The notes under the pieces are model-generated. The model had not been told where the DNA came from. It saw only the letters and a list, made by a program, of their open reading frames with translations, and ran no database searches. A stretch of 64,000 nucleotides of DNA from Octopus bimaculoides. Lineage: Eukaryota. Both the position numbers and the translations under genes were made by a program. Location: assembly GCF_001194135.2 (NCBI RefSeq), contig NC_068985.1, positions 30,728,209-30,792,208 on the forward strand, read 5' to 3'. Below are positions 1 to 64,000 of this stretch, one piece after another (the first letter of the stretch is position 1; each line of letters begins with the position of its first letter).

Positions 1-1246
1 CACTGTTATGTTTCCCTCGGGTGACTCGCAGAGATAACACAACGAGTTATACAATTTAATTATTACATTTATTGTTCAATTACATACAAAGAACGCACTC
101 ACCCAATGTTCGTTATGAATAAACAAAAGTCATGTCCGCCATATATATATCAATGACATTTTACTACGACAGTCCCACAAGACAACAACAATGAAACAAT
201 GAACTCAGACGAACCACATGACACACGGAACGTCAGACGAATTACATATCTAACAGTCCATATAACAGACACAGACACACATTCTCATCTTTATATATCT
301 GATATTTATGCGTGAGGGCATATACAGGAGTGCAGGTGCTCGTATCAATATTCACTGAAAAAAAGCTCAGATGAACGAGTGAGTGTATTCTCAATCCGTG
401 ATATGAAAGATCTTCCTGCAGGATTGTAGTGTGTGAAATGCCTTGAAGGTTTTTACAAAGTGAAATGCGTCTGGTGCTGCTGTGGTTAATTGCTGAATTA
501 GCAAGGACGACAGTGGAAGCATGCTGGACTGATGCGCGAGACAGATAATTTTTCTCTGTTAATTACGTGACCAAACAGGGGTCTAACAGGGGAAATTATG
601 TCTAAACATGAGCGTAGAGCATGTGAACATCCGACGTGCATCAAGTCGGGAGAAGAATTGAGCTTACGCAGACGTGTTACAAAACAAAGTAGTAGATGTG
701 TATAATAGAGGTGCAAGTGCATATGTGCAACAGAACTTGCAAGGCTGAGGCTAATGCTAGTGCATTGATTACAAATACAGTGTACAGTACTGAATATGCC
801 AATGATTAAGGCAGTATTGAATATGGCAGCCGGTACATGAGTAATTATATACCTCGATCGTGCAGGAACAAAAGTGTGGCATACTGGCGCATTGTAAGGA
901 ACAAACAACTTTCTCAATGTATGCGTGATCGACCTAGGTTCTTACAGAGATGAGTTGTGTCTACAAGGACGCATTGAGCATGAAAAAAGAGCGAGAAAGG
1001 CATGTGCGGTGCATGAATGTGACAGAATTAGCATGCATGTGTGTATGAACCATGTGTGCAGATGCGTGCGCAAGGCCAGGCGCTGAGGAAAGGTGCATGC
1101 ATGTGTATATGCAACAATACCTTTTCAAAGTGAAGGAGAAAAAATATATATACATGCAAAATGCAACGTGCGACAATGCGACTGAAAGAAAGTGGGAGTG
1201 CAAAATATGAATAAAATTGAGAAGCATGCAAACAAAAATTTAGGTT

Positions 1247-1320
1247 ATGAATAAATGCTGAGTTCATGAATAAAAGTTCAGTTCATGGATAAATGTTCAG
1301 TTTATGAATAAAATGTTCGG
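1247..1320. repeat. 19-bp minisatellite, about 4 imperfect copies (ATGAATAAATGTTCAGTTC-like)
   Basis: Units start at 1247, 1266, 1285 and 1304. Confidence 0.8.
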
Positions 1321-1510
1321 TTAATTTGAGTCAGAATATAAGCAGAATCAATTTTAATTTAATATGACAAACAGAAAATTGAATTAATGCGATGTAAGTG
1401 TTACAGATATGGTCCTTGTGAGCCGGAATTTTAGTGGCATACCTATTTGAGCACTCACAGCGCATACCTATTAGTTGGAGTCACCCTGACGAAAGTTCTT
1501 CGAATCCATT

Positions 1511-1957
1511 AGGCGTGGCTGGGTAGTAAGAAGCTTGCTTCCCAACCACATGCTTTCGGTTCAGTCCTACTGAGTGACACCTTAGGCAAACGTCTTCTAC
1601 TATAGCCTCGGGCCGACCAAAGCCTTGTGAATGGATTTGGTTGACGGAAACTGAAAGAAGTCCGTCGTGTGTGTGTGTATGTGTGTGTGTGTGTGTGCGC
1701 GCGCGCGCGTACGTGCGTGCGTGTGTATGTGTGTGTTTTTATGTCTGCGTTTGTCACACACCACCGCTTGAGAACTGGTGTTGATGTATTTACGTCCTCG
1801 TAACTTAACGATTCGACAAAGTAAGACCAATAGAATAAGTACCAGGCTTTAAAAAAGAAGTAAGTTCTGGGATCGATTTGTTTGACTAAAACCCTTCAAG
1901 GCAGTGCCCCAGCATGGACACAGTCAAATGACTGAAACAAACAAAAGAATAAAAGAA
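1511..1957 (+). mobile_element. tRNA-derived SINE with internal (GT)n/(GC)n and TAAAAGAA tail
   Basis: Box A/B-like head followed by a conserved body; homologous copies at 31788, 34658 and 35915/37190. Confidence 0.8.
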
Positions 1958-2124
1958 TGTGTGTGTGTGGTGTGTGTGTGGTGTGTGTGTGGTGTGTGCG
2001 TGTGCGCGCGCGTGTGCGGCTACATTATTTAATCTGCCCTTCTTCAAGAAGATGCAATTTAATGGAAATTTAGCTGTTATTTGTAGCAGATAATGAGACC
2101 ACATAGACGGTCTTTCTCTATTAT

Positions 2125-2247
2125 GTTGGTTGGTCGGCTGGTCGGCTGGTTAGCTGATCGGTCGGGTGGCTAGTTGGCTGGCTGGCTGGTTGGTTGGTTG
2201 GTTGGTTGGTTGGTTGGTTGGCTGGTTGGTTGGTTGGCTGGTTGGTC
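2125..2247. repeat. (TGGT/TGGC)n tetranucleotide microsatellite
   Basis: Direct reading. Confidence 0.9.
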
Positions 2248-2646
2248 AGTTGGGAAGACTATAAGTAGATATAAATACATTTAATCTATTATTAATGAAC
2301 TTCACAGAAATACCAATAGGAAAGGATGCGCACGCATATTTGTGTGTGTGTGTGGGGGGGCATGTGTGTGTTATGCGCGCGCGCACGTTTCTCTAACCTT
2401 ACGGGCGCGCGCACGCATGTCTGTCCAAAGTAACTTTGGAGGTATGTTAGCAATAATGTCTAGTGAAATGAACAAAATAATCTGACCAATTGATCTTAGG
2501 ATGATTAACTACATCGGTGAATAATAAGATTGGTGAGATAAGCTTTAATCGATAGAGATACTGAAGGTTAAAAGCCTGACCGCGAAACTGCTGTGTAAAA
2601 CTCCCTACTAAACTATTGTACATTTTATGTATACATGTATGTTTTA

Positions 2647-3100
2647 TACAGGGTGCAGTGAATAAACTGTCGTCTAAACTACGCAAAAACAAAATTAACA
2701 CTGACATCTCATCTTAACAGATATATTTACCAAAATTACATAAAAATATCTTGTAATACTAAAGAATAAATTTATTCAGTAAAATCGCAATTGGCTTCAA
2801 CCACAGCCCCCAGACGACTTCGGAATCTCCAACTCTTTTGGACGATCTCCTTGTTTAAGTAGGTGAATGCTACCATAATCCTTGCCTTCGGTTCATCTCT
2901 CGTGTTACAAGGAGTTTTGTTGGTCTCTCGCTCAACTGCGTCCCACACATAATAATCAAGGGAGTTGCAACCTGGGGAGTTAAGTGGCCAGATGTTAGGG
3001 GTGATGTGGTCGCAGAAATTGTCTGACAGCCATGACTGGATTCTTCTGCTTGTGTAGCATGGTGCAGATTCCTGTTGACAGCCACCCTGTTGACCCAAGG
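2647..3100 (-). mobile_element. Tc1/mariner-superfamily (maT-like) transposase 3' fragment with one TIR
   Basis: QQESAPCYTS...WPLNSPGCNSLDYYVW catalytic-end motif; TIR TACAGGGTGCAGTGAATAAACTGTC at 2647; second copy at 54371. Confidence 0.85.
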
Positions 3101-3149
3101 TAGTGATAAATGATTTACAATCAAGACGGGTTTGTTTGTTTTTTTTTCA

Positions 3150-4233
3150 GTTTCCTTACAATAACTTATTTAAATCAGCTTGTCCTTCTTGTCAGTATGC
3201 TTCGCATCAAAATGACACTTCAAGCGTGAAGGTTTCATTGCTTCGTTGATCAATGCTTGATGACAAAAAAGGCACATTGGTAACTGACAGTTCTGAGGAG
3301 AGGGAATAAATCCAAACGATAAATAATCACTGCTGTATTGTCGACAAATTTTCTTGACTGGACGCATCAGTAAAGTGAAAATGTGAAAACGAATTTCTAC
3401 AGACGGCGTCAGAAAGACAGTATGGTATTCCCAAAGAGAAGAGGAAGTCGATAGAGCAGAATCAGACGACACGTCTTTACTGGAGCAAATTCGGATCTAG
3501 TTCGTTTGGCTGCCAGCATTTCAAAAATTAAGGTTTAAAATTTGGCACTTTGATATACCTTTCCAAGCTAAATTGCTGGAGTCATTCAACTTTTTCCAGA
3601 AAAATCTTTTTAAAAAGCTTTAGCGGTTTAAAATTTGATCATTTTCACCCAGTCAAGAAACACGATTTCAAAGCTGTCGTTCGTACGTGACTGCACATTT
3701 TGTCAACATCCTGAAAATAGCCCTTGTGTTTCGATATGAAACCGTAGAATTACGCATGACATATAAACCCCCTCATAACTTTTTTATATTTTTCGGAATT
3801 TTCAGAAAAGTTTTGCGAATTTGTATTCTACAAGCGGGACTTCATACGATTATTCCCAAATAAAAAATTGTGGTCAAGCGTGATTTAAGGCCTTGGCTTA
3901 TTTGGTTGCTATTTTTAGCACATATGACAACCATCTCAATGATTGTGCGATAAAATATTCGATCGATAAACCAAGTCCGCTTTTTTAATACAAAGGGACG
4001 TCTCATGCCAGTGGTCAAATCGATAAAAAAGCATTCTTATTCTAGACATGCCTCGGTATAAGTAAATGCAGACTTAATTTCTAAAAATTCTTTGTTCACA
4101 CCGCCCACCAAAATCTTAGATCACCCACCATTTTCTGGAAATTCACCCATCGCCCACCTGTAAGTTGAAATCGCCCAGTTGTAAGTTGAAATCGTCCACC
4201 GGTGCGTGATATCGCCCACTTTGGGAAGCTATG
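3150..4233 (-). mobile_element. hAT (Buster/Charlie-like) 5' remnant: terminal repeat plus BED zinc-finger N-terminus, interrupted by an unclassified repeat (about 3480-4090)
   Basis: RQYSSDYLSFGF...PMCLFCHQAL.NEAMKPSRLKCHFDAKH (3170-3400); hAT-like end CATAGCTTCCCAAAGTGGGCGAT on the minus strand at 4211-4233 with subterminal CGCCCAC repeats. Confidence 0.75.
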
Positions 4234-4355
4234 ATGTTGTTTTTCTCAGACGGTGCCCAGCTGACCCTACGGTACTATGTAGTCGACAAAATCAAAAACA
4301 AACAATGCGCATACGCGAAATTAAAAATATAAAATGCCAGCAAATTACCCATGGC

Positions 4356-4391
<36 letters not shown>

Positions 4392-4869
4392 TTTAATGTC
4401 GAACAAATGAAAAACGTACTCAATACACTTTGTGGAAGGTATGGTTTTCTATTATATATATGATATAGATATACATATACATACATACATATATATGTGT
4501 GTGTGTGTGTGTGTGCGTGTGTGTGTTAGACAAAATGAGATAACGAAGCCAAGGCTGTGAGGAGTTTTCAGGACATCTGTAAGGAAAGAGATATAAATAT
4601 AGTCTTACAGATGTTTCTGGGATATTATGGATATCCCTTCATCAGAGACAATGTGAGGTGGTTAAATATTATAAAAAAAAGGAGATAGGGAATATAGAGG
4701 GAAATAAGAGAATGAAAGTAGAAATAAAATATAAATTATTGTCGTTGCAGTTCCATTATTCAAGTAAAATGGTGTATAGAAGTGGAAAAAAGTTTCCTGT
4801 ACAGGAAATAGTAGTTCATGTTTAGTCATTTCAAAGTATGAAACCATGAATTCTGTGTTGTTCATTCTC

Positions 4870-5140
4870 ACCCCACCACCACATCCTCACCCCAAACCCA
4901 CACCCAACCCTCACATCCCCAAACTCCAACACTGCCACACCATACCACACACCACCACACCTCCACACCACTCCGTACACACTACCAATGACCACTTCCC
5001 AGCACCCACACCATCATCCACACACCCACACATTACAGACGCGCACACTAACACACGGACACTTCCACACGTCAAAGTCACCAGCCCCTATCCACAAGCA
5101 CACACTTACACACTCTCACATATACATACGCACGCGCACC
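4870..5140. repeat. CA-rich low-complexity tract
   Basis: Degenerate CAC/CCA/CA repeats; source of the H/P/T-rich ORFs. Confidence 0.8.
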
Positions 5141-6169
5141 TTCGTTTCGGGATCACCAGTACTTTATTATCGCCCCTTCTTCCTAGCTCTCCTGTCTAAC
5201 TACCTTTGTCCAACTAGTCGCCATGATTGACCGCTAACTCCAAAAGCTTTTTTATTCTCTGTTTATTTCCACGAGTTCCTTCCTTTTGAAGAGCGTAGGC
5301 TCGAAATGCATAAGACTTTCTCACGTTTGCGAGCGTCAAACTAATACACTTGCTTGTTTATACACCTGTCTCTGTCTTTTCTTTTTCTGTAAATTTCAAT
5401 TATACACACATACGCGCACACATACATACAATGTAATAGAAAAACCATATCTTCTACATGTACTAAGCTTTCGAGTCTCATTTGTTCAACATTAAAAAAC
5501 GTATATATGTATGTATGTGTGTATGTATGTACGTATGTATGTATGTAGCCAGATAATGTAAATTTCGAATGCAGTTTGGCTGTGAAAACAGCAAAAAGAT
5601 TTTACCCAATTTGTTGTTTTCACAGCTATACTTGTCGGTAAAATACCAAACACATTCGACGCTTCCAAAACTTGTCTATAAAATATTGTTGCACCCTGTA
5701 TAGTATTTCATTTATTCATATTTTTTATGTACACGACAGTTCTTTCTACCAGTTTGACCTATTTTATCCCTCTCTATCCTCAGATAATGATTATCAAGAA
5801 ACACAAGAGCTCATCCTTTTCTCCCCTATTTATAAAATTTAAGTTAAACACTACATATCAGGCAGAGTGACGGCAGTTTTTGTAGGGAAAAATTAGCTCA
5901 ATAAAGCACGAATTTTTATTACTCCTCAACCCAAATCGATTAACCAAACTGATAAACAGATTCTCAAGTAATGTATTTAATCAAACACACATGCGTGACT
6001 GTTTTTCTATATATACATGCTTTCATAAATGCAGGGATATATAATCTTGTGTTTGTATGTGCAGACGCACATAAATTCACTCACACACATACGCATGCAT
6101 ACCCACACACACATACATACATACATACATAGCCGCAAAAAAAAACGTAAAATGTGACAAGCGATGCAG

Positions 6170-6880
6170 ACATTGTTGAGTTCACATTGGAGATATCACT
6201 CACATCATAAGCAGTTGTCCGAAAATGTCATCACGGTATTGTCTACCGATGAGACATGACATTGTAGCTAGGACACTCTATAATGAAATCCGTCGGAAGG
6301 ATATGTAAGCACAGCAGACCTGATATAATGATTTAGGATAGAGAAGAGAAACTGTGCACAGTTGTGGAAATTAGCTGCCCAGCGGATGTTAACATAAAGC
6401 TGAAGATCAGAGAAAAAGTAAACACCTATGCTGAACTATTGAGAAATCTGCAGTTACTCTATCCAGATTACAAGTTCAGGTTTATACCTGTAATTATTGG
6501 GACACTGGGGTATGTAACACACTGCCTAAATACCAGTCTTGAGAAATTAGGCTTCTCAAAGTCAGAAAGGAGAAAGCTAATTCGGAGACTACATATCCAG
6601 TCCATCACTGGAAGTGTAATAATCTGTAAAGCTTTCCAGAAGTTTATCATTTAAATATATATGAACATGTCTAGATATGTAACTATAGGCATGAAAATAC
6701 ATACTTAAAACATACAAATCTACACATACATACATACATACATACATACATACATACATACCCTATTGTTGATGTTGAAATTCCAATGAAGAAGCCTTGG
6801 ATCTGGGTTAGAAACTGGTTCTTTATTGGCAAAAAATCTTGAAATAAACTGAATAATGACATACACAATTCACAAATCAT
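6170..6880 (+). mobile_element. R4/Dong-like non-LTR retrotransposon 3' end (CCHC remnant, restriction-like endonuclease, 3' UTR with (TACA)n)
   Basis: HIISSCP...RHDIVA, RPDIMI, VEISCPADVNI...IPVIIGTLG; stop at 6654. Confidence 0.85.
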
Positions 6881-6884
6881 ATTA

Positions 6885-8420
6885 CGGTAACATCATAATA
6901 AGTTATTGATAATGTTCTTGGAGTGGTTTGATAGTTTGTAAATATAATTTCATGTTTTGTTAGGTTTACAATTAATGTTTCGTTTGGTTTTCAGTAAGTT
7001 GTTTAGACGTAGGAGTGTATGCAGAAAATTAGCAGCTATGAGGCTTGTATTTGTAGTATTCTTTTGTTCAAATTTTTGGAAAAAAGGTGTCATTTTTTTC
7101 TTGTTTATCGGTTTGTTGAAGTTATTCATCTGTAGGAAACCATCATCTCTATAAAGACCACCTTCGACTTCGGGAAACTTCATTTGTAAATTTAGATAAT
7201 GAAAATATTCTTTTAATGTTACTAATTTCAGCAGTTCCCATGCTGACATCAAATGAAATGTTAGGTTATGTTTTTTTATTCATAGAGAGTTGTGGAAAAT
7301 CGCAATAGTTTTTTTGTCCGTGCATAGTTATTTCATTACTTGTTTCTTTATGCTATACCTGGTGATGTTAAGAGTGTTAATAAGTTCTAATCATCAAAGG
7401 ATAATAGTTTTTATAGAAAATGTAAGAATTTACAATTAATTTTGTCTGGGATAGATCTGAACCTATTCTTTTTAATGATGAATCTTTGCATGTTCTTTGG
7501 TACGATTTTGTCTATGTGTTTGCTATTTATGGTACTATCAATTTTTGTAAAGTTTATAAAACGGTTAGAGAGCATTTGTTCAAAATTAAATTTATAAACC
7601 TTAAAAGTTAAGTACGGCTATTGCGTAATAAATGGATCGCTTTCGTCATCAATACTCAGGTATGAAGCAAATTTTTCTACCTTTGTATATTTATCTCCAA
7701 CTCTTCCAATTTAGTAGTTGTATGCTGTCAACTTAATGTGACAGTCCCATGAAGGGAATAATACTACTGCTATTTAGCCCTAGGAAGCAGCACCGCTTCC
7801 TGTCGGCCTTGACACATTTCCTATGTACTTATGTTTACAAGGGGGAGACAAGCACCTTGTAAACATAAGGACAGAGGAAATGTGTCAAGGCCGACAGGAA
7901 GCGGTGCAGCTTCCTAGGTCTAACCAACAGTAGTATTATTCCCTTCGGGGGACTGTCACATTAAGTTGACAGCATACAACTACTTCATTGTATCACTACT
8001 GCATAAATATCTCTGAGAGATTTAGAAATGTATTATTTCTATATTCCAATTTAGTTTCTTGTAAGTGTTAGTGATACTCGTAGAAAGAAATCATTCATAA
8101 GTATTGCCGTCTCTTTCAAAAATATTTTTGACTTTATCAAATGATACAAATAGTTTGAATTTATGATTTCCCATAAGTTCGTATTAAGTTACCTCTAGAA
8201 GTTAGTATTCAACTGTTGTTGTTTTTGATTAATGAAAACTAAAGATTGGAATAGTATATTGGTGGGCAAGAGTTTGTACATGTCAATCCAAACTTGTTAA
8301 CCTTGCTAAAATTGATATTTTGTTTATTGGAAAACTATAAACTTTCTATATTAGTCTTCTAATGAAATTATGAATTTTTTGCATATATTTTCTGTTTAAT
8401 GTTGCTCCTTCGTGTGATTT
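6885..8420 (-). mobile_element. Degenerate Penelope-like element RT region, interrupted by a palindromic MITE
   Basis: GGLYRDDG RT motif (ORF 6950-7252) followed by YKLSNHSKNII, matching the Penelope SNHP motif. The right boundary is approximate. Confidence 0.75.
7717..7980. mobile_element. 264-bp almost fully palindromic MITE/foldback flanked by TA
   Basis: Inverted arms 7713-7841 and 7856-7984 around a 14-nt loop; TA at 7715-16 and 7981-82. Confidence 0.85.
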
Positions 8421-8465
8421 ACTTTTATTATTATCATTATTATTATTACTATTATTATTATTATT

Positions 8466-8981
8466 CTTGCCTTTGCACAGCTTCTAACGCTGGAGATGTA
8501 CTACAGTGTCAGTTGTTCACTACCAGTGAACTAAGGTAACACCTCTTATTTTTCGAGCACCTTCCGGAATATTCGAGCGGTTCCAAGCAGTGCTGTTTTC
8601 TGCAAGTGCTCCACCCTTATTGCAGCCCCTATTTGTTCCATGTACTTCTCGAGATTTTTACTCACTGTTCCAAGGGCTCCGACAATTATTGGTACTACTA
8701 CCACCTTTTTCATCGACCACAACTGCTTAACTTCCCAAGCTAACCTGTCATATCTCTCGACTTTTCTTTCTTCCTTATTGCATACCTTGTTGTCAGCTGG
8801 GCATGCTATGTCTATGATCCAGCATAGTTTGTTTTCTTTCTCAGTTAAGACTATGTCCGGCTTCCTATTCTCAATCTCATGGTCGCACTGAATCATAAAA
8901 TCCCATAGGATCTTTGCATTTCTATTTTCGACAATGCCTTCGGGTTTGTGGTCGTACCAATTTTTTGCTCTGTTAAGTCCA
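8466..8981 (-). mobile_element. R4/Dong-like retrotransposon, 5'-truncated copy 1 (REL endonuclease and 3' UTR)
   Basis: IENRKPDIVL...IIDIACP...VVPIIVGALG...LQKTALLGTARI; flanked by (TTA)n at about 8424-8465 and 8982-9045. Confidence 0.9.
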
Positions 8982-9015
<34 letters not shown>

Positions 9016-9045
9016 GTTGTTGTTGTTGTTGTTGTTGTTGTTATT

Positions 9046-9863
9046 TTGGTTTGGCATCTGGTAGGATTTATGGGGGTAGCGGGTTACTGTAACCTTAGAT
9101 ATCCACAAGTTTTCAACAGTTTTTCAAGTGCTTAGTACCCGCCTGATAATTCTTGCTATCCCTAAAAGACAAACTTTCTGTAGGAGCTTTACCGAGCATT
9201 CTGTTTCAATCTCATTCAGTCATTTGTCTATACCTTTTCTTATTATTCCCAACGTACCAATTATTATAGGCACGACCTTTACGGCTCGCATGCTGCAAAT
9301 TCTTCCTATTTCAAATTTAAGGGATTGCATGTTATTTGCATTTCTTCCTCTTTCTTTACAATCCAGGAATCAAACAGGCATGATGGGTCGATAAGTAAGC
9401 AACTTCGCTTTTCCTTATCTATAATTGTCATCTTCGCTTTTCCTTATCTATAATTGTTGTTGTTGTAATTCTGAAAGACTCGGATAGTTCTCAATTACTG
9501 GTTATTCTGTACTTGAAAACAGGCGACAACAAATCACCAAAGTAGTGCCTCTCCTGTGACTCAAAGAGACAATGCTCTCTTTAGAATGCGAGCTATACTC
9601 AACAATGCTGTCTTATGGATCACCTGCAGCCTGACAGCAGCTTCAATATTCTTAATATGTTTTTCTGACAGTAACTCCAATATTTATTATTGGGTGTTTC
9701 AGCAGTGGCTCCACGGCATTTTTTATATACCACCCAAGGCTGTTTTCCCTTGCTTCTTTTCAAACCTCTCCCACCCTTTCTTCTGGACAAGGACAGCCTA
9801 TCGGTGTCACTCTTAGGGTGGAAGGCTCCATGTACTGTCAACATTTTTTGGTCTTGGTATCCA

Positions 9864-9864
<1 letters not shown>
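9046..9864 (-). mobile_element. R4/Dong-like retrotransposon, copy 2 (internally deleted)
   Basis: GAFHPKSDTDRL...RRKGGRGL joined to VVPIIIGTLG...LLQKVCLLG; 26-bp direct duplication at 9403/9432; (TTA)n on both sides. Confidence 0.85.
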
Positions 9865-9936
<72 letters not shown>

Positions 9937-11188
9937 GTATTAAAACTCACAGCTTATATTGTTGGGTATGATGGAAAGTGTCAGTTGTCTACAGCCAGTA
10001 GACTAAGGTGTTCTACCTTCACACTTGCACCGATCTTTTTCAGCCATGTTGATAGCTGAGTGTTGATATTTCCAAGTGCACTACTTACTATTGGTATCAC
10101 GTCTATTATCTTCATTGACCACAACCTTCGTATTTCCACTTTAAATCGTCATAGTTGTTTATTTTTTTCTTCTTCTTTTACATTGATCCTGTTGTCACCG
10201 GAGCATGCTATGTCGATTACCATACATGTTCTTCCTTTTTTATTCACTATAACAATGTCCGGTTTCCGATGTTTGGTCAGGTGATCGCATTGGATCATTG
10301 TATCCCACAGGATTTTGCAATTCTCATTTTCAGTGACTCCTTCTGGGGTTTGCTGATACCACGTCTTTGCTCTTTGCAGGCCGTGATTTCCACAGTTACC
10401 AATGGATCATTCTTGCCACGTTGTCATGGCGTCTTTTGTATTCGCGTTGTGCCAATTTCGGGCATTCGCTAACGATGTGCCATACCATTTCACTCCTCTC
10501 ACCAAACATTCTGCATTTGTCGTTATCGGTATATAATTGGTCCTTAACGCTTGTTCCTGAGCTGCGCATATGAGCGCTTCTGTCTCTATCTTCAATCACT
10601 CCTCTTCATCAATAACCACCGGTCCTCTGCATCTGTCTTGGTGTTCACATCTCTTGCAAACTGACCATACGTTTTATTTTCCTTGCATGCTTTTTTTCTT
10701 TTTTTTTTTCTTTTTTTCATTTTTTGTTTAAATTTTTCTTTAGTTACACAATTTTCAGTTTTAATGACGCCTGTCTTCTTCGGGTGTTTCAGCAGTGGTT
10801 CCACGACATTTTTAATATACCACCCTAGGCTGTTTTTCTATGCTTCGATACAGTCCTGGCAACTGATCAAGCCTCTCCCACCCTTCCTTCTGGACGAGTA
10901 CAGCCTAAATGTGTCACTCTTAGGGTGGAAGGTTCTGTCAACAGTCAACATTTTGCTGGTCTTGGTATCTATTTTCTTCATTTCTCTCTTTTGCCATTTT
11001 ATAATTCTCGCTCCACACCGAAGTGATGCTATCGCCCATGTATTAACAGCTTGGATTTTATTCCATCCAGTCAATTTTGAGTGCAGCACCAACCTCAATC
11101 TTCAGAAATACTCCATCCTCAGTTGCTCTTTCATTTCCTTTTCCATTATCTCGTTAACCTCTAGTACACCAAAGTATTTGTATCCTTC

Positions 11189-11190
<2 letters not shown>
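9937..11190 (-). mobile_element. R4/Dong-like retrotransposon, copy 3 (RT C-terminus, CCHC finger, REL endonuclease)
   Basis: EGYKYLGV, KIQAVNTWAI, HPKSD...GGRGL, CRMF...HIVSECP...RRHD; (TTA)n at 9865-9936 and 11191-11262. Confidence 0.9.
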
Positions 11191-11261
<71 letters not shown>

Positions 11262-12407
11262 TACTCTGCTATAACGGTTTTTAGATTTTTCTTTAGTTCT
11301 TGATTTTCGTTTTATCAAACAACGAAGTTTTTTTATAATTATATGGACTTGTGCGCATGTGTGCATGTAGTGTTTCTTTAGAAACGATGTTAATGAAGCG
11401 AGCATTGCCTATACTGAATGTAGTGGAATGCATGAAAAAACGAAAGAAGCTAAAACAAAAAAGTAATTTCTTAATTATGTAATTGTTTAATCAGCATAAG
11501 TTTCTCCCCTTTTACCGCATTAAAAATTATTATAAACCAACCTGATAGTGAATCAGAAGGGAAATGAAATATCCCTCAAAAATCACAGTTTTTTTTTTCT
11601 TTTTCTTTTTTTTTTTTATGAGATAGAAAATAGTAAATTTTGACTCGTAAGATTTGGCAGGATTTTTGAAATTTGATAAAATACGAAAAAGTGGAATTTT
11701 ATCTACTGCTCTTGTGGATAGGAATGTTTTTACTGGATTCCAAGTATTTTTAAAATAGAAAAGGCTCATTTATTCCCACATAAAATCAATAAATAAATAA
11801 ATAAAAAGATGGTTTAAAAGAAAGTTGGACAATGGCGGTTGAGAAGTTTGGTATTTATGGGGTTCTACTTTCATTGTTTACTATTTTCATGAAAACAAGA
11901 AACTGGATTCAGTCATTAGAAGTCACAAGAATAGTTTAACACTCATGAAAAGACAAAGAATCATCAACACTGGTCCACCTAGTGAAAGGAAATGGAAATA
12001 AATCTTTTAGAAAATAGACATTATCTCACTTAGGTTTGGCTTCTGTGTTATAATTTGCTGTAATTTCATCTCCCCTCTATAGAAATAATAGACTCAGTCA
12101 GACCCAGATAAATTAGATTAAGGAGTGATAAAAAGGGATGAATAAAAAGAAATGGGAAACCAGAGACTATTAAAGAGAGAGAATTTTTAAAATTAAGATG
12201 GTCGGTGAGAGCAAGAAGTTGATTGAGAGTAAGACTAAAAATAAGATATGAGTAAATGAGAGGGTGATGAAAAAATAATGATGGAAAATCAAAGAGAGAA
12301 TGATTGTGTGAAGGTTTTCCTATGAAAATATTTATACCTAAAAATTGCTAAGCTTTCAAAAACCCATGAGATATTGTTTGGAAAATTCTTTGACTTGGTC
12401 TTATTTC

Positions 12408-12415
12408 TGACGTCA
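12408..12415. promoter_or_regulatory. Perfect palindromic CRE (TGACGTCA)
   Basis: Exact 8-mer in unique sequence about 300 bp upstream of a strong splice donor. Function is inferred only. Confidence 0.4.
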
Positions 12416-12419
12416 CTAA

Positions 12420-12722
12420 GACACCTCGCAATCCTTGGGAGCAGTTAAGCTCAAGCTAAAATGTCAGTAATGGCCTCCGGCAGGGAGGAACGGCTATTGA
12501 TACAACAGCGATCTGGATTAATGCAACAGTAGCAGAGTAGAAAAAAATAAAGATAATAATCCAGGATTAGACTGAGAGCTGATGGGAAAATTTATAATGT
12601 TAATCTTTACCAGCATTAGTAACAGTTTGTAAAAGTCAAAGCTAATACCCAGCTACTTTGGGTCAAATTGGAGGATATTGGTGTGACTACATCGCGGAGG
12701 CTGCAAACAGCTCTTTTGAAAG
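12420..12722 (+). other. Candidate non-coding first exon (5' UTR) of the tetraspanin gene, with a 23-codon uORF at 12461-12532
   Basis: Unique, less AT-biased block ending in AAG|GTAAGA at 12722/12723. The ATG exon has its own acceptor at 28447, so an upstream exon is expected. Start coordinate is approximate. Confidence 0.4.
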
Positions 12723-13024
12723 GTAAGAAAACTTGAAATGACTTCACAAAATTGATGTTAGAAAACGTTTTGATTTCATGTAACTGTCCTTTACTGAAAA
12801 TGTTTCAATTTGAAGCAAAAATATTTTACCAACATCCTTGCGTTATATTTCTTTTGTTACTTATCTCTTCGATTCCTTTTTACCCCCTTTTTTTTGACAG
12901 TGAAAAAATGACAATTATCTTTCGTATGAGTTTCTTTCCCTTTACGAAAATTTTTGTAAATGCAAATTTCTACTGTATAACAGAGATATTTCTTGCCATT
13001 ATGTAATAAAAAATAAATAAATAA

Positions 13025-13027
13025 ATG

Positions 13028-13091
<64 letters not shown>

Positions 13092-13105
13092 TAATAATAA
13101 TAATA
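13025..13105. repeat. (TAA)n microsatellite
   Basis: Direct reading. Confidence 0.95.
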
Positions 13106-13172
13106 AAGATTCCAACTAAATAATTGTAATCTAGATTAGTTTTAAGTATAATAGACGAAAGTGGAAATATTA

Positions 13173-13207
<35 letters not shown>

Positions 13208-13535
13208 TGAAGTATATTCACCACCTAAATGTGGCTGACCCATATGGGACGATGGCTACTATAATTTATAGCCCCAGGAAGACATATGTATGTATGTATT
13301 ATAAATGTACGTACGTATATGTATTTAAATATATATGTGTGTATGTCTCTGTATGTATGAGTATGAATATATATATATATATTTATTTATATATACTTAT
13401 ATATANNNNNNNNNNNNNNNNNNNNNNNNNNNNNNNNNNNNNNNNNNNNNNNNNNNNNNNNNNNNNNNNNNNNNNNNNNNNNNNNNNNNNNNNATCCGTA
13501 TTTATTGATACATGTATGCTTATATGCTGATATGA

Positions 13536-13578
<43 letters not shown>

Positions 13579-14107
13579 TACTCATACACACATAGACACA
13601 CACACATATATATGTGACATATATATATATATATACTCATATGCTTATACGCTATGAGTCTATATATATACATATAAGTATATATAAATATATATATTCA
13701 TACTCATACAGAGACACACACACATATATATTTAAATATATATACATGCATGCATATATAATGCCCTAACAAGCGCGTGCACACACATGCACATACAATC
13801 ACACGCAAACACACTCACACACATTTATGCATCATACATAAATGTGTATAAACGTATATCTAACTTTATACATAGATACACGAAAATGCACACACATATA
13901 TATGTGTGTGTCTGTGTTTGTGTATGTGTGTGTATTTGTGCATATAAGTTTATATTTATGTGTATACTTGTATGTATGTATGTACATATGTATAGAGAGA
14001 GGGGGAGGGGGAGAAGTAGAGGGAGAGACACAGACAGACAGAAAGGGAGAGAGATATCTTGATACATGCCTCTGTAGATATATATAAACACATATAAATG
14101 CTCATGC

Positions 14108-14167
<60 letters not shown>
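14108..14167. repeat. (GATA)n microsatellite
   Basis: Direct reading; another at about 18030-18095. Confidence 0.95.
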
Positions 14168-14168
<1 letters not shown>

Positions 14169-15150
14169 CACATACTTGTATGTGCATGTATATGTGCGCA
14201 TAATTTAGGTATATATATGTTTGGGGATTGAGTAGTTTTATCATGCTTAACATTCACTAACATGCATCTTTTTCAGTGGACAAACATATACGCACACGCA
14301 CACGCACACACACATGCATGTAATTATGCCTGTATACACACACATATATTTACATATATTCATGCACAAACACACCATATGTATATGTATATATATTCAA
14401 GGTATAAAAAAAATGCATGGACACATCGAATGATTATATAGCCAGTTTTTGTTAAAAGGCATTTCGTGTTCGAAAAGTGATCAGAATTTCTAGACAGAAT
14501 TTGATTAATTTTTTTCTCTTCATGAACGTCTGCTTACAAGCTGATAGCCATTCTGATCTGGACACTGCTGATAATGCGAAAAGATGAAATCACGAGCACC
14601 AAGAAACTCTTTCGCTCTGTACTTGTAGGCATTCTCGAGCATTATAGTATTATTTGAAATCAAATGATACTATGATATTATTTAATTTCTCTCTCTGAAA
14701 AATTTCTAATAGGAAATTCCTTGCATGTTTACCTAACATGTGAAACTCTGTAATTCCTATTAGCCAATGAAATGTGTGTAATGGTGAAATAATAATACCA
14801 ATAAATCTACCAACTTCCTGTTTTCTTCTACAATAACATTGCAAATAGTATTTCCAGAATATTCATCTCTAATATGTACACTGCATCTATACAACAACGA
14901 CAGCAACTACATACTAAATTGTAATAAAGAAGTAAGCAAATATGCTTCAAGGGGAAGCAGTTGGGATTTACCTTATGTACCTACACCCAGACAAACTCAC
15001 ACACAAGCATACACACACAGGCACATATACATATGCAGGGGTAGTTGAAGCTATTCTGCGTTAATCTTATGAAGTTACAATCTGGACAACAAAAGAGTAT
15101 AATTTAAAGTAACTAACGAGAAATAACAGACTGATTTTATTATACATACA

Positions 15151-15180
<30 letters not shown>

Positions 15181-15181
<1 letters not shown>

Positions 15182-16060
15182 GACGGTCGGTTGAAAAGTT
15201 CATAGGCTAACCAACATACTCTCATAGAATGTGACTAAATGAGTTTTATGTTTCAACATAGGTTCCCTTGTGGTCCATACACATCTTCCATATATGTTGC
15301 AGTACTTGGATCCCATCGTTGAAGAAACTTTCATCCTGTTGGTAAAAAAAGTCATCAACAGCAGATACGTAGTCATTATCACTGCGATACTGCTTCCCAG
15401 AAAAAGTGTTTTTCCATGTTGGGAAAGAGATAACAGTCAAATGGGGTCAGGAAGGGTGATCAACCACACAGTCACGCACAGCAGCCATTGAAACCAATAG
15501 CTTGTGTGCTGAAACATTGTTCTGATGAAACAAGGCCCCTTTCGTCAGTTTTCATGAGCGTTCGGTCTTGATAGCCTTTTGTAACTGCCTCAGGAAGTTG
15601 GTATAGTACTCTTCATTGATGGCGTGGCCCTTTTGAAGATAGTCAATAAACAAAATACCTTTTACAGCCCAAAAAATCTGAGGCCATCAATTTTCCTGCA
15701 GATGAAACGACATTGGCTCTCTTTGGAGTAGGTGAGGAGGGGATTGTTTTCTGTTTTGTTTTTGTTTTTGTCTCTGGCTCAAAGTGTTGAACCCAACACA
15801 CACCCTAGTTTAGATGACGTTCAAGGAAACTAGCTTGATCTGCTTGAAACAATATCAGATTTTTCCATGGTGTGATCAGTTTGGTGCGTTTTTGATCAGG
15901 TTTCAGACGTCACATCCATCGGGCTGAAACCTTCGACATGCCAAGTTCATTGTGCAGAATTTTCTCAACTCTCTCACGGGAGATGCTAAGGCCTCTTCCA
16001 TTGTCACGACTGCTGCTTTGTCTCAGGGTCGTACCCATTGACTCAACCCTTGTCACCGGA
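15181..16060 (-). mobile_element. Degenerate mariner transposase (3' two-thirds) with one TIR
   Basis: FSGKQYRSDNDYVSAVDDFF...GIQVLQHIWKMCMDHKGTYVE, the mariner C-terminus; frameshifted. Confidence 0.8.
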
Positions 16061-16688
16061 GATGATCCTCAATATTAGGAATGGGTCACCAGCGGCAGAA
16101 GGAGATCTTGACAGACTTCGACGTAATAGTCTTTCTGCTCAGTAGTCAGCAGGCGGCGGACAAACTTGGCAGAGAGACGCTGCATGTTCACTTCAAACGT
16201 TAGGATTGCCTGCATGGACCCGTACGACAGACCAACATCAGCAATGTCATTGATTGCCCTCCGATGATCCTCATGCAAAATTCATGAATTTTCTCCACAT
16301 TTCCGGGAGTGATGCTTGTGTCAGATCTTCCAGATCGTAAGTCGTCTTCCAGAGACGTTCAGCTTGAGCTTTTGGAGTGCCCGTGCCACTCGAAACATTG
16401 CGTACGACCCATTGCCTCGTCACCGTAAGCATGCTCAATGTCTCTGTAACAGACTTCCAAAGTTCAACGTAAAATTTCACGCTAGTTCTTTGACAAAAAT
16501 CACAGATTACACTATACACGTGATCACAAAAACACTAATTTCACAACTTGCGGAGTAAACACAACGATGTCACTCAGCACACTGCCTCATGAAGATTACT
16601 ACTAGCTTTTACTGCGCACGCAACCATGTGCTGCCATCTGTTAGTGCGCTACAGAAATAGTCCAAGAACTTTTTGATACCACTTCATA
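16060..16688 (-). mobile_element. Mariner 5' fragment (HTH region and TIR)
   Basis: QRTSVKFYVELWKSVTETLSML...; LSAKFVRRLLTTEQK (WVPREL-equivalent); TIR-like GAACTTTTTGATACCAC at about 16667. Confidence 0.8.
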
Positions 16689-16698
16689 CATATATATA

Positions 16699-17554
16699 TA
16701 TTCGATCTAATATCAAAAAGTTCCCGGACTAGTTATGTTTAATAAAAAAAAATAACTTGTTTACCTAAGTTTTAACATCTCTTTCGAAATAGTCACCTTG
16801 AACTGCAATACGCCGGTTCCAGCGTTCCTGCCACTCTTGGAATCCGGCCTGGAAATCGTTTTCCGTAAGCGAGTCGAGGACCTGCATTTTCATCTTGAGG
16901 AAGAGATGGAAGTCCGTAGGTGATAAATCTGGTGAATAGTGAGGGTGCGGAAGCGATACCATGTTGTTTTTGGCGAGAGACACACGAGTGAGGAGAGGTC
17001 GAAGACAGGGTGCATTGTCATCGTGAAGAATCCAGTTCTTTGCGCACCACAGATCCGGTCGCTTTCGCCGAATGTCCTCTCTCAAACGCTTCATAACGTC
17101 GCAGCAGAACTCTTGAGTAACAGTCTGGCCGTGGGGGACGAATTCTCAGAGAACAATACCGCAGATGTCGAAAAACCAATAAGCATGCTCTTGTTTGAAT
17201 TGTAGTTGTTTAAATGCCCGTGCCACCTGAAACATTGCACACAATCCATTGCCCCATTGCTGTAAGCTTGCTGAAGCATGCTCAATGTCTCTGTAGCAGA
17301 CTTCCAAAGTTCAACGTAAAATTTCATGTTGGTTCATTGTTCCAACTTCCTGCCAATAACAAAAATCACAGACTACAGTATAAACGTGATCACAAAAACA
17401 CAAATTTCACAACTTACGAAGTAAACACAGTGATGTCACTCAGCACAATGCCTCATGAAGGTCACTGCTAGCTCTCACTGCGCACACAACCGTGTGTTCC
17501 CATATGTTAGTATGCTACAGAACTAGTCCAGAAACTTTTTGATACCACCTTGTA
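16699..17554 (-). mobile_element. Internally deleted mariner with both TIRs
   Basis: TIRs ...TATCAAAAAGTTCCCGGACTAGTT (16710-34) and AACTAGTCCAGAAACTTTTTGATACCACC (17521-49); WILHDDNAP...LPHPHYSPDLSPTDF motifs. Confidence 0.9.
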
Positions 17555-17859
17555 TACATACATGTATATGTATGTCTATGTATGCATGTGTGAGTATGTA
17601 TATAGGGAACTCTTGGGAAATCGAGGATGATTATTTTCCAGATCAGAGACAATTGGTAGGAAAAGTATTCTGTCAGAGGGAGTAAATCGGTCTGGAATGG
17701 AGAATGTCTGTATTTATAATGTTGGCTTCGTAGTTGCCTTCTTGGCTTCACTGTTCATTCTTTCATAGAAAAAGATGTTCATATGTATATGTATGTGTAT
17801 GTGTGCTTAACACTTATGTATGTATATATATGTGTGTGAACGTCTGCACACACACACAG

Positions 17860-17900
<41 letters not shown>

Positions 17901-18028
17901 NNNNNNNNNNNNNNNNNNNNNNNNNNNNNNNNNNNNNNNNNNNNNNNNNNNNNNNNNNNTATATATATATATATACCATCATCATCGTTTAACGTCCGCC
18001 TTCCATGCTGGCATGGGTGGGACGATAT

Positions 18029-18094
<66 letters not shown>

Positions 18095-18095
<1 letters not shown>

Positions 18096-18408
18096 TTCCA
18101 ATGGTCCCCTAATAATTATTTGACAAGAAATCCTTTTACTTTGCCGTTCATTTTTACAAAGATGTATTAAATGATAGTGGCTTCAAAGATAAAATATAAT
18201 ATATACCTAACAAAACAAATTCATAAACTTAAAAAGTGAAGGTAAAATATTACATGGTATAATCCACCTTATAATTTAAGGGGTTGTTTCAATTTCATCA
18301 GGATTTCTTTGAATAAATATTTTCCTTCGGAGTATATGTATCAAGAGAGCTTTAATTAAAATAGTGTTATGGGGAAATGCAGATGTAACAAAAACTTGTT
18401 TAAAGAAG
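18095..18408 (+). mobile_element. Penelope-like fragment (linker after RT)
   Basis: Frameshifted KNITWYNPPYN motif; runs into a gap. Confidence 0.65.
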
Positions 18409-19415
18409 NNNNNNNNNNNNNNNNNNNNNNNNNNNNNNNNNNNNNNNNNNNNNNNNNNNNNNNNNNNNNNNNNNNNNNNNNNNNNNNNNNNNNNNNNNNN
18501 NNNNNNNNNNNNNNNNNNNNNNNNNNNNNNNNNNNNNNNNNNNNNNNNNNNNNNNNNNNNNNNNNNNNNNNNNNNNNNNNNNNNNNNNNNNNNNNNNNNN
18601 NNNNNNNNNNNNNNNNNNNNNNNNNNNNNNNNNNNNNNNNNNNNNNNNNNNNNNNNNNNNNNNNNNNNNNNNNNNNNNNNNNNNNNNNNNNNNNNNNNNN
18701 NNNNNNNNNNNNNNNNNNNNNNNNNNNNNNNNNNNNNNNNNNNNNNNNNNNNNNNNNNNNNNNNNNNNNNNNNNNNNNNNNNNNNNNNNNNNNNNNNNNN
18801 NNNNNNNNNNNNNNNNNNNNNNNNNNNNNNNNNNNNNNNNNNNNNNNNNNNNNNNNNNNNNNNNNNNNNNNNNNNNNNNNNNNNNNNNNNNNNNNNNNNN
18901 NNNNNNNNNNNNNNNNNNNNNNNNNNNNNNNNNNNNNNNNNNNNNNNNNNNNNNNNNNNNNNNNNNNNNNNNNNNNNNNNNNNNNNNNNNNNNNNNNNNN
19001 NNNNNNNNNNNNNNNNNNNNNNNNNNNNNNNNNNNNNNNNNNNNNNNNNNNNNNNNNNNNNNNNNNNNNNNNNNNNNNNNNNNNNNNNNNNNNNNNNNNN
19101 NNNNNNNNNNNNNNNNNNNNNNNNNNNNNNNNNNNNNNNNNNNNNNNNNNNNNNNNNNNNNNNNNNNNNNNNNNNNNNNNNNNNNNNNNNNNATATATAT
19201 ATACATATATATATACAATATGTATGCAAAGAGGTTGACTCCATTTAATGAAATTTAGTGTTAATGATCAAATGCATGATATTTTGAATTTATAATAACT
19301 TTCAAGGTATAGCATAGTCATTATAGATGAAATAACTTTCTTCAGCCCGTTGATTTTTGGATATTCCTTAATAAATAGTGAAGGAATTTTTATTTTTTAG
19401 AATATATATGTGCGT

Positions 19416-19631
19416 AGGGTGGCTAATTGGCAGAGCAGATAGCACGCCGGGAAAATGCTTAGCGGCCTTTTGTCTGTCTTTATGTTCTGGGTTCAAATTC
19501 TGCCCAGTTTGACTTGCCTTTCATCCTTTTGGGTCGATGAAATAAGTACCAGTTGAGCACTGAGGTCAATGTAATTGATTTAGCACCTCCCCTAAAATAT
19601 ATCAGGTCTTGTGCCTATCGTAGAAAGGATT
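19416..19631 (+). mobile_element. tRNA-derived SINE (second family)
   Basis: TGGC..AG box A and GGGTTCAAATTC box B; relatives at 34431-34644 (+) and about 28870-29020 (-). Confidence 0.75.
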
Positions 19632-19972
19632 GTGCGTGTGTGCGTGTGTATTTGATACTACAGGGTTGAAAATATCATTTGGCGGCCTATAAACAAACAG
19701 ACATATGACAAGTAGACTTATAATCAAAGCGTTGCAATTGTGACCGTACCATTTTCGTTGACAGTGTATCTATGTTTACATTTTCTCTTTTTTTTTTTCA
19801 TGATAGATTATAAATTTATGAGAATGCTCATAAGTAATTATTACCCAGTGTGCATGTTTGTGTGTGTTATTCATAAATATGAGAAAATTGTACTGAAGAC
19901 ATATTTGTACATTTTACGGATCCACTAATACATTTAATTTGGAATGCTCCAAAACTACTCATATCGGGAATA

Positions 19973-19973
<1 letters not shown>

Positions 19974-20055
<82 letters not shown>

Positions 20056-20077
20056 TAATAATAATAATAATAATAAT
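19974..20077. repeat. (TAA)n microsatellite
   Basis: Direct reading; precedes an R4-like RT fragment. Confidence 0.95.
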
Positions 20078-20329
20078 CGTCTACAGAGTTGCTCAGGTAG
20101 TAACACGCCATGACCACAGCATTGACTTGTTTGTTCCATCTACGCTGTGTGTGCTGGTCCATTGGTGGATAACAAGAGGCTGGAGCCTGCCGAGTGCAAC
20201 ACTATCACTATCAAGGGCTTCAGTTCATTACCACCATTATTCACAATATTTTGTTTTTTCATTGTCACTTATGTGGTAGCGATTATCAGGTTGCGCAATT
20301 ACTAGTGTTTTTTATTGTAACAACACCAC

Positions 20330-20965
20330 AGGAAAACTAACTTAGCCATGTCATGGATCGATTGACGTAAGACATACGATATGATCCCACATTCTTGGAT
20401 TATGGAATGTATGAATCTATTTGGTATTGCATTGAATGCTGAGCGATTGCTTGGAAAAAGTACGGCGAATTGGAGGACAGAACTGACAGTATATGGAACA
20501 AGTTTAGGGACAATAGAATTCAGTAGAGGCATCTTTCAAGGGGACAGCCTGTCCCCACTGATCTTTGTACTGTGCATGATACCACTAACTCTGATTTTGA
20601 GGAAAGCAAAGGCTGGGTATGTATTCAAATGCCGCCAACAAACAGTCTGCCACTTGTTATTCATGGATGACCTCAAACTTTAGTGTAAAGATGAATCCCA
20701 AGTCAGTTCCCTCGTTGATACGGTATATACTTTCAGTACTGATATCAGAATTTAGTTCGGACTGAAAAAGTGTGGTGTGTTAGTCTTGAAGAGAGGCAAA
20801 ATTAAATGTATGGACGTACTAGCAATACAGTCGGGGGAGGTTATGAAGCGAATAGAAGAGACGGGTTATAAGTACTTGGGGATATTGGAAATGGATAAAT
20901 TGATGGAGAAAGAAATGACAGAAAACTTTAAGGTGCAGTACTTGTGAAGACTAAGACTGATCCTT
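20330..20965 (+). mobile_element. R4/Dong-like reverse transcriptase core fragment
   Basis: YDMIPHSWI...RGIFQGDSLSPLIF...HLLFMDDLKL, then FGLKKC and YKYLGI. Confidence 0.92.
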
Positions 20966-21052
20966 AAAACACATACATATATATGTTGAGGTATGAACTT
21001 TTTAGTTTTGTTGAGGAATGAACTCTTTAGTTTTGTTCTGTGCATGTTTCCT

Positions 21053-21141
21053 GTTCATCCTGATGAGGGGATCGTTGTCGTGATGCACTTTAAATGTAAT
21101 CGAACCATGGTAATGAGCTCCCGAAATGGCCATAGGTGAGT
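21053..21141 (+). ncRNA. Candidate type I hammerhead ribozyme (Penelope/retrozyme-like, palindromic stem III)
   Basis: Stem I 5' GTTCATC, CTGATGA (21060-66), stem II GGGG/TCCC, GAAA (21123-26), ATGGCCAT palindrome, AUA cleavage triplet, stem I 3' GGTGAGT (7 bp including G-U pairs). Confidence 0.6.
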
Positions 21142-21551
21142 TTGAATTGATTTTGTGGAACTCTTTTTGTTCATGGATTCTAACCTACCATGGTTTTAAG
21201 AATTGAAATTTTTGGACGTACTCTTGTATGAGGGGAGTATTAAAAAAAAAAAACTTTTTAAAAATATTTTTAGTCGATTGATATTTTATTTTATCTTAGT
21301 TTATTTAGTTTCTTAGTAGCATGACACGCTTTAGAATTTTTATGAATTTTTAGTCGTTTATATTTACCTTTTCGATAGGCTGTTCTATATATTTGTATTT
21401 TATTCACATATATATTTTCACCTTCTGTGTTTTTATGTATATGTATATTTTTATATGCTTAAGAACCATGGTAATATTCATATAAGATCAAATGTTTGAG
21501 GTATGGTGACTCGAATTTGATGTTTGTTCTATGATCGATGTTTCTTCATAT

Positions 21552-21593
<42 letters not shown>

Positions 21594-21787
21594 GTTTAAC
21601 GTCCGCTTTCTATGCTAGCATGGGTTGGACGATTTGACTGAGGACTGGTGAAACCAGATGGCTACACCAGGCTCCAATCTGTTTTGGCAGAGTTTCTACA
21701 GCTGGATGCCCTTCCTAACGCCAACCACTCAGAGAGTGTAGTGGGTGCTTTTACGTGTCACACGCACGAAGGTCAGTCAGGCGGTAC
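21552..21787 (-). mobile_element. RTE-type 3' tail fragment ending in (GAT)n
   Basis: Same 3' end as the RTE LINE at 28080-28172; other copies at about 17977, 23425, 35425, 57545 and 62745. Confidence 0.75.
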
Positions 21788-21997
21788 NNNNNNNNNNNNN
21801 NNNNNNNNNNNNNNNNNNNNNNNNNNNNNNNNNNNNNNNNNNNNNNNNNNNNNNNNNNNNNNNNNNNNNNNNNNNNNNNNNNNNNNNNNNNNNNNNNNNN
21901 NNNNNNNNNNNNNNNNNNNNNNNNNNNNNNNNNNNNNNNNNNNNNNNNNNNNNNNNNNNNNNNNNNNNNNNNNNNNNNNNNNNNGTATGTATGTATG

Positions 21998-22030
<33 letters not shown>

Positions 22031-22194
22031 CTCTTCTATTTTTTAATTATTATAAATCTTCCTCTGAGGAGGGAGCTGGTTTCCAACAAAGATATAAGGC
22101 TCCATCTTTGGGATGTAGTTAGCACAAATTCACATTTGGAACTTGAGAAAAGTCATGCATGTTTTTACTGTTCCACTCACAGATAATGTGTGCA

Positions 22195-22310
22195 TAGTGG
22201 TGGACTAGGTCTAAAAATATTCGCTGCCAGGAGACTAAGGGGACCAACCCACAACTACCAGGGGGCCCACTTGCCATCGGACAACTAGCAACTTGCCCAG
22301 TCCACTACTG
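22195..22310. mobile_element. Short hAT-type MITE
   Basis: Termini TAGTGGTGGACT / AGTCCACTACTG; flanking 8-mers TGTGTGCA and TGTATGTA (6/8 identical) fit an 8-bp TSD. Confidence 0.55.
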
Positions 22311-22336
22311 TGTATGTATATATATGTGCATCCGCA

Positions 22337-22383
22337 TAGCTAGCTAGCTAGCCAGATAGCTAGACAGACAGACGGACGGACAG

Positions 22384-22479
<96 letters not shown>

Positions 22480-22542
22480 GTAGGTAGGTAGGTAGGTAGG
22501 TAGGTAGATAGGTAGGTAGGTAGGTTGGTAGGTAGGTAGGTA
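22337..22542. repeat. Compound tetranucleotide microsatellite (GCTA)-(GACA/GACG)-(GATA)-(GGTA)
   Basis: Direct reading. Confidence 0.9.
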
Positions 22543-22552
22543 NNNNNNNNNN

Positions 22553-22608
<56 letters not shown>

Positions 22609-23422
22609 TATTTATAGATAGATAGATATATAGATATATGCTTGCCAGTTGTCTGGTACTTATGAAATCAACTGAGATAAAGCTTTTGCCATAAAGGGGT
22701 ATAACTCATCGCTTCAGGCCACAAACGTGGAGACAGACACACACACACACACACACGCACACACAACAATTCATTCTTTTACACATAGATATTATTACTG
22801 TAAAGTTTTTTTCTTATTATATTTACTAAATGCCATTTACAAGCTGAATATTTTACATTTACTAATTTCACCAGGTGAATAAAATGATAATATCCGAAAA
22901 TATCATGCCTCCAAAGGATCATTCAGGCAAATGCCATTGTCTCAGTTCTATAAACAGGCAAATTTGGAGTGTATATATGAAATTGAAATGATGGTATTTG
23001 CCTGATCAATTGGTGAGTTCTGAAGCAGCAAAATATTCCATTCTCAACACGATTTGATTTTAATAGCCATCTATGTAACATACTCAATGTAAATACACCA
23101 TTGAAAGTGAAATTTACTGTGGAAATAACACCTCTTATGGTTGTGCTCTGTTTAAAAGCACAATATTTATCAGAGGTAGACTAAAATCATACCAGTAGCA
23201 GCTACTGAGAATACTAGAAGCATTTCTGCCTTATTGGGTGTTACCAGTAGCAAGTACTAGAAGCCAACCGCATACCTATACAAAATTTGTTGTATATATC
23301 AGTAAACCCGTGAATAAAAAATCACTGGTGCTACAAATAGCTGCCCAACTGAATAAGAATCTGTTATATGCAACATTAATAATATTAGATTAAATTAGAT
23401 GTCTATGTGTCATATTTAATGT

Positions 23423-23454
<32 letters not shown>

Positions 23455-23777
23455 GTTTAACGTCTGCTTTCCATGCTAGCATGGGTTGGACGATTTGAGT
23501 AAGGACTGGTGAACCAGATGGCTACAGCAGGCTCCAATCTGATTTAGCAGAGTTTCTACAGCTGGATGCCCTTCCTAATGCCAATATATCATGAAAAGCA
23601 AATTTACTATGGTATTGGTTCAGAGATAATATTTCTTATGGATGAGTAGTGTTTAAAAACTATTAGTATGATACATAGATATTTTTTTAAATCTAATACT
23701 GCTTCTGTTGCTTATGATAGATTTTTATTTAGCTGGGCAGCTAATTGCACCATCAGTAAATTAACATCGTGATTAAA

Positions 23778-23856
23778 TGACCAGATGAAACTAAGGATTG
23801 TTCGTCAGTTTATTCATCAGTTAAACTGACAAACAACTCCTAATTTAATCTGGTCA
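23778..23856. other. 79-nt hairpin: 35-bp ungapped stem, 9-nt loop (pre-miRNA-like)
   Basis: 29 Watson-Crick pairs. + strand: 1 G-U and 5 mismatches; - strand: 4 G-U and 2 mismatches. Confidence 0.5.
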
Positions 23857-24180
23857 CATCTGACTCATCAGAAGAACTGTTGTTCAATTCATTCTGTAGC
23901 TTAAACAGAGTCAATTTCCTCTTTGTTGCAAGCATTAGAACCAGTTCTCCAATCTGGAGAAAACTTGTCAAAACCTTGAAGCATTGCACTCCACGGCATT
24001 AATTTCATGAGTTGTAGTTTATTGACTTTTTTTTCTCTTATTAGTCTCAGTTGGGGCTGCAGGAAAGATATGAGTACTGCCATTTCTTTTCTGACAAAGC
24101 TACAGAAATATATACTTCTTTATATACATTCATGTAAGTATGTATGTGTGTGTGTGTGTGTGTGTGCGCGTGTGCGTGTA

Positions 24181-24224
<44 letters not shown>

Positions 24225-24939
24225 CAAATGAAAGAAAGAAGCGCTCAATGCATTTGGTTGGAGCTACATGTATTTAATAATAGTTTGACTCAGCTCTACA
24301 TGACTTAAAGTTTCATGGATGTATAAGATAAATCTATCTCATCAGATGTTCAGTGGCAACACACCTGTTATGTGTGTGTGTGTGTGTGTGTGGGTGTGTG
24401 TGTGTGTGTGTGTAGTGCATATGTATGCATTTGTGAAAGAAGATTCCACCTTATATGTTATGAATACATAAATAGAATACATAACTCCTAATAGAACATT
24501 ATTCTGCTTGTCACGCCACTCATGTTTTGATTTAAGTAATCTTAATGAAATTAAATTTAAGACATAATCGAAACTTCTAACATAATAAAACTTATAAAAT
24601 TAAATAAAAAGGCAAATTAGAAAATGAATAAAACAAGAAATTTCCATGTGTGCTGCCGGTGTACATTATTTAGCTTTACTCAAAAATAATTTTTAGCTAT
24701 GGATCTTTGCAAGGCAAAACATATATACATTATGTGTGTGCAAATGAGTGTAGGAGAGGAGTAACAGGGGGGGGGGACATATATGTGTGTGCACTTTTGT
24801 ATTTTGCAATTGCTTACCTATGTGTATTGATTTTACAATTCGGTTTCTGTGCCTACTCTCACCAATGATCATAAGTTGTGGGTAATTATCAAAAGAGTAT
24901 AATCACAAATACAAGTGGCCGAAATGGGATTCCTCTGAA

Positions 24940-25300
24940 AAATCTATGGAACCACATTATTTGACAGGTGCATAGCTCAGAGATCAGGGGTCTCTCCAGT
25001 TTGAGCCACTACTTCACATTGAGAGCTCACAACTCCAGTGCTATGGACATGTGGTTAGAAGGTCATAGGAAAGGTTCATAAGATGGGTTGGTTCTTCAAG
25101 CTGAACCGACTGGCATGAGACCTAGGGATAAACCAAGAACAAAATTGTTGGATAATATGCATAGTCTCAGTTGGTCATGCTTAGAAATTCAGCAGGAAAG
25201 TGTATTGACAGTAGCTTTTGATAGGACCCAATATAGGAAGTGCCCAAGAACTCTATCCTCACAAACCTCTCAGGGACAGTGTGTAATGAAAACAGATTGA
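24940..25300 (+). mobile_element. Old RTE-like LINE C-terminal fragment
   Basis: QLQCYGHVVR...AEPTGMRPRDKPRTKLLD, resembling the RTE LRWFGHV...GRPR motif. Confidence 0.65.
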
Positions 25301-26025
25301 TGAATAGATGGATGGAAAACTGTAATCTTGGAAACCTGAAATACAATGAGGTGTATTGTAGTAGTTAAAAAAAAGAGCAATTGTAAACTGAAAGTGATAT
25401 GTAAATTCTGTTCAGGGGTCATATTATTAGTTCGTATAGCCAGAACTAATTATTTGCATAGTGGCTACAATCAAGGAATTTCTAGGCCATTTAGAGAACT
25501 CTTACCTGTTGAAAACAATCGACAAATATGTTGATAATGGGTAGAAGAAGTTAACATCAAAAGTTCCAAGTCTTTTGAGGTTTTCATTAATCATGGAAAA
25601 TTTCTCTTTCAATCAGCAAATTAAATCTTCTAAAATCCTAGTTTACAATCTGATTTACAGAAAAGTAATTCAATTCAAATTTTTATGAAGAATTATTTCT
25701 TTCACTTATTTTTTCAATAAAAACAGTTTAATGAAACAAAACAATTGTATTATTACCTCCAATATATATTTATAACAAACCTGGACAATACAATAATAAT
25801 TAATAAAAGGTAATTAACCAGAATTAATATTTCCAAAAGTAGAGGAATATAGAACAATGTAGTTGAAAAATGTATTGTTGGATATCTCTTCCTTTGTTCC
25901 ACATATTTGATCATATTTAACTTTTATCCCATTCCACATAAATTCAGCATTTAAGTATGTTTGTTATTATTTGTTAGTCTATGCATTAATGTGGTATCAT
26001 CTGCAAAGCATCATGTCTATGTATA

Positions 26026-26075
<50 letters not shown>

Positions 26076-26125
26076 AACATAAAATGAACAGATAATAAAG
26101 AAAACTTTTGATCAACAAACAAATT

Positions 26126-26965
26126 GACTACCATCGGTTGAATATTTTTTAATACAAAACTTGCACATTGCTTACAGCCATTTCTGCTACCAATGTCAGT
26201 CGGTGTCACCAGAGAAAATTATGAGAATAATATTTGTCATCTTTATAGCACATACGATCTAGTACATGGAGCTTCATCAGAGCTTCATCAGAGAGAAGAG
26301 GGAAGAGGAAAGAACAGGGCCTCAAGATGAAGAAAGAAGGCTTAATAAATTAGAGTCAGACCATTTTGCAGTGTAAACCTTGAAGTCATTGAGCAAGTGA
26401 ATAAACAAGAAAATAAACTAGACAAATAATTGGTGGGTTAATCTTTCTTCAGGGGTACCAGGATGTATAAATAATAAGTAAACAGAACTAGTAGGGTATG
26501 TTTTTGGATATATGTTAATTAGCTCTGTTTACGAAATCATAAGTACTATTCTTTTTCTAGACTTATTGGCAAATCCTGTGAAATTTAAGTACTAGTTCTA
26601 TTTTCTTATTATTTATACACACTGGTACCCCTGAAGAAAGATTAACCCACCAATCATTTTTCTAGTTTATTTGCTAGTTTTTTCAATTGCTCATCAACTT
26701 CAAGGTTTACACTGCAAAATGGTATGACTCTAATTTATTAAACCTTCTTTCCTCATCTTGAGGCCCTGTTCTTTCCTCTTCCCTCTTCTTTTATTTTATG
26801 CATTTGTATCCATTCTGATGAAGCTCCAGTACTAGATCAGATGTGTTATAAAGATGACGAATATTATTCTCATAATTTTCTCTGGCGGCACCAACTGACA
26901 TTGGCAGCAGAAATAGCTGTAAGCAATGTGTAAGTTTTGTATTATAACCACTACCGATGGTAGTC
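26126..26965. mobile_element. Foldback element, about 840 bp, with about 370-bp inverted arms and a 96-bp spacer
   Basis: 26126-26493 is reverse-complementary to 26590-26965 (GACTACCATCGGT/ACCGATGGTAGTC; AGAACTAGTA/TACTAGTTCT), with scattered mismatches and small indels. Confidence 0.85.
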
Positions 26966-27127
26966 CAAATTCTTTGTCTTTATGCAGCTGAGGACTGCTC
27001 TGCATTTAAATTGATGTAGCGATTGCATTGTTCAATTAAATAGAGTTGCTTGAAACGATCGTACTGCATTACCTCTGGATATCCTTGTTGCTTATTTTGA
27101 TTATATATATATATATATATATATATA

Positions 27128-28172
27128 GGAGAAGTTTCAGGTGTGGAAGCAGGGTCTAGAATTGAAGGGCCTTAGAGTCAACCTAGCTAAAACCAAAATC
27201 CTAATAAGTAGGAAGGTAGATAAAACACAAACCCCTTCAGGTAGATGGCCCTGCTCAGTATGTAGAAAAGGAGTAGGTAGTAACTCTATAAGATGTACCC
27301 GGTGCAAGCTATGGACACATAAGAGGTGCAGCANNNNNNNNNNNNNNNNNNNNNNNNNNNNNNNNNNNNNNNNNNNNNNNNNNNNNNNNNNNNNNNNNNN
27401 NNNNNNNNNNNNNNNNNNNNNNNNNNNNNNNNNNNNNNNNNNNNNNNNNNNNNNNNNNNNNNNNNNNNNNNNNNNNNNNNNNNNNNNNNNNNNNNNNNNN
27501 NNNNNNNNNNNNNNNNNNNNNNNNNNNNNNNNNNNNNNNNNNNNNNNNNNNNNNNNNNNNNNNNNNNNNNNNNNNNNNNNNNNNNNNNNNNNNNNNNNNN
27601 NNNNNNNNNNNNNNNNNNNNNNNNNNNNNNNNNNNNNNNNNNNNNNNNNNNNNNNNNNNNNNNNNNNNNNNNNNNNNNNNNNNNNNNNNNNNNNNNNNNN
27701 NNNNNNNNNNNNNNNNNNNNNNNNNNNNNNNNNNNNNNNNNNNNNNNNNNNNNNNNNNNNNNNNNNNNNNNNNNNNNNNNNNNNNNNNNNNNNNNNNNNN
27801 NNNNNNNNNNNNNNNNNNNNNNNNNNNNNNNNTGAACATTAGAAGCATCAGTTGTGGTGTGCAAGAGAGACGATTGCGCTGGTATGGACATGTGGTGAGA
27901 ATGGATGAGGATAGCTGCGTGAAAAAGTGCCACACCCTAACAGTTGAGGGAACCCGTGGAAGAGGTAGGCCCAGGAAGACCTGGGCTGAGGTGGTGAGGC
28001 AAGACCTTCGTACATTGGGCCTCACCGAGGCGATGACTACTGACCGAGACCTTTGGAAATGTGCTGTGCCAAATTAGATTGGAGCCTGGTGTTGCCATCC
28101 GGTTTCACCAGTCCTCAGTCAAATCGTCCAACCCATGCTAGCATGGAAAGCGGACGTTAAACGACGATGATG
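27128..28172 (+). mobile_element. RTE-clade LINE 3' part with a PHD-like finger, gap inside, (GAT)n tail
   Basis: WKQGLELKGLRVNLAKTK; CSVC...CTRC..WTHKRC; QERRLRWYGHVVRM...GRGRPRKTW. Confidence 0.9.
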
Positions 28173-28273
28173 TATGTATGTATGTATGTATGTATGTATG
28201 TATGTATGTATACATTTACTCTTATTTGTAACTGGTGTTGAGTATTAAATTTAAAAGTTCAACATAGATAACA

Positions 28274-28307
<34 letters not shown>

Positions 28308-28468
28308 AGGTTAGTTACTAGAAAATGCTTAAATGTTTTTTTTTTGTGTTACCTATGAAAGAGCCATAAACATTAGCCTTACAAAAAGCCATAGCTTTAA
28401 ACCATCTTAAGAGTTTTAAAACTTAACTATATTTTTCTGTTTTACAGCTTTCTTTCTGAGTGAGAAAT

Positions 28469-28591
28469 ATGGCTGATGAACAAAATCAAAATGCAGATCA
28501 AAAGCCGCGAAGACGAAAGAAGGCTAAGAAGCAAAGAATTATATCTTCCACCGGAACCACCATCTTTATGATAATAAATGTTTTCCTGGTT
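28469..28591 (+). CDS. Tetraspanin coding exon 1 (N-terminal tail and start of TM1): MADEQNQNADQKPRRRKKAKKQRIISSTGTTIFMIINVFLV
   Basis: Acceptor ttttacAG at 28446-47, in-frame TGA at 28457-59 upstream of ATG 28469, 41 codons, donor GTAAGT at 28592 (phase 0). Joins in frame to the 30506 exon to form a hydrophobic TM1. Confidence 0.85.
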
Positions 28592-28659
28592 GTAAGTAAT
28601 AGTAAAACCTTTGAAAGAGATTTCAGACATCTTATGTTTCAGTTTTTAGATCACTTTAG

Positions 28660-28720
28660 ATTGTTGCAGTTGTTGTTGTCAATTGTGGTGGTGGTGGTGG
28701 TGGTTGGTGGTGGTTGTTTT

Positions 28721-28754
<34 letters not shown>

Positions 28755-28845
28755 TGGTGGTGGTGGTGGTGCTGCTGCTGCTGCTGCTGCTGCTTGTGGT
28801 GCTGGTGGTTATAATGATTATGATGATAAAGATGATAATGATGAC
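28660..28845. repeat. Compound (GTT)/(GGT)/(GCT)/(GAT) trinucleotide repeat in intron 1
   Basis: Direct reading; source of the poly-V/L tail of ORF 28460-28915. Confidence 0.9.
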
Positions 28846-30505
28846 AAGCCTCAGATCAACCCTGTATGAGCAAATCAAAAGCTATGGTCAAAGATGTTTG
28901 ACCATGAACAGTTGAAAGGCAAAGCCGACCTCAGCGGAATTTGAGCTCAGAACATTAAAAAAAACAAGAGGAAATGACACTAAGTATTTTGCCAGATGCG
29001 CTTACGATTCCATCAGCTCATCACCATGGTGTACACCACTAATAAATAAGCACAGGGGAATTGTAACTGTCACGTTCTAACCAAATCTACTTCACTGCCA
29101 AAGAAATCTTATGGCACACATGAATAGAATTGATAATGAAGATAATACATGTCCAGACTGTTATATTGTACCACATACTATTTATTTGTGTGTTGGAGCA
29201 TGCAAGAGGCATGATATAACTAAAACAAGAGACCTTGAACAACATAGCAACAATTTTATGTCAAAAATATATATTTCATTTTAAGAAACACAAGCTATTT
29301 ATAATGATGTATTTGTAAACTAGGCGCACACTTCAGTCAGCAAACAGGCAGTTATTAGAACATGAAACTGAACGCTTGCAGTATTTGTTAACTCTTTGCA
29401 TTCTGAATTCAAATCATGTTTCGGTAACCAACTTTACCTTTCATCATTCCAGGAACAATAAACTGCTAGTCAATTACTGGGGTTGATTCTCTTCTCTCTC
29501 TGGTGAATGATGAAAAAAAAGCAAAACATATGTTTGTTTGTTTGTTTTTCTCTCTTTTAGAAAAGTACAAATGCAATGAAAGGCACAGAAGATGTGCAAT
29601 AAAGGTTTGGCAGCTGAAAGAGATAAACAGAAATTGTCTAGATAAATGGATCCTAGTCATGTCTGCTTGAATAGACTTATAACAGCCAGTCAAAGAATTG
29701 TCACATTGGTAGTCTAGCAATGGACATTTTATATCTATTTTTTTAATCTTAATATTTAAAGCAACATTGTATAATTTATATTGGGATGAAATGGTTAAAA
29801 AGAAGAGATACTGTGGTTGAGAACAGAGGTAAGTTGCTAGGAATCAAAGTACAGGAGTGAAAATAGAGGTGTATTAAATTACAAATAAAATCATATATAT
29901 GTTGGTTTAAATATTTTGACTTAGAATATAATGACTATAAAACTTTGCTAACTTTAAAAACTATTTTAAAACTAAAGAGACACGTTTCTTTCCAACAGCT
30001 CATAGAAATTTTCTATGTCCAATGTATGATTTTTTAAGACAATAAAGTGTAAATGGAGAGAAATGTGGTTGTTAATTTAATCAGGTTAAGTGACTACATA
30101 GAACAGGGACAGAGAGACGTTCAATATTGGGGAGAATTGCAAGTATATAAGTACCTGAGTAGCTGCATGTAGGCTGAGAAAAAATAATGAATCTTTAATT
30201 TTACAAATTCATAGGTATGTGACATATTAAATTACAGCTTGGATGTTGAGTTTTTTTTTGTTTTTGTTTTTTTTTGCACATGGTGTTTTAGAGAACTTCT
30301 TCATTGGACAATTTCAAATTTTAATGTGAATGTGGAATTCCCCTTATCCTAGAAACAGAAGTTCCCTCATTAGCTTTAATATATTCTTATTATCAATGTC
30401 TTCAGCATGTTTGCAGAAACAATTTGACTTTCAGAATGTTGATAGTAATATAATATTGTTCGATAAATACTTTTCCCTGACAGAATTTCATTTCCATAAT
30501 TACAG

Positions 30506-30760
30506 ATAATTGGTGGTACATTGATCCTGGGTGGAATCATTGTCAAATATGGCTCAGCCAAAATGGAAGTACAGTTACAACCACTTTACAAAACAATGGC
30601 AGAGGCAATATCTGAAGCAGACATGCCAGATTTTGGCAGATATGTTGATATCACACATAAGGTGGCATTGGGATTCATTGTAACTGGAGCATGTCTTCTC
30701 TTCATTGCACTGATAGGTTGTTGTGGTGGTTGTTGCCAAAATAGGTCATTACTCATTCTG
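30506..30760 (+). CDS. Tetraspanin coding exon 2 (TM1 end, small extracellular loop, TM2, GCCGGCC loop)
   Basis: tacAG acceptor at 30504-05, 255 nt, GTGAGT donor at 30761. IIGGTLILGGIIVKY...GFIVTGACLLFIALIGCCGGCCQNRSLLIL matches the tetraspanin TM2/GCCG signature. Confidence 0.92.
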
Positions 30761-31294
30761 GTGAGTATACTGTTTTATTTTATTCTATGTTCTTAATGCA
30801 TGTATGTGGGGGTGTATCTTGGTTATACTTTTTTATGTGAAGTTTTGTAACTCTTATATTGTTGTCATACCAAATATGTTAACTTACAAATATGATTCTA
30901 TTTCTTATAAATTAGGAGAAGGTGAGTATAGGGTCAATACCTATCATGTTTCAGCTTTATTAGATCTCCTCAGAAAAGCATGGCAAGTTTTATATAATCC
31001 CACCTTATCATAGCTCCTTTTTATTTTTACATTTCCATTCCTTATAGAAGTAATTATTTCACTTGTCCAGGGTGGTTTTAACTGTGTTGGTCATGGATGC
31101 AACACAGTACCAGTGTTAATACAAGAACCTTCATTCCTTCTACCAATAGGTCAGAATTCTACCACCTCAACTCTTTACCAATCTTTATTTCTTACAAAAT
31201 CTGAAATAAAATTTTAAAATCTAAAAATATATATTATATTCATTAAATATCGATCTTCTTTATTTGATTTTTCTTATATTCATTTAACTTGCAG

Positions 31295-31369
31295 TATGGA
31301 TTTTTGTTAACATGTGTGATGGTCACAGAAACTGGTTTTGTTATATTGCTGTTTTCGGCTAAGAAAGAA
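31295..31369 (+). CDS. Tetraspanin coding exon 3 (TM3): YGFLLTCVMVTETGFVILLFSAKKE
   Basis: ttgcAG acceptor, 75 nt phase 0-0, GTGAGT donor at 31370. Hydrophobic helix with the polar Glu typical of tetraspanin TM3. Not in the ORF track. Confidence 0.88.
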
Positions 31370-31439
31370 GTGAGTAACATCTTTTAATAACTCCTGTATT
31401 CTTATCTTTTCTTATCTTATTTTTTCCCTTTTGAATTTT

Positions 31440-31676
31440 TAAAGGTAAAGTTACCTTCTCAAGTCATTCTGACTCACAAGGGCCAGTTTCCCAGTTTCAT
31501 GGCATATATATTCCACAGCTGGATGGGACACTCATTTTTGCCAGCTGAGTGGACTGGGGCAACATGAAATAAAATATTTTGCTCGAGAACACAATGCACC
31601 GCCCAGTCCTGGAATCAAAACCACAATCTCATGATCACAAGTCCAATACCCTAGCCACTAAGCCATGCACCTCCAT
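31440..31676 (-). mobile_element. tRNA-derived SINE (third family)
   Basis: Reverse complement of the 52763 copy (CCACTCAGCTGGCAAAA; TTGAGCAA...TTTATTTCA). Confidence 0.7.
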
Positions 31677-31787
31677 GATCAACAGAGGGGTTTGAGGTGT
31701 TGTGGTACAGGCACTTATTTTATCCTGTTTGGAATTCAGACTATAAAGTAATTGTCAATGCACTAATAGTTCTAATGATACAAAGAC

Positions 31788-31954
31788 AGGTATGGCTGTG
31801 TGGTAAGAAGCTTGCTTTCCAACCACATGGTTCTGGGTTCAGTCCCACTGCATGGCACACTGGGCAAGTGTCTTCTAATAATATAGCCTCAGGCCAACCA
31901 AAGCCTTGTGAGTGGATATGGTAGACAAACTGAATGAAGCTTGTCATGTATATA

Positions 31955-32011
<57 letters not shown>

Positions 32012-32272
32012 CTATATATATGTATATGTATGTATGTATGTATGTGTGTGTGCCTTTGTGTCTGTGTTTGTCCCTCCATCACTGCTTGACAATCAGTGTT
32101 GATATGTTTACATCTCTATAACTTAGCAGTTCAAAAAAAAAAGACTAATAGAATAAGTACTAGGCTTTAAAAAAATAAGCCCTGGAGTCAATTTGTTCAA
32201 CTAAAACCCTTCAAAACGGTGCTCCAGCATGGCCTCAGTCAAATGACTGAAACGAATAAAAGAATAAAAGAA
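31788..32272 (+). mobile_element. tRNA-derived SINE, same family as 1511-1957
   Basis: Shared head, internal microsatellite and TAAAAGAA tail. Confidence 0.85.
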
Positions 32273-32311
32273 TCTCCAACGACCAAACCACAAACAGTAG
32301 CCCATAATTAA

Positions 32312-32531
32312 CCTTTTAGCATTCAGATTAACCTGTCAAATATAATGCTTATTTATTTACATTGTTTTGAATTAATTATGCATTATATCATTGCTTTAAG
32401 ATTTTAATGATGTGATTGTCTAATTTTAGAATGACATTGTAAGGTAGGTGTAAAAGGCTAGATCTTGTTGATTTGAACATACAATAGATAGAATATTTGG
32501 GCTGGATGTAGCTGGTTTAAATGCTAAATGA
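32312..32531 (+). mobile_element. TTAA-flanked MITE (piggyBac-like termini)
   Basis: TTAA-CCTTTTAGCATT ... AATGCTAAATGA-TTAA; opposite-orientation copy at 37758-37954. Confidence 0.65.
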
Positions 32532-33193
32532 TTAAACATACAAAACACTGCTCACGCTTACTCATGATCAATGAAATGATTGCAGACAACCTTTGGTTAA
32601 AAGTACACACTAATACAAACACATAAATACATATGGAAATTCATTAACAATTATCTAAGCATAAATAAATGATGCACCAGATCCCATGAAATGCTAAATA
32701 GACATACTAAATAAATGAAAGAAAAAACATTTTGAAACACTTTATTTTTTACCTTAATGAAATTCAACCTTACACTCACACACACACAAACACACACTCA
32801 AACGCACACACTCACACTCACACTCATACTCACAAACATGCAGACACACAAACACACACATACATGGGCATACACACATATACAAACACAACAGGTGCAC
32901 ATACAAAGAAACATTTTAACAAAGCCTCTGACAATTTTCTGCAACAAAAAAAAAGAGGGAAAAAACTGCCAATCAAGAGACATAAAAATAGTAGCCAATC
33001 AACATACACAAAAGTGAATCAATCAAAAAGTAACCACACCCACTCCAGTGAAAATAAATTAACAGCTACATTGAATTGTAACAGTTCTTAACAGAGGATA
33101 GCAGTCATATGAAATTTGTGATATAAGATAGATAAATATTCAGTTTAAATAAACTATATTTATATATGTATATCTATCTCTCTGTCTATCAAT

Positions 33194-33241
<48 letters not shown>

Positions 33242-34200
33242 ACATGCACTCAAGGCAAATGGTGACTGATTTTTGGCATTTCATGAATGGCCTGCCTTAC
33301 TAAACTGTCCAGTCTGATGAGACTGCCTACCAGCAGAACTTCAAAGTCACTTTCACCAATTTTCCTTGAGAAAATACATCTCACACACTCTCTCTTCTAG
33401 AATGCTTCTTCAGTCAAAGTTTTGGTTGTCTATATATATATATATATTTATACATAAAATACACACATCAATATATCATACATTTTTATGTGCCTCTGTG
33501 TACATATATGTGTATGTACTGTAATATAAGTTTGCACATTGTCTAATACAGAAGTCAGTACATTGGGAAGGGTGGATAGATATGTTTATTAAATCAGAAG
33601 TTGACAGTCTGCTTTGAGTTTTACTTTGGACTGGAGTGTTCATGACTGTGGTGGAATAAACCTTTTAATACCTACTTACCTGAGGCTATCCTTCATTTTA
33701 TGATACAAACTTCTTGTTTAAAGTGACTTGAACTAAAATCTATCAAAATTTTAAGTTAATTTTGTTCCAAGCACCAGATTAAAAATGACATGGTCATTTT
33801 ACTAAGTTGTTCCTTACTTTTAAAATCAGTTGAATCAAAGGCAATGTATTTCAACAGAAATATGGTAATGAAAGAGTTGAATGGTTTGCAGTTTAGATAA
33901 GGATAAGTTGACCTTAAATGTCTCTATGCAAGTAGGTTGATAAGTTTCTATGAAAATTAATATGAAGAAGTAGGATATGTATTGGTTCAGACAATCTTGT
34001 TCTCTTCTAATGTTTTGCATTATCTTGGGACTTAACTGAGATTTTTGGTAGAAGGTTAAATTATTGAGAACAACCACTGTTCTGATTCAAATAACAGGAC
34101 TTTGAATATTTCATTGAAACTTGGTGTTTTTGATACAGGTGTTTGCTTCCTTTTTTCTTAAATAACCAAAATTTTCCTATTCAAAATTATTTTCTTTTAG

Positions 34201-34308
34201 ATGAAAGACTCTATGAAAGAACCAATGATTACCAATCTGAAAAACATGTATGCTGGTCCTGAAAAAGAAGATGTAACTTCATATGGTTGGAATTTTGTTA
34301 TGTCTACG
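34201..34308 (+). CDS. Tetraspanin coding exon 4 (large extracellular loop helices A/B): MKDSMKEPMITNLKNMYAGPEKEDVTSYGWNFVMST
   Basis: Strong ttttcttttAG acceptor ending 34200, 108 nt, GTATGC donor at 34309. W-x-x-V/M pattern immediately precedes the CCG exon. Confidence 0.87.
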
Positions 34309-34657
34309 GTATGCACCACAATATATTAAAGAAATCATTTTTATCTACCGAATATGTAATTTCAAGTAAATCACCTTCTCATAAAAAAGTTGGGACATCC
34401 AGTTTTAATATTGTCTTTTTTAAGGATAAAGCAAAGAGTTGGCAGAACTGTAAGCACACCAGGCAAAACGCTTAGCAACATTTTGTCTGTCTTTAAGTTC
34501 TGAGTTCAAATTCTGCTGAGGTCAACTTTGCCTTTCATCCTTTCAGGGTCAATAAATTAAGTACCAGAGAAACACTGAGGTCAATGTAATCAACTTATCT
34601 CCTCCTCTGAAATTACTGGCTTTGCATCAAAATTTGAAATCAATGTTGTTTCTTAAG

Positions 34658-34813
34658 ACACAGCTGTGTGGTTAAGAAGTCTGCTTTACAGCTATAAGGT
34701 TTCAGGTTCAATCCACATGTACAACACTTTGGGCAAATGTCTTTTATTATAGCCTTAACTTGACCAATAACTTGTGAGTAAATTCAGTAGACAGAAACTA
34801 TGTGGATGTTTAT

Positions 34814-34847
<34 letters not shown>

Positions 34848-35067
34848 CATGTATGGGTATGTTTTGTGCTTGTCCTCACAATACTTGACAGCTAGTGTTG
34901 GTTTGTTTATGCTCTTGTAACTTGGTGGTTCAATAAAGAGATCATTAGAATAAGTACCAGACTTATAAGTACTGGAATCAATTTGGTCAACTGAACCCTT
35001 CAAAGTACTGCCCCAGCATGATCATAGTTTCATAACTGAAACAAGTAAAAAAATAAAAGAATAAAAG
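34658..35067 (+). mobile_element. tRNA-derived SINE, same family as 1511-1957
   Basis: Diverged head, body and tail. Confidence 0.75.
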
Positions 35068-35635
35068 CAATGGAAATGGGTGTGGCAGAAAAGTGAGACA
35101 GTCAATACTAGATCAGATATATTTCAGTTCCACACTATTTTCATATCAAATCCTGCCAGGGTCTTCTATGTCATTTATTTTCTTCTTTTGATAAACCAAG
35201 TAACAATACTGCTATACTAGAGTTGATTCAATTTCTTACAATTAAAAATGTGTTTGTTTTTATATTTAATCATAGAACAAATTCATATTGTATTTAGCTT
35301 GGGCATGAAATCTGAGACTTTTTAGTGTAAAAGATTAAGAAGATGTGACATTCACACTTTCCCATAGATTGTTAGTGAGGTAAATGAAATAAAAACTATA
35401 ATTGAAATTGATGTTATAAATTATCATCACCAACACAATTATCGTTTAACATCCACTTTTCTATGCTTGCATGGATCAGACAGAACTTGTTGAGGCAGAT
35501 TTTCTATAGCAGGATGCCCTTCTTGTTGCCAACCCTCACGTATTTCTAAGGATATGTATTTTCAGAAATGATGCTAAATAAGAATTTATGTGTAATATCA
35601 TCTTTAAAATCTTGTTTGCATATATTTTCTTGCAG

Positions 35636-35848
35636 TTCCAGTGTTGTGGGATCAATAACTACACAGAATTTCATTATGCCAAAAAATGGGACCGGAGAAC
35701 TAAAATTAGGGGCATGCAATACTTGAAAATAATTCCTGATACCTGCTGTTCTCGCAGGGTTGATATTTTAAGTGAAAAACAGTTCAAAGAAATGACTGAC
35801 ACAAACTGTACTATTAATCCGACTCTTACAAATTCATATATTGGAAAG
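35636..35848 (+). CDS. Tetraspanin coding exon 5 (large loop with CCG and PxxCC motifs)
   Basis: ttcttgcAG acceptor, 213 nt, GTAAAT donor at 35849. FQCCGINNYTEF...IPDTCCS...TNCTINPT; N-glycosylation sequons NYT and NCT. Confidence 0.95.
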
Positions 35849-36023
35849 GTAAATTTTATCTGTTATCTTGTAGCTTTTAGAGCCATTTATTTGTTGTTAT
35901 AATGTAGATGTGGTTTCAGATTTATTGCACAGTGTGGCACCTTGGGCAATTATCTCCCACTATAGCCCTGGGTTGACTAATGTCTTATGTGTGAATTACA
36001 TAGACAGAAACTATGTGGAAGCT

Positions 36024-36117
<94 letters not shown>

Positions 36118-37757
36118 NNNNNNNNNNNNNNNNNNNNNNNNNNNNNNNNNNNNNNNNNNNNNNNNNNNNNNNNNNNNNNNNNNNNNNNNNNNNNNNNNNN
36201 NNNNNNNNNNNNNNNNNNNNNNNNNNNNNNNNNNNNNNNNNNNNNNNNNNNNNNNNNNNNNNNNNNNNNNNNNNNNNNNNNNNNNNNNNNNNNNNNNNNN
36301 NNNNNNNNNNNNNNNNNNNNNNNNNNNNNNNNNNNNNNNNNNNNNNNNNNNNNNNNNNNNNNNNNNNNNNNNNNNNNNNNNNNNNNNNNNNNNNNNNNNN
36401 NNNNNNNNNNNNNNNNNNNNNNNNNNNNNNNNNNNNNNNNNNNNNNNNNNNNNNNNNNNNNNNNNNNNNNNNNNNNNNNNNNNNNNNNNNNNNNNNNNNN
36501 NNNNNNNNNNNNNNNNNNNNNNNNNNNNNNNNNNNNNNNNNNNNNNNNNNNNNNNNNNNNNNNNNNNNNNNNNNNNNNNNNNNNNNNNNNNNNNNNNNNN
36601 NNNNNNNNNNNNNNNNNNNNNNNNNNNNNNNNNNNNNNNNNNNNNNNNNNNNNNNNNNNNNNNNNNNNNNNNNNNNNNNNNNNNNNNNNNNNNNNNNNNN
36701 NNNNNNNNNNNNNNNNNNNNNNNNNNNNNNNNNNNNNNNNNNNNNNNNNNNNNNNNNNNNNNNNNNNNNNNNNNNNNNNNNNNNNNNNNNNNNNNNNNNN
36801 NNNNNNNNNNNNNNNNNNNNNNNNNNNNNNNNNNNNNNNNNNNNNNNNNNNNNNNNNNNNNNNNNNNNNNNNNNNNNNNNNNNNNNNNNNNNNNNNNNNN
36901 NNNNNNNNNNNNNNNNNNNNNNNNNNNNNNNNNNNNNNNNNNNNNNNNNNNNNNNNNNNNNNNNNNNNNNNNNNNNNNNNNNNNNNNNNNNNNNNNNNNN
37001 NNNNNNNNNNNNNNNNNNNNNNNNNNNNNNNNNNNNNNNNNNNNNNNNNNNNNNNNNNNNNNNNNNNNNNNNNNNNNNNNNNNNNNNNNNNNNNNNNNNN
37101 NNTGTATGTATGTATATACATAATATACATATATATATATAAGTATATACATATATCTTATCTATAAAAGGTAGATTTTCTCTGTGTGTGTGTGTGTGTG
37201 TTTAAAATTGTCATTATATTTGTGTTGGTTTGTCCACCAACATCCCCATAACTCAGCAGTTCAGCAAAAGAGACTGATGGAATAGGAACCAGACTTAAAA
37301 TAAAAAATACAGGAATCAATTCTTTCGACTAAGCTCTTCAAGGCAGTGCCCCAGCATGGTCACAGTCCAATGACTGAAACAAGAAAAATATAAAAGGTAA
37401 GGTATTTTCTCTCTGAAGCATGACAAGTAGAGTGCTGGACTATGTAAATTTTAGTATTTCATTCTATCCCTTTACAATCTGATCACACATCTTTCTTGGG
37501 TTGATCTAACCTTCTATCATTCTAACATCAGCAAAATGTACTGTAGATGATGCTACAATTGACAGTTTCTTACACCAATTCTGATTCATGACTTTGCGCC
37601 AAGGTGAGACATTATTATAAAATATATTACACAACATGCCTGGTCAAGAAATAATTTTCCATCAAAATATAGTAATGCCAGAAATAGATTTATTATTAAT
37701 TTATTAGCTATCTTTAATTTATTACAACTTACCATATGTATACTAATAGTATTTTAA

Positions 37758-37954
37758 CCCTTAAGCATTTAAATCAGCCATATCCAGCCCAAATATTCTA
37801 CTTGTTTTAAGTTCAAACTGGCCAGATCTAGCCTCTCATACCTACCCTACAATGCTATTTTAAAAATAAATAATGATATCATCATAATCTTGAAGCTTCA
37901 AGATAATGCATGATTAATTTCAAATAATAAGACAGAATAATCTGAATGCTAGGA
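37758..37954 (-). mobile_element. TTAA-flanked MITE, inverted relative to 32312-32531
   Basis: CAGCCCAAATATTCTA, CCAGATCTAGCC and CCTACCCTACAATG are reverse complements of motifs in the first copy. Confidence 0.65.
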
Positions 37955-37961
37955 TTATAGC

Positions 37962-38164
37962 TTAATTCTTTTGTTATCATATTTCTGTTGAAATACACTG
38001 TTTTTGCTTAAATTAATTTTGAAAATAATGAAGAATTTGGTAAAATACCTTTATCATTTTTAAGTTAGTGTTTGCAGCATAAATTAACATTTTAATTTAG
38101 TTCACTTTAAAGGCAGTAATGTTCTATGATAGCAGAGTCAGGCAGGTTGGTGTCAAAAGAGTTA
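37962..38164 (+). mobile_element. Second TTAA-flanked MITE family; inverted relative at about 33700-33860
   Basis: TTAA-TTCTTTTG ... CAAAAGAG-TTAA; GTAAAAT..TCATTTTTAA..AAATTAAC..TCACTTTAAA is shared with the reverse complement of 33720-33810. Confidence 0.5.
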
Positions 38165-38971
38165 AGTAACTGGAATTGGAAGAAAATATTACTTCATTTG
38201 GGTTGTTGTTGTTGTTCATATCTTCAGATCATCCTTAGGTGAGCAGGCATATCATCAAGCATAACCATCTTATCTCTTTTCAAGAGCATCTCAGACATTA
38301 TTTAGTGTTTCCTTCACTTTTTTTAAAACCGTAGACTGTGACTTAAAGAAACTTGGCTGATTCATTCAACAGAACAATTGACTAGATGAAGGTGATACTT
38401 GAGGAAGTGAGGATTATAAAGTCATGAGATGGAACACTTAGATATCAATTCATGTGAATGTTGCTTTGACATGCTTTGTATCCCATTTCTTTATTAACAT
38501 TGAAAATGCAGTCCTCGTTGATCATATAAAAATGTCAATAATTAATCTAATAAACTGACATTTAGAAATTACATTGATTTTATAATACATCAATACCTAT
38601 ACTATGTCACAGTTTTCAAATTCACTCATTCACACACCATCTTCTGGAGCCACTACATTAAAGTAAACTATATGCATATTAACTAGTACATCTTGCCTAT
38701 GACAAAAATGGCTAAGTTAATCGATAGAGTAACATAATACCGATAGATAAATCTAATATTTGTATCTTTTAACAGTTCTATGTTACACCCATGACTAGGT
38801 CAACTTATTTCTTGAAACAACCAGAGCGCAGCTCTTAGTAGATATCAAATAGTGCTTATACAACTCAAGAGTTATGGAACCTGCACACAGTTTTATGCAT
38901 TTTTTTGTATGTTTCATTTAATATAATGACATCATTTGTTCATGTATAATTTGTAATTATTTTTGTTTCAG

Positions 38972-39055
38972 AGTTGTTGGGGTACAATACAGGCTTTATT
39001 AAACGAACAGAGTGGACTGATGATGGGAATTGGTGTAACAGTGCTAGGATTTGAG
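38972..39055 (+). CDS. Tetraspanin coding exon 6 (last loop Cys and first half of TM4): SCWGTIQALLNEQSGLMMGIGVTVLGFE
   Basis: tttgtttcAG acceptor, 84 nt, GTAAGT donor at 39056 (phase 0). GIG...E is typical of TM4. Confidence 0.92.
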
Positions 39056-39549
39056 GTAAGTCATTGCAGGAAAGGGAACTATAACACTTGGATCACTACA
39101 ATCCTGTTCTGCTGTTCAGAACTTATCATATTCTATCAAATTGTCAAAACCACTTTCAATTTTTCTAGTATTTTCATTATCATTATACTCATAATACTAA
39201 TTCATCCCATTTGGACCTTGGAGCATTCATAGCTATCAAGATGATAGATAGCCTAAATCATCTTATCAAGTTGACAAGAAAGAATCTTTGTATGATTGGT
39301 CAACCTGCTAGAAATAGAAGTTAAATATCCCTGAAATCATATCATACTATTTTAAATAAGAAATAGAGGAATTCTAAAAAGTAGTCCTTGACAAAGGTTA
39401 TTTTAAGAGGAGATTCATTAAAATCACCTTTTCAAGATAATACTCTGGTCCATCTTCTATTAATGCATCAGTTCTACAAGAGATACATCAGTTCTCAGTT
39501 TTCATAGATCACCTGGTCAATTTCTGTGAAAATGAGTCATTGAAAACCC

Positions 39550-40400
39550 ATGTTGAGTAAGCTCAACAGTAGACACCAATACAAGAACAGTTAGCTTAAA
39601 CAAAGACCTTGCAAAGATGAACGTTTGGGCAGGTGATTGGAAAATAACATTTGAGCCATCAAAATGTAAAGCAATGGTCCTGTCAAGGAAAAAATAAACC
39701 CATCAAACCTTCCATAGCACTTTGGTAATTACAGGCTGTGTATGAAAAAACAGCTTGAGATTTTGGCCATAACCATAGACAGAGTCTCGTGTGGGCAGAA
39801 CATATCCCCACTGTATGTAATAAGAGAGGCTTGAAATCCCCACTGTATGTAATAAACAGAGGCTTGAAATATTACAAAAAAATTGCAAATGAGCTGAACG
39901 TAGAAAGAGGAGCCATCTTTTAATGAATCCAGATCCAAAACATTCTGGTGTAAATCAGATTATGCTGGACAAATAAATACCTCACAGACTAAGTATACTT
40001 ATACGATTTACTACTGTCAAAAGGAGAGCTCTTAAGATCATAGACATTATTGGAGCAGATGCTGCCAGAAAAATTCACAGTCAATACAGGAGACAAGTTG
40101 CAGCAATAATAGCTCTATACAAAATGTGTACACAGCACAGCTTATCAGAAAAACTCAGCAATGTTCTGTAGCAGTACAAAATAAATTGTCTTTACAAAAA
40201 CCAATACATTGCACAGCCTCTCAACACCTGATACAAAGAGTTACACTCTGGACAGAGCCTTTTCTATTCAGCTATCAGAGTTTGGAACAAACTTCCAAGG
40301 ATAGTCAGAGGTTATCTCAAGCTTTCAAAGGCTGAGAGAATAAATAGTGTTTGTCATTCTCACATTGGCAATCCAGTGAAGAAGTCAATATCCTTTGGAA
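39550..40400 (+). mobile_element. Old CR1/L2-like LINE RT C-terminal fragment
   Basis: LNKDLAKMNVWAGDWKITFEPSKCKAMVLSRK; contains a 32/33-bp tandem duplication at 39804-39868. Confidence 0.7.
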
Positions 40401-40517
40401 ATTTATAACCAATGACAATTGTTTGCTAAGGCATTACATAAATTTAAAAAATATGCTTACAAATGAATATGTATGTATTGATATATGTATGTGTCTCTGT
40501 GTGTATTTGTGTGTGTG

Positions 40518-40559
<42 letters not shown>

Positions 40560-40569
40560 CATATTATAT

Positions 40570-40707
40570 TATATTTATCATAAGATATTTACTTTACTTT
40601 ATATTATACTCATTTATTGTGCTTTTAATTATTAATTTTTCTATATGTGATAGTGGATTTTCATCGATGAGTTCTTGAAACTTGGTTATTTTCCCTAAAA
40701 CTATATA
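40570..40707 (+). repeat. Dispersed repeat of about 140 bp, near-identical to 63316-63454
   Basis: Shared GATATTTACTTTACTTTATATTATACTCATTTATTGTGCTTTT...GATAGTGGATTTTCATCGATGAGTTCTTGAAACTTGGTTATTTTCCCTAAAAC. Confidence 0.9.
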
Positions 40708-41637
40708 TTTTATATATATTTTATCTATAAAGCTCAATTTAATTTTAATTTTTTATAAATTGATTTTAATTGAGTTTTTACCTGTAATTTTNNNNNNNNN
40801 NNNNNNNNNNNNNNNNNNNNNNNNNNNNNNNNNNNNNNNNNNNNNNNNNNNNNNNNNNNNNNNNNNNNNNNNNNNNNNNNNNNNNNNNNNNNNNNNNNNN
40901 NNNNNNNNNNNNNNNNNNNNNNNNNNNNNNNNNNNNNNNNNNNNNNNNNNNNNNNNNNNNNNNNNNNNNNNNNNNNNNNNNNNNNNNNNNNNNNNNNNNN
41001 NNNNNNNNNNNNNNNNNNNNNNNNNNNNNNNNNNNNNNNNNNNNNNNNNNNNNNNNNNNNNNNNNNNNNNNNNNNNNNNNNNNNNNNNNNNNNNNNNNNN
41101 NNNNNNNNNNNNNNNNNNNNNNNNNNNNNNNNNNNNNNNNNNNNNNNNNNNNNNNNNNNNNNNNNNNNNNNNNNNNNNNNNNNNNNNNNNNNNNNNNNNN
41201 NNNNNNNNNNNNNNNNNNNNNNNNNNNNNNNNNNNNNNNNNNNNNNNNNNNNNNNNNNNNNNNNNNNNNNNNNNNNNNNNNNNNNNNNNNNNNNNNNNNN
41301 NNNNNNNNNNNNNNNNNNNNNNNNNNNNNNNNNNNNNNNNNNNNNNNNNNNNNNNNNNNNNNNNNNNNNNNNNNNNNNNNNNNNNNNNNNNNNNNNNNNN
41401 NNNNNNNNNNNNNNNNNNNNNNNNNNNNNNNNNNNNNNNNNNNNNNNNNNNNNNNNNNNNNNNNNNNNNNNNNNNNNNNNNNNNNNNNNNNNNNNNNNNN
41501 NNNNNNNNNNNNNNNNNNNNNNNNNNNNNNNNNNNNNNNNNNNNNNNNNNNNNNNNNNNNNNNNNNNNNNNNNNNNNNNNNNNNNNNNNNNNNNNNNNNN
41601 NNNNNNNNNNNNNNNNNNNNNNNNNNNNNNNNNNNNN

Positions 41638-41769
41638 ACAAGCTCCATTTATTCATGTAGTGAGAACACCACAGAATGTACAATGAAAATGTACTCCTCA
41701 GCTGCATAAGGAGTACATTTTAATTGTACATTCTGTGGTGTTCTCACTACATGAATAAATGGAGCTTGT
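41638..41769. repeat. 132-bp palindrome (61-bp arms, 1 mismatch, 10-nt loop) abutting a gap
   Basis: Arms at 41638-41698 and 41709-41769. Confidence 0.9.
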
Positions 41770-41921
41770 ACGAAACGTACGTACTGCTATAACCTATTGA
41801 ATTTTTGTTGCTTACCTTCAAATTTTATTCACCAAATCTCTTGATTTTGTTTTTGGTTTTTATCCTACCAAATTCTGGTGCCTCAAACATTTTAAGTACC
41901 ACATTTAATCTTTTGATTAAA

Positions 41922-41956
<35 letters not shown>

Positions 41957-42029
41957 CATATGTATGTATGCATATGTATGTACGTATGTATGCATTCATA
42001 CGTGTATGTATGTTTACATACACGTCTGA

Positions 42030-42720
42030 CATGTTCTTCTCTAAACTATCCTGTGTCAATGACAGACCCACTGCTGTTATTTAACATGCTATCATTAGGA
42101 AAGACTCAACATACAGATGGTGCACACTGGTCCATCCCAGACGAAATTTCTATCTAGGAATATACCACAGATAGTATTGTGGCATACAGACTGTCCAGTT
42201 GCCCCAACAGTTACTTCAAAATATTTTTGACGGTCTATATAGTATACAAGGTAGTCTACAGAAAATGTGAGACATCCAACATTGAGTGCACCACCAAAAA
42301 ATTGCACATCCAAATCAAAGAACATATGCCCACAGGCATTTCAAACCCTAGGTCTAGCAAGTGTTAGACCCAGGGTTTCAAGGTATCCATCAAGACCACT
42401 CAATGCAACAGAGGCAATCTCAGAATCATAGAGTTTCTCCTTATCAACAAACTGGGACCAGCCATAAACAACAGAAAAGAACTGCTTGAAGCAAACTGGT
42501 TACAGTAGCAACACTAGTATGCATATGCCACCCTCCTCCCCATCATATCTGAACAACTAATTTTTCCACCCCTCGTTTTCCCACATGCCCTGAAGAAGGA
42601 GATCATAGCCTCAAAATGTAGTAATATAATGTAAAACTACAACTTTGTTTTTTGTTTTGTTTTCTTTTTTACTGCTTACTTTATACCTTCTCACATTGTT
42701 CTGGCCTTATCCAACAAGAC
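42030..42720 (+). mobile_element. Penelope-like 3' fragment: GIY-YIG endonuclease remnant and tail
   Basis: IVYKVVYRKCETSNIECTTKKLHIQIKEH resembles VY..C..C...YIG.T...L..R.KEH; tail with CTGAAGA motif at about 42600. Confidence 0.75.
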
Positions 42721-45624
42721 TCTTTAATGAAATATATATATACATATATGTACANNNNNNNNNNNNNNNNNNNNNNNNNNNNNNNNNNNNNNNNNNNNNN
42801 NNNNNNNNNNNNNNNNNNNNNNNNNNNNNNNNNNNNNNNNNNNNNNNNNNNNNNNNNNNNNNNNNNNNNNNNNNNNNNNNNNNNNNNNNNNNNNNNNNNN
42901 NNNNNNNNNNNNNNNNNNNNNNNNNNNNNNNNNNNNNNNNNNNNNNNNNNNNNNNNNNNNNNNNNNNNNNNNNNNNNNNNNNNNNNNNNNNNNNNNNNNN
43001 NNNNNNNNNNNNNNNNNNNNNNNNNNNNNNNNNNNNNNNNNNNNNNNNNNNNNNNNNNNNNNNNNNNNNNNNNNNNNNNNNNNNNNNNNNNNNNNNNNNN
43101 NNNNNNNNNNNNNNNNNNNNNNNNNNNNNNNNNNNNNNNNNNNNNNNNNNNNNNNNNNNNNNATATATATATATATATATAACAGTTTGTTTTTATATAT
43201 AGTTACACATAAAAAAAAGTGGTTTGGGATATTGATGGATCAATTTGTTCAGTAACTAAATATAGCACTGGATTATATTTTGTGCATGACACATGGGACC
43301 TAAGTTTTGGATTTATAGGTGTTTCTTTTCGTTATTAGCTGAAACTATTTAAGCATATATGTAAACTGAGGTGAGAAAGACTTTATATCTGAATGTAAAC
43401 ACAGATGAAAGTGAAGTTTTAAAATGTCATATTAAACAGAATATAAATTCAATCATATATTATACCAGGAATTATTCAATTGAGTAAACTCCTTTCCTGA
43501 AAATGTATTTCCTTTGTAATAATGTTAGAAATTATTATAACACCTCACTCATAACTCTTAAATCCCCCAGTTCTATCAGCACAATGGGCTATGAGCCTTC
43601 TCCAAACATCCCAATTTCTCACTTTTCTCAATTCTACTTAGGCAGGCTCCCATCTTTATCATGTCATCCTGGAACGTACTGCGCCATGTCTTCCTTGGTC
43701 TTCCAGTCTCTTATTTTCCTCCTACTGGAATGTAGTCATTTATACATTTATCAGTAAACATACATTCACTTTATCCATCAACAGTCATACACTCTCAATC
43801 AAAGATGTTCATTTTCAAAACACTTACACACACATCACATGTATTTATATGAATGTCTTTCTCTTTTGCTTGTAGTTGGAAAATACATTCAATGCATTCA
43901 AAAAGTTTATATTAAAGTAACAGGCACAGTCATATTCAAACATACTCGCACATTGATTTTGTTTAACACTCACACATAAGTTTTGATAAATATGTCCTTC
44001 AAACAGACTCATTCAATCTAACTATCCTTATATTTTCATTAAAAATATTCAATAAATTTCTTTTTAACCAAAGTGTGCATGAGTATGCAGCTGATAAAAA
44101 TTAAACCAACAACATTAGCCACACCCTTCATAAATAAAAGATTATCTCTGGGGCGTAAATGATGCATAGTAAGTAATACAAAATGTCTTACCATTTAATC
44201 TGCAATAACAGGCTTAAATCCTGACCAGCTTAACACAATCCAGCTGTTTAAAATGTATTCCCACTTGTAAAAGTCACCTTCAACCATCATTTAAAGTTTA
44301 AAAATACCATATATCATTAGTTTAGTGACTGAATGAGTTGATATCTGATTTTATTCAAATGACTAAAACAGAATGAGTATAAATTCCAACTAGAACAAGT
44401 GCAACTTTTCACAATTGTAATAAAAAGTACATAGTATTTTATTGGTTTCAGCCACTGAGAATATGTATAACCATTCTGATAATAAATTCTTTTATTAATG
44501 TAAAGTAGCAAATATGAGATAACTACAAAATAATAGAAAAATTAAAATGTTTCACAAATCACATGGATCCATACGTATGGCTTGTTATAAAGTCCAGTTT
44601 TTTTAATATAATATTAACTAGATAAGAAACAATTTTTACTTGTGGATAAAATTTTCATCACAGGTAAATTTTCTCAGAAGGAAAAGGGCTACTGTGTGTT
44701 CCAAACATGCCAAAGTAATCACTGCTGCATAACTTTCATGAAACTGCCAATGAAACTGCTGGAGGGAGTCATAGTATCAGTAGGTACTGATATTATTGTG
44801 ATCTCTTTACGATAGCTACTGTTGTGCAAGTTACTTGGACTACATGCATATATAAATATACATGTATACATACTTACATGCATATATACATACAAGCATA
44901 CATATATATATATATATTATTTATATTTTATATATATATACATATATATTTATTGTGTGTGTGAAACATCTCAGGAAATCTGCATCAAACACATGGGAAA
45001 ATAATTACTTAATATTAGAACACATTTTGTTTCTGCAAACAAAACTCACAACTTGTTTCATCAGCTTTGACAAACAAGACAGTAGTAATTCCATAATACT
45101 ATTTCATGAGTACCATGAAGCTTTTGATTGGCTACTGTTCTAAATGAATCAAGATATGAATCAGCGGAAAGGAACAAAAAAATCTCTTCATATTTATATA
45201 TATATTTATATATTTGTGTGTGAGTTTGTTTATTTGCATGTGTGTGCACATGTAGATATATATATGTGTGTACTTGGGTGTTATGAATGTAGTATGTATG
45301 AATGTATGAATGTATGTATGTATGTATGTATGGATGGATGGATGGATGGATGGATGGATGGATGGATGTTTGAGTGTGTGTGTATGTATGTATGAGTATA
45401 AGCAAAGGCAGAGCTGCTGTTTGTATGATTTTTGACAAAATTATTAGCTAGATTCATGACAAAAAATATAGAACCAAATCAGAGATAGAAACCATCTGAG
45501 GACTCACGATGAGAATGCCATCAAACCTGTTATACTTATGTCTGCAATGAGAGAGTGGTTATTTGTGATATCAAGTTGATGATCACCATATGTACAAATG
45601 TGCATATGTATATATGCATGCATG

Positions 45625-45660
<36 letters not shown>

Positions 45661-46315
45661 NNNNNNNNNNNNNNNNNNNNNNNNNNNNNNNNNNNNNNNN
45701 NNNNNNNNNNNNNNNNNNNNNNNNNNNNNNNNNNNNNNNNNNNNNNNNNNNNNNNNNNNNNNNNNNNNNNNNNNNNNNNNNNNNNNNNNNNNNNNNNNNN
45801 NNNNNNNNNNNNNNNNNNNNNNNNNNNNNNNNNNNNNNNNNNNNNNNNNNNNNNNNNNNNNNNNNNNNNNNNNNNNNNNNNNNNNNNNNNNNNNNNNNNN
45901 NNNNNNNNNNNNNNNNNNNNNNNNNNNNNNNNNNNNNNNNNNNNNNNNNNNNNNNNNNNNNNNNNNNNNNNNNNNNNNNNNNNNNNNNNNNNNNNNNNNN
46001 NNNNNNNNNNNNNNNNNNNNNNNNNNNNNNNNNNNNNNNNNNNNNNNNNNNNNNNNNNNNNNNNNNNNNNNNNNNNNNNNNNNNNNNNNNNNNNNNNNNN
46101 NNNNNNNNNNNNNNNNNNNNNNNNNNNNNNNNNNNNNNNNNNNNNNNNNNNNNNNNNNNNNNNNNNNNNNNNNNNNNNNNNNNNNNNNNNNNNNNNNNNN
46201 NNNNNNNNNNNNNNNNNNNNNNNNNNNNNNNNNNNNNNNNNNNNNNNNNNNNNNNNNNNNNNNNNNNNNNNNNNNNNNNNNNNNNNNNNNNNNNNNNNNN
46301 NNNNNNNNNNNNNNT

Positions 46316-46650
46316 GCTTCACTACCTTATCCCAGGTCTTCCTGGGTCTACCTCTTGCACAGGTTCCCTCAACTGCTAGGGTGTGGCACTTTTTCACGCA
46401 GCTATCCTCATCCATTCTTGCCACATGTCCATACCAGCACAATCATCTCTCTTGCACACCACAACTGATGCTTCTTAGGTCTAACTTTTCTCTCAAGATA
46501 CTTACACTCTGTCGAGTATGCACACTGACATTACACATCCATTGGAGCATACTGGCTTCGTTTCTTGCAAGCTTACGCATGTCCTCAGCAGTCACGGCCC
46601 ATGTTTCACTGCCATGAAGCATGGCTGTTCGTACACATGCGTCATACGAC
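46316..46650 (-). mobile_element. RTE-clade LINE fragment, same family as 27128-28172, opposite orientation
   Basis: YDACVRTAMLHGSETW...ERRLCWYGHVARMDEDSCVKKCH...GRPRKTW. Confidence 0.92.
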
Positions 46651-47032
46651 ATAGCACAAGCAATGTATTAGTATGACACTCGGAGAAAGAAAGGAATAGT
46701 TGTTTTATATTTTAAGCATAGCTCTTCTTCAGAAACAAGAAAAACAGAAAAGTCCAAAGGAAAGAAGGAAGAAGAAGGAAAAAAATTGCCAATAATCCAT
46801 GTGCAATTATATTTCAGGTTATATATAGTTTGAGAGGGATAACTTCCCTTGGCAAACAGGACACAGTCGTGTGTCGATAAGCCAGCTGGAGGAGATGTCC
46901 TCCTGGGGCTAAAAGCAACAGTAACATCCACCCCTAGGGGTCAGCCACACTTAAGTGGCAATATACTACACTTTATCGTGCAGTTACTGTTAATACTTCA
47001 TTTAGAGAATTAACATTGCTATATATATATAG

Positions 47033-47094
<62 letters not shown>

Positions 47095-50000
47095 ATTTAT
47101 ATATATATATATTTATATACATATATATCGATTGTCAGTAAATCATAAATTGGATCCAATCTAAAGTACAGGATGTAAGATGGAGTCAGATGTCAAAAAT
47201 AATATATACTATAATTCATTACAGACGGCCACATGTTTCACTCTAAGTGTGATTATCAGATGACTGAGATAATTGCTTTATCTAGTGGAATTTATAGCTA
47301 AAAATAGAAGGACTTATTTGAAACCTGGATATTCTAAAAATGGATTGAGAAGATAAAGAAATTTTATGTTATATTGAAAGGGGAGAGAAATAATGAGAGG
47401 CAGGGGAAAAGAAATAATGTCTTGAAAGAGAGGATGCATGAAGTGCAACTAGAGCCAAAGTTCTTATTGATCTAAAATTTGTTGCAGGAGCAAAATATTT
47501 CATTGTATAGACAAATGTGGAAGAAAGCAAAAGAAAGAAGATAGATGAAGTGGTAGCCATCTCGGATTACACTGTGTAACATGATTTTTGTCCTTGAGTA
47601 GCAACTGTTATTTCCTACTTGCTTACTCCTAGAAAGTATGAAAAATGGCTAATATTTCCTTCAAACTTTACTTTTGTTACACTTATTCAAGTCCCATAGA
47701 TTCCCTCTCAATGCATGGCTATGATGCTTGCCCACTACTCCTGCTCATGATCAGAGATGCACATATTGTCAGTCACTAAGAGAAATGTTCAAGTGGTTAA
47801 GGTCAAGCAACTGACAAGAAAATCTGTGGTATTAAGCAGAATATTTGCTATACTGATGCTTCTACTTCAGCAACTCAGTGCTGAATCTGTCTGAAATGTA
47901 ATGGAAAATAGGTCAGGTTCAAAACATAGATGTCCAGGTCACAAAAGCAAAGTTCGAAGGGAATAGTAGTCATTTCTTTTGATCCCTAGACAGAAGCAAA
48001 TAGGAAATAACACTTACTGACCAAAGACAAAGAAAAAAAGAATGAAATTAAAATTTTGTTACACAGTGTTATAGATGCTATTAACTTCATGAGTTTATTC
48101 TTTTTATTGATTTTTTAAATATTTTCCCTGTACCTTTCTTTCAAGTAAGTTTCATTTTGAGATCCTTTCACCTCTTTTATGAATTTATTTGTGAATGAAA
48201 TAAATCATGTAAGTATAGATTATAGTATGGAAATATTTTATGTAATAATAATTCTATACAATGAAAGTTTGATAACTCAGTAACATAGAATCAGCCCATA
48301 TCTTTCCTCTATCTTTTAGCCCTTTGCTTTATATTAAACTACTCAACACTCACCCTGTCTCAGTATTTTTCATCGCTTCTTATTTTTACCATCTCTCTCA
48401 TTCTCTCTCTCTCTCTCTCTTTCACTTCCTCTCTCTCTCTCCTTCTCCCCCCTCTCTCAAGGTGTACATCTCTCCTTTCTTTTTCTCCCTTTCTCTAGCT
48501 ATCTCTAATGCTCTGTTTCTCATTTTCGATCTTTTGCTCTTCTTACAAGTAGTCTTTCTGTCTCAGTTTCCAACACTTTGAGCCACTTGTTGCTATGACA
48601 ACAATGTCTTTGCCAAGATGAAAGTTTCACTCTCCTCAAAGATGTGGATCATATATCATATATTTGAAAAATTTAAATTATGTCTTACTGTTCTTTAAAA
48701 TTCTTTTGTTTGTCTTTTTTTTTTTTATATTCTTTACCTAGAATTCTTTTCATGTCATACCTCAGATTTTCCATATGTTGAAAATTAGCTCTATATATGA
48801 GTGTGTGACATTCTTACAGCATATTGCTTAATAGTAGCTAAAGTTTTATCAACCTGTTTATCAATCTAACTTTCTCAGACATTGTGTGAGTTTTATTGAA
48901 GAGTATATTCAATGCCATGTTCCCTTTTTTGCTCTGTTTATTTCTTTCTATTACTACATAAAACTCCTTCCCCCTTCTCCCTCTTTCTTAAAATCCCTAT
49001 CTTCCCTTTTTCTCCTTTTGTCTTTGTTTTTCATTAAACCATTTAACATTCTCCCTATCACTGTTTTTTTTTTCACCATCTCTCTCTGTCTCTTTCAGGA
49101 TTTATGTTCCCTCACCCTCTTTCTAATTAACTTCTATGCTCTATTTTTCTCACTCTTTTAATCTTCATCCCCAGTTTACATACATTCTTTTTTCTATTCC
49201 TAACACTGTTGTATCTATAGTTGCTAAGACAGCAGTAATGCAGTATAGAGTGTATCATAATCCTACAGTATAATAGAAACTGACCAATAAAACAGTGACA
49301 AGCAACTTGGCCTTTTATATAGAGAGAATATTCTCAGTCTGATTCTTTCCATTTTTATCAAGCTTTCTACTAAATATTGTTACAAAGAAATAGTTTTCTT
49401 ATTAAAAGGAATACATTCAATCCTATAACTCCTTTGGGAGCTTGTATATGTAAGTTAGTTTTAATATTTATTTTGATGTCCATTTTAGTAATTTGAGAAC
49501 TGGTCTGTAAAACTATTTTACGAACAAATTAAACCTAATTGTGTTCCTGATGTTTCAACTGCTTCCCTATAATTTTGGTTCATATACATCATGGTTCATA
49601 TATATTAGGGTGTATATGAACCCTGGATTGAAACATATTTCGGTAACATGGAGTATCATCAACAAAGCTTCTCTATACTTCAATAGTTCCTGAATCTGAA
49701 GGCTTTGCATTAATGAACAGTTCTAAATATTAAAATAGCCTGCAATATCAAATAGCCAGAGATCTGAGTTATCAAGTTGTCTCAATGGGGAAAAAATTCT
49801 TTTTAGACAGCTTCCAGAACCACAAAATTTAAGGCATACTGATTCAAATGCAAGGCAAATAAATTCAGCAAGCACTGTGAGATGGCTGTCTGTTGACATC
49901 GATCATACATCTAGATAGGGTGTTTTCCCTCACATCATAGCAGCCTAGTTAACATTAATAATATTTTGGGCCTCCACATAATCAACCGCATGACCCAACT

Positions 50001-50157
50001 CAGCCAAACAGAATCAGCCTAGCTGGTGTGTTGGTGTTTTGCAGACATATAGGTTGCACCCTCCCTTCACTAATAATGCCTGGCCGATCATGTATATGTG
50101 TCAAACCCCATGTAGTAATGTATTATCAGTTCCTAATTACAGTAAGTTCTCACATTA

Positions 50158-50204
50158 ACACACACACACACACACACACACAAAAACACACATCACTTAC
50201 ACAT

Positions 50205-50297
<93 letters not shown>
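50158..50297. repeat. (CA)n microsatellite
   Basis: Direct reading; about 200 bp upstream of candidate exon 7A. Confidence 0.95.
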
Positions 50298-50301
<4 letters not shown>

Positions 50302-50492
50302 GGGGCATATATACATAAATTTTCTATGAATAAGGGTCCTATCAGAAAAGTCAAAAGCTCCTCTCCCTTCATGGCACACACAAAAAAAAATTATTCAGAT
50401 ACCTATACATAAATCAAGCAACTAAACAAATTCATTAAAAATTAATGGAAGCTTCTTCCTTTTCTTACATATTTTAATTTTTTTTCTTTAAG

Positions 50493-50601
50493 ATTCTTGT
50501 CTTTGTTATATCACTTATAGAAGCCAATGCAGGTACATTCACCAAAGAAAAAAAGGCTTTAAAATGCCGGAGAGGATCCTGGAACTCTTTGAAAAAATAT
50601 G
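50493..50601 (+). CDS. Candidate tetraspanin exon 7A (completes TM4; cytoplasmic tail): ILVFVISLIEANAGTFTKEKKALKCRRGSWNSLKKY+G
   Basis: Long T-rich tract then tttaAG at 50491-92; open frame gives GFE|ILVFVISLI; strong donor G|GTATGT at 50602 (phase 1). Confidence 0.65.
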
Positions 50602-51229
50602 GTATGTGGCTCAAAATGTTGCCAATGTACTATCATTTATATTTAAAAAATGAAAAGAAAAACATTTAATTTTTGAACAATAACCTCCAAACTCTGACTA
50701 ATCATGAAGAGGTAAAACTTAATATCAAAGAATTCCAATAATAAAACTATGATTGGCCAACTCCAACTGAAAGAAATATTAACTGGAGTCATTTTGTCAT
50801 GGATAACATTAAGTGCGTTAACTTGACTCAATAGATTTTTTTTTCTTCTGAATAATTCTACCTAATTGAAGAATTACACATAGAAATTTAGCCTGAGAAG
50901 TAAGAACAGAGCCAATAACCTTTCCAGTTCTTCCTAAAATAGAGAATAGGATAATGAGCCATTATGGTTAATGTTTGGGGGGGGGGACAAGGGTGTGTTG
51001 AGTTTCCCAAGGATGCAGTCCAAAATAGAATGACTTGGAAATACATACTGTGAGAGAAGTGGGAAAAGAGAAAGAGAGAGGTAGTATGAGCTGCAGACAA
51101 ATAAGATGATGACCTGTGATATACACTCACAAGTTCAAAGGAGAAGATACATTTATAGTAGAGGGCACAACTCAATAACTCACAAGTGGTTGAAATATAC
51201 TGGTAGACATAGTAATGCATGAGTGACAT

Positions 51230-51600
51230 TACTACCAGAAGTTGTACTGTAAATCAGTGATTTAAAATACCTCCTTTGGTCATGATTGACCATGGGATTG
51301 CACCTAGAAAGTTCCCCTACAAGGCACAAATTTGGGCAAGGTTGTTTATGGAAAACCAGCAATTGCCCATGCATACTGGCCTTCTCCATGCTACCAATGT
51401 TATCCAAGGGAAAGGGAAAGGCCAATACAGTTTGGCACCAGTGGTGTTGCAACTCATTTCTACAGATGAGTGAATTGGAGCAACATGAAATAAAGTGTCT
51501 TGCTCAAGACTACAGCATAAAGTTTAGTCCAGGAACCAAACTCACTACCTCATGATTGTGAGCCTGATGCTCTAACCACTGAGCCACACACCTTCACATA
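51230..51600 (-). mobile_element. tRNA-derived SINE (third family), antisense
   Basis: Reverse complement of 51461-51600 matches the head of the 52763 copy. Confidence 0.7.
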
Positions 51601-51708
51601 AATCAGTGGTTTAACTTTAAATAGCTGTGATGTACAATGTTCATAGAAGAGAAATGACAGAGTTAAATTACTTTCAGTGTATTATTAATATTTATTTATT
51701 TGTTTTAG

Positions 51709-51746
51709 CTTTGCATGGATGGAAAACAAAGTTGAAACAAATATAG
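51709..51746 (+). CDS. Candidate terminal exon 8A after exon 7A: (A)LHGWKTKLKQI*
   Basis: tttgttttAG acceptor at 51707-08; phase-1 join gives GCT then 11 codons to TAG; AATAAA at 52212-17. Short, so chance is possible. Confidence 0.4.
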
Positions 51747-52728
51747 AGAGAGACTGAACTAGTTGCAGTCAATGTCATATTTTACTGAATCAAGATCATG
51801 TCTATGACTCTTAACATGTAAATAACATTGGCTTTTAACTTTTGCACAAAGCCACAATTATTGGGGTGAGCACAATCAATTAAAGTGGCTCCTATACTTC
51901 TTTATTGTTTCTGGATGGATGGAAAACAAAGCTGACACCAGCAAGTTTTGAATTCAGAACATAAAGTGATGTTAGTAACTACCACAAGGCATTTCGTCTG
52001 GTATTCTATTAATTTTACCCTTAGCATGATAATAATATTGAATCCTAATATTGACACAAAGCAAAACATTTGTGGGTAGAGGAGAGCATTGTCAATTGAA
52101 TGGTATTTATTTGATGCAACCAAGCTGGAATTCAGCAGAAAACAAAGAAGTATTGTTGGACACCTATGGTATGCTAATAATATTGTATTATTGATAAGTG
52201 TATTATATAACAATAAAATTTCTGATTGAACTATACCTTCATAATGTATACAGTTGTAGAGTATAGTTATATACAGTTCAAGAGATACTGGGGATTTATT
52301 TTATTTTTATATTTATCAAATTTATACCTTGAAATAAGTCATCATTAAAATTTTATTTTAAGGAACTCTTCGTCTTTTTGAATGGATATGATTTTCTGAT
52401 TATAAATTTAACATTGCAATCTTCCCAAATACAGTCTCTTATTTCACACATGCTATTAGATGTTTGGCCATTTCAAAACTCAAGCTAAATAATCAGGAAG
52501 AAATAAATCCATATCACATGCTCACTTGCTAATGGTTGCCCATTGAATCCAATAATGACCATCTCCTTCATTTCTGAATCCTTTGATAACTAGTTAGATC
52601 ATACATACATGCATACATACATATGTACCCATGTATGTATACAAACATGTATCTATGTATGCATACATACATATGTATCTATGTATGTATAAGCATATAT
52701 ATGTATGTATATGTATGTATGTATGTAA

Positions 52729-52762
<34 letters not shown>

Positions 52763-52765
<3 letters not shown>

Positions 52766-53090
52766 GTGAAGGCACATGGCTTAGTGGGTAGGGCATTTGG
52801 CTCACAATCATAAGGTCATGAGTTCAACTATCGGCGACACATTGTGTCCTTGAGCAAGACACTTTATTTCACATTTCTCCAGTCCACTCAGCTGGCAAAA
52901 GTGAGTAGCACCTGTGTTTCAAAGGGTCAACCTTGTCACACTCTGTGTCATGCTGAATCTCCCTGAGAACTACATTAAGGGTACATGTGTCTGTGGAGTG
53001 CTCAGCCACTTGCATGTTAATTTCACAAGCAAGCTGTTCCATTGATTGTATTAGCTGGGACCCTCGTTGTCGTAGCCGACTGAGTGCTCC
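52763..53090 (+). mobile_element. tRNA-derived SINE (third family)
   Basis: TGGCTTAGTGG box A, box B-like GAGTTCAA, and conserved body. Confidence 0.8.
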
Positions 53091-54106
53091 TTTTTATATA
53101 TATATATATATATATNNNNNNNNNNNNNNNNNNNNNNNNNNNNNNNNNNNNNNNNNNNNNNNNNNNNNNNNNNNNNNNNNNNNNNNNNNNNNNNNNNNNN
53201 NNNNNNNNNNNNNNNNNNNNNNNNNNNNNNNNNNNNNNNNNNNNNNNNNNNNNNNNNNNNNNNNNNNNNNNNNNNNNNNNNNNNNNNNNNNNNNNNNNNN
53301 NNNNNNNNNNNNNNNNNNNNNNNNNNNNNNNNNNNNNNNNNNNNNNNNNNNNNNNNNNNNNNNNNNNNNNNNNNNNNNNNNNNNNNNNNNNNNNNNNNNN
53401 NNNNNNNNNNNNNNNNNNNNNNNNNNNNNNNNNNNNNNNNNNNNNNNNNNNNNNNNNNNNNNNNNNNNNNNNNNNNNNNNNNNNNNNNNNNNNNNNNNNN
53501 NNNNNNNNNNNNNNNNNNNNNNNNNNNNNNNNNNNNNNNNNNNNNNNNNNNNNNNNNNNNNNNNNNNNNNNNNNNNNNNNNNNNNNNNNNNNNNNNNNNN
53601 NNNNNNNNNNNNNNNNNNNNNNNNNNNNNNNNNNNNNNNNNNNNNNNNNNNNNNNNNNNNNNNNNNNNNNNNNNNNNNNNNNNNNNNNNNNNNNNNNNNN
53701 NNNNNNNNNNNNNNNNNNNNNNNNNNNNNNNNNNNNNNNNNNNNNNNNNNNNNNNNNNNNNNNNNNNNNNNNNNNNNNNNNNNNNNNNNNNNNNNNNNNN
53801 NNNNNNNNNNNNNNNNNNNNNNNNNNNNNNNNNNNNNNNNNNNNNNNNNNNNNNNNNNNNNNNNNNNNNNNNNNNNNNNNNNNNNNNNNNNNNNNNNNNN
53901 NNNNNNNNNNNNNNNNNNNNNNNNNNNNNNNNNNNNNNNNNNNNNNNNNNNNNNNNNNNNNNNNNNNNNNNNNNNNNNNNNNNNNNNNNNNNNNNNNNNN
54001 NNNNNNNNNNNNNNNNNNNNNNNNNNNNNNNNNNNNNNNNNNNNNNNNNNNNNNNNNNNNNNNNNNNNNNNNNNNNNNNNNNNNNNNNNNNNNNNNNNNN
54101 NNNNNN

Positions 54107-54153
<47 letters not shown>

Positions 54154-54370
54154 GGGGTACTGAAAGGTTCCTGGCTTTAAAGGTATTATGAAAGGCCTGG
54201 CTGGAGGCCCAACCTTCCAAGTTATTTTACAAGGCTTAGAAAAACTGAAGGACCACTGCAATAAGTGTATGAATCTGAGAGAGGAATATGTTGAATAAAA
54301 TCATAAATAACTGATCCTCCTGTATTTTCTTTTACCCACAGTCAAGTACCTCTCAGCACCCATTGTATAA

Positions 54371-54888
54371 TACAGGGTGCAGTGAATAAACTGTCATCTA
54401 AATCACACAAAAATGAAAATAACACTGACATCTCATTTTAACAGATATATTTACCAAAATTACATAAAAATATCTTGAAATACTTAAGAGTAAATTTATT
54501 CAATAAAATCGCCATTGGGTTCAACCACAGTCTCCAGACGACTTCAGAATCTCCTGCAACTCTTCTGGATGGTCTTCTTGTTTAAGTTGGTGAATGCTGC
54601 CATAATCCTTGACTTCAGTTCATCTTTGGTGTTACAAGAAGTTTTGTTGGTCTGTCACTCAACTGCGCCCCGCACATAATAATCAAGGGGGTTGCAGTCT
54701 GGGGAGTTAGGTGGCCAGATGTTAGGGGTGATGTGGTCGCAGAAATTGTCTGACAGCCATGACTGAGTTCTCCTGCTTGTGTGGCATGGTGCAGAGTCCT
54801 GTTGTCAGACACAGGGTCTTCCAGCAGCCACCCTCTTGAGCCAAGGCAGCACTACCTCCTCTAAGCACTTAATGTAGGCCTCCTTGTT
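54371..54888 (-). mobile_element. maT-like Tc1/mariner 3' fragment with TIR, second copy
   Basis: YIKCLEEVVLPW...QQDSAPCHTS...WPPNSPDCNPLDYYV; same TIR as at 2647; runs into a gap. Confidence 0.88.
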
Positions 54889-57800
54889 NNNNNNNNNNNN
54901 NNNNNNNNNNNNNNNNNNNNNNNNNNNNNNNNNNNNNNNNNNNNNNNNNNNNNNNNNNNNNNNNNNNNNNNNNNNNNNNNNNNNNNNNNNNNNNNNNNNN
55001 NNNNNNNNNNNNNNNNNNNNNNNNNNNNNNNNNNNNNNNNNNNNNNNNNNNNNNNNNNNNNNNNNNNNNNNNNNNNNNNNNNNNNNNNNNNNNNNNNNNN
55101 NNNNNNNNNNNNNNNNNNNNNNNNNNNNNNNNNNNNNNNNNNNNNNNNNNNNNNNNNNNNNNNNNNNNNNNNNNNNNNNNNNNNNNNNNNNNNNNNNNNN
55201 NNNNNNNNNNNNNNNNNNNNNNNNNNNNNNNNNNNNNNNNNNNNNNNNNNNNNNNNNNNNNNNNNNNNNNNNNNNNNNNNNNNNNNNNNNNNNNNNNNNN
55301 NNNNNNNNNNNNNNNNNNNNNNNNNNNNNNNNNNNNNNNNNNNNNNNNNNNNNNNNNNNNNNNNNNNNNNNNNNNNNNNNNNNNNNNNNNNNNNNNNNNN
55401 NNNNNNNNNNNNNNNNNNNNNNNNNNNNNNNNNNNNNNNNNNNNNNNNNNNNNNNNNNNNNNNNNNNNNNNNNNNNNNNNNNNNNNNNNNNNNNNNNNNN
55501 NNNNNNNNNNNNNNNNNNNNNNNNNNNNNNNNNNNNNNNNNNNNNNNNNNNNNATATATATGAGACCAGAAGCCATGCAAAAATGTATGTTGTTACAAGT
55601 ACATTGTTTATTGCCATAAAAAGATATAGCAAAAATCCCTTATTGTGCCTCAAATAGACATTAGTTCCATGAATCTGCTCATTATTGTGCTATGATATGA
55701 AATTTTTCTGTCAAACTTAAATTACAATTTTAAACATTTACTACAGCTGTTTTCAAATTACTGAGAACTAGCTTGAGACCACAGTACAGCAGTAACCTTA
55801 AGCACTTACTATATATAGTCTGATTATATAATACAAATGAAGGCACTCATTTGCCAAAACTCTATAAGCTAAATCTGGGAATGCACTTTCAATGTAACCA
55901 AAGGAATAAGCATAAAGATATTTTTTAAAAACTACCATTGGCATCAACACTTAAGAAGATCAAGCATTGGAAAAATTTAATTGCCAATGGCATTGTGACC
56001 AAGCATTCATCATCATTAAAAATGTTCTTTCAGTACTAAATACTTTGATTCTTTTATTGTGCTTGTAGCTCTTTAGTTCTTTGAACTAACACTTTCAGCT
56101 GTATGGGTGTGTGAATATGCATGTGTAACAATATTTGGAAATGCACATGTACATGTGTGTGAGGGAAACTAATACTTGACACAGCACTTGAAGTAATGAA
56201 CTGATTAATGATATATAAGTAATTATTCCTAGCCTTGCTCAAAAATAATGTTGGGATTATAAAAATATGGGGCCTGCAACTGAGAGATTGAAACTTGATC
56301 TAGCTGGGTCTCAGCTTCAGTTCTATCATAACCATGCATTCTTTTTCTACTTTGGTTTTGGTACAACTGGAATATTCAATTTCATTCAGTTTTTCAGTGG
56401 AGAGGATTTACATAATATAAAAATGAGTGTAACTCTCTTTTCTTTTGGGGAAATTTTGAATTGGTAAAACAAATATGTTTTCATAAAGTACAAACAGCAT
56501 GGAAAATTCTGAAAATGAAATTCAAGCAACTGAAATTAAATAAAATTATTTAAAAATGTATCTAAATTTATTAATATAAATTGAACTAAGCTACTAATAA
56601 AAATAAAAAAATTAATAATAAAACTTCAAATCCAATTTCAGTTTGTAAAATTTTTCATTCAATTCTGCATTTGTGAAAACATCTATAATTTATTAAGTTG
56701 GAATCTTAACTTGAGAAATTTACTTTAAAAAAAGATGAATTAAATAATAATACTCATCTCAGGTTTCTACATCCAACATAAGTTGTTTGATAAACATTTC
56801 TGTTCTAAAGATTATTATTTTAATCCTTCATTTATCCTAGTTCTATTTCAGAAATAATGTTTGTTCCTTTAAAAGCAATTATGATTGTATTTGACTACAG
56901 TCTGCACCAGAATAATTTAAAACTAAATCATTAAAACTTTGAACCTTATTATTATTTTACTTCTGCTTATTTTCATTTTATTTTTATGTTTTATTGTTGT
57001 TTATTATCTTAGAAAATGCAAACCTATGTAGCTGTTTACCATATGACAGCTTTAATGTGCCGCAAGGGATGGCACTTGAGTAGCTTTCAGTTTTATTTTC
57101 TGGTAGACTTAAAATCTAAGATTTCCAAATACTATGTAAATGTAAATGAAATGAAAATATCTTCACCCTAGAATTGAAATCAGGCCACAGTTTTGGTTAG
57201 TGGAATGCTTAGTCAATCCGTGGTATGCACGCAATTTGCATTTAGAAAAGATATTACTTTATCTGTTTGCATATTGTTTTTATTGGTGGGATGCTGAAAT
57301 CTAAATGCATATCTATGTAGAGTACAATAAGGATGACCAAGTGATTAAGAAGTTCATTTCACAATAACGAGGTCTTGGGTTTGATTAGAATGCAAAGATG
57401 GACACAATGCCACTGAACATTTTGTCAAGCATGCTAACTATTCTGCCAGCTCGCCACTTTTTCCATTCTGAGAATTTTAACATACAGTTATAAGCTCATA
57501 TCTTATTGCAAGCCTATATGTTGCTTCTGAACATTCTCATTATGAGGGTCCTTCACCATCCTCATCATTGCCACGATTAAACATCCCTTTCCCACACTGG
57601 TATAAGCTGGATGGTTCAACAGAAGCTGGTGAGCCAGTGACTATGCCAAGTCTTAATGTCTGTATTGGCATGGTTTTTATGGCAATGTGTCCTTTGTAAT
57701 GCCAACCATTTTTCAGTGTGTGTTGGGTGCCTTTTATGCAGCATTGGCATCCATGAAGTCACCAAGTAACTTGTAAGACGTCTCTACTGAGTGGGGGAGT

Positions 57801-58479
57801 AGTATTGAGGGAGATGACTTTATGCCAGGTGATGAGAGATTGAAGTATGATAGGGGGACAGAAACAGGTGTCATGCTGTTGGAAGAAGAAAAAAGAGGAG
57901 AGAAAAAGATGGTGGGGGAGATGTGTCAGGACATACACTCAAGGGAGGAGAATGTAAATGAAGTGGTAGATTTGCATGAGCATGTGCATGCATGTGTGCA
58001 TGCATGTGTGTGTTGCACATATGCATATGTGTGTCATGCATGTGTGAGTGGTGTGCACATGCATCTATGTGTGTGCATGCACATGCATTTGTGTGTGTGT
58101 GTGTGTCTCCATAGACTTTATGAATTTCTTTCAACCAAGCAAATGTGTCTCTATTATGGTAAAATTTTGCTGACCCTGTTTGACCATATGTTGTCATAGC
58201 TGAGCTCTTTCTTTTCAACATGTGCAACCTGCAAATTTGTCATGTTTGCAAATTCTTGAGCTGAGAATGATCAGTAAAATTATCAAACTGAAGATACACA
58301 GTTAAGAGAATGACTTTCCATTAAAAAAAGAACCTAATGATGGGTATTTTTTCTATTTAGAATTTTAAAATATTGTGCTGGTCTATACACATTCAGTGAA
58401 CTTGAAAATTACTTTTGAGATCATACAAGCTATTGTACTTAATTACAAGTGAAAATCATGATTAATTTAAAAGAATATA

Positions 58480-59480
58480 TAAAGGTCTGTCCAAAACAAC
58501 CCAATCGTCTTATAAAACAAAACAAAATTCTTGCCTTTCTCACAGTTTAATCAGATTTTTCTTCAAAATAGTTCCCTTCACTGCTCCCAATATACTTTGT
58601 AGTTTTGAATTGCCTCCTGGAATGCATTTTCAGGGGTAGTGTACAGTTCTCATATCAAATAAAGATTATCCTTTCAGGACAGATCTCTCAACTTTTGGAA
58701 CAAAAATGTCTGCAGGGGTCAAATCTATAGAACATAGTTGTTGGGCACAAGGGACATTAAAGTTATAGATAAGAACTGACACATAAGCAGGTACACAGCC
58801 ATTGTACAGCATTCAGGTTTTGTCATACATTCTCTCTCAGACACTTCATGGCATCCAAGTAAAGCTCTTCATTGATCATCTGATCACATGAAACAAACTC
58901 ATGGTGAATAACACCCTTCCACATTTGAGCAGCTCCAGCATGTATTTTTATAGATGTGGAAATGCTATTTTAATTCACTGTGGCAAATACCTTTTTATTT
59001 TGATGTCAAAACTGTACACCCGCATTTCCTCAGCCATTATAACACTTTTTAGAAAGTTTTCTTTGACATTCAGACAATCAAACAGCTTTTGACCCACTGT
59101 GACTTGGTTCAATTTCTGTTCATAACTTTTGCTACAACTTAATGCATCTTCAATTTATCTTTCAAAATAAGGTGGCACAAACTTTTACAGATGTCTCTAC
59201 CTTTGAAAACTTCAAAGACAATGAAACAATGATTTTCATGGATTGTATTATTTACTCATAGTAGGTGATAATTTTCTGTTGTCATGAAAGTTCATCCAAG
59301 TTTTGGATTGTCTTGCAAAGATGTTCTTCCCTATTTGGAAAGCTGCTTCCACAAATCTCAAACAATTCTGTTATAGGCTTATTGCAACATTAGAAAAGTC
59401 TCTATAATAATCTTTATCCCAAATTAAAGCTGAATTTCCCATAAATATGTTGCTCTTCCAAATCGCTCATTGTTCAAGTA
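58480..59480 (-). mobile_element. Heavily decayed mariner transposase
   Basis: GRTSLQDNP, EQKLNQV...FLKSVIMAEEMRVYSFD (resembling ITGDETWVY), PENAFQEA; many stops and frameshifts. Confidence 0.7.
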
Positions 59481-60732
59481 CATTAAAATAAATTCACTTT
59501 AGTACATGTAAATCAATGACTATTATTAGATTGAAAGTCAAGGTCACCTATGTAGAACATTTCACACTCTAACAGCTTATCGGTATGCTGTTTTAAATGT
59601 CTATTTTCTTTTCAAATAGACCACATATGTATGAAATGTTTATGAAAAATATCAAAGGCTTCCTTATTATTACAAGTGTTACAGTTGTGTTATAGCCTGT
59701 GGATATTTTGAAATAGATACAAAGGAAACACATTGAAAGAAACATTTGATCAACTTTTATAGTCATGACCATCATATCATTATTATGAGACATTTTGTTT
59801 TACACGATTCACTTTTAAAGGTAATATATTGTTAAATGATGGGGAAGGGACAGCAACATCAAGTGACTATGTAGAAACATCTTCAGTAGTTCCTGCTCCT
59901 TTTTTTTTTTTTGTTAATTTTTTTCTTGTTTTCAATTTAGATGACTGATTAAATATATTATACAATAGAAATTGAATAACCAGTTTTTCTATTCTAGGAA
60001 ATAGTTCATTGATAGCTTTTAGTTTTTTGTTGCAGTTATTAACTTCAGTGTTGTCTCTGATAAAATGATAACCAAGCAATTCCTAATTTTAGTCAATACA
60101 GAGTTCAAATGGTTATTGTTTCTATACTTTTTGATTAGTTTTATAGAAGAAAAAATATTCATCTCTTTTTCCACATTATGTAAAACAAAAATAATGCATA
60201 ATATATAAACCATTTGTGGTATATGCTGCAAAAAAATTATTTTCATTCATGCATAATTTCCACACATTTAATAACTTTGGCATACATGCACTATCAATTT
60301 TGGACTTTAATATATGTTCTTTAAATTTAACAGCTTTAATCAGTGTTTTATTAACTGGTATAACAGACCATAATAAAACCTAATGTCTGTTTCTTTGTGA
60401 CATAAAGCTATTTGCCTTAAAGAATGGTTCTAATTCAGTAATACTATCCAAATTTATAACAATTTCCCACTTAAATTATTTTTATAATAGAATAAATATT
60501 TTAGCATAATTAAAAAATCTAAATCTACATAGGTGTGTACTCTTAATTTTGGTTTTAAATTAAATAATTTCAAAATTGTTTTAAAGTGTACTAAACTGTA
60601 TTTACAGAAATAACATATTAAAATTACTTTTAAATTGACTGTTTTGTAAATGTTTTTAATGGTTTCATTTTGTAAAATGTTTTGTTGAAATTTTACAAGA
60701 CAGAATTTTTTTCATTGTTTTTATTATAACAG

Positions 60733-60821
60733 GTTCTGATGGCTGCGGTAAATATTTACCTGTGCAGAGGTATCCGAAAGGGAGCAAGAAAGTAAATCAT
60801 GGTTTGGAGACTCTGTTGTGA
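60733..60821 (+). CDS. Candidate terminal tetraspanin exon, open in two frames: phase 0 VLMAAVNIYLCRGIRKGARK* (stop 60793-95); phase 1 (G)SDGCGKYLPVQRYPKGSKKVNHGLETLL* (stop 60819-21)
   Basis: Polypyrimidine tract and aacAG acceptor at 60731-32 in non-repetitive sequence. The phase-0 peptide resembles canonical tetraspanin ends (LCxxIRK). AATAAA at 61887 and 61945. Confidence 0.65.
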
Positions 60822-61266
60822 AGCATCTGATCTGCTCAAATTTTTGGCAATAGAACAATAGGCAAAGAACAGACAAAAATATACCCTGCAGCAGAGGTCC
60901 ATAGTATGAGAAACCAATGACAGGAATCCATCTTGAGGAGGTGAACACCAATAGCATTGAAACCGAAAAACATGAATGGCATTAGAGATATCAAAATGCC
61001 AAAATACAGTGTCCTATAACTGGCATGACAAAATGCCATGAAAATATGGTGCAGAAGACCATGTGGATAAATTGATCAATGCATATATATATATATATAT
61101 ATATATATGTTTTACATTAATATCACAGCATCTGAATGTATGTCATTATACATTTTATATTGAGGCATAAATCTCTATACATATGCAAATTACCTTTTGT
61201 TCAATTACGTTTTTTCATGCATATGTTTGAAAGTAAATGTAAAGTTTGGTAGCAAATGTTCTTTGA

Positions 61267-61304
<38 letters not shown>

Positions 61305-61674
61305 GATATATATATGATATATAGATTCCTGCATACTCATATATAATGAGTGTATAATTTTAAGACGTGTCTCTAGAAACTCATGCTTGAGTCCAAAGTT
61401 TATATTCTGAAAACTGGACTTAATTTTCGTGCCTCAGTTTATTTTTTTATATGTATATGTCTTTTGCATGTTTCTGGAACTTAAGCAATATGCTACAGCA
61501 CCATTTTTTAAATGTTGTGTACTACATATACTGGTATGTGCAATGCGGTATCTTGATTTGTGTCGTGAAGGTATCCCTTCAATTATTCATATACACACAC
61601 ACACACATATATATATATATATGTATATGTGTTCATATGTACACATATATGTATATTTTATATATATATATACG

Positions 61675-61778
<104 letters not shown>

Positions 61779-62141
61779 TTTCTGGGTTAATAGAAAAATA
61801 ATGTCAAAAAATTATAAAACTATCTTGTTGGAAGATTTGTTTTTCGTTTTCCAAACTTTTTCATCTTTCTTATGATCTTCCAATGTAATAAAGTGAAAAT
61901 GGTAAATGATAATCTAGTTTTCAGTCTTTCATTATAATAAACTTAATAAATATATCACCGAATTATTGTTTCCGAAACAAAACAGTCATGTCAATTTAAC
62001 ATGGTTTAATTGCTTACTTATTCTCCTCTTACTACTACTACTACTACTACTACTAGCAACTGTGACTAAACCCCAGACCAACAAAAGCTCTGCAAAAACA
62101 GGTTAAAGCCCATCTAATATACTGATATCTATCTATCTATC

Positions 62142-62189
<48 letters not shown>

Positions 62190-63484
62190 CATTGTGTAGG
62201 CATTGCAATACTAATAACATGGCGTTGAATACAATATACATATGCTTCTGGACAAAGCATTAGTTGAGTACAGAGCATTAATAAGAAGAATGAGGTGACA
62301 AAACAGCTATAAAATGCGGTGGACTCATAGTTGAGTATCTAAGTAGCACCATATAGCTTCATCAGAGTATGTTGTTGTTGTTGGTGGTGGTAGAGGAGTG
62401 ACGGCACAATAAATCCTTAGCAATATTTAATTCCATCTCTGTTCCATTAATGGTGGTAACTAGCAGTATTGGTTTTACATCAAATAAAATAGCTTACAGC
62501 TTTTAGCTATTTCTTTTTTTGACATTCTTCTGAGTTCAAATTTTGATGAGATTGAATTTGTTCGTCATCCTTCTACTAACAATGTAATAAAATACCATTC
62601 ATGTTCTGGAGTTGATTTATTGTCCTTTAATGCATCCTAGATATCAATGGAATTACAATAAAAAACTTAACAAAGTTTCAACTTTTCCTTTCAGTCATAG
62701 AATCTAAGAATGCGGATCAGACAAGAACGCCTGATTCAGTTTAACATATACATCATCATTATCATCAATATTGCTTTAATGCTTGCATGAGTTAAACAGA
62801 GTTTATTAAGGAAGATTTTCTGCAGTCAAATGCTCTTCCTGTCACCAACCTTGATCTCTTTCCAACCAACATCATGTTTTCCCATGCTTGGATGTATTTT
62901 TACAGAAAACTGGAAACAGATGATACCGTTTGTATGGCAGTAACATGCTTTTACAACAATCACATGATGTCAAGGCAAGAAGATACACATACACATACAT
63001 ATGTAGGTAGATACATACATACATATATACATACATGCACATACACACACATACACACGCGCACACACAACATCTCATTATTTATACTCTCCTATTTATC
63101 TGAATAATACAACTAAATTATCAATACTATCACTACATTATCATCACAACAACAAATATGATTACAAAGAAAGATGAGACTTAGTAGTGTTTTCTTTTCT
63201 GACGAGTAGCTATATTTTTGAGTAGAATTTATTTTCGATAATTTCAATTGATTTTAATCGATTTAAATTTCTTTTCTATTTGAAAATTAGTTATGAAACA
63301 CGTGTAATCTTTTTATTATATTTATCTTATGATATTTACTTTACTTTATATTATACTCATTTATTGTGCTTTTATATATTAATTTTTCTATATGTGATAG
63401 TGGATTTTCATCGATGAGTTCTTGAAACTTGGTTATTTTCCCTAAAACTATATATATATATATATATATATACATACATATATA

Positions 63485-64000
63485 TATCAGGTCATTAAGA
63501 ATGAAATGTCCAATTTTTTTAAGCATCAAGTTTGACAGTCATTAACTCTAATGTTTTACATTTCAAAAGTTGGTGTCTGATTATATTGTGAGTTTTCTCT
63601 TGTAAATCAATTTTTGTGAACCTATGGACAGATCAAAAATTCTGTATTCTTTATGAATATGAGTTCCGTCATGGAATCAATGCATCTCAGACAGCTCAAA
63701 ACATCAATGAGGTATTTGGTGAAGATGTAGCAAATGAATACACTGTACATGGATGGTTTGAGAAGTTCCAGTCTGGTGACTTTACTCTTGAAAATCAGCC
63801 CCGTGGTAGACCTGAGTCTAAAGTAGAAAATGATGAGCTGGAAACTGTAGTGGAAGTGGATACATCTCAAACTACACATGAGTTAGTAGCAAGGTTTGAT
63901 GTTTCGATTCCAACTGTATTGGACCATCTGAAACAAATTGGCAAGGTAAAGAAGCTGGACAAGTGGGTACCACATGAACTGAACGAGCATCAAATGACGT
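63485..64000 (+). mobile_element. Mariner (Hsmar1/Mos1-like) element 5' half, truncated by the window end
   Basis: TIR-like TATCAGGTC... at 63485; ATG 63624 MDRSK, a +1 frameshift near 63640, then an open frame LYEYEFRHG...WFEKFQSGDFTLENQPRGRP...KWVPHELNEHQ to the window end. Confidence 0.92.

What the first reader, a model, noticed from the sequence alone, without database searches (positions are those of the whole stretch)
50493..60821. Tetraspanin TM4/C-tail appears to be chosen among alternative exons, with one terminal exon usable in two reading frames
Exon 6 ends mid-TM4 (...GIGVTVLGFE, phase 0). Joining it directly to the exon at 60733 gives VLMAAVNIYLCRGIRKGARK* (306 aa), a canonical-looking end with a juxtamembrane Cys and basic residues. 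Joining it to the 109-nt exon at 50493 also completes TM4 (ILVFVISLI) but shifts the phase. The same 60733 exon is then open in a second frame, GSDGCGKYLPVQRYPKGSKKVNHGLETLL* (351 aa), ending in a class I PDZ-ligand-like E-T-L-L. A third option uses 51709-51746 (334 aa). Inclusion of one frameshifting exon could therefore swap half of TM4 and the whole cytoplasmic tail. The sequences and splice signals are seen directly; real usage is inference.
Basis: partly seen in the sequence, partly recalled or inferred. Interest (0 to 1): 0.72.

Follow-up and report, generated by a model that had tools for sequence, protein, structure and literature searches.

The report
Octopus tetraspanin alternative frameshifting tail exon
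An octopus tetraspanin gene has an optional 109-base exon that replaces the end of the fourth membrane helix and shifts the last exon into a second reading frame; public annotation already lists both forms, the extra exon is conserved in the paper nautilus Argonauta, and the mechanism is a common, well-described one.

Summary
The window is Octopus bimaculoides chromosome CM046605.1. From it I rebuilt an 8-exon tetraspanin gene.

- **Skipping the exon:** leaving out 50493-50601 gives the 306-aa protein.
- **Including the exon:** this gives the 351-aa protein, which reads exon 60733-60821 in the +1 frame and ends in ETLL.
- **Already annotated:** both proteins match RefSeq models X2 and X1 exactly in O. 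bimaculoides, and O. sinensis has the same set. It uses an internal acceptor at 50521.
- **N gaps:** the gaps are intronic. The gapless O. sinensis and O. vulgaris loci show no conserved exon at those places.
- **New here:** the 109-nt exon is unannotated in Argonauta hians but conserved there (88% identity, no indel, both splice sites kept, flanks unalignable). The +1 frame is open and ends in the same GLETLL. Substitutions favour the X1 frame: 11 of 19 are synonymous (p = 0.001), and 5 of 6 terminal-exon changes fall on its third codon positions.
- **Not tested:** no transcript data were reachable, and PDZ binding is inference.

Frameshifting penultimate exons that make the last exon dual-coding are widespread. 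This is a real but ordinary case of a known kind.

The parts
28469..28591 (+). Exon 1 (ATG at 28469; N-terminal tail and start of TM1), phase 0 donor gtaagt
   Evidence: the concatenated exons translate exactly to P0005 and P0004
30506..30760 (+). Exon 2 (TM1 end, small loop, TM2)
   Evidence: conserved block with Argonauta
31295..31369 (+). Exon 3 (TM3, 75 nt)
34201..34308 (+). Exon 4 (start of the large extracellular loop)
35636..35848 (+). Exon 5 (large extracellular loop with the CCG motif)
   Evidence: C190 C191 G192 are invariant in the family alignment
38972..39055 (+). Exon 6 (end of the large loop and proximal half of TM4, ends ...GFE, phase 0)
50493..50601 (+). Alternative 109-nt cassette exon (7a). 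Encodes ILVFVISLI, an alternative distal half of TM4, plus 27 tail residues. Shifts the frame by +1. Acceptor is a weak aag|, donor is ATG|gtatgt.
   Evidence: Present in RefSeq X1 of two Octopus species. 88% identical without indels in Argonauta, with both splice sites kept and unalignable flanks. 7 synonymous and 6 non-synonymous changes in frame 0; the other + strand frames contain stops.
50521..50562 (+). Coding part specific to RefSeq isoform X3. Internal acceptor tatag|AAGCC at 50521, other frame, KPMQVHSPKKKRL, stop at 50560-50562 (39 nt before the exon's donor). TM4 is truncated.
   Evidence: All 3 changes against Argonauta in this stretch are non-synonymous in this frame. Pfam coverage stops at profile position 208 of 225.
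60733..60795 (+). Terminal exon, part read in two frames. Frame 0 gives VLMAAVNIYLCRGIRKGARK* (X2). The +1 frame gives (G)SDGCGKYLPVQRYPKGSKK... (X1).
   Evidence: Only 3 of 63 nt differ in Argonauta, against 15.5% in exons 2-6 (Fisher p = 0.016).
60796..60821 (+). 3'UTR in X2 but coding in X1: ...VNHGLETLL, stop TGA at 60819-60821.
   Evidence: All 3 changes against Argonauta are at X1 third codon positions. GLETLL is kept despite GAG>GAA and CTG>CTA.
51709..51746 (+). Judged not to be a real exon.
   Evidence: Not in any RefSeq isoform. Not found in Argonauta. O. sinensis and O. vulgaris read VLHR* here.

Best explanation
This is an octopod tetraspanin gene, named 'CD63 antigen-like' or 'tetraspanin-9-like' by automated annotation. 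It has a conserved, protein-coding alternative cassette exon of 109 nt between the exon that ends in mid-TM4 and the last exon.

**Exon skipped (X2, 306 aa).** The last exon completes TM4 (VLMAAVNIY) and gives the family-typical short tail LCRGIRKGARK.

**Exon included (X1, 351 aa).** The cassette supplies a different but equally tetraspanin-like distal TM4 (ILVFVISLI). Because 109 is not a multiple of 3, the last exon is then read in the +1 frame, past the X2 stop and 26 nt into what is 3'UTR in X2. The result is a tail of about 56 residues, predicted to be disordered, that ends in ETLL. Both stops lie in the last exon, so neither mRNA should be a target of nonsense-mediated decay.

**Shown:**
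- the gene structure and the frames;
- identity of the two proteins to the RefSeq models;
- conservation of the exon, its splice sites, the +1 frame and the C-terminus in Argonauta, with a substitution pattern that fits purifying selection on the X1 frame.

**Inferred:**
- both forms are made in vivo in regulated proportions;
- the long tail changes partners or trafficking, most plausibly through the C-terminal class-I-PDZ-type motif E-T-L-L, or through the YLPV (YxxΦ-type) motif also present in the tail;
- the TM4 swap alters intramembrane contacts.

X3 (299 aa) is probably a by-product of a competing acceptor.
For: **Gene and isoforms**
- The window at 25469-63821 is identical to O. bimaculoides CM046605.1.
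- Exons taken from the window translate exactly to XP_052824214.1 (X1), XP_014768386.1 (X2) and XP_052824215.1 (X3).
- O. sinensis has the same three isoform models.

**Conservation of the cassette exon**
- Against Argonauta it is 88% identical over all 109 nt with no indel. AG|...|GTATGTGGCT is kept, and the flanks are unalignable microsatellite.
- After exon 6, the only colinear blocks conserved between Octopus and Argonauta are a non-coding block at about 44.1 kb, this exon and the terminal exon.
- Among Octopus species the exon is 99.1% identical, against 87-88% for its flanking intron.

**Substitution pattern (O. bimaculoides against Argonauta)**
- Cassette exon, frame 0: 7 synonymous and 6 non-synonymous changes (pS 0.275, pN 0.073). 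The other two + strand frames contain stops.
- Terminal exon, +1 frame: 4 synonymous and 2 non-synonymous. 5 of the 6 changes are at X1 third codon positions, against 1 of 6 for the X2 frame.
- Combined excess of synonymous changes in X1-specific coding: 11 of 19, binomial p = 0.001.

**Protein features**
- The Pfam tetraspanin profile aligns through residue 295 of X1.
- ILVFVISLI scores 11.6 bits against the TM4 columns of 133 relatives, against 3.5 bits for VLMAAVNIY.
- The AlphaFold model has one helix from 260 to 313, with pLDDT 93 and 87 for residues 281-300, and a low-confidence tail.
Against: - No transcript or junction data could be reached. No RNA-derived contig encodes X1, X2 or X3, and a search with the alternative tail found nothing.
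- Usage and abundance therefore rest on automated RefSeq models. Their RNA-seq support is what the NCBI pipeline normally requires, but I did not inspect it.
- Substitution counts are small (13 and 6 changes), from essentially one informative comparison, Octopus against Argonauta.
- In the 63-nt overlap, constraint from the X2 frame confounds the test.
- The Argonauta annotation lists only the canonical form.
- No relative outside octopods aligns to the alternative tail, so the exon's age beyond Octopoda is unknown.
- PDZ binding of ETLL is inferred from the motif alone.
Confidence: 0.75

Rival explanations
1. Splicing noise or annotation artefact. The 109-nt exon is occasionally included by error, and the 351-aa protein is a by-product with no function. 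RefSeq lists it only because a few reads span the junctions.
For: No transcript abundance was seen here. No RNA-derived contig carries X1. An open +1 frame of this length occurs in 22% of random intronic windows. The acceptor (aag|) is weak. Argonauta is annotated with the canonical form only.
Against: The exon, both splice sites, its frame, the +1 frame and the C-terminal GLETLL are kept in Argonauta while the surrounding intron is unalignable. Substitutions are biased to synonymous sites of the X1 frame (p = 0.001). Models exist independently in two Octopus species.
Confidence: 0.1
2. Conserved regulatory exon. The exon is conserved because including it lowers output of the canonical tetraspanin, or because the RNA carries a regulatory element. 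The encoded tail itself does not matter.
For: Synonymous divergence in the exon (pS 0.275) is lower than in exons 2-6 (pS 0.518). This points to extra constraint at the RNA level, as is usual for alternative exons. X3, made from the same exon, truncates TM4.
Against: Inclusion creates no premature stop: the X1 stop lies in the last exon. The X3 stop is only 39 nt before the last junction, inside the usual 50-55-nt tolerance (established rule, not tested in cephalopods). Changes concentrate at X1 third codon positions and keep the amino acids. The exon encodes a family-typical TM4 segment.
Confidence: 0.1
3. The pieces belong to another gene, or further exons are hidden in the assembly gaps. 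In that case the joins 50601>60733 and 39055>60733 would be false.
For: Two N gaps lie between the 109-nt exon and the terminal exon, and three more lie between exon 6 and the 109-nt exon.
Against: The gapless O. sinensis and O. vulgaris loci are colinear across the gaps that flank the finding, and the same exons there translate to the same tails. No other block conserved with Argonauta lies in those intervals. The minus-strand frames across both exons are either broken by stops or change amino acid at most of the substitutions.
Confidence: 0.03

Closest known systems
Frameshift-inducing alternative splicing of penultimate exons that extends the reading frame into the 3'UTR (Preussner et al. 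2020, PMC7392665); alternatively spliced dual-coding regions (Tress et al. 2026 preprint, doi 10.64898/2026.05.28.727796; PMC13247117)
   Same: A penultimate cassette exon whose length is not a multiple of 3. The last exon is read in two frames. The alternative frame runs past the canonical stop into the 3'UTR. Both stops lie in the last exon. The new tail is predicted to be disordered and carries short linear motifs. Both frames are kept across species.
   Different: Those surveys cover human and mouse, or vertebrates. This case is in a cephalopod and in a tetraspanin. The extension into the 3'UTR is short (26 nt), and the tail is not proline-rich. The cassette exon also replaces part of a transmembrane helix, not only a soluble tail.
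Plasma-membrane Ca2+-ATPase (PMCA) C-terminal 'a' and 'b' splice variants
   Same: [quoted passage not shown] That the PMCA switch works through a frame change is from my own knowledge of Strehler and Zacharias 2001, not checked here.
   Different: In PMCA the PDZ motif belongs to the form without the insert. Here the PDZ-type end belongs to the form with the insert. PMCA binding to PDZ proteins has been shown by experiment; here it is inferred. No transmembrane segment is exchanged in PMCA.
KAI1/CD82 splice variant lacking exon 7
   Same: A tetraspanin in which alternative splicing alters TM4. Exon 7 encodes 28 residues that span the distal large loop and the proximal part of TM4, and losing it changes partner interactions (PMC5814219).
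   Different: CD82 exon 7 is skipped in frame and removes sequence. The octopus exon is added, shifts the frame, and substitutes an intact distal TM4 plus a new tail.
Tetraspanin C-termini as PDZ ligands (CD63 with syntenin-1)
   Same: The short cytoplasmic C-terminus of a tetraspanin binds a PDZ domain and directs trafficking (PMC6747541). RefSeq names the octopus gene 'CD63 antigen-like'.
   Different: The CD63 ligand is listed there as class III and is constitutive. The octopus ETLL fits class I and is specific to one isoform. The octopus protein is only about 31% identical to its nearest non-octopod relatives, so orthology to CD63 is not established.

Membership tests
Tetraspanin (Pfam PF00335) | Profile match above the curated cut-off across four transmembrane segments | tested here: met
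   X1 scores 100.3 bits, X2 101.9 and X3 97.0, against a cut-off of 32.1. Coverage is profile positions 4-221, 4-224 and 4-208 of 225. The AlphaFold model has four long helices and pTM 0.71.
Tetraspanin (Pfam PF00335) | CCG motif and further conserved cysteines in the large extracellular loop | tested here: met
   C190, C191, G192, C224 and C260 are invariant in an alignment of 60 relatives. FQCCG is encoded in exon 5.
Dual-coding terminal exon through a frameshifting penultimate cassette exon | Cassette exon length is not a multiple of 3, and both stop codons lie in the last exon | tested here: met
   109 nt. Stops at 60793-60795 (X2) and 60819-60821 (X1).
Dual-coding terminal exon through a frameshifting penultimate cassette exon | Both splice paths are present in transcripts | not testable with these tools
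   Only RefSeq isoform models in two species are available. No RNA-derived contigs were found and the alternative-tail search was empty.
Dual-coding terminal exon through a frameshifting penultimate cassette exon | Evolutionary constraint on both frames | tested here: inconclusive
   X1 frame: 4 synonymous and 2 non-synonymous changes, with 5 of 6 at third positions. X2 frame: the 20-aa tail keeps 18 of 20 residues and the family motif LCRxIRK. Overlap divergence is 4.8% against 15.5% elsewhere (p = 0.016). Only 6 substitutions from one deep comparison.
Class I PDZ-binding C-terminus (X-[S/T]-X-hydrophobic-COOH) | The motif sits at the extreme C-terminus | tested here: met
   X1 ends E-T-L-L in O. 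bimaculoides, O. sinensis, O. vulgaris and Argonauta.
Class I PDZ-binding C-terminus (X-[S/T]-X-hydrophobic-COOH) | Binding to a PDZ domain | not testable with these tools
   No binding data. The tail is modelled at low confidence and is probably disordered, which fits a linear motif.
Poison (NMD-inducing) cassette exon | Inclusion places a stop more than about 50-55 nt upstream of the last exon junction | tested here: not met
   The X1 stop is in the last exon. The X3 stop is 39 nt upstream of the junction.
Mutually exclusive duplicated exons | The two exons are homologous, of like length and phase, and never joined to each other | tested here: not met
   X1 joins the two exons. Their lengths and phases differ. 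BLASTP finds no alignment between the two encoded peptides.

The most novel reading that the evidence does not exclude
The dual-coding arrangement could be an old octopod, or possibly cephalopod-wide, innovation in which the +1 frame of the last exon is at least as constrained as the canonical frame. One regulated splice choice would then do two things at once. It would exchange the distal half of TM4, next to the conserved TM4 glutamate, and it would add a long tail with an isoform-specific PDZ-type end. The same extracellular tetraspanin would thereby move between different membrane scaffolds, for example synaptic or junctional ones. I know of no tetraspanin with such a TM4-and-tail switch, and the paper searches found none.
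Probability: 0.25. Interest if true: 0.5.

Novelty: new member of a known kind. Interest (0 to 1): 0.3.

Why it matters
Tetraspanins organise membrane microdomains through their transmembrane helices and short cytoplasmic tails. An isoform switch that changes both could redirect the same extracellular module to different partners. The case also adds a non-vertebrate example of a terminal exon kept open in two frames over a deep split (synonymous divergence about 0.9 in the constitutive exons). The practical gain is small. The isoforms are already in RefSeq, and the Argonauta annotation can be extended by one exon at L002 14587-14695. The mechanism class is already known to be widespread (PMC7392665; doi 10.64898/2026.05.28.727796).

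Tried and rejected
1. **Alternative-tail search.** A word-indexed protein search with the 99-aa alternative tail returned no candidates. It therefore gave no evidence either way from RNA-derived proteins.
2. **Exact look-ups.** Look-ups of X1, X2 and X3 for RNA-derived contigs returned only the genome records or nothing.
3. **Squid and cuttlefish.** The exhaustive search found no close non-octopod orthologue. The nearest full-length relative is 31% identical. Two fragments of 52-55% identity have no usable context. The age of the exon beyond Octopoda could not be tested.
Rejected: not annotated, not conserved, and a different short peptide in sister species.
5. **Duplication origin.** The idea that the 109-nt exon is a diverged copy of the terminal exon is not supported. 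The peptides show no similarity outside the shared exon-6 part.
6. **Conserved block at 44099-44291 as another exon.** Rejected: its indels are not multiples of 3 and it holds many stops. It has no Rfam match.
7. **Antisense gene.** Rejected as the cause of the conservation. The minus-strand frames over both exons have stops, or change amino acid at most substitutions.
8. **Acidic dileucine signal.** ETLL does not fit [DE]xxxL[LI] (read directly from the sequence).
Full report
**What is there.** The + strand carries a tetraspanin gene. I read the three places named in the finding. A protein search with the visible exons then returned 'CD63 antigen-like isoform X1 [Octopus sinensis]' (351 aa) and 'tetraspanin-9-like [Argonauta hians]' (318 aa). 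The Octopus cluster holds three isoform models in each of O. bimaculoides and O. sinensis: X1 of 351 aa, X2 of 306 aa and X3 of 299 aa. It also holds an O. vulgaris entry identical to O. sinensis X2. Window 25469-63821 is base-for-base identical to O. bimaculoides chromosome CM046605.1, N gaps included.

**Gene model.** An exhaustive search over AG/GT boundaries gave a single solution that translates exactly to X1:

| Exon | Coordinates | Note |
|---|---|---|
| 1 | 28469-28591 | ATG at 28469 |
| 2 | 30506-30760 | |
| 3 | 31295-31369 | |
| 4 | 34201-34308 | |
| 5 | 35636-35848 | |
| 6 | 38972-39055 | ends mid-TM4 |
| 7a | 50493-50601 | 109 nt, alternative |
| terminal | 60733-60821 | read in two frames |

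All constitutive exons are phase 0. The three isoforms arise as follows.
- **X2:** skipping the 109-nt exon gives X2 exactly, with its stop at 60793-60795.
- **X1:** including the exon shifts the terminal exon into the +1 frame, with the stop at 60819-60821.
- **X3:** an internal acceptor (tatag|AAGCC, 50521) gives X3 exactly, with its stop at 50560-50562.

X3 was missed.

**The assembly gaps.** Gaps 53116-54106 and 54889-55553 lie in the intron between the 109-nt exon and the terminal exon. The O. sinensis (L001) and O. vulgaris (L004) loci have no gaps. The flanks of both gaps map colinearly onto L001, with about 765 and 406 nt between them. After exon 6, three colinear blocks are shared by any Octopus locus and Argonauta: a non-coding block near 44.1 kb, the 109-nt exon and the terminal exon. 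In L001 the two exons translate, joined directly, to the tail of the O. sinensis X1 model. The gaps hide nothing relevant.

**Is the alternative form more than chance or noise?** The open +1 frame alone is weak evidence, because 22% of random 28-codon intronic windows from this gene have no stop. Conservation is the stronger argument.

- **Argonauta, cassette exon.** The exon sits at L002 14587-14695 and is not annotated there. It is 88% identical over all 109 nt with no indel. It has an AG acceptor and the donor GTATGTGGCT. Its flanks are unalignable dinucleotide repeats.
- **Within Octopus.** The exon is 99.1% identical among species, against 87-88% for its flanking intron.
- **Baseline.** O. 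bimaculoides against Argonauta, exons 2-6: pS = 0.518 and pN = 0.058.
- **Cassette exon, frame 0.** 7 synonymous and 6 non-synonymous changes (pS 0.275, pN 0.073). The other two frames contain stops.
- **Terminal exon.** Argonauta reads GSDGCGKYLPVQRYSKGSKKVNQGLETLL* in the +1 frame. The length and stop are the same, and the last six residues are kept despite GAG>GAA and CTG>CTA.
- **Codon positions.** Five of the six differences in this exon fall on third positions of the X1 frame, and only one on a third position of the X2 frame.
- **Combined test.** Over all X1-specific coding, 11 of 19 changes are synonymous where 23% would be expected (binomial p = 0.001). For the 109-nt exon alone p = 0.018.
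- **Overlap.** The 63-nt stretch read in both frames has 3 differences (4.8%), against 15.5% in exons 2-6 (Fisher p = 0.016). That is what double constraint would produce.
- **Caveat.** The numbers are small and come from one deep comparison. They all point the same way.

**What the exon encodes.**
- **Pfam coverage.** The tetraspanin profile aligns through residue 295 of X1 (profile position 221 of 225), through 298 of X2 (position 224), and only to 282 of X3 (position 208).
- **Fit to the family's TM4.** Against the TM4 columns of 133 relatives, ILVFVISLI scores 11.6 bits, VLMAAVNIY 3.5 bits and the X3 peptide -19 bits. The terminal exon carries the family's juxtamembrane LCRxIRK motif.
- **Structure model.** An AlphaFold model of X1 (60-sequence alignment, mean pLDDT 80.7, pTM 0.71) has one continuous helix from 260 to 313, with pLDDT 93 and 87 for residues 281-300. 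The tail after about 300 is of low confidence.
- **Tail motifs.** X1 is a complete four-helix tetraspanin with a changed distal TM4 and a tail of about 56 residues that is probably disordered. The tail ends in E-T-L-L, which fits X-[S/T]-X-hydrophobic, and it also contains YLPV. Both are read directly from the sequence. Their function is inference.
- **X3.** Its TM4 is cut short. Its three changes against Argonauta are all non-synonymous in its own frame. It is probably a by-product of a competing acceptor.

**The third option.** The 51709-51746 path is in no RefSeq isoform. It has no counterpart in Argonauta. In O. sinensis and O. vulgaris it has four substitutions in its first 20 nt and reads VLHR*. 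I reject it.

**Mechanism and comparison.** A penultimate cassette exon whose length is not a multiple of 3 puts the last exon into another frame and carries translation past the usual stop. Both stops lie in the last exon. [quoted passage not shown] Tress et al. (2026 preprint) report annotated dual-coding exons in more than a third of human genes, with 105 transcript pairs under selection in both frames.

- **PMCA.** The 'a' and 'b' variants show the same logic of an isoform-specific PDZ end (PMC9307954).
- **CD82.** Within tetraspanins, CD82 lacking exon 7 alters TM4 by an in-frame deletion (PMC5814219).
- **CD63.** Its C-terminus binds syntenin PDZ1 (PMC6747541).

The paper searches found no tetraspanin with a switch of both TM4 and tail.

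**Limits.**
- I could not see transcripts. Exact look-ups found no RNA-derived contigs, and the alternative-tail search returned nothing.
- No squid, cuttlefish or Nautilus locus was reachable.
- As far as I know, the NCBI pipeline creates alternative variants from transcript alignments. I did not inspect the support for these models.

**Verdict.** One of the three proposed paths is wrong, and one annotated path was missed. This is a real, conserved and probably functional instance of a common mechanism, and it is already in RefSeq. Interest is moderate to low.

Noticed in passing
window 44099-44291 (intron between exon 6 and the 109-nt exon); L002 11845-12045; L001 18264-18457: A block of about 200 nt, single-copy in the window, that is conserved and colinear between Octopus and Argonauta (70% identity, E about 3e-18). 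After exon 6 it is the only such non-exonic block in the gene. Its indels are not multiples of 3, it holds many stops, and it has no Rfam match. It may be an intronic regulatory element.
   Followed up: partly
L002 14587-14695 and 19027-19115 (Argonauta hians BAAFZT010000040.1): The Argonauta annotation lists only the canonical 318-aa protein. The locus nevertheless holds an intact orthologue of the 109-nt exon and an open +1 frame ending in GLETLL, so an unannotated X1-type isoform is predicted there.
   Followed up: yes
window 50493-50601 and 60733-60821: Among the three Octopus species, these two exons are the least diverged in the gene: 0.9% and 1.1% differences, against 1.3-4.2% for exons 2-6.
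   Followed up: partly
window 63592-63999 (+) and 20366-20680 (+): Fragments of transposable elements: a Mos1/mariner-type transposase HTH domain (Pfam HTH_48, E = 3e-14) and a reverse-transcriptase fragment (RVT_1, E = 3.5e-8).
   Followed up: partly
window 54618-54851 (-) and 2873-3169 (-): Two open frames encode near-identical peptides (...HHATQAxExSHGCQTISATTSPLTSGHLTPQ...), which points to one repeat family. One copy sits between the two N gaps of the finding, so repeats probably caused the gaps. Neither the 54618-54851 frame nor an overlapping frame at the other copy (2775-3146) has a Pfam match.
   Followed up: no
window 28650-28830: A long GTG/GCT trinucleotide-rich tract sits in intron 1 just after exon 1. 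Many TG/CA and TA microsatellites lie throughout the introns, including directly upstream of the 109-nt exon at 50150-50300.
   Followed up: no
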